Assembly (NCBI GenBank): GCA_046563655.1
Contig: CM102289.1
Coordinates: 6,634,001 to 6,698,000, forward strand
Length of the DNA stretch: 64,000 nucleotides
Direction of reading: 5' to 3'
Source of the DNA: Yuukianura sp. NJ FZ-2021
Taxonomy: Eukaryota
Of the stretch, positions 1 to 64,000 are shown in pieces; the first letter of the stretch is position 1, and each line of letters opens with the position of its first letter. Both the position numbers and the translations under genes were made by a program. A model generated the notes under the pieces. It was not told the origin of the DNA. It ran no database searches and saw only the letters and a list, made by a program, of their open reading frames with translations.

Positions 1-1733
1 TCAAATTTTGCGTCTCTCTTATTTCCTGTAGTTCATTAATTTTCAAACTATCGCGCCATACTACGGACAATAAAAGGAAAGAAAAAATTTCATTATACTG
101 AAGCCTGAAAAGCTGGAAGTTCAAATTAATGATAAAAGCAGCGGATCAGTGTTTTGAATTTTGTGAATTTTCAAACTCAGATCAAATGAAGCAGTTTAGA
201 AATTTTGTTTGAACGAAAAGTAGGAACATAGTTAATGAAGAATTTGAGCGCGGAATTTTGAACTCATAAAAGCCACTCCACGAAGCTCATAAATTTGGCA
301 TTAACTTTCATTGTCTCCCGCTGTTCCACTATGCCCCATGTGGATTTCATGGCTCACAGCATCGCAGTAACTCCAAAATGCACTTTCTTAGCAAAATGTG
401 TTTTCTAAGACTTTTTGAGCACGCGGCACACAAAAGCGTGCTCCGCGTACAATTTGTGCAAACTATGCACAAGGGTGTGACAGTGACACTTGACTTTTTG
501 TTAGAATCTCGGGGGTGTCGAAACGTTTAATGAAGTTGGTTTGAGTTTCGTAGCTACTCTACTTTCAGACGCTTTATTATTAGTTCTGTATTGCTTTATA
601 TATTCATTTAACAAGTTATATTAATTATACTTTAGCTGGCCAAAGCGAGCTTATTGAAGTTCCGTCACCACCATCGTTGACGCCGACATCTGGTGACATT
701 TCAGATGACAAAACAAAGGTACGTCAAAAGCTTCCGTCTGCCATTTTCATCATTAAGTTAGCCAAATTCATTTCAAATTTTCCACTTTCTCTGACTTTCA
801 TTTTCTCCCTCGATGGTTAAAGGCCTACAAGAAAAAAAATGACACACGTACACGAACACGACTCCTTGCAGCTTTTTCAGAACTCAGGATAACATCTTTA
901 GATGTATTCAGCAGCAATTTGAAAATTTTATACACTTCTGTACATGCCTTCAGGTTTCATCAAATCTTAGACGGGTTTCCTTTAATTACTACCTTGGAGG
1001 CTTACTATTCCACTGGAAATGTCACATCTTTGCCAGAAATTAAACTTTTAAGGTCTTCAAACCCATTAAAATGCTGGAGGAACTTTAAGCCACTTAACTT
1101 TCTAAAATCTCTCCATCTCGCATCCTCAATTAAACTTCATCAAATTCTACTAACCAAACTTAAACTTTGTTAAAAGTCTGTCCAACTTTAGTTTGACTTT
1201 GCAGAACAGCCGGTGAGAAACTTTCTCCAATTCCCACCAAAGTTCTTACGAACTTTTGACTTTGACTTACAGAGACGCTCCGAGCTAAATCTTGTTAAAA
1301 TTTCACATTTCCTCAACTAGGGAATGAAATTTCGGCCTGATTTAAATAAAATTATTTACCTACTCCAAAAACTTTTGCTGATTGATGGTTGACCTTTGAC
1401 CTTAACACTGTCATCCGCGAATTGCGTCAAAAGTTAACTCTTTTACTTTGCTATAAACAACATTCCAGTCGAGAAGGGAAATCGAACAAGAAACAACAAA
1501 TTTTGATGTGTTTACACAACAAGTTTAAAAAGTCACTTTCACAGCGTGTGCATAGCTTACAAAAAAAAACATATATTGGAACTGTCTTTGAATTTTTTTT
1601 CAAACGTTTTTGAAAACCTCTTTCAACTTTCACTTTTTTTTTTTACACAAAGGTAACCTGGGACCAAAGTGGTTTCCAAATAGATGCGGCCGTCCTTGGT
1701 TCAGTAATTGAAAATCATTTAAGAAAAACTGAT

Positions 1734-3237
1734 ATGCGCAGACGCGCAACAGTGTCCACGCTTTACGAACCAATGGGATACGAAGAGTGTTTTCAATCTC
1801 CAGCAAGGTAACAAAAATTGAAATTTAAAACAAAATTTCGAGTAATAAGCCCATTTTCGTGATGAAATTTCAATCGTTTCGCTATTACTTGTGAATCCAG
1901 TTCAAAATAACTAGGCAGTTCTTCTATCTTTTAAGAGACAACGAGACAGAAAGTGAATAATGATAATTTTATCTCACATTTTTAAAAATTGGACTTTTCT
2001 TGGTTTCACTTTACTAGCGCTGCGGACATAAAATTTTCTATTCAAAAGTTACAGTTTATGTATTTGAGACTAACGCCTTGAGAGAAAATGGAGTCAGTTT
2101 CACCAACAAATGATACTGGGTCGTATGACACCAAAAAAATTGGCAAACTGTTGCTTTCTCCAACTTGAAGTAGAAACTAGACTGATCCAGCTTTACGTTC
2201 ACAAACAGAATTGAAAACTATACTTTAGCTGTGTCATCATAAATGATACACTCCGTGGATAATAAAGTGAATCCACAAAATGTCAACTTAAGGATGAAAG
2301 TAGGTCAAAAGGATCCATTTCGTTTTCAATTTCGGTTTCATCTTCTCTGTCGTTAGTGCTTGTTCTGCTGAACTTATATTTTAGCAACTGGAATTGATAG
2401 GTTGTCCAACTAGGCTGAAACCAATTGGCCTTAACCCATGTCACTTGTCTCAAAATATAACAGCAGAGCATTCAGTTTCACTTTTCTAAGAAAACTTGAT
2501 GTCGTTCCTGGAGTGGAACAACAAACACTTCCAATTTGTTTGAGGTTTAAGTTTAAGCTTGGTTTGAAATCACAAAGATTCTTCAAAAAGAAAATGTTTT
2601 ACTTTTACTTTTTTTTTCTAGAGCAAGGTCTGCTTCCGCGTGTGTGATTCCAAACGTTGGACTTGAAGCCTCCGACCCTATATTTGGCCCAAGGTCAAAT
2701 CAAGGTCAAGCACCCACAGTAACATTTTTGTCGGCCAATCAGGCAGCGCCACGGCGAAGTTCTCTGAAAACACCAATTGGACCAGGCAGTTGTCGTAATT
2801 CGGGTATCGGTGGTCGCTTGTCGTTCCAAGCCAATCCATCTGTAGTTGGAGATTCAGAACCCCCCATTGGTCGAAAACAGAAACGATTTTCAATTTCTGG
2901 TCCATCGACGTTTGGACATGGCTACACTCCCATGGTCCCATCACCTTTGGCCCCCCTTAAATGTCATGACCCGTATCGCAAGAACTCAGGTCAATCTTTT
3001 GTTGAAACAGTTGACTTGACCGGTAAAGTCAAAACTACAACGCAAAGTTCTTACTCGACTTCGTATACGTATGTGCTGCCACCTATTAACGGCCGGATTA
3101 CGACGGAAGATGAAGAGGAAGACGAGAGTAGACGCCGGGCAGCGTATTACAAAAAAGTCAACGCACAGGGTCAAGGAACTGGCATGTCTATTTGCTCGGC
3201 CATAAGAGACTTTATTCTTCATTCTCTGAGGTCATAA
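1734..3237 (+). CDS. Two-exon gene for an unknown Ser/Pro/Arg-rich, probably disordered protein (exons 1734-1807, 2622-3237)
   Basis: ATG exon MRRRATVSTLYEPMGYEECFQSPA ends AG|gtaac. The acceptor ttctag at 2621 restores the frame into the 197-aa ORF. No recognisable domain. Confidence 0.6.
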
Positions 3238-4142
3238 AGTCATTGGCATTCTGAAGACGTTAACCTAACATTTGGGTAGAAACTGAAACGCATAAACACT
3301 TACACTTGATGTTAAAAGTTTTTAGAATTCTCTGTTTTCTCCATCACCATTTCTGAACTAAAAGCAAAAGCCTAATCTTTAACGTACCATACGAAAATAA
3401 AGCTAGGTGAAAATGAATCTGAAAAACAAAAATTAGAATTCGGTTATATAAAGACAAAATTACATTAAGATTACTTAGCATTTTTACTAATGAATTTAAA
3501 CGAGATTATTAATAAGAAAAAAGTTTACTGGAGAATTGATTTTATGATGTGATTTTGAAGAGTTAAAATTGAAACTCAAAAAAAGAAAATTGAAAGACAA
3601 CTAAGCAGATTGAAGTACAAAGGATGAGAATTTACATTTAACACATATTTAAGCAAGACTGACACCAATTTACTACATTTTCAGAGTTCAGAAGCAGCTG
3701 ACAACAGAATGAACGTTTACTTAAAAATTTAGATGATGACGCTTGTGAAAGTACTTGATAGAAATATAATGGTGCTTAATCTCAATTTATGTGACATTAC
3801 ACTATCAATTGACAAATAAATTTACTTACTAGAAAACTGTTTTGTTATGTAATACCTCATATCTAAACTCAAACAATGGTTTTATTGTCGGAAAACAAGA
3901 AGTAAAAGTGTTATCATCATAACGTGAAGTACTACTTCAAGTAAAACCTGAGTTGTTAAGGTTTAAGTGATAACAAAAATGTAGAATACCACATGTGTTG
4001 TGAGCAACAATAAAAATTTTAATCACAAATAAACTTCAAACATTCAATTATAAAATGCGATTTTTTGTATCTTATAAATTGGAAATGGTAAGATACCACT
4101 TGACTTGAAATGACAGAGCTTATTATCGGGTTTAGAGGAAGG

Positions 4143-7036
4143 TCATTTAGCATCCGGCTGATTTTCGTCAAGGGAAATCCGTTCTTCACCGACATCTTCG
4201 TCTTCGTTGAGATTAAGCACGCTTGACATACCGGCTAACTCATTGGCGTCAAAGATACTTCCGCGTTTGCCACCCAAATTTTGAAATTCGGGCCCAATTT
4301 CCACTTCTTTGCTTACGTCTACTCTTTTTGCAATGACTTTACGAATCCAAAAGTAATCCACCATGTAAAACAGAATTCCAAAAGCACCAGCGGCAATTCC
4401 AAAGTATCTGAATGCGTGTCGTGCTCCTACTAATCCATATACCAGGCCACCAAAGAAACTCCCAGCGCCTTTGCCTGTAATAAAATGTTCACAGAATCCA
4501 ATAAATCTTACAAAATTAGAATTTGTTTAAATTGAATTCTCTTTTTAAATGGAAATGTTACCTAGGCTGTAATGTAGTGCTCCCATGATACCCATTAAAC
4601 TTGCTAACATTCCCTTCGGAGCTAACAGAGAACAGTAGGTGGCAGCTGATACCCACATTAGGTGATACTAAACCGCCAAATTAAAAAAATACATTAGTGA
4701 CTACATTTGTGAATCGAATTTTCATAAGAAATATGACTGCTCAACACACCAGCATGCGCTTAGCATACCTAAATATACTTATCACATATATTCCGAGACA
4801 TACCGTACACACAGTATACGTACATCATACCGTATATTTACATCATTCTGTATATACGCATATAATACAGTGCGTACGTACTTCATACCGCATTTTTGTA
4901 CACTGTACACACAATTTACAGGTATAAACCTGCGTCCTACTGTTATACCGTGACAAAATATATGCCGAGATTATACTGGTATTTAAGCACAGCGGTAAAA
5001 AACGCTAGCAAAGCTATCTATATACCTCTCACTACCGTTGTATACTTACCGCCTACCCATATATAGTTATAACATAGCAGTTTACAACAAGCAGGTATAA
5101 CACCGTGTGCTCAAGATTAGTTGTAGTAAGCAAACTCGGTAAGTAAGTGTGTAGGTACCTACAGTAGTTATATGCTTACCGTGAATGCTTCCATGGCTTC
5201 AAAGGGAAAACACCAAAACGGATTTCTATTGAGAAAGAGAATTGTTGCATAAAAGTGTTTATAATTTCGTTTTTTTAAAACTCAACTGTAAGTACGAGTA
5301 TCCAAAGAATCGAAGAAAGTATGTAATAAAAGCAGCGATGATTAAGTTGACACGACCAAACTTTGCCACAATCTTTTCCGAGCCCCAAAGAAATGGTAGC
5401 CCCATCAAAGAGCCTACGGTGAGTGTCAGTCCTACAAAAGCAGAACAAAGAGAGCGCCATTTTTTTCAATTGAGTTTCATATTACGTGGACCATTAAATG
5501 ACCAGATCACTTTCACTTTTTGGTTTTTTCTTACCCAGAAGGTAGTTGGGTGCTTCGAGTTCTTTGAGGAAAATGAACAAAAAGGATTCGACAAAACCCC
5601 ACATATTTCCCAAGAGAAAGATCATTACGAGGAAAACTACGACTTCGGGATAATGGAACAGTTTGGCCGCATTTCTAAACAAAGACAAACCGAAAACAAA
5701 CATTTTTAAAACCCAAAAGAATGAAAACACAAAAGAGACTCTTTTTTTACACTTACTTGAGTACACCTTTCTCAGGTTTCTCCACTTCCAATTCAATTAG
5801 AATAAAGGCTATTATACTGCACCCTAAAAGGGCATTGGACAAGTAGAACGCTGGAGAGTAGTCAGTTGATTCCTTATAAATTGAAATTCTATCAACCAAA
5901 ACTCCAGCAATTGGTGAAATCAGTGCAGCACCAACAATTGAAAATATGCGCTCTTTTCCATATTCAGCTTTTCCACAACGCTTGACCACGGCGAGTGTAG
6001 TAGCATCGAGTAGAGTGAAACATGAACCCATACAAGCTGTAGCAATGACTCTAAAGAGAAAGTAAACCCAGAATGTGATTTGATTATTTCCGTAACCTGG
6101 ATTTGACAGTTCAGGGGCACTTTGACACAGAAGTAGTTCTGCATTTACTGCATCGGTTACAGTAACAGTCACATGACCTCCGATTTTCATGATGCAGTTT
6201 ACTTGTTCATAAACCGTCCAGTCGGCCAGTAGAGACGATTGCTGGCTTTCGGCATAAGAGTGACAACCAGTCAGGTGGAGGCTTTTGACCGGGTCAAGTA
6301 TATCTGGTTTCGTCAGCAATGGACAGTGTTTGATGTCAATTGGAACGAAAAAACCTTGACCTATGTTAGTATCCCATTTTACAGCTATGTCATAGTTTGC
6401 AATGCTGGGTGGTTGAAACTGAGGCACGAATAAGAGTAGTGTGTGAAACAAACCATTTCCTACTGTACCCAAAATGAGTATCCATTTGTAATTTCCCAGC
6501 ATGTCCGCCAGAGCTCCTAGTTATTCAAAACAAGACAAAAAGAAATGTAAAAATTTTCTTGGAAATTTTTATATATTACAAGAGTTACCAAAAATTGGCG
6601 GGCCGAAAACGCTAGTAAATGGAAGAACAGCATAAATCACAGCCACTTCTGTAATGGAGATGCCAATAGCCTACAGAACCACATTTTTTTTGTATCAACA
6701 ACAAAGTTTGTAATTCTATCCGTCAATTAGGTTACCTGCATATGAATGGTAAGGTAAGGAAGAATTGCAGACATTGCTGGAAACCATTAGTTAAAAAAAT
6801 GCATTTCGTTTAGAAATTTTTTTTTCAAAATTTCAAAAAATTACTTTTATAAATAGTTTTAGGTTCTTACCGCCATAGTAAAGAAATAGCGTGATTTTGA
6901 GTGGTAATGTTGCTTGGTTAATTTTGACTTTCGGTTTAAATCTTCGTTTAGACTTTTCTTCATCGCCTTTTTTGGTTTTCGATAAGTCATTCGGAGTTGA
7001 ATCTTCACCGAGCGGCGGGTCCAATGTCTTAGCCAT
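4143..7036 (-). CDS. MFSD6: Major facilitator superfamily domain-containing protein 6-like transporter (multi-exon)
   Basis: Exons read PLKITLFLYYGG, ILPYLTIHM, TFWVYFLFRVIATACMGSCFTLLDATTL, EYGKERIFS, GKGAGSFFGGLVYG; many TM segments; GT-AG introns. Confidence 0.85.
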
Positions 7037-7647
7037 GCTTACTTTTATTTTAGCGAACCAGCAGCGTTTCGAAAACCAAGAACGGGAAGAACTGTATTAA
7101 TTTTACAATTAGGTAAACGGTTATACGTGACTTAGAAGTCAAGATAAAACACAATCAGTGACTACTTCAAACTAAAGTAAATAAATTGGATGACACTGGA
7201 CTTAAGAACAAGACCAATTCAAACAGAACTCTGCAAACAACAAATTCGGCTTTTCCTTCATTGTCAAATTCATTCAATTCCAGACTGCATAACTCATAAT
7301 GTAATAGTTTTGAGCAATGGATGTATATTTATGTTATTAATTTCAATTTGTTCTAATTGAAACATTAACTCTCAGTATATATGAAATAAGGAATTGTGTT
7401 GTCCAAAACCACTCTGTCCAACCTTAAACTAAATATTTTTGCTGCATCTACGTAGTGTAGTTGATTTTTATAACTTAACTAACCTTGACTAGTTAGTTGC
7501 TGCTGTATTTATTTTATCTAGCTTTGGTTTAAAATCATAAAAAAATCAAATTTTCCTAAATAAAATTTACCGTTACTAGATTTGCTGGTGTTTTTAGTCC
7601 AAAAGTAAAATGACCAGTCTATGGCGTTTGACTCCCGGGGTCAAAGT

Positions 7648-7951
7648 TCATTGACCTGTGCCAGAGGCTGCGGCTGGAGCTGCAGTCGTGGTTTGGCTTT
7701 GGTCACCGTTTCCGGCATCCGACGTTCCAGCGGCTGGGGTAGGCGAAGATGTACAATGATGATGATGATGACGATGATGATGATGATGATGATGATGTGC
7801 ATCCACATCTTCAGCCAACAAGGCCAGGGAAACCAAGAGACACTGAAGCAGAATGCAACCAAGTATATGTAGATTTTAAGTTAAAGACACCGAAGTTTTT
7901 GTTTAAAAGTATTGAGTTGCTTAAATTTCTTACCAAGAGCACGACCTTCAT
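7648..7951 (-). CDS. Secreted His-rich peptide, paralog 1 (MKVVLL|CLLVSLALLAEDVDA-H8RH5C...)
   Basis: Microexon 7951-7934 ends at gtaag; second exon completes a signal peptide, then a poly-His tract and a Gly/Ala/Thr/Gln tail. Confidence 0.8.
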
Positions 7952-8950
7952 TTTTGTTGGTTTAGTTTAGACTGAAATGTATTGGTTCTGAAATAGTTTA
8001 CTTAAATGTGTTTGTTGACGCTTTTGGTGTTAAACTTGAATGGTTATATACGAAACACACAAACATGTTAGTTAATTAACATAATAATTAAAAGCCAATT
8101 CCAATAACGCAGCTCTTGCTACACTAGCACGGATTTCTACATCGGGATAAATTTAACTCTAATTTAATTTTAAATACTGCCGGGAAAAGATATGGCCCAA
8201 ACCCCATCATAAAGTATAGTCGGTGCGATTCGGCTGAAATTTTTGCGACTTCCTAGGATTGGTATGAAAGGCACGTAACCAAATTTTCAACTTCGAGCGA
8301 CCACTACGACAAGGTCACCAGAAACTTGGATTAAATTCCACCATATTCACACATGCTGACCCGTTGCAAGTGATACAGCATTGGAAAGCCTTTGATCTCC
8401 TGATTCAAGTAAATGTTTAAACATTGGTCTTTCTGGCCGTCGGCTCAAGCCTTCGTTGTCAACTGTTAGCTCATCTCCCAAATCAAATGAACTAAAAGAA
8501 ATATTGTTGCCCAAAATTACAGTTGTCTCTCCCAATTATTCGATTTGCCAAATACAAAACAAATTGCAGGTCAACTTGTCATTGGCAAATCCTCCAGTTG
8601 TCATTTCAGGTTTCATTTTGCCAGTTCACCGCCCACGTACGGGTGCGAGTTTTGTATTTGTCAATTGAATTTATTTTGGATTTGGCAAATGGAACAAGTG
8701 GGAGAGACAACTGTACTTTCTAATGTTGCACGAAATTGTCTACCTGGTATATTAACTTCTAACTTTTAACTAACTTGTAACTTTGCCTGTAATCATAGTT
8801 AGTTGCTGCTGTAGTTATTTTATTTAGTTTGCATTAAACGTCATGAAAAATCAAATCAATTTTTTTCAAATAGAATTTCCTAGTGCTAGATTTGTTGCCT
8901 TTTTAGTCCAAACGGAAAATGACCATCCCTTGGCGTTCGAGTCGCTGGGC

Positions 8951-9325
8951 TCATTGACCTGCGCCAGAGGCTGCCGACTGAGTTCCAGCCGGGGGTTGAC
9001 TTTGGCCAGCGGTTCCAGCTCCGGACGTTCCAGCGTCTACGGTAACCGAACCGCTGCCGTGTGGGTGATGATGATGGTGGTGGCGTGCATCCACGTCTCC
9101 AGCCAACAGGGCCAAGGAAACCAAGAGACACTGGAAGTGATGAAACAATTCAAATTATAAAACTGGTATTTATTAAGTAGCGAAAGCTACGTTGTTCATC
9201 TATCTTGCATATCTGTCCGTCTGTTATACATGCCTGTATAAATAGATTTTATAGGCTAAGGCATCCAAAATTCGTTGAGTATTGACCTTTTTAAAAAAAC
9301 AGCTTACCATGAGCATGACCTTCAT
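8951..9325 (-). CDS. Secreted His-rich peptide, paralog 2 (MKVMLM|CLLVSLALLAGDVDA-RH6PH...)
   Basis: Same exon structure as paralog 1 (microexon 9325-9308); conserved C-terminal AASG(T/A)GQ-stop. Confidence 0.8.
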
Positions 9326-9729
9326 TTTTGTTGGTTTAGTTTCGACAGAAATGTCTTTGTCTTGAAAGAATTGGTTGAAGTGTGGTGATGCTTTTGATGT
9401 TAAACTTGAATGTTTATATACGAAACACACATCATGTTAGTTAATTAGCGAATCATTAAAAATCAATTCCAATAACGCATCACTTGCTACACTAGCATGA
9501 ACTTCAACATCGGGTTACATTTAACTCTAATTTAATTTTAAATACTCCCGGGAAACTCCTCGTTAAATTCACCAGCTGCCTGACCAAGATTGAACATTTC
9601 TTAGAAAAAGTCATTTCGGTGGAAAGTACAAGTACCAGCTCTTATTAGTAAAGCTATCTAGCAAAATTAACGCTCAACACCAAAGAGACGTTGCCAAATT
9701 TAGTTTCAATTTCAAAATTATAAGGTTAA

Positions 9730-10354
9730 TGTAGTTGATCGCGGCCATAAGATGTGCAGAATTCAAGTGAGAATGGATTTGAAATGACGTGAATGATGAT
9801 GAGACCAATCCAGTAATGTCAAATAAAGCCAATTAGTTTAATTAAATACTTAATAATGAAACAATTAATTGAAAGTTGAATTGAAAAGATTGAATTGAAT
9901 TGGTAGAAGATTCTAAGACTGATTGATTTCTAAGACTTATTGAATTGTTAGATGTTAACCGTTACTACTGTATGTGTATTGTATTGCTTATGCTATGTCT
10001 AAAGACGTGGAGCTGACGTGGAGGAATAGGCGGAGCAAGTAATACGCATGACTGAGCTCCTGCTCTTTCCACTTCTTAATACTAAACTTAAATACTATAG
10101 GAGAAGTGTTGACTTGAGAGAGAGAGAGTGTTGAGTTTTGGGAAGAGCGTTAACATACATTGAAATTGAGAGTGGACTTAACGCTATCTTCTCACTTAAC
10201 CCTTTACTTTCCCACTATGGGTGAACTGTTAGCTCTCTTCTAGTGCTGAGTGATGCTCATCTCATCTCAGTCACTTTAGGTTTAATTCTATTTCTAGTTC
10301 TAAAGTTTAGGTGAAATTTAAAGTGAAAATAATTCTGACGCTAACGCCAGAACA
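9730..10354 (-). repeat. 3' LTR (625 bp)
   Basis: Runs tgtagttgatc...ccagaaca; appears identical by eye to 16292-16916. Confidence 0.95.
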
Positions 10355-10364
10355 CCGGCCCCCA
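10355..10364 (-). other. Polypurine-tract-like primer site (minus strand TGGGGGCCGG region)
   Basis: G-rich tract directly abutting the 3' LTR. Confidence 0.6.
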
Positions 10365-10768
10365 TTTGGACACTAGGGTCCAAATCAAAATGAAATAGAA
10401 TTGAAAAAGTTACAAGTTCAAATCTGAAGGAGTTGAAAGTGGATTAAGAAGGGGATAAGCATTTCGGTGATTTGGTGACCCAGGAGGTGGACTAGGTCTC
10501 CTTTCCAGCCAAGCGGAACTGGATTGTTAGTCTTTGCTAGACCCTACACCAAATGCCTCTCCAGGATTGAAAGATTTAGAAATTGAGGTTCAGATCTGAA
10601 ATTGTATCAGAAATAGAATTGAAAATTACTCGAAAGTGGCCTTGTTCTGGTGTTGCACCTTAACCTAAGATACCCATTAATCTAAAACTCTACAATTACG
10701 CTACTTTAAGTGGTAAATTGAAAAGTGAAAATTAAGAATATGCTAAAATGAATATAAAATTATTGTAG

Positions 10769-13700
10769 TTACGGATCTGGAGATAAAAGTGGACAGATTT
10801 TGACGATTGGTCGTTTGAATGTATGTAGTTTTGGCTTCTTGGTCTTCTCATCGAATGTAGTGTACTTCACTTCAACAGTGCGGACAAGATCATCGTTTCC
10901 TGGGAATACTGCAGTGACTCTGGCCATCTTCCATTTGAGTGGTGGATGATTGTCATCTTTCAGCAGCACTAATTCTCCGATTTTGACATTTTCAGTAGGT
11001 GAATTCCACTTCCTCCGTTCTTGAAGAGTATGAACGTACTCAGTACTCCATTTCTTCCAAAAGTGTTCCAAGATGAACTGGACATGCTGCCACCGAGACA
11101 AACGATTCTCCTTGAGGTGGAGTAGACTTGGTTCCGGTATGGCAGTGAGAGGACGACCGATTAGGAAATGACCAGGAGTGAGTACTTGAAAATCATCCGG
11201 ATCATCTGACATGGCATAGAGTGGTCTGGAGTTGAGAACTGATTCGATCATGGCTAGGATGGTGTAGAACTCTTCCAGTGTCAGACATTGAGTTCCCACG
11301 GTACGTTTAAGATGAAACTTGGTAGATTTGACACAAGCTTCCCAGAGTCCACCCATGTGTGGAGCGTTTGGTGGGTTCAGCCTCCACTCTATCCCTTGGT
11401 TGCCTAAAAAATCGCTAATTTCATCATTAGACTTTTCCAATAGACTAACCCATTCCGACATTTCGTTTTTGGCTCCGACGAAGTTACTTCCACAGTCGGA
11501 GTAGATTGCAGTCGGTAATCCTCGTCGTGCTACGAACCGCTTCAAAGTGCCAATGAAAGTCTCAGTGTCGAGGCCCGTTACCGGTTCAATGTGAACCGCT
11601 TTGGTACTAAAACAAATGAAAACACAAAAGTACACATCAAATTGTTTTTTACCTCTACCCTTGGTTTCTGATGCTTTCATTGGTCCTCCAAAGTCAAGTC
11701 CAGTGTGACTAAATGGTGGTGATGGGGTTACTCGTGGTTTTGGTAGATTTCCCATCAGCTGACTGTAAGTTTTGGCACGGAGCCTTTTGCACTTTATGCA
11801 TTGATGGAGCTGCTGACGAACAGTGACACGGGCTCGAATGATCCAAAATTGCTGTCGTAGGCTACTCCACAGTAGTTGATAACTGGCGTGATGCAGTTTG
11901 ATGTGGTAATTCCAAATGATCAGTTTGGTCAAATGGTGATTTCCAAACAGAATCATCTGGTGCTTCTTCTCCTCTGGTTCTTGTGAGTTTTTGAGTCTTC
12001 CACCGACTCTTAGGATACCGTCCTTGTCCAAAAATGGGCTGAGATAGGATAATTGACTGCGATTGGATAATTCTCTTCCGACTTTCAGTTTCTTGATCTC
12101 CTTGTCGTAACACTCTCGTTGAGCCTCCCGGATGGAGATTATGAATCCATGGTGGATTTCAGTAGCTGAAAGTGGTCCAGTTAAACGATTTCCGGTTTTT
12201 GAATTCCTACAATTGCTAATAAATCGTAAGACATACGCCATGGCTCTTTTAAGCCGAATGACATTAGAAAACCTTTCAAACATGGATGAATTGATTAAAC
12301 CCAAATTGACCATTACTTTTTCACCTTTTAATTCCAAGTCAGGCTCACTTACTTCCCCCGACTCAAAATTAGGTAATTTTACAGACTCACATAGAAATGA
12401 CGGTCCTTTGAACCAGAGATTTGAGTTGATTAGTTCCTCTGCTGGAATTCCACGTGTCCCAAGATCAGCAGGGTTGATTTTACCAGGAATGAATCTCCAT
12501 GACTCAGCAGGAAGTACATCCTGAATTTCTGAAATTCTGTTGGCGACGAATGTTTTGAACTTACGAGACCGGTTTCGTAGCCAATGTAGAACAATTTCAC
12601 TGTCGCTCCAGCAAGTGATGGGACATTGTATTTTCAGAGCTTCAGTGACTTGAGTCATCAATCGTGTCAGGAGAAGGGCTCCACAGAGTTCCAACCGAGG
12701 AATTGAGATTTGTTTGATTGGAGCTACCTTCGTCTTGGCAGCGATGATGTTTGTGTAGATTTCGTTTCCACGAATCGAGCGGGCGTAGACAACTGCACAG
12801 TAAGCAGATTCGGATCCATCCGAGAATCCGTGGAGCTCCACGAACTCAGCAGTGCCTAAAAACAGGAACCTGGGGATTCTAACATTCTCAATTAGTTTTA
12901 CCCCTTGTTCAAAGTCGATCCATGGTTGAAGTAAGGCTCGAGGTATCTCTTGGTCCCACGTTAGGATGTGACTCTTTCCATCGGTTTCAACTGGTGTCCA
13001 AAGTTTCTGGAAGTAGAGTTTAATTGACACAGTGAACGGAGATAACATACCGAGTGGGTCGAAGACACGGCTCATGGACGAAAGCACAGAGCGTTTAGTA
13101 GCTTTTTCTTCGGCTACTGGTGTGTATCCAGAAAAATGAAAGACGTCATCGGTTGAATTCCAACAAACACCTAAAGCTCGGACATGATTAGAATCGGATT
13201 TTACATTAGGATTTTTACCCCGTAGATTTTCTGGAATGAAGTTGAGTAATTCTGAGTCGTTTGAGTCCCACTGCCGGATTTCAATACTGGATGATTCCAG
13301 TAACTTGGAGAGCTCATTGTAGATTTGAACTCCCTCGGCCGTAGACTTTGCATTTCCAAGGAGATCATCAACGTAGAATCTTTCCCTAAGGACCTCCGCC
13401 CCCTTTGGAAATGCCTGAGAATTGGAATTAGCAATTTCATTCAAACACCTTACCGCAAGGAATGGCGCTGAACTAGTGCCGTAAGTGACCGTTTTGAGAC
13501 GGTACTCTTTGACTGGTTCTGACTCTGACGTTCTCCAGAAAATCCTTTGATAGTCCTGATGAGATTTTGAAATTCCAAACTGACGGTACATCTTTGTAAT
13601 GTCCGCCTTAAGCGCAATCGGGTCTGACCTAAAATTGATTAAGTGCGCAAAAATGTCTTTTTGCACCGTTGGACCTACCAATTGACATTCGTTGAACGTA

Positions 13701-16177
13701 ATTCCGGTTGTTGTCTTTGCTGAGCCATCGAAGACAACACGAAGTTTGGTAGTACTGGAAGTCTCCTTCAGTACAAAGTGATGAGGAAGATAATTAGTTT
13801 TCCCAATTTTCTCACCACACTCGGAGTCAGGAATTGGTTCCATGTGACCCAGTTCTTCGTATTGCTCCATGAAGCGATGGTACTCGGGTTTCAGATCCGG
13901 AAATTGCTTTAGTCGCTTCTCGAGATTATAGAATCTCCGTAATGCCATGGTTCTAGACCCACCTAAAATTTCAATCTTGGGATTAAATGGAAAACTTACT
14001 TGGAGTCTACCATCTTCTCCTTTAGTGTGAGTCTGAACAAAATGTGTTTCAGCATCATCTTCGTCTTTGGTGAGGTGAGGACGATTTGGTACATCCTCAA
14101 TTTCCCAAAACTTTGGAATTGGATCCTCGGTTACAATTTGGATGTGATGAGATGAGACAGACCTAGAAGGACAGTTAATTGGACCAGATACAACCCACCC
14201 GAATTTTGTTTCCTCAGCAATTGGTTGAGTAGGCGGTCCTTCCGATCTCTTCCCCGTTTTAAGGTAAGCGACAAACTCAGCACCCATCAGAATGTCAATG
14301 TCTCCTGGCTCCAGAAAATGGGGGTCAGCTAATCGCAGATTTGAGATGTGACTCCATTCCATTTTCTCACATTTGAATGAAGGAATTGTACCTGTAATCT
14401 TGTTAAGCACCAAAGCATTGACATTTACATGAAAATTAGTTACCCGAGAATTGACAATGAAATTTACCTCACCAAGTGCTTTACCGACACTTGCACCTGA
14501 CACTCCAGTAATTGAAACATTTGACTTAGTTTTGATTAAACCAAGTCGTTTGACACAATCATTTGTGATCATACTTGATTCAGAGCCCTGGTCAAGCAGA
14601 ACACGACATTGAACCAACTCACCATCAGAGTCCATGACGTCAACCACTGCCGTAGAGAGTAGGACTCTAGCAGACGATGATTGAAGTGAATTGGTTGTTG
14701 ACCCTTGAGATGAAGTTGACGGAGCAGTAGATTTGTTGTCATCTGATTTTTCAAAATGAAGCGTGGTGTGATGACGGCCTTTGCATTTTAGGCACCGGAA
14801 CTTTCCTTTGCAGTCCTTGCCCCAATGACCTGATTTTAAGCAGTTTATGCATAATGACTTACTTCCCACGAATTTTGAACGTTCCTCCGTTGACAATTTC
14901 AAATAATCCCCACATTTGTAGAGACCATGATCTGTGGACTGGCACATTGGGCATTTTCGCAGAGGTTGAGTTGGTCTGGAAGATTCAGTAGGCAATGATG
15001 ACACCGATTGATTTGATTCCGATACGGTAGGCTTGGATGCCACATTAGCCTTCTTCTCTGCTGGTTTTCCACCCTCTGAATTTGATTTGGTTGTTGTGGT
15101 GGTAGACGCAAGCAGACCTCTAACGTAATCTTCCAAAAATTCCATGACTTCTGCCAATTTTGGTACATTGGTCCCTTTGAGAGACTTTGCCCAGTCCCTT
15201 TTGCATTCTGGAGGGAGACGTTCCACTAGATGAAAAACTAAAATCGAATCCCAAGAATTCACAGGCTCCTTTAGATTTGATAAGGATCTGCAACACTCAT
15301 TGAAATTGTCAATTAGTTTCCTGAGATTCTGGGAATTCTCATTGGTGATTGGTTTTGTGCTCAGCAGTTGTTTGAGAATTGAGAACACAATTTCCCGGTT
15401 GTTCTCATATCTGGATTTCACCAAATTCCATGCTTCTTCAAAATTGTTGTTTGTACTGCTGAAGTTGCGAATGATTAGTTCAGCCTCGCCCTTGAGAGTA
15501 GGTTTGAGGTAGCCGAACTTCTCACATCCCGAGAGTTGATTGTTTTCAACGATGTAAGTGGTTATGAGATCACGGTAGGCTGGCCACTTCTCATACCTTC
15601 CATCAAATGTGGGTAGTTCAAGTTTTGGTAGCTTGACCCTTGACCCAGCAGTGGCAGAGGCGGCAGCTTGTGACTCAATTGAATACAAGACATCATTGAT
15701 TTGGTCAATCATTTCGTTGCTCACGTTAGCAGCAGTAGCTTGAGCCATGACTTGAGCATCGTTCTGACAGCAGGCGAAGAGAGACGAACTCAACTCGGAG
15801 AGAGACGACTCCAGTTTGGTTAGTTTTCTTCTGTCGGAAGCGATGACTGATTTTGTGGCCTTACTCGGGTCATCTGCATATTCAGTGACCTTGTTGAAGA
15901 GGAATTGAATGTTGATATCGAGTCCCTTGTGCATCATGCGTAGTCTGGTCATTTCAGGATCTATCGTTGGAATAGCGATTGATTTGGAGGATGATGCAGA
16001 CTCGGTAGGTTTCGACTTAGTAGCGACTGGTACGGGGATTCGTGGAGCAGTAGGTGGATTGACTTCAGTTGACACTGGTGGTGTCACCGGATCCTCCTCG
16101 GTTTGAGATCTAAGTTTTGATTTAGACCGAGTCTCCATTCCTTCTGTATTGTTGTCTGACATACTGAAAATACTCAC
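10769..16177 (-). CDS. BEL/Pao gag-pol polyprotein, 1802 aa
   Basis: DUF1759-like KLPKLELPTFDG, Cys/His knuckles, protease LLDQGS, RT YVDD, Pao RNase H FSDGSESAY, integrase (GLDFGGP...SDCGSNF...WE) and C-terminal DUF5641-like region, in the order PR-RT-RH-IN. Confidence 0.97.
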   Translation of the reverse strand: MSIFSMSDNNTEGMETRSKSKLRSQTEEDPVTPPVSTEVNPPTAPRIPVPVATKSKPTESASSSKSIAIPTIDPEMTRLRMMHKGLDINIQFLFNKVTEYADDPSKATKSVIASDRRKLTKLESSLSELSSSLFACCQNDAQVMAQATAANVSNEMIDQINDVLYSIESQAAASATAGSRVKLPKLELPTFDGRYEKWPAYRDLITTYIVENNQLSGCEKFGYLKPTLKGEAELIIRNFSSTNNNFEEAWNLVKSRYENNREIVFSILKQLLSTKPITNENSQNLRKLIDNFNECCRSLSNLKEPVNSWDSILVFHLVERLPPECKRDWAKSLKGTNVPKLAEVMEFLEDYVRGLLASTTTTTKSNSEGGKPAEKKANVASKPTVSESNQSVSSLPTESSRPTQPLRKCPMCQSTDHGLYKCGDYLKLSTEERSKFVGSKSLCINCLKSGHWGKDCKGKFRCLKCKGRHHTTLHFEKSDDNKSTAPSTSSQGSTTNSLQSSSARVLLSTAVVDVMDSDGELVQCRVLLDQGSESSMITNDCVKRLGLIKTKSNVSITGVSGASVGKALGEVNFIVNSRVTNFHVNVNALVLNKITGTIPSFKCEKMEWSHISNLRLADPHFLEPGDIDILMGAEFVAYLKTGKRSEGPPTQPIAEETKFGWVVSGPINCPSRSVSSHHIQIVTEDPIPKFWEIEDVPNRPHLTKDEDDAETHFVQTHTKGEDGRLQVSFPFNPKIEILGGSRTMALRRFYNLEKRLKQFPDLKPEYHRFMEQYEELGHMEPIPDSECGEKIGKTNYLPHHFVLKETSSTTKLRVVFDGSAKTTTGITFNECQLVGPTVQKDIFAHLINFRSDPIALKADITKMYRQFGISKSHQDYQRIFWRTSESEPVKEYRLKTVTYGTSSAPFLAVRCLNEIANSNSQAFPKGAEVLRERFYVDDLLGNAKSTAEGVQIYNELSKLLESSSIEIRQWDSNDSELLNFIPENLRGKNPNVKSDSNHVRALGVCWNSTDDVFHFSGYTPVAEEKATKRSVLSSMSRVFDPLGMLSPFTVSIKLYFQKLWTPVETDGKSHILTWDQEIPRALLQPWIDFEQGVKLIENVRIPRFLFLGTAEFVELHGFSDGSESAYCAVVYARSIRGNEIYTNIIAAKTKVAPIKQISIPRLELCGALLLTRLMTQVTEALKIQCPITCWSDSEIVLHWLRNRSRKFKTFVANRISEIQDVLPAESWRFIPGKINPADLGTRGIPAEELINSNLWFKGPSFLCESVKLPNFESGEVSEPDLELKGEKVMVNLGLINSSMFERFSNVIRLKRAMAYVLRFISNCRNSKTGNRLTGPLSATEIHHGFIISIREAQRECYDKEIKKLKVGRELSNRSQLSYLSPFLDKDGILRVGGRLKNSQEPEEKKHQMILFGNHHLTKLIIWNYHIKLHHASYQLLWSSLRQQFWIIRARVTVRQQLHQCIKCKRLRAKTYSQLMGNLPKPRVTPSPPFSHTGLDFGGPMKASETKGRGKKQFDVYFCVFICFSTKAVHIEPVTGLDTETFIGTLKRFVARRGLPTAIYSDCGSNFVGAKNEMSEWVSLLEKSNDEISDFLGNQGIEWRLNPPNAPHMGGLWEACVKSTKFHLKRTVGTQCLTLEEFYTILAMIESVLNSRPLYAMSDDPDDFQVLTPGHFLIGRPLTAIPEPSLLHLKENRLSRWQHVQFILEHFWKKWSTEYVHTLQERRKWNSPTENVKIGELVLLKDDNHPPLKWKMARVTAVFPGNDDLVRTVEVKYTTFDEKTKKPKLHTFKRPIVKICPLLSPDP

Positions 16178-16280
16178 TCAAATGGCGAAACTTAAGCACA
16201 CCTACAACCTTTAATGTTAGGTCAATTGATTTACGCTCGTTAGATACTGATACCAGTTACCAAAGATCCAACGAACCGTC

Positions 16281-16291
16281 TTTCGGCACCA
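16281..16291 (-). other. Primer-binding site complementary to the tRNA-Phe 3' end (TGGTGCCGAAA)
   Basis: Immediately internal to the 5' LTR; matches the known tRNA-Phe PBS start TGGTGCCGAAA. Confidence 0.8.
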
Positions 16292-16916
16292 TGTAGTTGA
16301 TCGCGGCCATAAGATGTGCAGAATTCAAGTGAGAATGGATTTGAAATGACGTGAATGATGATGAGACCAATCCAGTAATGTCAAATAAAGCCAATTAGTT
16401 TAATTAAATACTTAATAATGAAACAATTAATTGAAAGTTGAATTGAAAAGATTGAATTGAATTGGTAGAAGATTCTAAGACTGATTGATTTCTAAGACTT
16501 ATTGAATTGTTAGATGTTAACCGTTACTACTGTATGTGTATTGTATTGCTTATGCTATGTCTAAAGACGTGGAGCTGACGTGGAGGAATAGGCGGAGCAA
16601 GTAATACGCATGACTGAGCTCCTGCTCTTTCCACTTCTTAATACTAAACTTAAATACTATAGGAGAAGTGTTGACTTGAGAGAGAGAGAGTGTTGAGTTT
16701 TGGGAAGAGCGTTAACATACATTGAAATTGAGAGTGGACTTAACGCTATCTTCTCACTTAACCCTTTACTTTCCCACTATGGGTGAACTGTTAGCTCTCT
16801 TCTAGTGCTGAGTGATGCTCATCTCATCTCAGTCACTTTAGGTTTAATTCTATTTCTAGTTCTAAAGTTTAGGTGAAATTTAAAGTGAAAATAATTCTGA
16901 CGCTAACGCCAGAACA
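16292..16916 (-). repeat. 5' LTR (625 bp)
   Basis: Direct repeat of 9730-10354. Confidence 0.95.
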
Positions 16917-17028
16917 GTTAATTTTTGAAGATCCTAAAACCTCATTGTTTCACTGTTATAGTTTCGAATTTTATTTTTTTGAAACCTTGTTTCACAATAG
17001 TTTTATCTCTACTGGCACAAAGAGCCAC

Positions 17029-18294
17029 TTAACCATGAAATCCTTGAAAAATGCTAGTAAATTCAAATTCCGATTGTGCAATTCCACTGCAGTAAGGTGA
17101 CACGGCACCGCCTGGGCAACCACCGTTGTCTCTTTCAGCCGACCAAAACGCCAACAATCCACTACAACATAAAACCAGTTTTCAATTTTGCAGAAAATTT
17201 TTAAAATCATAACTTTGCTTCTATATGTAAGTTAACGACTCACATTTTGTTATCGTTTGCCCAGTTGATGAATCTATGTGCAATGTCTTGCGTAAACTCC
17301 CGTCCGTTATAGTTTCGACCAATCATTGGCGTTCCACCGTACATTTTATGAATTTGTTCTTCAGTTTTTTCAGGCCAGATTTCCTTCATTTGGCGAATTA
17401 CCGAGAGAGAAGCGTTGATGACAGCGTTGCCCCAATCATCATCCGTTGACCAGAATTCCATCAACATAGCATTCACTGTACACACACACAAATCAATTCA
17501 AATCTTTCGCGCTAAAATTTAAAAACGTTTTTAGTTTACCCGTTCCAACATCAACTCCACTGGCTTTAGCATGGATCAAAAGATCAACGCCAAGGGCTGG
17601 AGTGAGGCCGAAATCGTCACTTTGTACCATCAGAGTGAAGCTGACAACAGTTCCTGGTCTTTCGGCTTGGAGTTGTGCTAATGCTGGATTCATTTTGTCA
17701 AAGTCAACTGTCGTTTCAACATCAATGTCAATGTAGTCTGTTCCTACAGTATCCAAAACGTATTTGTAGGCTTGCGCGAGGTCATGTGATGTGGCACATG
17801 AGTGCTCAATATAGGGTCCTAGCGTTCAAAAATATTAAATGCAACTTGTTTCAAAATTTTGGAAATTTTTATTTTTATTAAAATTCTGAAAGTTGATTGC
17901 CGGGCTTACCAAGAGCTCCGCCGGTTGCAACAATCATCACACCTCCTTCCGCTTGAACAGCCTTCAAACAGCACGTTTTTTAAGTTTCATAAAAATTTGA
18001 TAAGAAAAAATTTTTGGTTTATATTTTTAACGCTCTTACCTTGACGTAATCCATAACTGCAGGATCATCCAGTGGATACCGAGCTCCCCACATAGGGATA
18101 CAATCACCTCCTAAGGCAAATGCGAGATGGAAGTGCTTCTGACCACTTTTGGCAAAAATGTCTGTCAGGTTATATGCACGTCCCTCAAGAAACGTGTCAT
18201 AGTACGGTGCAAATGGTGGTCCAGCGGCGACAGACTCATGAATTTGTGCACCTAAGTAAAGGCAGACAAACAGCAATGTTTTGCCAAGCGCCAT
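17029..18294 (-). CDS. Secreted GH18 chitinase of the prokaryotic PF-ChiA-like type, intron-containing
   Basis: Signal peptide; FAPYYD, HFHLAF, ATGGA, catalytic YIDIDVE (DxDxE), VSFTL, VNAMLMEF, GTPMIGRN; last exon 17161-17029 reads LLAFWSAERDNGGCPGGAVSPYCSGIAQSEFEFT. Confidence 0.88.
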
Positions 18295-19043
18295 TTTTTA
18301 AAGCAAATTTGCTTAATTGAGTTAAAACTCTTTTGCTTTATGGCTTCAAATATTTTTATAATAAAAACTACAGAGTAGGTTTTTGCACGCATCGCAATAT
18401 TATCAGTTTATTTTTAAGGTTAGTGATTAAAACATCAAGATATTGAAAAGTTTGGATAAATTTGTTAGTAATTTTTGTGAAGTGATTTTAATTCCGCGAA
18501 ATTTTCAAGTACTTGTTCGCACAAGCTCATTCTATGAAAAATTACTGACTATGCTGTTTTTAGATAAAAAAAACTATGTTAACTCAAAAGTTTTTAGATT
18601 AATTTTGTTTTTTTATGCTTATGTACTTGTTGATGACGAAAATTGTGGAGTGTTTCAAAACACTTTACTTTAACTACAAGTAAATGTAAAACAAAAGATT
18701 TGTATTCGGCCTTGGCATTTTGGGTAACATGAAGAATGTGTTACACACTTCAAAGAGTCGTCAATTGGTGAAATTAAGTTTTCTACGATTTGTGGCTTTG
18801 TCGTATAACTTGTTGAAGTATGTTTTCCTTCAGAATGAGTTTCCAAGGAACAGGAAGTTGAAATTTGAAGAAAATGGGCAATTAGAGAGATTAATTAGCA
18901 CTTGATATAAAACCACTTTCATCTTTTGCATTCGCTGTATGTGGAGGTTATAACATTTCCAAGATTTCAAACTCATTCTCCGAAAACAACTCAAAAGCTT
19001 AAAAACCAAAAACAAGCAGTGTCAATTTTCGAGTTTTAAAACA

Positions 19044-19368
19044 ATGAAGTGCTCTATTGCTGCTATTCTGCTCTTGGTTGTTTTAGGAGTCTTTTTGGAA
19101 TCAAGCGAAGCAGGTCAGGTCACACCAAGTATTAATTATAAGATAATTTTTAGCCTTTTTAGTTTATAAAACCTAACTTTTGTTAATATTACAAACGTTT
19201 TCAACTATTTTCTATTTTTATTTAGTGAAATCTGGTCATTGTCCAACTTTAAAACTCAAGCGCAGTATTCCCACAATTCAACGTTGCACGAATGACCATC
19301 AGTGTATCGGAATGCAAAAGTGTTGTAGCCATCGCTGTTCGAATCCTGCTGTACAACTTGAAGGATGA
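19044..19368 (+). CDS. Small secreted WAP-like cysteine peptide (2 exons)
   Basis: Signal MKCSIAAILLLVVLGVFLESSEA; mature part KSGHCP...RCTNDHQCIGMQKCCSHRCSNP resembles the WAP KxGxCP...CxxDxxCxGxxKCC pattern. Confidence 0.7.
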
Positions 19369-19752
19369 TCACTCACGTGAACTTTGACCTTCTGCGTTAG
19401 CTTTACGCATGACCTTTACGATTAACTGCAATAAAGTTCACTTTTTACATTTGTTGACTATCTAAGCAGAAATTTCATTTTTTGTTAACACACAATGTGC
19501 ATATCAGCGTTAAAAAATTCAATTTGGTGTATGAAAAGTCCGCGGTCTTTCTTGATTTCCGTTCCTGATTGCTAACGGCTCATCCAATTACGGAAGTCTT
19601 GTTAAATTAATGCGAACATAAATGTAAATCCGGATCTACTTTTTCCTGATATATAAAAGCTGGAAAGAGCAATTTCTCACAATTTCAGTACAATAAAGAA
19701 ACCACCGCAAAATTTTGAAGTCGTGAATTTTGAGTAGTTCATAAGTTTGAAA

Positions 19753-20226
19753 ATGCCGCGAAACTGGAACGTTCCGTTGACTGAAGCCGAAATTCGAGAT
19801 ATGCAAGTCAAATTTCGTTCTATGCCGACATACAGGCCAACAGGACATATTTACTCCAAGGACTTGATCAAGTACTTTGAAGCTATTGAGTATCCACGAT
19901 CAGCCAAACAAATGGCAGCATACAAAGCATATATGGACAAAGTCTACGGAGGAATAATCACAGAAGATATCATGGTGGATGCTGCCAAAAGAATCCACAG
20001 TTCCGCTGCTATTGCGCGATACAGAGCAGAACAGTGTGACCTGGACGGAAACGGATTCATTTCTGCTGAAGAGTTTCGAGAGCTAATTGACCTCATGGTC
20101 ATTCATGACCCTACGTTTCCATCTATCAACTTTGAACAATTTGTCAAACAAGCGGATACTGACAAAGACGGTAAAGTAAGTATCGAGGAATGTGCTAAAT
20201 GGATCGAAGCAAATTCACATTCTTGA
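19753..20226 (+). CDS. Intronless EF-hand calcium-binding (calmodulin-like) protein
   Basis: Two canonical EF loops, DLDGNGFISAEE and DTDKDGKVSIEE; N-lobe degenerate; TATA-like tatataaaag near 19650. Confidence 0.85.
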   Translation: MPRNWNVPLTEAEIRDMQVKFRSMPTYRPTGHIYSKDLIKYFEAIEYPRSAKQMAAYKAYMDKVYGGIITEDIMVDAAKRIHSSAAIARYRAEQCDLDGNGFISAEEFRELIDLMVIHDPTFPSINFEQFVKQADTDKDGKVSIEECAKWIEANSHS

Positions 20227-20353
20227 AATTAGTTGAAATTTCAGAAACGTAAATTTTTAAAATTGGCCTTATGTTTCAACATCAGTTTAGAAATTGGAAG
20301 AATAAAAAGTGTAACAAAAAACAAAGTTTTTCTATATTGTAATTAAAATGTTT

Positions 20354-22326
20354 TTAGTGCAAAATAACATAAAGGAGAAGAGGAATGAAAAATGATGCTG
20401 AGCATTTCAATGTGGTTCCACCGTTAAGACTTCCGTAACCTCCGAGTTCATTTGCAATTTCGGACACGAGCAGCTCTGCTTTGTCTTCATCAAGGATAAA
20501 GTGCTATTTAAAAAAAAACAAATTTCAAAAGCGTTGTTTGAATTTAACAACTTTTTTTTTTGTAAAAGGAGAAGTAAAAAATTTTTTAAAGCGAAACTTT
20601 CGGAACTTACATCGTCGTTCCAAAAAATTGGGAAAACGATTGGTTGAAAATTGATATTTTGAAAGTAGTTTAAGTTTTTGTAGTGTTCAAGCTGTATGTT
20701 CCACTGGAATCTCCGGGAGTACTCAATGACGACGCCCAATCTCTACAAAGTAAAAAATTTTGAAATGTAAAAAGTTTTTGAAACAAAAAGTTTTCTGGGG
20801 ATTTTGGCTAACCGGTTGGACAACCATGGTTGTTTGGTCACGAACGCTTGGTTCAATTCCTTCAACAGCCTTTACGTACGATACGTCAGCTTGATAAAAG
20901 TGAGCCAGTGACATTATATACGGAGCGCCTAATTCAAAGGCAACATTTTTTCAAAAGTTTTCAAAAATTCAAAAAATTTAAATTTCTAACCATCGCGACA
21001 AGTAGAAACATCGAGCAGTCCTGATTTGTAACAACGTTCAGCATTCTTTTCTGAGTCTTTACAAAAACACCGATTTTCCGTCACACGATTCGGATCGCTC
21101 AAAATGGTTGAGCTCAAAACGTAGTTGTATGTTGGTACAATGGACTCAAAGGTAGAATAGTGGTCAAAAATAAAATCAATGGAACGACACAAGTCAATGT
21201 CCAGGATTTGGACCGGTTCGGTATTTGAAACAAACGGCGGCAAAACAGTACCGTCAGTACCATTGATATCGTCACAAGTAGAACCGTACCAATATGGCAG
21301 CTCAGCATTTCCATCCCAAGTCAAAATATTACCAAAATTTGATTTGTCTTTCAAACCCGAATTGACTGTGAATGGTCCTTCATTGGCTCCGCGTTTCTAT
21401 TGAAAAATGGAAATTCAAATTTTCAACTTTTTTTGGTTTAAATTTTAAAATTACCAGTTTTAGGACACCGTAGCGACCAGATTGAAATTCGTCAGCAAGT
21501 GGAGAAGGCGTCAACTGCAAAACTGGCAACAGTGGAATGTAATTCTTGATATCAATCCCATCAAATAGAAGGTCGCCCACTCTGACTTTGCGCTTGACAA
21601 GCCCCTCCCCCTTTGAAACCAAAGTGTTCACTGCCTGGTTACCAGCAGTTCCTCTTTCGCTGGCAAATTTGCTAAAAATCTTCAAATCAAAACTGAATTT
21701 ACAATTTTGAAAACTTAATTATCAATTTTTTTTGAAAAAGATTGCATACAATAAACGGAACGTTAAGAGTTGTTACGACGTCGTTTTCGGTTCCGTTCGA
21801 TTGGTTAGGATCAAACGCGTAAGTAAAATTCCGTTGGAAGTTAACCGTCAAATCCAGATTCACAGAAACATTGAACTTGACGCGATGTTCTCTAAACAAA
21901 TTTTTGAAATTGAGCAAAAATTGATTAAATAGTCAGTTTTTTTCAAAATTTTGAACTCTTACACATAAGCGTACGGCCCCATTTCCCGAAAAATAGGTTT
22001 AGCACCACGCTCAAATTCATCAGGATTAGTCAAGTTGAAGACATGAATGCTAAACACATGTGTTCCAGGAACTACGTCCCACACTTCCCATTTCCATCTG
22101 CTTTGAAGTCGATCTTGAACTACAGGCTGAAAATTTTAACCAAACAAACACTTTTCAAAAAGAATTCTTAAATATGTACTATTTTCCAGATCCATTGTTC
22201 TAAAATTCTACTTACACTTTCTACAATATCGTTCAAAAATCCTTTCGGAAAGCCGCCGGTTGCAAAAGCAATTTCTGCAACAGCAATCAACTGGAAACAT
22301 TTGACAAAAATTTGAACAGTTGCCAT
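20354..22326 (-). CDS. CD36 / scavenger receptor class B family protein (multi-exon)
   Basis: VFNLTNPDEF, REMGPYAY, NGTENDVVTTLNVP, CDDINGTDGT, DLCRS, ENRCFC, GLLDVSTC, SLAHFY, VFPIFW. Confidence 0.9.
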
Positions 22327-22778
22327 TGTACAGCACACTCAAAATCTCAACTGAACCTGCATGTGGAAAACGCTAAAACCTAGTGACTAATTGTTGTTCC
22401 TAAGTTAGTTTTTTCCAAGGAGAAGTAGACAATTAGACCGTAAATTACCAATTTTAAGACCAGTTTAAACTGACAGCAATGTAGAGGCTAATTTGAGTTA
22501 CAAAAATTAAACTTTACTCATAAACGCATTCCTTCCCAAAAAGTACAACGAAAGCATCTCAATACCTGGAAGTGTTTTATGTTTTGCAAAGTCACGGCAT
22601 CTTTAAAAACCAAAAGCTTTCATATTACTGTTTCTGCATGTTATAAGAATGCGCTAACAAAAGTTCCAGAGATGAGAAACATACCTGGTTCAGCTTCGAA
22701 TATGATGAAAAATGGAGTCAAAAAGTTTTTTGCAATGCGAAATCTGTTTTCTTGCTAAAAATTTGGTTCCATGTGATT

Positions 22779-22940
22779 TGGTCAGAAAGTGAAAAGATCA
22801 AAAGTGAAATGATCAGAAAAAAAAGGTCAGAAAGGGAAGGAACGTAACCAAACCTAACCTGAGATCTTTTGAATTCTGACCTTTTCACTTCTGATCATTT
22901 CACTTCTGACCAAATATTTCTGATCATTTCACCTGCTACG
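22779..22940. repeat. Foldback/MITE-like element built from short GGTCAGAA/AAGTGAAA subrepeats in inverted arrangement
   Basis: ggtcagaaagtgaaaagatcaaaagtgaaatgatcagaa is mirrored by ttctgaccttttcacttctgatcatttcacttctgacc. Confidence 0.55.
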
Positions 22941-23166
22941 AAAAATTTCAGGAAGTGGAACATATCAAATGCGGCATTTTGGCATCGATTCAAACCATAA
23001 ACAAAAAACGGCTAAAATTAGTTCTTCTTAGAACAAAAACGATTCATGAAACGCAGATTTTATTTTCAGTGTACATTTTTAGAAAAAGTAGAGCACACAC
23101 AAGTTGGAAACAACAAATTCTATTGAGCTTGTTTTTCGTAATAAAGATCTTTGTTAACAGCTAATA

Positions 23167-23693
23167 ATGTCAACGGTATTTAATTTCAAGTTGCTTTGTT
23201 TTCTTCTGGTTGTAACGTTGACTTTAATTAACGTTACAAACACAGCGGGTGGTAAGTTACGTTCTGATTCTAAAAACGAAGGATTTAGAAAACGAAGACT
23301 TTAAAAATTTAAGTCGACTTTTTGTTGGTTTAAAAACTTTGAATTTTTGATTTGCCAGCGGCCGCAGCAGCAGCTCCCAAGAAATGTGCCAATTCTTGTG
23401 CGCACTGTCAAGAACTGTGTGCAGCGTTGGGAACAACTTCATACAATTGCAACGCAGCAATCAAAGACGTATGTCGCTGCAGCACAACTCCCAATCCAAC
23501 CTTGATTGACCTTTGGTAAGCAAGCGACGCAAGCTTAAGATTTTTCGACTCAAAATTTTGAATTCGAATTTGTAAATAATTTAGTAAGCCGACTGGAAAG
23601 AAGCCTGGTGCCGCGTCCTTGTTTGCACCAAAATCGCAAATTATCGGAGGAATGACAATGGCCACACTCATCGCTGCATTTTTCCCAATGTAA
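23167..23693 (+). CDS. Small secreted, probably GPI-anchored protein with one 8-Cys defensin-like module (3 exons)
   Basis: Signal MSTVFNFKLLCFLLVVTLTLINVTNT; CANSCAHCQELC...NC...CRC...C; hydrophobic C-terminal tail IIGGMTMATLIAAFFPM-stop. Confidence 0.75.
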
Positions 23694-24223
23694 ACAGTAA
23701 TAGATTCAACAACGAATCTTCTAAAATGGTGCTAATATTTTCCCCTCTTTTCAAGAATTAGTTATGTATTTAAACTAAGAAGGACTCGAATTCTGGATTT
23801 GAAAAACATAATCTCAAGTTTAACTCATCAGTCGTTAAGCAAATCTAACTTGATGACATGAATAAAACGAAATGCAAAAAACAAGCTTCGAAAAAAAATA
23901 CACGACAACCTCAAGCCGCAAAAAAACTTACACATGTACTTCTGAAATATACTTTTAAAAATTAAGGACAACCGAAGGAATTGCAGAAAATTAGTTAGTG
24001 CCTTTTCCGTGAAGCTTGGCAGTGGTTAATTAGAGACACAATTAAACTAAAAATTAGTTCAAAACTTAACGTAATATAGTCAACTCGAAGTAGAATATTG
24101 AAGTGGAATACTTTTATAAAGTTGCGTCATTCCTCAATAAGCTGGGATCGACTCCATATTATTTTCACTAATTTTTCAAAATTGTCGAATTTTGAAATTC
24201 CTCAAGGAAAATTGTCGAAAAGG

Positions 24224-25928
24224 ATGTCAAAACCACAAAAGCTGAATTTTTATTTTAAATTGTTTATTTCCCTTACTTTGTTGTTGTTTCAAATTTCTCA
24301 GGTCTCAAGCCGTAAGTGTTCTGACTTAATCTTCCTAAATCGTTGCAAAACAAATTAATTACATAGTAAAAACTATTACACTTTTTTTGTTGTCTGAATT
24401 TTTTAATTAAAGAGGAGCCAACGACACGATGCGCATCTACATGCCCAATTTGCAAGGAAATCTGCAATGAAATTGGAGGTGCTGGCTACAAGTGTGGAGT
24501 TGTTAGAATAGGTGGACCTGTGAGCTTTTGCAACTGTGTAACAGGCGAAACTCTTACTCCTGTTGAACCATGGTAAGGTCAAAGGTCAAGGTCACCTTGA
24601 AGGTCCATGATCTAACTTTTTGTAATGGTAATATTTAGCAAAGAAGAATCGGATGGTGGATCAACTACGGAACAGCCTACAACTGAACCTCCAGCCATGG
24701 CACCAACTACAACTGAACAGTCAGAGGATTCAACAACTTTGCAACCGGATGGCGGTGCAGTAACTGCAGTAACCGAGCAACCGCCTGGTTCCACAACTGA
24801 GCAGCAAGGAGTACGCCCAGGTATTAGTTAAGCAATAAACGCTGACAGCAGTGGAATAAACGCTTTTTTCCAAAAAAGTTTCATATTTTTTCAAAATTAA
24901 TTCTCGTACATTATACTGAAATCCCAGCAGTAGCGACCTCAGGATGCGCAAGTTCCTGTCCCAATTGCAAGGAAATCTGCAATGAAATTGGAGGTTCTGG
25001 CTACAAGTGTGGAGTGGTAAGAATAGGCGGACCTGTGAGCCATTGCAATTGTGTGACAGGCGACACTCTTACTCCTGTTGAACCATGGTAAGGTCAAAGG
25101 TCAAGGTCACTTTGAAGGTCCATGATCAAACATTTTTTTAATTGCAATATTTAGTAAAGAAGAATCGGTTGGTGGATCAACTAGCGAACAAGCTACAACT
25201 GAACCGCCTACCATGGCACCAGTCATGGAACCAATTGTAACTGAACAGTCAGAGGCTTCAGCAACTTTACAACCGGACGGTAGTGCAGCAACCGAGCAAC
25301 CGCTGCTGCTTGGTTCTGCAACTGAACAAAAAGGAACACCGCCAGGTATTTGTTCAGCAATAAACGCTGACAGCAACAAAGAAACAATTTTTTATTCCAA
25401 AACGCTTTTTAACGAGTTTCATACAAGTTTTTGAAAATAATTATCCTCCGTTAACAAAATCGCAGCATTACCGGCTTCAGCATGCGCAAGTTCCTGTCCC
25501 AACTGCAAGTCAATCTGCGATGAAATCGGGGCTGCTGGTTACAAGTGTGCGCTGGAAGTAATTGGTGGACCCGTCAAAAATTGCCAGTGTGTCACAGGAG
25601 ACAATCCTACTTTTATTCCACCATGGTAAGGTCAAAGGTCAAAGATTAGAAGACAATGGCCGTTTGGAGTACTTTTAAGTCATTTTCAATTTACTTTAGC
25701 AAAAAGCAACCCACCACAGCAGTGCCTGTAACGGAACCACCGACGATGGAGCCAACAACAAGGCCACCCTCAACCACTTCAACAACAAGCCCACCCACAA
25801 CCATTTCATCAACTTTGAAACCCTCAAAAGTTGATCGCTGCAGCAGCGCAACTTCGGTGCACCTAAAAGCGACATCTCTCGGAGCATTTGTGTTTGGCTT
25901 TTTAGTTCTGGCCAACTTCCTGTGCTAA
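24224..25928 (+). CDS. Secreted, probably GPI-anchored protein with three tandem 8-Cys modules separated by Pro/Thr/Glu-rich stalks
   Basis: Signal exon, then three exon pairs of CASxCPxCKxICxEIGxxGYKC...CxC...PC plus a mucin-like exon; ends ATSLGAFVFGFLVLANFLC-stop. Confidence 0.8.
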
Positions 25929-26219
25929 TACCGTAAATCTCCAAAGCATGAGGCCGAACTATTTTACCACTTTTTACACTAATAAGAGCTAACAATTTTT
26001 CTTAGTCTCAAGCATGTTAACAACATACACGCACTCAAGAATAAATTCGTCTAAAAAGGAGGGTTCTCAGAATTTCTAATCTGAAAAAGCACACAGACCG
26101 GAAATGAAAGATCTCTTGGAGTCACAGTTCTTTGTTAGACTTTACAAGAAAATTGTTGGCTTTTGCAGATTTTTGGTTCAACTTAAACCTCTTTTATGTG
26201 AAGATCCTAACATAGAACA

Positions 26220-26993
26220 ATGAGAACGATTCGCCTTCGGTATGCAATTGTGCTCAAGAAATTGGTTTTCTCAATTGTTTTACTCCTGTTTCTCTGCGTA
26301 TTTGTTTTTCGAAAAAATAGATATTCAGATACATTTACAACAATTGCTCAAGGCGTTGAACCGAAACTGGTATGGGAGTTTGTAGCGGATTTTACAAATC
26401 AACAACGTATCAATCCAGCCATGTAAGTCTAAGCGTGAACGTTTTTTTTTTCAATTAAAAAACATTTTTTTTTCAGATTGGATTTTGAAATTGAAAGTGA
26501 AAAAGGAAATTATGAGAATTGGGAATACACTGTATCCTACCGAGAATTTTCCATGACGTTCCCACTTATCCAGTACGAAAACCGGGTAACATTTAAAGTG
26601 TTACCACAAACCAGTAGAACTGGAATTTCGCAACATTTGACTCAACCTTACCGAATTTTATTCGAAGTCAACACTTGCACGCTCGGTTTTTGCTGTAAGT
26701 CTTATTTACTTCAAACTTGAAAAAAAACTAAAAAATGTGTTTCACTTTACGGCTATATTTTGAAAGCGATAAATGAAGAAGTCGTTCTAGTTTCAATATT
26801 TTTGCTTTTTGCAGTGAAAACCAATGCAGAAATGAAATTTACAAAAGGCGATTCAGGAAAATCAACCAAAATTTCCGAATCGGTTGAATTTGATTGTCCT
26901 CCGATTTTGTCTCTCCTGTGTTACAGAGACTTGCGAGCCCAAAGAGCAACGACTTACGAAAATATAATCAACTCCATAGACATTATGGAATAA
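26220..26993 (+). CDS. SRPBCC/START-like (polyketide cyclase/dehydrase-fold) protein with N-terminal membrane anchor, 3 exons
   Basis: TM segment followed by TIAQGVEPKLVWEFVADFTNQQRINP, which fits the SRPBCC N-terminal pattern. Confidence 0.6.
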
Positions 26994-27380
26994 TAGAATT
27001 TAGAACCTTAACCAGATTAGGTTAGATTAAAAACTTAACTTGAAATACTTGAATTTTCAATTGCTGACGAAAACTAAACTATTAATTCAGGCTTGCTTTG
27101 ACCTAATTCCACGTCAATTTTTTCTTGTGAAAATACAGCTTGCAGCCCCAAACTTAAAGTTTGTTAAGAATTTGTGTCTACAATAAAAATCAAGAACCAC
27201 CCTCAACTGCCATTGTGTTTTCCTTGCCCATGTGCCAATTTTCGGATAAGTGACGGAATCATGTCTGCCACTACGTGACTTATACTTTAGCAAACCAAGG
27301 TTTTAGTTCAGTCATAACTTTTTTGAAGTTGAAAACTTAGAAGCAAAGTAGAACCAAGACACAAGTTTTGATACCAAAAA

Positions 27381-27778
27381 ATGAGGTAAAGCAAAAATTC
27401 TTATTTTTCATAATTTGAAACTTTTTTCTTTAATGATACTTTTTTTCATTTTCTAGAGTTACGTTCGTTTTGGTGTGTCTAATTCTCGGAATCGCTTGGA
27501 ATGAGCACCAGGTCATGGGAGCTCCAATGGAACCAAGTGACACTGACATCCAAATGCATGTTCCTGACAAGGATGCTGACGATTTGGCATCACTGATTCA
27601 GGGGAACAGTGCTTTGAGGAAGATGGGAGGTCGAGATCACATTACGAATCAACCTTGCAACAACGCCAACGAATGTCACCATGTATGCAAGATTGATATG
27701 CCACGGTGCATGGTTGTCGCCTGCGGGGGAGAATCCATTGCAAGAGTTTGCAAATGCAGTGCATGCTCCAACAGTTAA
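27381..27778 (+). CDS. Prepro-defensin-like cysteine-rich secreted peptide
   Basis: ATG AG|gt microexon; signal peptide, acidic propeptide, RK/R sites, then an 8-Cys domain with CxxxC (CHHVC) and CxC (CKC). Confidence 0.7.
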
Positions 27779-27951
27779 TTTGTACTACAGGCTTGATTGA
27801 TTTCAAAAATAAGGAAATACAAAACAGTAGTTGCTTGCAAAATTTTTAGTTTAGTTTGGTCATTTAAAAAGAATAAATCAAATTCGGACTTTAGAGGTGT
27901 ATATTTTATTTAAAATCGTGTTTCTATAAAAACGAATTATAATTCATTCGT

Positions 27952-30900
27952 TTACATTCTCAGTTTCTGCTCAATTAGTTTAAAAGCAAGAAATCCACCA
28001 TAACCTGGCTGTGCTTTGTGAATGAGCCCAATTCCTCTTAATGGTGACGGTTCAGAGGCAATGAGACGCTGGGAATCAAAGTAAGGAATTGTGGATTGGG
28101 CAGCATCTTTTTCCAGTGACGTTCCACGAAATGCAACATACATGTTGCTAAGAGAGTCCGGAAGTGCCGCTGATTGGCCAAAAACAGGATCATCAGGTCC
28201 ATTCGGTTCTTCGCCATATTGGTAAACGCGTCGTGAAATCGTGCTGTTGGCATTCCGAAGGTAAACTCCACTACCTTGCACGATTCCGGCCGAAGTGGTC
28301 TGATGTGTCTATTGACAAAAGTAAGACAAAATGAATTTTTGAACAAAGAATATAAAATTTTAAAATGAAGGGATTAGTAGAAACTTACTAAGAGTTCTAT
28401 TCCAATGTAGTTGTAGGTTACAGACCCTGCATAAGTCTCAGTATAAAATCTGACTGCTGTCACAACTCGATCCAGGTCATTGGCCACGATGTCGTCGAGG
28501 TTCAACGATCGCAAGTCCATGTTGAGTCGAGCTACATAGCGTTTTTCAGTTTCGTACTTTGGGTATATCCAAGTCACGGTGGACTGATTTACTTTTGAGC
28601 TGTCACCCGGAAGGAGTTCGGCTTCGGCGATAGCAATATGAATTTGATCACGGATTCGGTGAAACTTGATACCGACAACGACACGGTTTAGTTTGAAATT
28701 GGACCGAATCGAGCGCAAACTAAAGTAGCGTGTTGTCGTGCTGCCCAGAAGTCGATCCAGCGGTTCGAAACAGTAACAGAGACAAATTTCACAAAAATGC
28801 GGAGTGTCAACTAGCACGTCTTCTTCCATTCTCCAACCTCCGCGCCAAATTTCAAGCTCTTCTGAGCACGTTGTTTGGTTTCCTAAAATTTTTTGAAAAA
28901 AAATAGCAATAATCTGGTTTCTTGGTGTTAAATTTTATAAATTTTGATGCTCCTTACGTGGTCCAAAATGGTACTCCTCATCTTTGTCATGACCTTCGAT
29001 GTACTCGTACAAGCGATCAAATCTTTTAGATGGACAAGCAGAAACGAGTCCTGTTGAATTTTGGCACTGTTGGGACACGTTTTTGAAAAAGTTAATTTTT
29101 TTGAAAATATTTTTTGAAAAGTTTAGATCTATTACCAAGTAATTTCCTACTGGACAGACAGGATTGAAACTCTCACAGCGATCGTCTCTCAAGCACTCCC
29201 GTTCTCGTTCCTGCTTACAGTCCATTTCGTGTGGTTTGCATACGCTGTAAGTTGGGTCAAGTAAGTCACATGTGACTCGGCAAGTTCCGGATTTATGAAG
29301 TGCCGTTTCAGGAGAAACGAAAACTTTAATAAAATTTGTAAGTTTTTCATAAGAAAATCCATAAGTATGATTCCGTTGTGGGTTGTTTGAATCAACTGGA
29401 GGTGGATCACATTTAGTTATTCCTGGGTGTATGTTGTAAGTTGCGCCTCCGTTGATCAATTCTGCTCCAAGCGCATGATCAAACAGTTCAACTTTTTTGC
29501 GAATACGAACTTCAAGTTGAGCCATCAAGTTCGTCTGGTTTGTAAATGGAACTTGGACTTAAAATTCAAAGAATTTACAATATTTTACTTAAGCTAATTC
29601 TAGTTTTTTATTGACTGTCAGTTTTTTGAAGCACTTACACCAAATTTTGTTGTAAAGATTCATCAAGTTTTGAATAACAAAGTGCTTGACGTCTACGAGA
29701 CAATAGTAGAACAGGAGGTAAAATGGAACGTCGTTTCCGTTTGGTTCTAAGAAAATATGTTCTTGCCCAGGTCCACAAGAATTTGGGTGAAATAATTGTT
29801 GGCTCAAAATAGTTGGCTTTTTTAAATAAAAGAAACGATTTTTAAGTTTTTGATTTTCTTTCCCACAAAAACACATGCAAATTAACCTTTGTAGCCATAA
29901 GTTTTTTGAGCCCGGCAAAAACATCAATTCCATCTTCTAGAAACATCAAATTGTAAGCAGTTTCTGGAATATCGGCGTATGGAACAGTCACATCTAAAAA
30001 GGACGTCAACTTTTGTCTGAATTTGATTTTAACATTAGTGCAATACTAAATCCGATTTTTGCCTCACGTGACCCGGGCGTTTTAATTTTTGATTTCCAGA
30101 TGTAGGTCAGATAGGATTTGAACGAGTTTAAAATTTCCCGCATATTTTGACCACCATGCTGTGAAAAAAAATTGTGGTGAAACCGTATCATTGTATTTCA
30201 GATCTACTAGCTGGTTTATCTTCTACATTAGCACATGACATTACTGTTTTTTTTATACAGCAGCGACTTGATATGTAGATCAAAGCTAAGAAATACAACT
30301 AACCTAACTAACCTTTTATTAGTTTAGTTAGCTTATGTTAAACCCAACGTGCTGGATGACACTTACCAAAATGTCTTTAATGCGTTTGTTGTAAAATCTT
30401 TCCATTTGACTTGCAGCAGAACTTATTTCAATCCATCTCAGTTTGATATTTCGAAACGGATCGTTTTTTCCATCGCGACTCATCTGCTGAATTTCTTCGC
30501 TAAAAACAAAAAAAAATACGTATTTTGGTGTTTTTGATATTTTGGAAAAAGAATTTCACATACAAAGACTTGAAACCTAGAAGCGTGTCAAGGAGTTGTA
30601 CGGGTTTTCGTCTATAAAGTATGGACAAATCCAATTGTTTGATTGGAACATGCGTTTTAGCGAATCCTTGCAAAATTTTTGGCCAAATAAGCTTTTGAAT
30701 CAAAGTCAAATTGTTTTCGTCCTGTTGGGTTAACTTCAAAGAGATCAAAATGAATTCATCGAGTGTAAATTCAAAAATGACTAAAGAAAGGCGTAACAAA
30801 TTATACAAGTTTTCACCACAAGCGAAATTTCTTTACCGATTCAGTTAAATTCCATGCTGTTTGAGCTTCTTTAATAACCGCACGTACAATTTTGTAAATT

Positions 30901-31022
30901 TCCTGATACGAAGGAAATTCCGTGATGGAATCAACTGTAGTTACACTGAAAACATTTTGCGTAAAGGAAGTCAAAATAGCAAAAACTATTTTAATGTCGA
31001 CTAAGGTTTTAATAGAAACCAT
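27952..31022 (-). CDS. DUF4803-like secreted protein A (multi-exon)
   Basis: ITKCDP, GTCRVTC, FCEICLCYC, RYFSLR...SN...NRVVVGIKF, IPYFDSQ, PLRGIGLIHK..PGYGGFL, as recalled for the arthropod DUF4803 family. Confidence 0.75.
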
Positions 31023-31118
31023 TTTGAAATGAAACTGAAAACGACAATTGTATTGCACTTGAGTTTAATTGCAGTTAAATTTAACTGCTTGTTATATTCA
31101 ATTGAAATGAAAGTAAAT

Positions 31119-34100
31119 TTAATTAGGCATTATCTTCCATCCTAAAAATCCACCATAACCGGCTTTCACTTTATGGTAAATTCCAATCCCCTTCAGAGCC
31201 ACGCCCTTCGCAACTTTTTGTGAATCAAAGTAAGGAATCACAGCATTTGCATTCGTTTTAAGCAAAGTCGTGACTCTAAACGGAATGATTTGATTCACAG
31301 ATGAGTCTGGAATTGCTGGTCCTTCGGCTTGTGTCGGTTCGTCTGGAGCGGCATACCGGTAAACCGATTTTGGATCGGGAGAGTCGGTAACAATCCATTG
31401 AGTTTCGCTAAGATTTAACTTTCCGTTAATTGGGTCGATCCCTGTAACCTATGAAACAAAAAAAAAGGCAGCTTCAACACAATTCTAAAATTGCTAATTT
31501 TCATGCAACCCATGCAATTCATTGTGAATGTACTTGAACTTTGACGCCGATGTATGGTCTGTAGTTAGGTGAAGTCGGAGTGCCGATGGCTGCCGAGTAG
31601 AACCGAACTCCAGTTACAACAAATCCTGTAGGTGCCAACCAATCATCAATTTGGATAACTCTGATATGGCGACCAATACGAATGACTTCATTGGGATTAT
31701 TTTCATCAGCACGAGTCGGCTGTCTCCAAATAGTAGTTGAATTGTCAATAACCATTCCAGGCTTAACCACTGCATCAGCGATCTGAAAAAAAATTGAACA
31801 AAACAAAAATTTTCGAAGTAACTTTTCAAAACAAAAAGGTTAAAAGCGTTTCAGTTTACCATGATATGAATCTGGTCATCAACTTTTTCAAATTTGATGC
31901 CAACGACGACACGATTAGCATCTACCAAAGCAAGAGCCTCCTTTTGACTAAATACGCGAACGGAATTTTTCACGCCGCGGATTTCAATTGGTTCCAGGCA
32001 TTGACATAAGCACACTTCGCACTCCTCGTTGTTCTTCGTCAGTGAAGACTTGTAGTTTAGTAATGGTTGAGAGCATGTTTGATTTTTTCCTTGAACAAGA
32101 AATAGAAAAGTTTTTTTAAAAAATTATTTAAAAAAAAATGGTTTGAAATATTTTCGAAAGAAATACCTTTCGGAAGAATTTCTGTGTTGTTAAACAGTAC
32201 CCACTCCATTGGTCTGTCAGGGGAAGTTGAAGGACAAACTTTAGCAGAAGTTGCCGATTTCCAGCACTAGAAGAAGAATTGATCAATTAGAAAGAATTTT
32301 TTAAAAATTTTAGAAAGTAAATTTGAAAGTTAGGTTTTTCTTTACGACTAAATCTGTCAACGGGCATATTGGTTTGAACAGCTCGCAAAATCTTGGAGTT
32401 GATTCGCACTCGGGATAAGTTTCGATTTCACATTCTTCGAAAGATTTTCGACACGGAGCGACATCTGCCTTACCAATCGTCTTGCATGTAGAATTACAAC
32501 TTCCACTTGGAGTCAAGTCGCGCTCCAAAACAACAAAATCCTGTTTTAAAAATTCCAAGAAATTTGAATCTTGTGTTTCAAAAGCTTTGATTTTGCACTT
32601 TATATACCGTGGCGAAGTTAGTGAGTCTGATAAATGTTTCCTTCTCTACATGCGCACGTTTGTTTTGACGTGGTTGGATTGGTGGTGGATCACACCGGAA
32701 GAATCCTTTAGTGAGTTTTAGTGTCGAATTTTGTTGTTGGTCGTAATCCCAAAACGACTTTGAAAATGCTTCCAGTTTGGCACGAATACTGGCTTGCAAG
32801 CGTGTATCAAATACTTCATAATTGTCATACATAATTTGTTCTAAAACACAACAAATTAAATTTTGAATGAAGTTTTTTAAAGTTTTTAACTTCTCGTACC
32901 ATAAGCTCCACGGTAAATGTGGAAAAAGTTTTTGAGGATGTAGAATTTGATGTCCACAAGGCAAAGGTAAAAGAAAACGTAAATTGGCGCATCTAAATGC
33001 ACAGGCTCTACCAGTTGAAAAGTTTGGTTTTTCAAACAAGCATCTCTGTGAACATATGAACCAGCTTTGCAAGGTTTCTAAAATAAAATATCTTTAGATT
33101 AAAAATATTTCCTTTCTGTGAAATTTTTATGGTACTTTCCAAAAACCTTCGGAAATTTGTTTATTTTTTCAAATTCCACTTACGCAATGTTCAATCATTT
33201 CTCTGAGGCCGTAAAATAAATCGCCTTTGCCTTTAATAGTGAAAGTCCGATTTTCAATCCATCTGGGGTAATCTCGCATTGGATACCTGTGAGCGTCACC
33301 TTAAAAAACACAGAAAGGTAAATGGTGTAAGAAAAATGAATTGTGTATTAAAATATTTAGTGAAAATTTGTGGTCAAAATTAAGTTAAAAGCATTAGTAG
33401 AACATAACAATTAGTATTTATCTGTTTTCTAACCAGTTCTGCCGGATAGCTTCGAGTACCACGGGTTTCCGTAGTATTTCGCCAATGAATTTGCAATTGT
33501 CTTGATATAAGGAACATTATTCTGAAAAAATTTAGTTTAGTACTAAATAGTTTAGTAACAAATAATAAATATGTAGTATAACTAATAACTAAAAATGCAA
33601 CCATCATATCACGAATGCGTTTGTTGAATAGCCAATGAATGTGGGTTGCCAACGAACTGACTTCAATCCACTTCACTTTCCAGTGTTTTAGTGGCTCCTC
33701 TGTTATTATATCGGAAACTTCTTGCAAGTTATCTCTGGTTCAAATTTTGTAGAGTTTTGTTAAAAAGTTAATTTTTATGTTACTTACTAATTTTTTGCAA
33801 TTAGTTTCTTACAATTCCTGAAGATCAAACAGTTTGCTCAACAGAGTACTAGGTTGAGATGAAATAATTTTTCTGTCTAGAGTTCGTATCAAATTTACTG
33901 CGACGGACAATGTCGCTTTGAGGTTGTTCCAGAAATATCGAATTGTATCAACGGCACTGGCATTAGTTTGGTGCATTGCGTATGTTATCTAGGTTTTTTC
34001 CAAACACGTTTTAACATTATTGAAATGAAAAATTGACTAAAAGTAGTAATTTGTTGAGTCATACGTGCGTGAGATTCCAAATGGACTTGAGTTGTACAAT

Positions 34101-34241
34101 TGACGTTTCTTCCACAACCAAGATGTCCTCTGGTTTAGTAAAAGAAGGTGGAGGCACAGCACCATCGACGAATTGACCAACATTGTAGTAACTTCCAAAA
34201 ACTAAAACAAGAAGAATTTTGACACTTTTCAAAACAGACAT
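31119..34241 (-). CDS. DUF4803-like secreted protein B (multi-exon)
   Basis: Paralogous motifs FFRCDP, GSCNSTC, VVTGVRF, IPYFDSQ, LKGIGIYHKVKAGYGGFLGW; signal peptide MSVLKSVKILLVLVFG. Confidence 0.75.
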
Positions 34242-34870
34242 TTTTTCGAAACAAAACCAAACTAAATTTGTGAATGTGAATGTTTTTTCTGAGCTAAACT
34301 TTCTTAAAATAATAAAAACAGAACAATTGCCAATCAAATTTTTATTTCCATTTTTTTAAAATTTATTACATAAGTCGAACTCCTGTCCTTTGAAAGCTCC
34401 TTGGAAGTTAAGCTTTTTCATATTTCCGAAAAAAAATTGTTCCTAAAGGTTATGTCAATTATTTTTTGCAATTGTTTTTTTTTTTATAAAATTAAAGAAC
34501 TCTTGTGTAATAAATTATCGAATGACTATGGAGATCACGAGGAGATCACATTTGACGTTCACAGCTGAAGGTTTTACAAAAACCTCAAATACACTTTTAA
34601 AACGAATTTTTGTGAAGTTCACATTCGCAAACACACATTAATCATAATCGGCACGTAAAACGTATATTAGCAGTAGTTCTAAACAACTTTCAAACGTTTG
34701 ATGCAGTCGAGAAACAAAATTCCGGAAAGAGACAAGAGAATTGTAAAATCAATCAACTGCTACTTCACTTATTTCAATTTTTCAGAAAGTATAAATACAG
34801 TTTTTTTATAATTCAAACTCAAATAAAACTCCAACTACAAAAAAATTCCCAATTAATCATTGAATAAAAC

Positions 34871-35941
34871 ATGGGAAAACTTACGTCCGGTCAAAAGACG
34901 TTTCTCGTTACGGCAGCACTTGTCCTTGCTTTTGCAGTAGTCATCGAATCCAAATGGGTAGAGAAGGGCAAATTCCGTGAGTGCAGGCAGATATACGATG
35001 TAATAAAGTTTCTTAGTTCCATTACTTTTTTCATGAAAAAATTGTATTACTTTTTCAGATCGATATAATTCACGTTGCTTTTTTAATCCAAGACATTCCT
35101 CGAGTAGAAGAACAAGGTGTACTATGATGACTTGTCGCTGTAATACGACTTTTTTCCAACGAACTCGCGAAACGTGCACAATCTACAATAACGATGAGTG
35201 CGGTAAGCTAAACTGAATTTAGGAGAACTTACAACTTTTTCGTTCTCGTTTTTGTAAAGAATTTGAAATATCAGATAATTCGAAAACCACTACACGCGCC
35301 CCAACTACAACTCGGGCCACTACACCTCGATTAACTACAACTCAGGCAACAACTACTCAACCAACTACAACTCAAGCAACTTCGACTCAGCCAACCACAA
35401 CTCAAGCCACTACGGCTCAGCCAACCACAACTCAAGCCACTACGGCTCAGCCAACCACAACTGAGGCAACTACTACGACCCAGGCGACTACAACTCAGGC
35501 AACCACAACTGAGGCAACTACGACCCAGGCGACTACAACTCAGGCAACCACAACTGAGGCAACTACGACCCAGGCAACTACAACTCAGGGCAACTACGAC
35601 CCAGGCAACTACAACTCAGGATACTACAACTCAGGCAACTACGACCCAGGCAACTACAACTCAGGATACTACAACTCAGGCAACCACAACTGAGGCAACT
35701 ACTACAACTCAGGCAACCACAAGTGAAGCAGCCACAACTGAGGCAACTACGACCCAGGCAACCACAACTGAGGCATCTACCACCCAGGCAACTACAACTC
35801 AAGATACTACAACTCAGGCAAGTACTACGGCGGCAACGACAGGTCCAGCCAACTACGACTGAGGCAACTACGACGCAAAGTCAGGCGACTACGACTCAGC
35901 CAACGGAAACAACAGCTTGTGAGAACTGCATTTTCGAATAA
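34871..35941 (+). CDS. Secreted Cys-domain plus long Thr-rich mucin-like protein, paralog 1 (two apparent frameshifts in the repeat)
   Basis: MGKLTSGQKTFLVTAA...SKWVEK | YNSRC...CTMMTCRC...RETCTIYNNDEC | TTTQA repeats...ETTACENCIFE-stop. Confidence 0.65.
35290..35910 (+). repeat. Coding 15-bp tandem repeat (ACTACAACTCAGGCA-like; TTTQA/TTTEA)
   Basis: Many degenerate pentapeptide units directly visible. Confidence 0.9.
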
Positions 35942-36739
35942 TGTTTTTTAGATTCAAATAAACACATGTTAGATACTCTTGAGCATTTTGTTATAACTTT
36001 GAACTTGAGCTTTTTAATATCAACAACCCACTTCCGAATGTTTAGAGCAATTTTGAAAAACATGAACCAAATTTTAACCAAAAATTAATAAAAGAGCAAT
36101 TATTTTTGTTTAGAACTGTTCTTGAAATTCCCCAAGATCAAACCACTTCGAGGTGGTTAAAGGCTCGAATTGTATTCGTTGCATTGGCGTTAGTTGTCTG
36201 GAGAGCTTTATTTCTAAAAGCAGTATTTAAAATTTTAGGTTGCCGCAACTTTTTTTTAATAACGTTTAGGTTTAGGCTTGTTTCAAAAAATAAATTTTGG
36301 TTTTCCATGATATTGGTGCTCCCAGATCATTGCTTTTAAGATTTTTATGGAAACATTTTAATAATGAATTCATCTGGCTTTCGAATGAATACGTAATCCT
36401 TCTATCTTTACGTCCATCCTTCACGTTCCAGACAAGCTGGAATCCTCCACCTAAGTTCAACTTGGACGAAATCACCGCACACTTTGATACTTTTATTTTT
36501 GGCCATCCTTATCCACCTCACTGTGATTCGGAAGAAGACCAACGTCTCCACCTGGATTGAAACCAAGATCCTTCCAATGGAATTCAGATGGAAAATAGAG
36601 ATTGAGGCATTGTGTAATTAAAACTAAGGTTCTATTTTTTCTAAAAGTGTAGGGTCAGGTCACTTGACTTAACCACAAAGTTCTGGAATAACCAATAAAT
36701 ATTTCTGGAGTCTCCGAGTAAATCAACAGAGTCTTTTTC

Positions 36740-36912
36740 CGATTTTTTTTTATTTCTACACTTTTCATTTTTTGGCCTTTACACTTTTTCGCCATTTCTT
36801 TCTTTCGCTTTTTCATTTCTGGCCTTTTCACCTCTGACCATTTCACTTCTGTGTTTAAATTGTTTGGCTTGTTTGGCTTTGGCTAAATTGTTTTAGCCTA
36901 TTCACCTGCGAC
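36740..36912. repeat. Degenerate pyrimidine-rich repeat related to the 22.8-kb element
   Basis: Shares ccttttcacctctgaccatttcacttctg and the terminal ttcacctgc-ac motif with 22870-22940. Confidence 0.45.
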
Positions 36913-37419
36913 AAAGTAAAATACCATTCGTCGAAGCTCAACAATTTCATACTTCTTTTTTAGTTTTGAAAATGAGAAAATTTTTGTCATTGGAATCAAT
37001 TACCTGAAATGCACGTAAATTAGTAAATTATGCTCACTAAATGACAAAGGAGGTCATGACTAATAAATAATATTTGACACTTAGCTTAACATGTTTTGAA
37101 AACCTCAAATACCCTTGAAAGCAGTCAAAAGTTTCCTTTTCAAAGCTTTGGTTACATCACAAACATCATTAATCATATACAACAACGTAAGTACAAGGAT
37201 GTAACCAATTAGAAACCAGACCTTAGTACAAATTACTCTAAAATACTGACATACAATTGGAAAGAATATTCCGGAAAAAAGACAAGAGAATTGCAAAATT
37301 AATCATTTTCGATTCCAGTACAACTCAATTGCATTAAAATTGTATAAATATTGTTTTTGGACCATTTGAAGTGAAATAAACTCGGAATTAGATGCCGCAA
37401 AAATTTTACAAAAACTAAA

Positions 37420-37941
37420 ATGTCAAAATTTACATTTAGTCAAAAAACTTTTCTCGTTACGGCCGCCATTGTCCTTGTCTGTGCCGTCGTCATCCAATCT
37501 AAATGGGTAGCGAAAGGTTGCGTCCGTAAGTATAACAATTTTTTTAAAGACAAAGTTCTTTTTTTCAATTTTTACACGAATGAATGAACTTAAAAAAGAA
37601 AAATCATTTTCCAGATCAGTCCAACTCCCGTTGCACTCTTAAGCAAGGTGACTGTAGAAATGGAACGTCTAGTAAATGTGTGATGGCAAATTGTTGCTGC
37701 AATTCCACTTGGCTTTGGTTACAACGTGAAACTTGCCATATATACGAGAATGACGAGTGCGGTAAGTTAAACAGAATTTCTGAAGAATTCGTTTAACTTG
37801 TTTTTTAGTTATAAAAAAATAATGTATTCACTTTCCATAGATACTTCGGCGAGCACCACAAGCGCTCCAGAGGAAACGACAACTCAAGGGAGGGAAACGA
37901 CCAGTGAACTAATTCCCGATAATGATTATATTTTTGACTAA
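37420..37941 (+). CDS. Secreted Cys-domain plus short Thr/Glu tail, paralog 2 (3 exons)
   Basis: MSKFTFSQKTFLVTAA...SKWV | SNSRC...RETCHIYENDEC | ...PDNDYIFD-stop. Confidence 0.75.
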
Positions 37942-39139
37942 ATATTTTACATTAGCAAAATTTAAATATTTAGCAATATGTACCAGCAACCCGTTCTCTT
38001 AAGTATTTTGAACTTGAGCTCTTTTAATTTGAGCAGTTCGTTTCGAATGTTAAGAGCATGGAGCAAATATTTACCAAAAACGAATAAAAATTAAGTAACT
38101 AAAATCAAATGATTTTTTGGAGACTTCCTATAACTATTCCACTGCATGAAATGTGTTGTTCAACAGCACCGAAAATAGCCAAACCAATTTTTTCTCCAGG
38201 GCGGACAAGATTTCGAATTGTATTGTTTGCAGTTGCGCATTTATTTTTTCTAGAGAAATTTGTTACTCATGTAAGAAAAAAACTTGCTTCCTTTTGAACA
38301 ATTTTGGAAATTCAATTCAAAAATGTTTTTAGGTTAAATTCGAAAGGGGTTTCAGTTGGTAAATATTCATGAACAACAGCATTGCAAAATCCGTGCGTTT
38401 AGGAAACTTATATCAATCTTTGGCATGACGTATATCAAAAGACGTTTTAAAAACTTTTTCAAAAACATTTTCGAAACCGACGTTTTAAAAAACTTCAACT
38501 ACCGAGTTAACATGTTCATTTCATTCCATTTATTCTGCTCAGTTTAATTTTATTTTATTATCAAACTTTCTTAAAATGAAAACCAAGTTGCTGCCCTATC
38601 GCAAATTTCTTAACAATTTTACTACCTAAAGTCCAATTCCACTTTTCGAAAGCTCTGCAATTCAAATTTTAAAGTCTTAAAAAAAGAGTGTCATTGGGTC
38701 AATTGCGCTTAACTAAAATGCATTAAAATCTATAAATTATGGTTACAGAATTCAGAAAGGGAGGTCGCGACTAATTAATATTTGACGTTTGCAACTGAAT
38801 ATTTTGGTAAACCTCAAATACCCTTGAAAAGCTCTCAAAAATTGTTCAAAGCTGCATGCTTAGTACGTCACAAAAATCATTAATCATATACAACAGCGTA
38901 AGTACAAGGATGTAACCAATTAGAAACCAGACGTTAGAACCAATAGTTTCAAAAAAGAAAAACTTCCACACCATTTGAAGGAATGTTCCGGAAAAAGACA
39001 AGAGAATTGCGAAATAAATCAACCCTGCAGTACAATGTTAGAACAATTTGACAAAGATAGTATAAATACACGCCGTTACTTCAATTTAGAGACAATTAAA
39101 TTCGCAATTCAAATTGGAAAACAATTTGTGAACACAAAA

Positions 39140-39700
39140 ATGACAAAATTTACATTTAGTCAAAAAACGTTTCTCGTTACAGCGGCAATTGTTCTTGTCT
39201 CTGCCGTAGTTATCCAGTCCAAATGGGTGGAGAAGCGAAAAGTGGGTAAGTGTAACAAAGAAATTCTTCTTTTTTCTGTCTTAAACAATTAAATAAGTAT
39301 TTTGTACCTAAAAGCATAATTTAGGTATAACTTACAGCAAATTTTCAATTCCTTGCGTTACTCATGCGCAATTGTTTTCTAGTGCGCTTTAACGCCCGTT
39401 GCCTCAGGGAAAAATGTACCAGGAATACAACCTCGGACTGTACAATGGTCAGTTGTCGCTGCAATGGTCCTTTGCGCGAAACTTGTACAGTATATGAGAA
39501 CGATGAGTGCGGTAAGTGAAACTGATTTTTCAAAAACTCTTTTCAATTTGTTTAAAAATTTTTTTTAAATTGAATTTTCACTTTCCGTAGTAAATAATTC
39601 GACGACAACGACAACAACCGCTCCGGAGGAAACCACAACTCAGGAGGCAGAGACGACTACCGCCGAACTCGTTCCAGACAATGATTGGATCTTTGACTAA
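39140..39700 (+). CDS. Secreted Cys-domain plus short Thr/Glu tail, paralog 3 (3 exons)
   Basis: MTKFTFSQKTFLVTAA...SKWVEK | FNARC...CRC...RETCTVYENDEC | ...PDNDWIFD-stop. Confidence 0.75.
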
Positions 39701-39762
39701 ATATTTTAAACTAACGAAAGTAAAATATCTAGCAATGCACACGAGCAAACCACTTTCCAAAA

Positions 39763-42700
39763 CTAATTCGAACTTGAACTTCTGTCTGAAGAAGGATAAA
39801 AACTTGAGGCATAAATTGAACCATCCATTTCCGAATCCGAAGGAACCACACCCCACTCTTCCTGCTGATTGCGTATTCCCTAATCAATTAACTTTCAATT
39901 AGGATTTAATTAATTAAGTAATTCAATTAATTCGCTTTCGTTTAATCAATAAATTTACCTTTCTCATTGCCAGCAAATGATTCAAAGTCGAATCATGTCG
40001 AGAACCGACGTTTTCTGCATGAAGCCAGTCAATCGTACTTCGTTTCTTGTCATGCAAATATGGATCCAAATATTCAAATTCTTCCGTTTTCCCGCTCGTT
40101 CGTGTTTTAAAATTTTGAGTGTTATGCCACTCTCCTTCATCGTCCAACTCTTCATGAAAAAGCAAAGATTCCTCTTGGTGGTAGTAATCCGAGGGGAATT
40201 TAATTGTAAATTCAATGGTTCTGTTTCGCAAGGCTCCTTGCGTAAGCTCAGAATTTAACGTTTGGTGCTCTGTGCTGTTGGTAGTTCCACTCTCAAGGTC
40301 AGAGTTCAAAGGCAAGTAGTTTCCGAGATCCTGGATTCCAAAAATGAGACGCTTGAGATGATTAGGTGGACTGATGGGAACGAGATTTGGAGTAGACATG
40401 TCGGAGGTCATGGGTTTCTCTGACCCTGAAAAATAGTCTGCTGAAGATTCAATAATCAAAGTTGCTGGAGCCATTTTTGGAACCAATTCTGATTCAGAGT
40501 CTCTCAAGTCGGCCAATTTCTCTTCAAAAGCAGCAACGCTCGAAATTTTAGATTTCAAATTTCGGTCAAATGGGTGTCCACGACTTTGACACTCTTCAGC
40601 ATCATTAACGACTTTTTTGTCGTCGCCATTTTGTTTTACTTTTGAATGTTCCATGTCACTCTTGGTCAGGTTGTCTCCAAATGCAGCAATACTTGAAAGT
40701 TTTGTTCTCACACGTTCAAATGAGTTTCGACGAGATGGATTGGTACTATTTGGATCGTCGTCATTTTGTTTTACTTCAGGAATGTCCAAGCTAGCCAATT
40801 TTTGTTCAAAGGCGGCAATACTTGAAAGTTTTCTTTTAGTCATCATGTCAATTGCATTATTACGCTGAAGTTGAATTGAGTCAACAGTGAACACTTCAAC
40901 GTCGTTACTGTTGTTGCCATTTTGATTTTCGTGTGTTTTTTCCAACGCTGCACATTTTTCTTCAAAATCTCCTACTTCGACGTTCGAGAGCTTTTTCTTC
41001 ACACGAATGTCTAGCGAGTCTCTACGACCTCGTAGTGCAGGTTCTGCTTCGGCAGCGATAACGTCATTGTTTTGTTCAATTTGTTTAACTTGTTCCTGTT
41101 CTAACTTTTTCATGAGCGCTGGAACTGGAGGTGAATTGGTTACTCTACGATCTTCTACTTCAGGATTGACGTCCACCTCGTTCGCATTAGCTTCAATTGT
41201 TTTAAAATTCCGTACTTTCATTTCCATGTCAATGTCGTTTCGCTCTTTTTCAGCATCCCGTTCCCTCTGATGCGTTTGAACGATTTCGATTGCCTGGGCT
41301 GAGACTTTCCTACTTTCGGTTACTTCCAGCTTCTCTAGCTGGACAGTATTGTTTACGGTTTCCTGCACATCGTCATCCACCATTTTTTCATGTTTTACAT
41401 TTCTAACTTTTCTATTTGGTTGGACTTTCATTTTAGGTAAACGTGCCCGTTTTGAATTCATTTTAATTTTCGGTGGCTCCTCTTGTCCACTTCCAAGTGA
41501 CTTTGAGTCTTCGTTAGAAAATGATTTTGGATTTGCAGTACTAGTTAAATCTTCTACTTCAGTAGAACTCTTCGTTTCCAGCATTGCTGCTTTACATTTC
41601 AGTTGATTTTCCCGCCGTTTCTGTCTGTCCAATCTACGCTGTAGACGATGTTGGTAATGGGGATCTTTTTCTGATTGTTTCATGTACTGTTTCGTTGGTT
41701 GCGGAATTCCCCATTTTGGTCTTTCTTTTTTCTTGGTTTGTAACTTCTTCATAGTTTTTGGGACGCTAGGGCCAGTAAGCTGAGCAGTGGATGAATCTGC
41801 GTCTGCGCTGATTTCATTATGTGAAGGTTCTTCGTTCAGAACTGGTTCGAAAACAGAAGCGCCATCTTCCGTTTGAGTTCCAAATTCTTGTCGAGTGGAT
41901 CCAGTACTTTGAGAAGTGTCTGTTCTGACTCTTGAAGTGGAAAACGTTTCTTCTTTGATGACTGTCGCTTCGTATTCTTCGAAAGGAGAAATAGACCGAT
42001 GACGATAAGGTGAAGATGTCCCTGTGGTTCCCTCTAGCGGCTGCTGCGAAGGGTTGATCAGTGGTAGAGTGAAAGTCGTGGCGAGGTTCTTGCGCAGAAG
42101 GTACGAATTTTCAATTTGTAATTGTCTATAAAACGTATCGATGTCCCCGCGATTTTTTGATGCAAATAAATTGATCCGTTCATCTTCAAACTGCTTTTCG
42201 GCGAACATACTTGAGCCGTTTTGCTAATTACAAAAAATTGTTACGAGTATTTTGAACATGGCGGGAAATACGATTATTTTGAAACTGGCGGTAGGTTTGT
42301 AAGATGTTTCAGTTTTGTGCTTACTTGCGGCTCAACTTTTTCTTGTTCTCTGATCAATTCCTGTCGTTGAGTGGATTCCAATTTTTTAAGTTGTTCTAGA
42401 CGATACGCGAGTATTTTTGCTTCTTCTGCATTCTCTTCTGCAATACGTTTCTCATGCGCTTCTTTCAACTTTTGCTGACGTTCTTCAATCTGCAATTTTT
42501 AAAGGTCATAGTAGTGCAGAGAAACTTACGATCAAGATTCAACTCAACCGAAATGCATATGTTTCAGCAAATCGTACCTGCTTTCTTATCGCCTCTTGAT
42601 GCTGAAGTGCTTTCTGCATCTTTTGTTGACGTTCTGACATTTCAGTTACGTAGCTCATTCGGTCATTTTCTTCTGGAAATGCAGAACTATTCCAAAGAAA

Positions 42701-45262
42701 ACCATAAATTAATAACCATCACACGCTATGCCCCGCCTCAGTACACTCTGAAACGAAAAAGCCAGCAAACCAAAAATTAAATCGACATGCAATCTCCTCA
42801 TCAAGCAGTTGCAAAAAGCAGGTCTAAAAACCTACGACGTTTCATGAAAAAATTTAAATTTAGAACAAATCAAGCCTGAGTTCTCACCTCGCCATTTCTG
42901 AATCGATATTTTTCCATATCAATTTGAAAACAAAAGAATGAAATTACTTTTAATTTTGAAATCAGTTGAAATTAATTTCATATTATCTAACCGTCATCAT
43001 CTCTGGCCAACTCGGCTGCTTCCGACCACCATCGTGGAGGATGATTTTCTGTAACTTCCCGTGGACTGCCGGATCCGCTGATACTGCCAGTAAAATTAGC
43101 ATCTCCGCGTTCTTCACGAGGTGGAAGCCGGGCATCTGGAACTGAAGCTGGTTCCCATAAGTGCCCTACCACTACGCCGCGGTCTCCCCATCTTGGCACA
43201 AATGAGGTCAAAGGTTAAAACTTGTTAAGATGTACATACGTTTGAAATCAGATTTTGTTTTAACTTACTTTGCTCTAGAATTGAAATCCAGCAGCAAAAA
43301 CAGAGGTCATCACAACGAAAAGCCCAAAACTAAATCTCAAAATTTCAAAAATTGAAACTTACCGCCCAGTTTTCTCGTCTTTCTCCATTTGCTTCCGCAG
43401 CCTTTGTTCTTCTCTCTGCTGTTCCAAGTCGCGAAGCCATTTGTCGTGTTCCTAAAACCAGGAAAATCCGAATACCGTAAATTCTTGAATTTGAAAATTA
43501 TGAAAAGCAAAGAATTTGCAAAATTTTGAAGAAATACCTGTTTCTTGAGATCTTGATAAGCATCTTTATCAGGAGCATCCAATGAAGTCGTGAAGGAACT
43601 TCTCATTGCTGGCGGTGGAATATGAATTCGACTGTTGACATATGACCAAGTTTTTTGTTGCAGTGATTCCGCTTGCGTCGATTTAGTAGTTACGTTCCTA
43701 GTGCCACTCTCGTGCTGATGCACTTCATAATGATCCATTTCGTTCCGTTTTGAGTACAAGTAGGATCCTGGTTTAGTCCAGCCATTGTTGTTTGCCTGGT
43801 AGTCGACTTCACTCGTGTAAACGTACGACTCTTGGCCATGCTGCATCAAGTTCATATTAGCTCGATCCTGCAGATTGTTCCCGTTTGAAGTGTAGCGCCG
43901 AAGCAATTGTGGATTTTTGTCAGCATCGGCTGTTCCATTACTGCAAAACATAGCATTTCAAGATTTAGTGAAACTATACTTCGTGTTCAATTTCTCACCG
44001 TGACTCGCCGGATCCATCACTGTGAAACGGATTTTCACTTTGATATCCAGAAGTGTGCGGGTCCTCATCAAAGTATTGCTGTTTCCATTTTTCTGGAGGA
44101 GAAAGCTTGTGGCGCTGAATACTATGTCGTTGACCTTTGTCTTCAATTTGATTAACGAGGCTCCGCTCCTTTGCATGATAGAAGTTTCTGTGAAGTGTTT
44201 CCGGTTGACCGAAATTGCGATATTGAGTGTTGCCGGACAGTTCTCCACTGGGCGTGAGGATACACGAAGAGGGCAAGCTTCGTTTGCGATTAAACCAGTA
44301 GTTTAACTCCGGTCCATTCCCAATGGATTTGGTCATCAAGCTACCATTTCCGTCTCGATGTACTTCGGTTTCATGTCCTTTCTGCTTTTCCAGTCCAATC
44401 GGAGGCAAATGATACTCGCTAAGTAGTCGAAAATTAAAATTACACAACTTAAAAAATACTTGAGGAATTCTTGATATTTCGCTTGACCCGGTGTGAACCG
44501 GGCTTTAAATCGTATCTCAAATTCAGAAGTTTTTCAACTTTTTAAGTAGTGCGGAAGTTTTTAAGTAACACGTTAGCTAAAGCTGGCTAATCACTCTTTT
44601 GGGAAAACGAAAATTAATGATGTATTGCTGCTCGTGTCGTGCATCATGAGCATGTCAAATGCAAAGTTTTGCTTGTTGCTCAACTTAACAAGGAAACGTG
44701 TTGGTGAAAGTGATTAAGGGCGAGGGCGATGGCCTCTGTGGCGTTATTCATAATTTAAAAGTGAAAGCGTTGGAGAAAGCAAAGAAAAAAAAAGACAAAA
44801 AGACCTGGAATGGAAACAAGGCGCTTCCTGTCAATAAGTCAAAATCAAACAAAAGAAAACAGCGATTTCTTTACCTCTGCGACCCAACTAGACCCAATTC
44901 TTCTAAGTAATTCGAGCTGACAAATGCCGAACTGTCCAAGGGTAGGCGACTGCTACTGCCATTTTTGTTGCCAAGTGCCCCGCCTCCATATCGGTCTAAA
45001 TTGGTTGACAAGTTCTTGATTCCTTCGGTCAATGATGTACAACTGTTGGATAGCTTTAAGCTTGGCGGACGCCCCCAAGGAGCACAAAGTCCAATCAGCT
45101 CTTCTAAAGATACAATCAAAAAATTGAATTATTCAAATATTTTTCATATTCCATTTAAAAATGTAAGGTGAATTTTGAACAATATTTAAAAAATCTACCT
45201 TTCTCCCTTTCCCACTGAAGACGCTTTCTCTCCAACAGTGTCAAAGATTTTTGGGGCATCAT
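39763..45262 (-). CDS. CCDC66: Coiled-coil protein, CCDC66-like (multi-exon)
   Basis: First exon LLERKRLQWEREK; coiled-coil QIEERQQKLKE; PKWGIPQPTKQYMKQSEKDP...RQKRRENQL and terminal LLAMRK|GIRNQQEE resemble recalled CCDC66 motifs. Internal exon boundaries not fully resolved. Confidence 0.6.
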
Positions 45263-45766
45263 AGGCGTGTACTGTTCAGGTTGGTAGCTCACGGCAGACT
45301 AAAAACTTTTTCCTGGACAGTACTCCAGAAAGTGTAATGAAAACTGAGAAAGTCAGGTCCCGGACGACGAGACTAACGTAACCATAGATACCGAAAACCA
45401 AAACAAAATGAAAAGGGTGGGGGATGAAATAGAAAGAAAATACCATGTAAGAGATACACACGACTCGAAATAAATCAAGCATTGGTGTAACTCGTAAATG
45501 GACGAAGCCAGAATTAATTTACTAAGCTGCCTAACTTCTAAACAATGTCTCGAATTTTCTACTTTACAAACAAAGTTAGAGCCAATTGAAACCCTAGGTT
45601 CTCAAGTTCCAATGGACGTTATAACAAATTAAGGAAAAAAAATCAACGGGAAATAGGACCGGAAATTTCAGCAAAATCAAAAGTAAAAAAAAAATTGAAG
45701 GATTGATTATAAATTATTGAAGATCAACAACAGTAACAAAGCCGGCGCAAATTCAGTTCCAACTTC

Positions 45767-46502
45767 TCAGTAATCCTCAAACTCTTGCATCCGAGAAAAG
45801 TCGACCTGGCTCGGTCTGAACTTGGTTGTAATGTCATCCTCCTCATCTTCCTTTGGGTACTCCACCAAGTTGACCCGTCTTCCTACAAATTTAACACAGT
45901 ATCGGTACCGGTAGGTTAAATACTTCCATTTAAGTGCTTTAGTTAAAGGACGTTTCGGAACCAAACTCTTGGTCGAGTACCTGCAATACATCTCGGATAT
46001 GTAATTCCTTCCCTCAAGGGTTTGATTCCCTCCAGTTCAATATGATGAAGCCAGCTTGCTCCGAAGTCGTAGACATAGTCCGCGCGAGTCCTTGGTTGTT
46101 TGAAGAAGTTGCTGATCGGCTTTCGTTCAATATTCACACGCCTTTGGGGATTTACTAGAATTTGTGGGAGAAGAAATAATAATTCCAAGAAAATTAGCAA
46201 ACACAAATTCATTGTCAGCTGGTCAAAAACTTACGATTAATCCAAGCACCTTCGACTTCCGGAACTGAGAATTTATGCAAATGCCCCCCACGCCATCCAA
46301 ACAAACACATGATGACTTTATGGAACTCATTGAAGCACATGTTACTTGGAACCACGACACGTCTCCAGAGAGGAGGCTTCATTTTGCCCAATTCGATCTT
46401 GAACTGGTACTCCATAACTTCCGGTGCACGGTGTGAATTAGAGGTAGAGGCAGTTTCCGAAGTGGATGCCATTGCCGATGTTGATGTAGATGCTTCCGCC
46501 AT
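45767..46502 (-). CDS. Plasmid pRiA4b ORF-3-like (MM3350-like) protein, 3 exons
   Basis: YQFKIEL...KPPLWRRVVVP...FHKVI...FGWRGGHLHKF | YVYDFGASWLHHIELE...YPRCIA|GRR; both GT-AG introns preserve the frame. Confidence 0.85.
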
Positions 46503-48406
46503 TTTGTACCCAGCTCACACCACGTATCTCTGTTCACACAGACACAAACAAAAATACAGACGTTAGAACAATATTACACTTTTGAACCTTATTTACTATG
46601 TGCTAGACAGAAAAACAACTTTTAGTGAGTCACCACTACTACTGTCATCATTCGGGCTTCTCATTTTATCGTACAACATCAATTGTGTATTCAAACTCAA
46701 CTCAACAAAGCTGAGATCTGTCATCGGTCTGCAGTATGTTTTAATTAGTCTACTTAAGTATCCTAATTGATCTGTTTATCTATTACCCAAATATGAATCT
46801 GGTTCGCTCGTTAGTTCTCTAAAAGGCAATTAAGTTACTATTAAGAAAAGTCAAAGCAAACCGAATTCCGATTGCTCATTCTGTACTGACCTTTACCTGA
46901 TTGACACACACACCGTAACACGAGACCTGAATACCTCTAGAAGTTTCCACAATCACTGACTGAACTGACCACGACCCCGCACACGGGCAGATACAGAATT
47001 GAACAGTTCTAAACCAGAAATTGGTATGAAGATGTGCGGCAACGTGACGTGATACGTGAAACGTGAACGTGAGAACGTGACGCGACCTGGACGTTCGGTC
47101 AAATGCAGTAATGCAAACAGTTGTTTTCTTTGGTGAGGCGAGAAGACAAAACTAAAATGTAATTGGAGACGACTAAATGAGAAATATGGGAAAGTGCAAT
47201 TAAGTTGCTACTGCATTTCAGAAACAATTGATTGTGCTTCATTCATTGTAATGTAATCAATCCAACGACACTGTAATTTAAAAGGTCAAATTCAAAAGTA
47301 ATAGAATACTTGACACCATATAAAAATTTTCTCGACTACATTAACGGTTTTAACAATTTTGATTTATTTTGCTTTATTTTCTTTTTATTATTATTTTAAT
47401 TTTGCATCAAACTTTACAAGAATGGCAATTGCACAAATTACCTTTCCATTTTGTACATTCTTTGTAAACAAAGGAAGTTCCCTACAAATTTCCCGCGCCT
47501 TTCAAATTCCCACGCCGTTTTTCGTTTAAAACTCTCCGCGGTTCAGGTTTTTCACTTTCCGTTGTAGAATTTTGCCTCTAGATGTCGCATGCCAATGGCG
47601 TCTTTAATTTATATTAATAATTGAAAACTAATATTGAAATAATTAATTTTATTATTAATAATAGTACAGCGGTCTTATACCAAACGTAAACTAAAGTGTT
47701 CTTTAAATTACCCCCACGACATTTCCCTTCGTGATTGGTCGTCGTGTACCACAATTAGTACTTAATTATCCCCAGAGCGTGGAAGAGAGTGCACTAGCTT
47801 AACTTAAATGACATCCAGGGAATTTACTAGTTTTGTGAGAGGTTTAGTACCATGAAGAACTGCATCCGTATCTAAAATAACAAAAATTACATAAAATGGC
47901 AATCACTGTGTTAGTACAGAGTTAAAAACGTCTCTATTCCAGTAGTTAGCCTTCGCATGCCTGTGAATATGAATCAGGTTAGAATTCAGGGTTAATTAAC
48001 AAGTCAAATTCACCTTGAAACCGGGATGTGGTTTGTAAAAGTTTACTTGGAAAACATTTGGATCAAAAAGGCGTAACACATCTTTTCAATGTTAAACGTT
48101 TAACTTTTTAGCACAACTGATTCATCCTCTCCTAATTACTTTTTATTACCAAAATTTGCAACAAACGGATAGCCCAAAGAAATCCAGAATCTGTGTAGCC
48201 TGTTAAATCATAAAAGTTTCTCAGAAGAAGTGAAGTCAACTGTAAAACGCGAACTGCTTGGATAAATAGTTTTTGCAACAATTTTGCTAACCAGCACTCG
48301 TCCGTGTGGGCACAAGTGGTCCATCATCTTTGGAGCAATTGGGATCTGCTACTGTTTGCAAAATTTTTGCGAACTTTACAAAATTTTTGACAGTGACGGT
48401 ACAACA

Positions 48407-51066
48407 ATGCATCGATTTATTTTAGCCTTCATTCTCTGGAGCCTGTTGCCTTCATCCAGGTAAAAAATACGAAAGTTTGTGAATTTTCGGTCTTATTCAA
48501 CATTGTTCCCAAAAATTTTTATTTTTCCAATTTTTTTTTTAAAATTTTGAATTTTAGAGCAATTTTTGATGATAACTTGGATGGTGTCGACTTATTTGCC
48601 GCAACTGGAGCCAATAATGATCACTCGTTGCTAAGCAAGCATAATCGCTTTAGGAGAGCTCCGGAAGCCAATGCTTACACGTCAATTCAAGAAGCTGAAG
48701 CGCTGATTCCCAAAAATTATAGCATCCATGAACCACCGCCTACCGAAGATGGTAATTTTCCAAGAACTTCATTAATTGAGTAACTAATTAACACCTCTTG
48801 TTGCACTTGGCGTCTGTTTGCTGAAGACTTTTGGTGCTCTTGGTGGTGATGTCATGGTCGCTCGTAATGCTTCAATTGTCTGTCTTGTGGCCTCGAAATA
48901 ACCACAATTTGGCACAAAGTACATTTTACGTCACTGCATCTTTGAATGCAAAAATAGTCGACCTGTATAGTCCGTGTGTTTCAATCCAATTTGCAATTTT
49001 CAACAGTTGCAGAGCGTGTTATCCTAAGGCGCTTGCGCCAATGTCAAAAGTACAATACCTATGATATTGTTTGTTTCTTTTCTTGTAGGGTCGCCCATTA
49101 AAGTAGAATTTCATGTTCTCATCATTAGTATCCGTGACATTTCTGAAGTCAATGAGGTAAGAAGTGGGCAAGTTTATGAAGCCCATGCGATGTTCAGAAT
49201 TGTTCTGGAGAATTGTTAATTGATGTTTGAATTTTGGGAAAACTGTAGCAATTAACTTTGGAATTGAACCTACAAATGTACTGGAAGGACACGCGCCTGA
49301 GTCACCTTTCGGATAAAATGAACAAAACTTGGATAGTACTCAATCCCGTTCTTATAAGCCAAATTTGGCATCCCGACATTTTCATCGGTAAGTTTCAAAC
49401 TAAAAAAAATACGAATCCGCCTACTTTTTCCAAAATTTTTGAAATTTTTAGATCATGTCAAAAAAATCGAACAGCCAAGACTAATTTCAAACCCAGCTTC
49501 TCTACGAATTTATCCCGACGAAACAATCCGTTACAGTGCTAGGTAACGACTATCGTTCATTTTCAAAACTAATAAAACTGATACAACTATTCTATTTCGA
49601 AAACAAAGTTCAACTGACGTAATTTTTTCAACTTTTAGGTTAACAATACAAATGGCTTGTCCGATGGATTTTCATTTTTATCCCGCGGGTGAAAACTTTT
49701 GAATATTTTCTATATAAAAACGGATCCTTAAAAATTTGAATTTTTGAAAAAAAATTTTAGACACCCAATTTTGCAAAACTGATCTCAAGTCCTACGCTTA
49801 TTCCAACAAAATTCTTACGCTGGATTGGAGGGAAGGGAAGGAAGCTGCAATGATTAGAGGAATTCAACTTCCGAGCTTTGAAGTTGGTTTAGGAAATACT
49901 GTAAACTTTTCAGTCAACACATCTTCCGGTAAATGTGCAAATGGATTCTGGCAAATTAAAAATTATACCTATTAAAATTGACTGTTTAACTGTAGTGTTA
50001 AATTTTGTATAGCTGTGTATTCTGGTATCCGATTTACCATAATTTTACGAAGAAACATCAGTTTCCACATGCTGCAAACCTACTTCCCCAGTGCCCTCTT
50101 TGTCATAATTTCCTTCTTGTCGTTCCTCGTCGCTCCTGAAAGTATTCCTGGAAGGTAACTAACAATTAATCTACTTTTAAATAACTAATTTACTAATTAA
50201 TATTAATTGGTTCAAACTAATTAACATTAATTGTCTTCTGCGTCTAGAATGACGCTTTGTATGACAACTCTACTGACCATGGTCTCCATTTTCTCCGGCG
50301 TACGTCAAAGTACGCCAACAGTTTCATATGTGAAAGTAAGTAAAAAGAAATTTTGCGAAAATTAAAAAAAAAAAATTTCAATTTTTTACTTTCTCTTAAA
50401 TTTTCAAAATAATTAGGGCTTGGATATCTGGATGGTTGCGTGCATTATTTGCGTCTTTCTAACTCTCGTCGAGTACACTGTTCTTCTCAGGTAACGTATA
50501 TATTTTACTGAAAAACGAACATCAAAAAATAAAAATTGTTCGTTTTAAATTTTTATTTTTGAAGGCTCCGCAATTTGAAACCAAAGCACAAGCGAAAAAG
50601 CAAGAAACAGCAAAAGCCACAGCAAGAAATAAGCTGCAAACCAACACTTGATAATCCTACGTTGATTCAACAAGTCTTTGGACAAATGGTAAATTCTCAT
50701 GTTATCGTTTTACTTGTAGATGAAAAGCGTTCCAAAATTTTGCATCTTGATTCAGTATTTCTGTAATTTTTTTTACGTTAGGCACCGAAGACCTCAGCAA
50801 CAGAAGGAATGGGCAACGGAAATTGCAACAATTCCATAGGGACACGAGTTCCTTCAGCTAAAAGCAAATCAGGCTCCACTAACGTTGTAGTCACAGAAGA
50901 ACGAAAGAAGAAATCAGAACAACTTTCGTACAAAATTGAACGCTACTGTTCAAAAATCATTCCCGCACTTTTTGTACTTTTTAATCTAGTCTACTGGCCT
51001 TGGCTGCTTTCCAGTGCTGACTACTTTGACTATCACGAAATTGATACCACAAACTTTTCAGAATAG
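48407..51066 (+). CDS. Cys-loop ligand-gated ion channel subunit, anion-selective (GlyR/GABA-like) type
   Basis: WKDTRL, IWHPDIF, Cys loop CPMDFHFYPADTQFC, M1 LQTYFPS, M2 SIPGRMTLCMTTLLT, VSYVKGLDIWM, M4 IIPALFVLFNLVYW. Confidence 0.92.
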
Positions 51067-51550
51067 TTGCATTTACATTTTTACTTTACTTCACGACTTT
51101 TTTTGTAAACTCAAATGTAAATCAAGGGCAATTTACTATGTAAAACCATCGACAGACAAGTTGTGTCTAAAATTTCAAAATTTTTGAAAAATTATAGCAA
51201 ACATGAAGAAAAAACTTTCTGCTGGAGGTTTGACAAAGTCAAATTCAATGCAGTTGAATGTTGAACTCCGTGATTCCATCACTCCCAGTGTTCATCATCA
51301 ACTCAAATTCAGTTCATTACTTTCATGAGGCTTGACCGTTGACCCCAACAAGAAGAAATTGTCTAAGCATTTGGGAAATACTAGTCCCAATATTTGTAGA
51401 AGAAAACTTTTAGTTCCTAATATCTTTGTATTCAAGCTTTGGTTCACCGAGGACGTATTTTGCAAGGTGAGTAGCTTAATTAATTTAACACTAATTTTAA
51501 CTAATTAAAAAAGGCTTGAAACCAAAATTTTCCTAGGAAAAAAATCAAAA

Positions 51551-52779
51551 ATGTCGAACAATCTACTGGCAGCAGCTTTGTCATCAATTTCCAGTACTCA
51601 TATTACTGCTGGAGGCGGCCCATCACCATACGCTTCTCATCTGAATGTTCCTCCGAAACGAGTCAACTTCGTCAAAACACCGCCGAAGTCTTCATTGCAA
51701 GTATCTGCCCCCGACGGCTTCAGAACCACGCCCAATGCAACGCTCAAAGCCCGATGTGCTGCTGCGCCCAAAACAACTCCAAAGTCAACGCTTAAGCCTC
51801 CTGGCAGCCCAGTGGCCAAAATTACTCCTAGAACCAAGTACGGGTCAAAGGTGGACCTCAGTTCGCTTCACTCGAGTCAGCTCATCAGCGGCCCAGTTCA
51901 CGTTCAAACTGGTGCCAAGAAGTCAGCAGTCGTCAAGGACGTACTGTACATTGAAACGTTGACTGGGAAGAGGATTGAACTGGTCTTTAGAGAAAATTCA
52001 ACTGCGATGATTTGTGGCATCAAGAAAATGATTTACGACAAAGAAGGAATTGCCGTTGACATTCAAATTCTTAAATTCGGCGGTCAAGTTTTGGATGACA
52101 ACAAATTTGCTGCAAGTTACAACATTCGGCGCGAAAGTACACTGCACCTCACTCTGCGTACGGTAGATGGCACTTTCATTTTAGCACTTACGCCAGATCT
52201 CCGCAGTCCATCTTATGACTTTGACTTTACAACGGCCTCGGACATCATGAAATACTGTCGTGGAGATCATCCATACGTTCGACCTTGTGGCTGGAAGCGA
52301 TTTGCTCTAAACGTTTTGGATCGGTACGAAAACAACAAGTGGCTTGGCGTCGGGCGTTTGAAGGACAGCGACTCCATGGCAGGAGAATGGGCCGGTAAGA
52401 ACAACTTTTTACCGGTTTGACCGGAATATCTTTGGTAACACCGTACAGAAAGTAAGACTCTTGTTTTGTAGTTTCGTATCACGGAACCGGTCGAAACAAC
52501 TTGAGATCGATTGCCGAAGATGGATTTCTGCTGAGCAAAGGAAAGCGGTTCATGTTCGGCCATGGAATTTACACAACTCCAGAAGTTAAAGTGGCTGAAC
52601 TTTACGCATCGGAGTTTACAGTAGATGGCGTTACGTACAAGGCAGTTGTTCAAAATCGTGTAAATCCCGCCAATTTGAAAATTGTAACTAAAGCAGAAAC
52701 TGGTGGAATTGGGGAATACTGGATCACTGAAAAGGAACAAGATGTTCGTCCGTATGGAATTTGTATCAAACGAAAATAG
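51551..52779 (+). CDS. Ubiquitin-like domain plus ADP-ribosyltransferase (PARP-like, NEURL4/Gig2-related) fusion (exons 51551-52394, 52472-52779)
   Basis: Ubl LYIETLTGK...KEGIAVDIQILKFGGQVLDD...YNIRRESTLHL; ART region PCGWKRFAL, SYHGT, GIYTTP, AELYA, QNRVNP, GEYW, VRPYGICI. Confidence 0.8.
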
Positions 52780-53659
52780 TTTTAGAAAACGAGAAATTGG
52801 ATAACTTTACTTTTAGAATTTCAAGTTTAGGTCATTCTGTAGTTAGCATTGCTGTATCAGTATCTTGTCAATCAAAAAAACCTTTTCTCCAGTTTCCTTT
52901 TAACTTTTATTCATTCCCAAGGATTTTAGCATTTTAAATTTTGAATAGTATCTTATTTTCCAATGGCCTCAGTAGGATGTCGGTGTCATTGGCATGAGGC
53001 GAAAAGTGGACATGATTGAAGTAAAAAGAGAAAACACATACTATTAAGTGGATACACCAAATGGTGCAAAAAAATGTCTTAAAGTTGCAATTTTTTGCAA
53101 AAACAAAACAGGTTCCACTGCGATTTTGATAATAAAGTCGAATTATTTGCCACAATGGTATAATACTACATAAGTGTATGCATTTTTTCTTAAAAATTGA
53201 AAAATGGGTGCGGCTGAGATAATAATTTTGTATTAAAAATTACAATTCAAAGTTGGTTTGTTAAAAAGTTGTGTTGTGTGGTATGCCTTGTCTCTTCTGT
53301 CTCCTTGATTTCGTACACAAAAAATTTTAGTTTGTTCGAGAAGGGAGATCGGGAATACCTGATTCTGAGACAAAATACTCTGACTCTGACTCTGAGCTCA
53401 GCTCAGAATCAGAAGTGAGAGTAAATGGATAAAATTTTCATTCCCTTCTCTATTTCTGATTCTACGCTGAGAATTGAGTCTCAACTTGGGAAATGTGAGA
53501 CTTTTGGGTGGAGGGAAAACTTTAAGTTTAAAAGTTAAAAAATAGAATCATATAAACACCCTCTCTGGATTAAATAGTTTTGTCATTTGTTGCTGTGTTC
53601 TTACAATTTAGCATCAATTTAAACATCAATTTAACTTTAAAAATCGGTTATAACCCGAA

Positions 53660-54409
53660 ATGGATTCGCAAATTACAATTTGCAACATCTGCTTGGAAAA
53701 TCTGGCCTCATCTCCGGGAATTAGCGGATTCGTGGGCGCCCACGTGACTACGCAGTGCGGTCATATGTACCACGAGCAGTGCTTGAGCAATTGGCAGCAA
53801 ATTGCCCCACCAGGCGCATTTCCGTAAGTTTCCCAATATGTTTTTACTTATACATTGATAATTTTAATTAGTTTTACACTTTAGTATTTATTTTCATTTA
53901 AACAATTTTCTAATCTCCGGTTGTGTCGTTGCTCATTTCAAGTGTCCATCATGCAGAGATCCTGTGAATCCTACTCAGGTTATCCAAATCTATCCAGCAT
54001 TCCAGGACACAGATGACGAGCTGATGCGACAGAAGGAAACGGATGATCTGAAACAAAAGGTGGAGGAACTCCAATTACAGTTGGACGAACAACTTACCGA
54101 AAATCAGAAGTTGCTGAGAACAGCAGATGAACCCGGTGCCGGGGGAAGCAGGCTCCACATGCTTCGGAAATTCAATGATGCCACTTGCTATCACTGTGAA
54201 TCTAACTCTCACACTACTCGCAATTGCGGAATGCAGTGTCACGTGATGGGTATATGTATTTAACTTAAAAATTTAAATCATTTTGATGAACTTAAGAAAT
54301 ATTTTTAATCGTAAGCCTAGTCTTGTCTGTTTCAATATGACTTTTTTTAGATACCGGGGAAAAACAACATACGAAATGTACGAAGGGGCTGGTTACTACA
54401 ATGCCGTGA
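53660..54409 (+). CDS. RING-H2 + coiled-coil + CCHC zinc-knuckle protein (3 exons; 3' end uncertain)
   Basis: CNICLE...TQCGHMYHEQCL..W...|KCPSCR; heptads LKQKVEELQLQLDEQL; knuckle CYHCESNSHTTRNC. A second knuckle CWNCGRHNHHRANC lies in the same frame beyond TGA TGA. Confidence 0.7.
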
Positions 54410-54805
54410 TGAAGATGCCGGGGCGCCCCGCGTCAAGTTTTTGAAGACAAACTCCATGTATCATTGGATCGTGACGAAGTACAATTGGCGTTTTCTTTCT
54501 ACTTTTTTGACGACGGATGCTGGAACTGCGGACGGCATAACCACCACCGTGCCAATTGTAGCCGTCCAAGCAATCCTGCTCTCCACAGACTTGCCAAAAG
54601 GATTCAGGACTTGAACCATCCCCCCAGTGCTGAGGAGATGCAAAAGCGCCTGGAACGGAAGCCTCGCTTTCAGCCGCAGGGGCGCCCCTGAACAAATCAC
54701 CTGTTTTTGAGCAAATCGTCATATTTGTTTGCGTTCAATTCATTCGTTTTTTTCTCCATAAAATCTTTAATAATATACCATTTATGTTATATTTAGAAAT
54801 ATACC

Positions 54806-54864
54806 ATTTGTGGTATATTTGCAATATATACCATTTTGGTATATATTGCAAATATACCACAAAT
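54806..54864. repeat. Perfect inverted repeat, 28-bp arms and 3-nt loop
   Basis: atttgtggtatatttgcaatatatacca-ttt-tggtatatattgcaaatataccacaaat. Confidence 0.9.
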
Positions 54865-56728
54865 ATAATTCATCCGTTTTTTTCTCATGAAATCTATTTA
54901 CTTACCTATAACTCACTTGTGTTTTTTCATAAAATATGGCGCCTCGTATGTGTCAAAATTGAATTTTGGAGCTGTGTTATCCCTTTTCGCTTCTAATTGT
55001 TCAATCGCAAGCAGAAAAAATATGTCCTTTTTTGTGAGTAAAGCTAATTCCAGTAATTCTCGCGTAGAAACTGACATAGTTAAATATTATAATGACAATT
55101 AATGCCCAAGCGCCTAAAATTTATGGTTTTGATCAATCTGAGGGGCCCTTTGCCCTTGCTAAATTTTCACCTCAATTTCAAATTCCACAGGATAGGTTTC
55201 CCGCCACAATTCCAGATGATCTCAAAATCTCAGAATCAAAGTAAAGTCAAATCCCGAACTCTACTGCTCAGAATCATGTACTGTGAGAAAATACTGTGTC
55301 AGAATCAGAGTCAGAGTCAGAATCAGATATTCCCGATCTCCCTAATGTTCGAGAATGTGATCAAGTGACGATGAATCACCAGTCATCAACCCTAGATCTC
55401 CCATCCCCCAAAACAACAACCAAAATATTGCATTATGTTTTGAGCATCTTGTGGCACACTTTCTTATGTAATATGTAATTTGAGAGCCGGCCCCTTAAAC
55501 TCGCCCGTATCCCTCTCCTTCCCTCTGACCTCGATCGAAAACGAAAATTGTCGTTTTCAACTCTATTAAAACAATTAACAGAGTGGTTTTTGGACTTTAG
55601 TCGCGTCCTGGACATGAACCTAGTCAAAAATAGTTAGTTTCAATAAGTCAGTCCCTGGAATTTGGAGAACAATGGACACAGATAGCATCCTAGTTCTACC
55701 ATTTTTAGGTTATCCATACCCTGAGTTCCATTTTATTATTGTCCCCAAGTTTCTAAACTGCTGCTAAATTCTTAAATTGTTGCATTTCCAGTTGTGTTTT
55801 GGCAATTTGATAGCCTAAGTTCATTCCCCTTCTTAACAGTAGCACGGGATTTCAATTTGCAAAACTTTCAGGTTTTAATTTCTGTTTGTATGGCTCACTT
55901 GTATGGCGAAATCTGCCAACAATTTGGCTACAAAGCACTTTATTAGTTGTATTTTTTACAGCTTTATTTTAAAAGTTCCTGAAAGTTTCAAACAATGGAA
56001 CATAAATTAAATATCAAAAGTGCCAATGTTTGTAGATTTTAACGTAAGATCATAAAATACATCCCTGAAACTTTTGCTGACGTTTGCTTATAATCAGATA
56101 AGTGCTGATATGAAGATTCTCAAATGGAATCTTCATAATAGTTAAGGAAGGAGGCAGATTAACAGGAACCAGTTTTATGTGGAAGATCAGTTCAGTTTTT
56201 TTAGGGTTCAGGAACAATTGGAAACAAATCAGAGCGTCACCGAAGATTTGAAACTCCCGGTAAAGGTTTATGGTCAAGAGCGCGTAAACTACAAAAAAAT
56301 TGAGTTACCTTGGCTACACTCATCCTCGTTGGTCATTCATTGGCATTGTTTGTTGTTTTTGTCCGTCTATCTCCTTGCTTTTCTCCTTCTCCAGCATGCA
56401 GCGCAGCAGTCTTCCCTCAGTCCTTCGTCGGTTGTTTTTGGTGGAGACAAGTCATGTCAGTTTGTCCAATTTCAGGTCAAAGGGTCAACGGCTTTGAACA
56501 ATAACCAGTGACTCATCGTCACCTTATAACCAAAGGTAAGTTAGTTTGTTGGGTTAACGACTTCACGGAAAATACAATAAATCGGGTTCCGGGTTTCTCC
56601 GTATTGTTTTAGTACCTTAATGCTTTCTTTGATTGGAAATTTAGGTCGACTGACGTGGCAAATGGCTGCTTAAAATAAATAGATAAGACGACTACGAACG
56701 CAAATTCTGTTTTAAAGTCAATTCAATA

Positions 56729-59700
56729 ATGTCAGGACCACCGAGTACCGTGCCTGTCATTGGCTTCTTAGATGTAGATGGCTATGAATGCCAGTTGTAC
56801 CAGAGAGACCAACCGTGGACAAGATACAAACCATGTGTAGTGGCCACTTCTTCTGGAAGGTAAAATGCACATTTATAAGAATGTAGATTGGTAATGTTAG
56901 CTCGTGTAAATTAATTTTAATTTGTTTTCCAGGATTGTCTCAGTCACTCCAGAGGCAAAGAACCTGGGAATCAGCCGAGGCACTACCCCGAATTTAAGGG
57001 ACATTCCCCGAGACGTTTTTCCTTATTTAGAAGTGTTTCGTAAGCCCAATCTATTTGGGAAACCGGACACAAAGAAGACACGGCACGGTACTTGGGAACT
57101 ACTTGACGCTGTCAAAAAATTTTGTAAACGGGTTGCTGGGAATGATATCATCATTGAACTTGCATCATCCGATGAAATCTATTTGGAGCTGACCACGGCT
57201 GTAACGCAAGGCATTCTGAAGAGGAATTCGAATACAGAAAGACGTCGTTTTATTGAACTAGACGCTTTTACTGTCATGGAAGGCCTTACAAGCGGTCATG
57301 GTCCATTCCTGTACGACTTGAATCATAGGGTAGGTGTGAAAAGTGAAAGTAACCATGTGTAGGTCCCAACCTTTCTCTTGTGAATGAATATAACCGGCTG
57401 ATTTTAGGTAAAGGAAGTTTATAATATTTTACCGTATTTTATTTTACAGCAATCCCAAGCCTATGTACAACATGCCGCTCGTGATGAAGATCGGTTGGTA
57501 TTTGGAGCCTTGTTTATGAGAGAGCTGGCACTTGAGCTTCAACGTGCCATTGGCTTCAGTACTTCTAGTGGTGTAGCCAGCAATCGCTTCGCTGCTAAAT
57601 TAGCTTGTGGATTAAACAAGCCAGGGAAGACAACCGTCCTTAATCAACTTGGTCTTCGCCGCGTGGCTAAGAATATAAATGTATGCAGCGTTCCCGGACT
57701 CGGCGGAAAGCTTGGAAACCAGCTGATTGAGGAGCTTCATGTCAAAACCTTGGCGGATTTACGCAAGTTTTCACTAGCTCAATTGGAAAAAGCATTGCAG
57801 GACGCAGCAGAAAAGGCTTTGGAAAAAGATTCTAATTCTGACACGAGTGATAACGAATGCGATCACGAACAAGAATCAATGATTGCAGCTAACGCTTCGT
57901 TAGTATTCAGTTTGGCCCGTGGAAAGGACGGTAATCCTGTCATCGAAAAACACATGAAAAGTGTTATAAAATGCAATAAACCTGGTCGACCTGGTAATTC
58001 AAACTTTAACAATATCGTACACTGCAATTCAGACGCTTACGAATTTGCTTAATCTCTTTCAGTTGTATCAACCCTGCCCCTGTTGATCAGGACGGTCAAT
58101 AACCTCTGCGACGAATGCTCATGTATGTTAAAGGAAGAGAGGGCTCGGCACAAACGGATCATTACGTCAATCAAAGTGGAATTTTCCTTCGACGACGATC
58201 CTCAGCAGAGCGTCGTATTTGGCGTATCTAAGTACGACGATCTGGATGACAAGTTGCCATGTCAAATTCTTCAGCACATAATGGATGTCGGTGGCCTCCA
58301 TGAGAAGGGGACGAAATTTGTGGTGGAAACATTGGGAGTCGTCATGAAGGATTTCATTCCGTATATCGAGTAAGCGTTAACGTTAAGTGCTAGATACATT
58401 GTCCACAGTTTTAGTAACTTCTAAAATTCTGGTTTCGTTTGAAATAGGACTCTCCTGTCTGAGGAAGATTTACACCGGAAGTTGGCTATATACACTTTAA
58501 ATCAGGGGCGTTACCTAGAATTGCGCGTCCATGCAAACCCTACGAATCTACCGGCCCCGAAATTCAGTCACAAAAGCATTTCATGTTTTGGAACCACAGC
58601 AAACCAAGCTTACTACTGGAACAATACTCCAAATTTTCGCAAGATCATCTCCAAAGACAAATATGAATTCCTTATTGGATCTGACTTGGGAATGGACTAC
58701 CCTAAGGCTAAACTTGTTTCGGATCATCAGGGGTTCTATGAACTCAAGCATAGACAATTCCAATGTTGGCTGAATGATTTTCAGTTTATTGACAAGGTCA
58801 ACAAAGGAGAAATTGCCAAGCCGGACTTTATTTGCTTTAACGGCAGGTTGACCGATTCAATGCTTACGCCCAGGCTTCGGCAATTCGGAGATTGGGAACT
58901 TTACGCCATCAACGTGGCTGGAATCATTTTCTTGTGGGATGAAAAACAACCGAAACCCGAACTCAGCCTAGAACAATTCTTTGGAATTGGATTCGAATCG
59001 CTTCTTCGTGTTCCGAAGGCTACATCAGCTACTCCGTCTCCAGCTAACGAAGCTGAGCATGTGAGTATTCCATTTTTGTATTCTTTCTCGAATCACATTT
59101 GACCTAGTTTTTGGTGATTTTAAAAATTTTGTATTCTTTCATAGACTTATGGAATTACTTCTACTACTTTTGGAGAGCATAAACTCCTCATCGCCAGTGA
59201 AATTGATGGAATGGATGAAAATGGTAACTTAGTGGAGTTGCGTACGCGTAATGAACGTCTTGGAGCTGCTAGAGCGGCTAAGCTCTTGAAATTGTGGACG
59301 ACCAACATAATCGCCGGGGTGGGCAATTCAGTAATTGGTACGAGAAACGAATCAGGAATTTTGCTTGACATTGAAGAGAAAGCCACAGAGGACCTTGAAA
59401 ATGAACTAGGACCACTTGCTACGAATGATTGTCTTCACTTTCAAAATCGACTTCTGTCGTGGATAAAATCCCATTTGCCAGTAAGTTTAAGAAAATCCAT
59501 TTCAAAGTACTCCTGAAATAATTTGACGTTAAATTAATTTTTTAATTTTTTAGTTTGGAAATCGTGATGTTGTGATGAAGTATACTTGGGTTTGCGGAAA
59601 ATTTAAAGTCCACGGTGAACAAATTCAGAAAAATCAAGTTCCGAGTCTCGTGATCCCACGTCTCTACGCTAACTATTTGGACCACTTGGAAAAACACCTC

Positions 59701-59751
59701 GGAGTTTCTGTCGCTGATTCTGAGCAGGCAGTAATGCCATTGGCAGCATGA
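56729..59751 (+). CDS. Predicted 841-aa fusion of a divergent Y-family (Pol eta-like) DNA polymerase and a DXO/Rai1 nuclease domain (exons 56729-56859, 56933-57329, 57450-57993, 58063-58369, 58448-59060, 59145-59480, 59554-59751)
   Basis: Polymerase motifs FLDVDG, ASSDEIYL, GVASNRFAAKLACGLNKP, VPGLGGKLG. DXO motifs DFICFNGRLT, FGIGFE, LLIASEIDG, LVELRT, KLLKLW...AGV..VIGTRNESG. All six introns are GT-AG and frame-preserving. Confidence 0.8.
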
Positions 59752-60307
59752 ATATTAATTAGTACTGTTCTAACTCTATAACGTTTTGAGCGGAGAGTGG
59801 AGAAAGCTCTTACATCGGCACTTTTCTCACATAGCATGGGGATGATTACTTATAGCTTACTATTTTACGCAGCGTGGTGCATCAATGATTTCTTTTGTGA
59901 ACTTTTTCATATGGATTTAAATTAGCTTGAAATCCACTCTTTGCCAAATTATAAAGAGTTTGAAGAGTAGTTGAAGCCGCAACTTGATAGAAGTGCAGAA
60001 TAATTATGTTAATTCCAAACCTATTTTTTCCAGTTAATTTTCATCAATGCAGTTAGTAACATAATAATTGCCGGTTTAGCAATAATTGCCAAAAATTATG
60101 TTTGAAAGCTTTAGTTTTTTTTTATATAATTTCCAAAGTTCTTGTTTCCAAAGATTTAGTGTGAGTAAATTCGGCAGAATTGGCTATAAGATTTTTATCA
60201 TGAATTTTTGAACTTAGTTTTTGAAAATTTAATGGTTTTTAGTCTCAGATTTTTTTCTCTCTATAGTTCTAAGAATTTACTTCTGTTCAATGGTTTGCAG
60301 AGTTTTT

Positions 60308-61797
60308 TTAAATTGTGACAATAGTTTCATTTGGTTTGAGTCCAACCAACTTGACACTCTTTTCCCAAAGAATCTTAGCGTTTTCTGCGTTCCGTGCCAA
60401 TTTACTTGGTGTGCATTTCTATAAAAGAAAAGTTATAAGTAAAACTATAAAAGGCAAAATAATATAATAATAAGAATTCGGTTTAGTTATAAATAATGAA
60501 TCAAACTTGTACTTTGCAATCGGAAAAGTGAGCACCACTAACACCTTCTACTTCTTCTGAAACAGCGACATGAATCGACGTCTGTGCACCTTCGTAAGCA
60601 TTCTGAAAGTTGAAAAGAAATAATGTTGATATAAATAAGCTTACTGTGTTTTGGAAAAAACACAGATCTAGGTAATGCAAGGACTCACCTTAAAGAAAAA
60701 TGTAAGAATGGGCGTGATGATCTGCATGTACCAAACTTCAGTGGTGACTTGATTCATAAATGCAGTTCGGACGGCTCCTGGATGCAAAGAATTGGCCGTA
60801 ATTTCTTTGATTCCAGCATCTTTCAAACGACGAGTGAGCTCCACACTGAAGTAAATATTGGCCAATTTAGAAAGGCCATACACTGCGAAACCGGAGAAAG
60901 TTTTCTCGGAGTTGAGATTTTCCGAATCAAACGTCTTGGCAAATCTATGAGCATTGGAGGATACGTTGACGATTCGAGCATTTCCGGTTTTTCGCATCAA
61001 ATCTGGAAGTAGGTAACAAAAAACGATTTTAGTAAATTAGGCATTGTAATTTTGAATTTTAAATATTTTTTTTTTGCATTTACCCAGAAGTAAATTTGTC
61101 AGAAGGAATGGTGCAAAATGATTTGTTTCCATGCAAAGTTCCATTCCATCTTTTGTCATTTCTTTTTTAGTAACTGACAAACCGGCATTGTTAACCAAAA
61201 TGTCTAATCGACTCTCTTCGGCTATAATTTCCTTGCAGAATTTCCGAACAGAAGCCAACGAAGTCAAATCCAGTTGTTTTAGTACAACATTGTCATTTCC
61301 CGAATCTTGTTTGACCTCATCTGGAAAAAATTCAAGTGAGGTCAATAACGTTATTCATTGACTTAATTGATTAATTTAGCTTGGAAATATTTCTTAAACA
61401 ATTTTTTTACCCAGTGCAACTTTTCCTCTTTCCAAATTTCGACATGCTAAAATAATCCGAGCCCCGCGTTTGGCCAGGTCCCTGGCAGTTTCTAGTCCAA
61501 TTCCTGTAGATAAAAAAATTTAGTGTGTTTTTTTTAATCGATTTTACTTTCTCCTAAAAAATTCATTTTTTTACCAATGTTGCCTCCAGTTACGATGGCA
61601 GTTTTTCCATCAAGCCTCTTGTACGATGTGCAAACTCCTGCAGTTAATTTGGCATAGGTTTTAACAGCAACTGGAACCAATATAAAAATGGTGGCGAGAA
61701 AAGGCAAGTAGTATGCGAGCAATGCCACCGTCGCTGCGTAAAACACTACTTCAGCTAACCACTGATACGGTTCGCTATTGATTCCTGCTTTAACCAT
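60308..61797 (-). CDS. Retinol dehydrogenase 11-14-like short-chain dehydrogenase, copy 1
   Basis: N-terminal TM; TGGNIGIG, LDLTSLASVRKF, LVNNAG, catalytic YGLSK, SLHPGAV, GAQTSIH, LWEKS. Confidence 0.92.
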
Positions 61798-62542
61798 TTT
61801 TGCGAAGAATTTCAGCACAAAATTCGGATTTGTAAATTATAGTTCACCGCAGACGAAAATTTGTCTCGGTTTCAAAAAGTCACTGATGCATACCTATCGA
61901 CTAGGTTTTCCTTTTGTAGAACTTGACGCAATGGGAAAATGACATTGCAAAAAATTTCGCAACCTTATCAGTTATCACCTACAAAGTCACGCAACCTTGA
62001 CGGAAAAACAAAAAACAGATATTTTAATGGATTTTTTTGAAAGTTATTACAGGTAAACTATGCGAATGTTCCTGTAGTACAGAGTTTGGTACAAGTAACG
62101 TGACTAGTGAAGTGTCAAAAGCTATTTGAGCTGGACTTTTTTCGTTACCAATTGACCTTCAAAACCTAGAAAACAAAAAATAGTAACTCAAATAATGGAC
62201 TTTTACTTTTCTGGACAAAGTTCAACTAGTCCTATGATTTTGGTTTAACTGTCCAACTAATCGTAATTAAACTGTGCTTAACCTACATTGGTATTGTACT
62301 GTACACAGTTTATGTCATTTTTCTGCATTGCAGTTGCGGTTTTAGTTTTGGAAAAAAAAATGCTTGAAACGATTTGCAACATTACTCAATTGGGTTTCAC
62401 TTATTTTGTCACTTGATTAAGTATTGGCCAGTTAAATTGTGAAATTCTGTAACAATGCTTGGAGAAAGTATGTTTTGTGTAAATTTTTCCACTTCAAATA
62501 CATTTTTCCGTGAGCAATTTTGCTTTGAAGATTCAACAATTT

Positions 62543-64000
62543 TTATATTGGAACAATAGTTTCGTTTGGCTTGAGTCCAACTAACTTCACACTTTTTTCC
62601 CAAAGAACCCGAGCGTTGTCGTCATTTTCTCCCAAATTACTTGCTCGAGATTTCTAAAGTAAGAAATATTTTTCTTATTTAACTTAATTTTCAAAGTTAT
62701 AATTTTGGTAGAAAGTGATTTTTACTTGGCAATCAACAAAGTACTCTCCGCTCATTCCCTCAACTTCTTCTGATACAGCGACATGAATTGACGTTTGTGC
62801 TCCTTCAACAGTCGTCTGTTGTGTATGTTTAATCAATTAATTGAATTTATTAAAAAGCTTAACCAAATTAAAATTAAAGAGACTCACTTTAGCGAAAAGC
62901 CCGAAACTAAATGTTATGATTCGCCAGTACCAAACTTCATTGAGGGTAGCGCCAAACGCAGTTTTAACAACTCCTGGATGTAGAGAATTGACTTTAATTT
63001 CTTTAATTCCAGCATCTTTCAAGCGCCGATTGAGTTCTCTAGTGAAGTAGATATTGGCCAATTTGGATAACTTATAGGCTTGCAGCGTTGTGAACGATTT
63101 TTCGGAGTTAAGATTTTCCGGATCGAAAACCTTCACATATCTATGAGCATCAGAGGATACGTTTACAATTCGGGCATTTCCGCTTTTTTTCAACAAATCT
63201 GAAAATTGTAAAAATAAAATTCTTTCGGGCAATTATTACAAAAAAGATAACGTTTAAAAAAATACCTAAAAGCAAATGTGTGAGAAGAAATGGGGCAAAG
63301 TGATTCGTTTGCATGCACAGTTCCATTCCATCTTTCGTGGATTCTTGTTTCGTCATTGGAATGCCAGCATTGTTAATCAAAATGTCCAACCGACTCTCTT
63401 CGGCAACAATTTCTTTACAAAATTTCCGAACAGATGCCAGCGAAGCCAAATCCAGTTGTTTTAGTGCAACATTTTCATTACGAGAATCTTGTTTGACTTC
63501 CTCTGTATAAATAAAAGATCCACTCAAATTAACCGAATCATTAAAGTCGAAATTTTTTGTGGGAAATATTTTTTGCACGATTATTTTTAAAATTTAATTT
63601 TACCCAACGCAGCTTTTCCTCTTTCCAAGCTTCGGCAAGCTAGAATAACTCGAGCTCCTCGTTTAGCAAGGTCCTTGGCTGTTTCTAATCCAATTCCTAC
63701 ATAGAGAATTTTGACTTTTCCTTTCAAAATTTTTTCTTTTGGAAAAAATAAACTTTGCATAATGGAGTTTATCATAACAGTAAAATTTCCTCTTACCAAT
63801 GTTAGCTCCAGTGACGATTACAGTTTTTCCATCAAGTCTTTTGTAAGACGTACAAACTCCAACAGACAATTTAGCATAGACTTTAAAACCCAAAGGAACC
63901 AAGACAAAGATTGTGATGAGAATAGGTGAGTAATATGCCAACAAAGACACCGTTAAGGAATAAAACGCGAATTCAGTCAAATAGTAGTACGGATCGCTAT
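62543..64000 (-). CDS. Retinol dehydrogenase 11-14-like SDR, copy 2 (start lies beyond the window)
   Basis: TGANIGIG, LINNAG, YKLSK, SLHPGVV; same intron positions as copy 1. Confidence 0.92.

Follow-up and report, generated by a model that had tools for sequence, protein, structure and literature searches.

A predicted arthropod gene joining a Pol eta-type polymerase to a divergent DXO/Rai1-type domain

Pol eta (POLH, Rad30 or XPV) is among the best-studied translesion polymerases, and its recruitment via ubiquitinated PCNA is textbook knowledge. Phe18 of the human enzyme is described as the steric gate (PMC2817480). Human Pol eta has also been reported to support RNA-templated break repair, and both this kind of repair and the reverse-transcriptase activity of Pol eta are under debate (PMC10011834). 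The DXO/Rai1/Dom3Z family of decapping enzymes and 5'-3' exonucleases (Pfam RAI1, PF08652) offers, in Drosophila Cutoff, an arthropod precedent for the loss of catalytic-pocket residues. Cutoff, a Rai1 paralogue found in the Rhino-Deadlock-Cutoff piRNA complex, is described as lacking the catalytic residues while keeping the RNA-backbone contacts; it evolves fast and is believed to bind the 5' ends of RNA (PMC7061269).

The window, i.e., the whole 64-kb stretch of DNA analysed here, contains a predicted gene that resembles both families. Pol eta is the top solved-structure match for its thumb exon and, among the matches listed, for its little-finger fold. Unlike Pol eta, the product has no UBZ domain, PIP box or long C-terminal tail, and carries a RAI1 domain fused at its C-terminus. 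Compared with DXO/Rai1 proteins, this domain lacks an N-terminus of its own and runs on from the polymerase. Cutoff, which we liken to it by description and not by sequence, stands alone and has no polymerase part.

The central claim of the original prediction, that one gene encodes a Pol eta-like Y-family polymerase continued in frame by a DXO/Rai1 domain, is borne out, and the same fusion occurs in Folsomia candida, a springtail, as well as in two metagenome contigs (L001 and L002). We consider it likely that the locus is one arthropod protein-coding gene with an 841-aa Pol eta-RAI1 product; a proposal that the RAI1 domain tethers the polymerase by RNA 5' ends is attached to this reading, and our confidence applies mainly to the architecture. 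The accompanying statement that no such fusion is known holds in part: our literature searches found no paper describing a Pol eta-RAI1 fusion, but F. candida proteins with this architecture are already present in public databases.

Gene model and conservation of the junction

Splicing the seven exons at 56729-59751 (+ strand) in silico yields 2526 nt, or 841 codons with a single terminal stop, in agreement with the predicted seven exons, six introns and 841-aa open reading frame. The introns are all GT...AG (6/6), measure 73, 120, 69, 78, 84, and 73 nt in order, and have phases 2, 0, 1, 2, 0, and 0. Their GC content ranges from 0.21 to 0.33, whereas that of the exons lies between 0.43 and 0.49. 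In the product, residues 1-460 form the polymerase core and residues ~461-841 the RAI1 domain, which begins ~5 residues past the little finger according to the alignment with the F. candida proteins. The 64-kb window contains no second copy.

Intron 4 (58370..58447, +; 78 nt, phase 2, GT-AG, GC 0.33) lies between the polymerase and RAI1 parts. The junction is as originally given, reading TATCGA/gtaagc at 58369/58370 and tgaaatag/GACTCT at 58447/58448. A candidate start by spliced-leader trans-splicing, with a leader ending in AUG at 58448, was rejected since it enters the wrong frame and meets a stop after five codons.

Read-through of intron 4 immediately meets a TAA at 58371-58373. This raises the alternative that two adjacent genes were misjoined, with the polymerase ending at this stop and a separate DXO-like gene whose expression would depend, e.g., on an internal promoter or on trans-splicing to the acceptor at 58447. 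However, the stop in the donor is uninformative in this respect because a phase-2 GTAAG donor yields it automatically, and the same pattern is present at the junction introns of L001 and L002. Moreover, the 78-nt spacer contains neither an ATG nor an AATAAA/ATTAAA signal. As predicted, the DXO part has no nearby Met: the first one in exon 5 is residue 82 of 204, and the Pfam RAI1 match has by then run for 40 residues, from residue 42.

Related loci bear directly on the same alternative. The F. candida proteins P0031 (OXA48483.1, 921 aa) and P0034 (OXA64433.1, 779 aa) share the IMS plus RAI1 architecture, and both can be aligned with the window model over their full length, including the junction. 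The short exon 1 of the window is 63% identical to P0031 (alignment A4), whereas the other six exon pieces reach 25-36%. A third F. candida protein, P0014 (XP_035711584.1), has the same architecture. All three are named only "DNA polymerase eta" in the database, an annotation that hides the fusion. The 435-aa open reading frame of P0020 runs without interruption from the little finger into RAI1, with no intron at the junction. In both metagenome contigs, which were obtained with query P0001 only, a little-finger exon is followed by a phase-2 intron at a place homologous to intron 4 (662-767 in L001, 567-727 in L002) and then by an in-frame RAI1 exon. Because exon order, the place of the phase-2 intron and the reading frame are all preserved in L001 and L002, the junction is more than a chance arrangement. 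Of 177 pattern matches from a metagenome scan with window exon 5, none was confirmed, and an ESM Atlas search with P0014 returned no usable match.

Two further observations could be taken in favor of separate genes. The subfamily includes RAI1 relatives that stand alone (P0008, P0045, and P0039), and in RefSeq the second F. candida locus is divided into two models, one of 268 aa with polymerase sequence and one of 448 aa comprising the little finger and RAI1. This division lies elsewhere, however, inside the polymerase, and the RefSeq model XP_021943663 still combines the little finger with RAI1 in a single protein. Together with the intronless reading of P0020 and the conserved frame and phase in L001 and L002, this makes two misjoined genes very unlikely, and we treat the locus as a single fusion gene.

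In a tree of RAI1 domains, the six known fused rows fall on one side of a branch with an SH-aLRT support of 96, and the domain of the window lies on the fused side. The available tree thus agrees with one fusion event for the whole family. The description of the fusion as lineage-specific also fits, as F. candida provides the only named relatives and the others are metagenome or Logan sequences.

The polymerase half

Exons 1-4 encode a Pol eta-type Y-family polymerase core consisting of palm, fingers, thumb, and little finger. Exon 1 (56729..56859, +) contains the start ATG and polymerase motif I with the catalytic residues D15 (56771-56773) and D17 (56777-56779), which were placed by alignment to human Pol eta and the F. 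candida proteins. Exon 2 (56933..57329, +) covers fingers and palm and carries the catalytic SSDE motif with D124/E125 (57171-57176). These carboxylates match their equivalents in human and fish Pol eta and are kept in all three N-terminal sequences available (the window, P0031, and P0034/P0035). The spliced model aligned with fish Pol eta over residues 10-292 with 98 bits.

Exon 3 (57450..57993, +) encodes the end of the palm and the HhH thumb and matches Pfam POLH-Rev1_HhH (PF21704) with an E-value of 4.4e-10 and 40.1 bits at a cut-off of 27. Among solved structures in the PDB, it matches human Pol eta best (1e-16), followed by Pol iota (2e-9) and Dpo4/Pol IV (~1e-4 to 1e-5), and a search of longer proteins with this exon retrieved two fish Pol eta entries and nothing else. 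In NCBIfam, exon 3 matched Pol IV models only, well under their cut-offs, and the scan of exons 2 and 4-7 gave no matches; likewise, exons 1, 2, 4, and 7 taken singly had no Pfam match. The Pfam IMS domain, which the original prediction had named as a check, was clearly detected in the F. candida homologues (4e-21 to 1.4e-18), but in the window it was marginal on exon 3 (0.061) and without a match on exons 1, 2, and 4. Because of this marginal match, the polymerase identity of exons 1-2 rests on the alignments to relatives.

Exon 4 (58063..58369, +) corresponds to the little-finger (PAD) domain. Its AlphaFold model has a pLDDT of 86.7, and in a Foldseek search against the PDB all 50 matches listed were Pol eta, with a best E-value of 7.8e-4 and a TMq of up to 0.76. 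At the sequence level, hhalign comparison of three little-finger exons with fish Pol eta gave a weak match (E 0.07), though at the expected place.

The window departs from Pol eta in several respects. Glu20 (56786-56788) aligns with the steric-gate Phe18 of human Pol eta, i.e., the aromatic gate is not kept, and P0031 and P0034 also have Glu at this position. Other changes, in what we take to be the human numbering, are Q38 to Thr, Y52 to Pro, and R55 to Lys. An Arg aligned with human R61 and the Lys of LNKPG are retained. The changes of F18 to E, Y52 to P, and R55 to K affect the nucleotide pocket and could mean an altered or lost polymerase activity. Furthermore, exon 3 contains a 28-residue acidic and Ser-rich thumb insert that is missing from both aligned F. 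candida proteins. P0034 in turn is without part of the thumb, and some copies may thus not be intact polymerases.

Neither the window exons nor P0031 or P0034 gave a Pfam match to a UBZ domain, in contrast to the fish Pol eta P0052, which has PF18439. A search of the 841-aa model for a PIP box or a UBZ-like CxxC...H/C pattern was also negative.

The RAI1/DXO half

Exons 5-7 are, by their profile matches and motifs, a divergent DXO/Rai1-type PD-(D/E)XK domain. Exon 5 (58448..59060, +) encodes the N-terminal half and exon 6 (59145..59480, +) the catalytic half; the expected match of the downstream part to Pfam RAI1 was obtained with both, at 29.9 bits (4.5e-7) and 61.6 bits (1e-16), respectively, against a cut-off of 26.8 bits. 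Exon 7 (59554..59751, +), which ends with the stop TGA at 59749-59751, encodes the C-terminal part and aligns with the C-termini of L001, the F. candida proteins, and the standalone relatives. Sequence matches of the RAI1 part in the PDB were Schizosaccharomyces pombe Rai1/Din1 and Arabidopsis DXO1. Searches of longer proteins with exons 5 and 6 gave no match at E <= 0.001. Divergence marks the whole subfamily: even the standalone P0008 reaches 1.5e-7 at most against solved DXO structures. For the homologous domain of P0031, the AlphaFold model has a pLDDT of 85-93 in the RAI1 part and matches mouse DXO with 1e-19 and a TMt of 0.69-0.76; the same model also matches human Pol eta (6e-16).

One reading of these data is a real fusion with a working RAI1 nuclease that decaps, deNADs, or trims RNA 5' ends. 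Such a protein would act as a two-activity repair enzyme in which, e.g., the RAI1 domain degrades an RNA primer or flap in the 5'-to-3' direction and the polymerase fills in at the same time. In line with this, the window retains four of the five named DXO catalytic residues. Exon 5 contains the motif I Arg (GR, R593) and motif II as GIGFE (E643 at 58995-58997). Exon 6 carries motif III as E683-I-D685 (59199-59207) and the motif IV Glu in E695-L-R697 (59235-59243), and in the alignment with S. pombe Rai1/Din1 these stand opposite EVD and ELK. All of these residues are also present in L001, the closest relative. On the other hand, in both the window and L001 the Lys of the family motif IV (ELK) is replaced by Arg (ELR), which would retain the positive charge, and the conserved Gln after Trp (WxQ) is Thr or Ser (Thr in the window).

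The picture differs in other fused copies. Motifs III and IV are degenerate in P0031, P0034, and P0020, reading NVD/NID and QVT/QVQ, and three catalytic residues are lost in the fused copies of F. candida (NVD with QVT or QVQ), whereas all four standalone relatives with good RAI1 scores (P0008, P0045, P0003, and P0048) keep E-h-D and E-h-K. It follows from these degenerate motifs that the family as a whole needs no nuclease chemistry. Taking both sides together, we regard a working nuclease in the window protein as possible but doubtful.

Both halves of the gene are under purifying selection. Between the window and L001, pN is 0.35 in the little finger and 0.27 in the RAI1 domain, with pS saturated at 0.86; because pS exceeds 0.75, no dS estimate is given. 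Against two relatives, pN stays far under the saturated pS in both halves. For the RAI1 domain, this agrees with a retained nuclease, and for the gene as a whole it speaks against a decaying, non-functional lineage-specific duplicate, that is, a fused pseudogene in the making. Decay would be in keeping with the high divergence of the family (branch lengths of 0.2-1.4 changes per column), the loss of RAI1 catalytic residues in some copies, the possibly disrupted thumb of one F. candida copy, and the substituted pocket residues that are conserved in Pol eta. However, the 841-codon frame is open and has six good splice sites, the polymerase carboxylates persist in each of the three N-terminal sequences, and the models of exon 4 and of the P0031 RAI1 part are confident. 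We therefore give the pseudogene explanation hardly any weight and consider the locus to be a selected fusion gene.

Possible function and significance

The RAI1 domain occupies the place of the usual PCNA- and ubiquitin-binding tail of Pol eta. We propose, tentatively, that it tethers the polymerase by RNA 5' ends. In this mechanism the polymerase would be catalytically active, since its Asp, Asp, and Asp-Glu residues are kept, and recruitment via ubiquitinated PCNA would have been lost. The RAI1 domain would recognize an RNA 5' end, be it a 5'-phosphate or a non-canonical cap, and would thereby bring the polymerase to RNA-DNA substrates such as sites of RNA-primed or RNA-templated synthesis. 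The tethering mechanism as a whole is a possibility that we would not yet call probable.

Whether the domain would also cut RNA may differ between lineages. The window retains the RAI1 metal ligands E643, D685, and E695, but with Arg in place of the motif IV Lys, residual 5'-end trimming is possible but doubtful. Given the residues lost, the RAI1 domain in the F. candida lineages can presumably only bind. The motif IV Arg of the window and the three lost residues of the F. candida proteins suggest that the probability of 5'-end binding is no lower than that of nuclease activity. The roles originally suggested, namely primer removal, R-loops, RNA-templated repair, and transposon or virus defence, are speculation.

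A broader reading would combine these elements. A springtail-lineage family would have given up both the PCNA- and ubiquitin-based recruitment and the aromatic gate, and a DXO/Rai1 domain would direct the polymerase to the 5' ends of RNA. Acting on RNA-DNA substrates, the enzyme would either insert ribonucleotides or reverse-transcribe or extend RNA, possibly in RNA-templated repair or in a transposon or virus defence similar to that of Cutoff, and an arms race would have left its mark in the repeated duplication and the decayed nuclease site. We consider this combination unlikely in its entirety.

The family offers a natural series in which the RAI1 site is nearly intact in some members and fully degenerate in others, with the steric-gate Glu in all three N-terminal sequences seen. 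If its function should prove ordinary, such as that of a lineage-specific repair paralogue, the finding would mainly serve to correct the annotation and to put the domain architecture on record. A selected family in which the recruitment tail is replaced by a domain for RNA 5'-end recognition nevertheless suggests that there may be another way to aim a low-fidelity polymerase.

Gene model and genomic setting

Rebuilding the gene by script from the sequence between 56400 and 60200 gave a spliced forward-strand model of 2526 nt, i.e., 841 codons with a single terminal stop, matching the seven-exon, 841-aa reading frame of the original prediction. The exons lie at 56729-56859, 56933-57329, 57450-57993, 58063-58369, 58448-59060, 59145-59480, and 59554-59751. 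All six introns are GT-AG, measure 73, 120, 69, 78, 84, and 73 nt with phases 2, 0, 1, 2, 0, and 0, and have a GC content of 0.21-0.33 compared to 0.43-0.49 in the exons. Intron 4 (58370-58447), which separates the polymerase half (exons 1-4) from the RAI1 half (exons 5-7), resembles the remaining introns (GC 0.33) and is, as predicted, a 78-nt phase-2 intron sized like the others (69-120 nt). Inspection of its sequence revealed neither ATG nor AATAAA/ATTAAA. The original prediction had also pointed out that the DXO part has no nearby Met; indeed, the 204-residue exon-5 part has its first Met at residue 82, whereas the Pfam RAI1 match starts at residue 42. Since this Met falls inside the match and intron 4 is free of ATG, the DXO part lacks an independent start.

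Similarity searches agree with the predicted Pol eta-like nature of the upstream half. Among solved structures, exon 3 matches human Pol eta best (1e-16), followed by Pol iota (2e-9) and Pol IV/Dpo4 (about 1e-4 to 1e-5), and residues 10-292 of the spliced model can be aligned to a fish Pol eta (98 bits). In Pfam, exon 3 matches POLH-Rev1_HhH (4.4e-10), and exons 1, 2, and 4 taken singly have no match. The IMS match proposed as a check with the prediction is marginal for exon 3 (0.061); two fused Folsomia candida proteins, P0031 and P0034, match IMS at 1.4e-18 and 2.3e-19, respectively. Exon 4 yielded a confident predicted structure (pLDDT 86.7; 7-row alignment as input), and since all 50 Foldseek PDB matches listed are Pol eta (TMq up to 0.76), this model identifies exon 4 as the little-finger domain. 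The thumb region of exon 3 carries a 28-residue acidic/Ser-rich insert (57804-57887, forward strand), which lies between two stretches aligned to human Pol eta and is absent from both aligned F. candida fused proteins.

For the downstream half, a missing RAI1 match had been named as evidence against the prediction; exons 5 and 6 both score above the Pfam RAI1 cut-off of 26.8 bits (29.9 and 61.6 bits, respectively), and the PDB matches are Schizosaccharomyces pombe Rai1/Din1 (1.9e-6) and Arabidopsis DXO1.

Nothing connects any of the neighboring ORFs to the fusion. Upstream on the forward strand lie a ubiquitin-family domain ORF (51509-52420; 9.4e-11) and, after it, a short ORF (52456-52779) whose HG...GIY...E pattern is by eye reminiscent of ADP-ribosyltransferase-type folds, followed by RING-like and CCHC-like ORFs. 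Downstream, two tandem sets of reverse-strand ORFs (60668-61836 and 62837-63998) appear short-chain dehydrogenase-like by their motifs LDILVNNAG and YxxSK; these similar multi-exon genes look like a local duplication. Farther away, a reverse-strand open frame of 1802 aa (10769-16177) with CCHC knuckles and protease, reverse transcriptase, and integrase-like stretches has, by eye, the appearance of an intact polyprotein from a BEL/Pao-type LTR retrotransposon. Two adjacent reverse-strand ORFs (28374-29558) match DUF4803 (3.1e-10 and 8e-5), a domain regarded as arthropod-specific; together with the long retrotransposon ORF, this makes it likely that the window comes from an arthropod, perhaps a springtail. 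A mucin-like low-complexity forward-strand ORF (35335-35862) consists of PQLRQL and TTTQA repeats.

Relatives sharing the fusion

The architecture recurs elsewhere, as the original prediction had proposed to check. A HMMER search with exon 5 returned 30 proteins at E ≤ 0.001. Pfam scanning of 22 of these found RAI1 in 14 and none in 8, three of which (P0025-P0027) are long unrelated proteins. One of the 22, P0014 (F. candida XP_035711584.1, annotated "DNA polymerase eta-like"), combines IMS, HhH, and RAI1, and a cluster look-up added the GenBank entries OXA48483.1 (P0031, 921 aa) and OXA64433.1 (P0034, 779 aa), annotated "DNA polymerase eta". Both match RAI1 (4.5e-18 and 5.5e-18, respectively) and align with the window model across the junction, beginning at the N-terminal VIGFLDVD motif and reaching the C-terminus. 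P0020, a 435-aa ORF on a 1544-nt Logan contig, runs uninterrupted from the little finger into RAI1.

Two metagenome contigs, L001 and L002 (about 56% and 38% identical to the window model), preserve the order and strand of the window for the last thumb codons, a little-finger exon, and the RAI1 exons. In both, the GTAAG donor of the little-finger exon follows the second base of a codon, and the exon after the junction intron (106 nt in L001, 662-767; 161 nt in L002, 567-727) supplies the third base and stays in frame with RAI1. All three loci likewise share a phase-1 intron upstream of the little finger and a phase-0 intron behind exon 5. Compared to the window, pS is saturated at 0.86 in L001 and 0.91 in L002, and pN is far lower (L001, 0.35 for the little finger and 0.27 for RAI1; L002, 0.43), so that purifying selection acts on both halves. 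Because P0031, P0034, and P0020 span the junction, the contigs preserve its phase and frame, and both halves are under selection, we regard the fusion into one gene as established for the DNA sequence and across lineages.

In F. candida, the only named organism among the relatives looked up, the fusion occurs at a minimum of two loci, which lie on separate scaffolds. The second (P0034, P0035, P0023) is one 779-aa fusion in GenBank, whereas the RefSeq models divide it between a 268-aa protein with the N-terminus of the polymerase and one of 448 aa with the little finger and RAI1. Part of the thumb is missing from P0034; either the thumb is disrupted in this copy or the models are incomplete.

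A quick IQ-TREE analysis of 23 RAI1-domain rows with midpoint rooting omitted short or odd fragments (P0012, P0016, P0017, P0018), duplicates of rows present (P0001, P0002, P0004, P0006, P0014, P0023, P0024), the unrelated P0025-P0027, and P0029. A branch with an SH-aLRT of 96 separates all six rows known to be fused from the three complete standalone proteins P0008, P0045, and P0039; a single change of the label "fused" suffices. The tree is consistent with a single origin but does not prove it, since the root is a midpoint and the fused side also holds ten fragments whose upstream context is not covered.

Active sites and the Pol eta tail

The catalytic residues D15, D17, and D124-E125 of the polymerase are present in the window, and the carboxylates are kept in all three available N-terminal sequences of the fused family. 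The nucleotide pocket has changed. In human Pol eta the steric gate is F18, and an F18A change admits rNTPs (PMC2817480). In the alignments, F18 corresponds to Glu20 in the window and to Glu in P0031 and P0034, which hints at an altered sugar selectivity. R61 is retained, and Thr, Pro, and Lys stand at the positions that we take to be human Q38, Y52, and R55, respectively.

The tail differs as well. The fish Pol eta P0052 carries a UBZ (PF18439), whereas Pfam found none on the window exons or on P0031/P0034, and a pattern search of the 841 residues revealed no PIP-like or UBZ-like sequence. About five residues separate the little finger from the RAI1 domain, and the first residues of exon 5 line up with the extreme N-termini of the standalone RAI1 relatives. 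The predicted fold of P0031 (26-row alignment; mean pLDDT 63.9) is good in palm and fingers, poor in the thumb, 53-72 in the little finger, and 85-93 in RAI1; Foldseek matched it to mouse DXO (1.1e-19, TMt 0.69-0.76) and human Pol eta (6e-16, 430-460 columns).

The nuclease residues of RAI1 have decayed in several lineages of the family. Motifs III and IV read NVD and QVT in P0031, NVD and QVQ in P0034, and NID and QVQ in P0020, with A-Q, S-Q, and A-Q, respectively, after the conserved Trp. The standalone proteins P0008, P0045, P0003, and P0048 have E-h-D and E-h-K, with A-Q in P0008 and P0045 (P0003 and P0048 lack this region). Degenerate motifs also occur in further standalone members of the same divergent subfamily, namely the F. 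candida "Decapping nuclease" entries P0039/P0040 (TDAN/VIV), P0030 (TEG/VIV), and P0028 (EID/IDI), so that the nuclease site has been lost repeatedly in this arthropod RAI1 subfamily. The whole subfamily is distant from canonical DXO, and even the standalone P0008 matches solved DXO structures at no better than 1.5e-7. The window and L001 retain motif I GR, motif II GxGFE, EID, and ELR, and have T-T or T-S, not A-Q, after the Trp. That the window's RAI1 domain still cuts RNA is an alternative that we consider less likely.

A putative targeting module

With the carboxylates kept and the nuclease residues decaying, the constant element of the family would be an active-looking polymerase with a RAI1 fold at the position of the PCNA/ubiquitin tail. 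In the simplest reading, the RAI1 domain would act as a module that recognizes RNA 5' ends and would guide an enzyme of the Pol eta type to RNA-DNA junctions. Drosophila Cutoff is a precedent for proposed 5'-end binding without catalytic residues: the residues of the Rai1 catalytic pocket are not conserved in it, contacts to the RNA backbone are kept, and it is a proposed 5'-end binder (PMC7061269). Targeting to RNA-DNA junctions is plausible by analogy, since Pol eta is reported to take part in the RNA-templated repair of breaks (PMC10011834). The original prediction knew of no such fusion, and in the main text of openly accessible papers we found no published description; the architecture itself, however, was already in the databases as F. 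candida "DNA polymerase eta". The Pol eta-RAI1 architecture is real and conserved, and that database name hides it.
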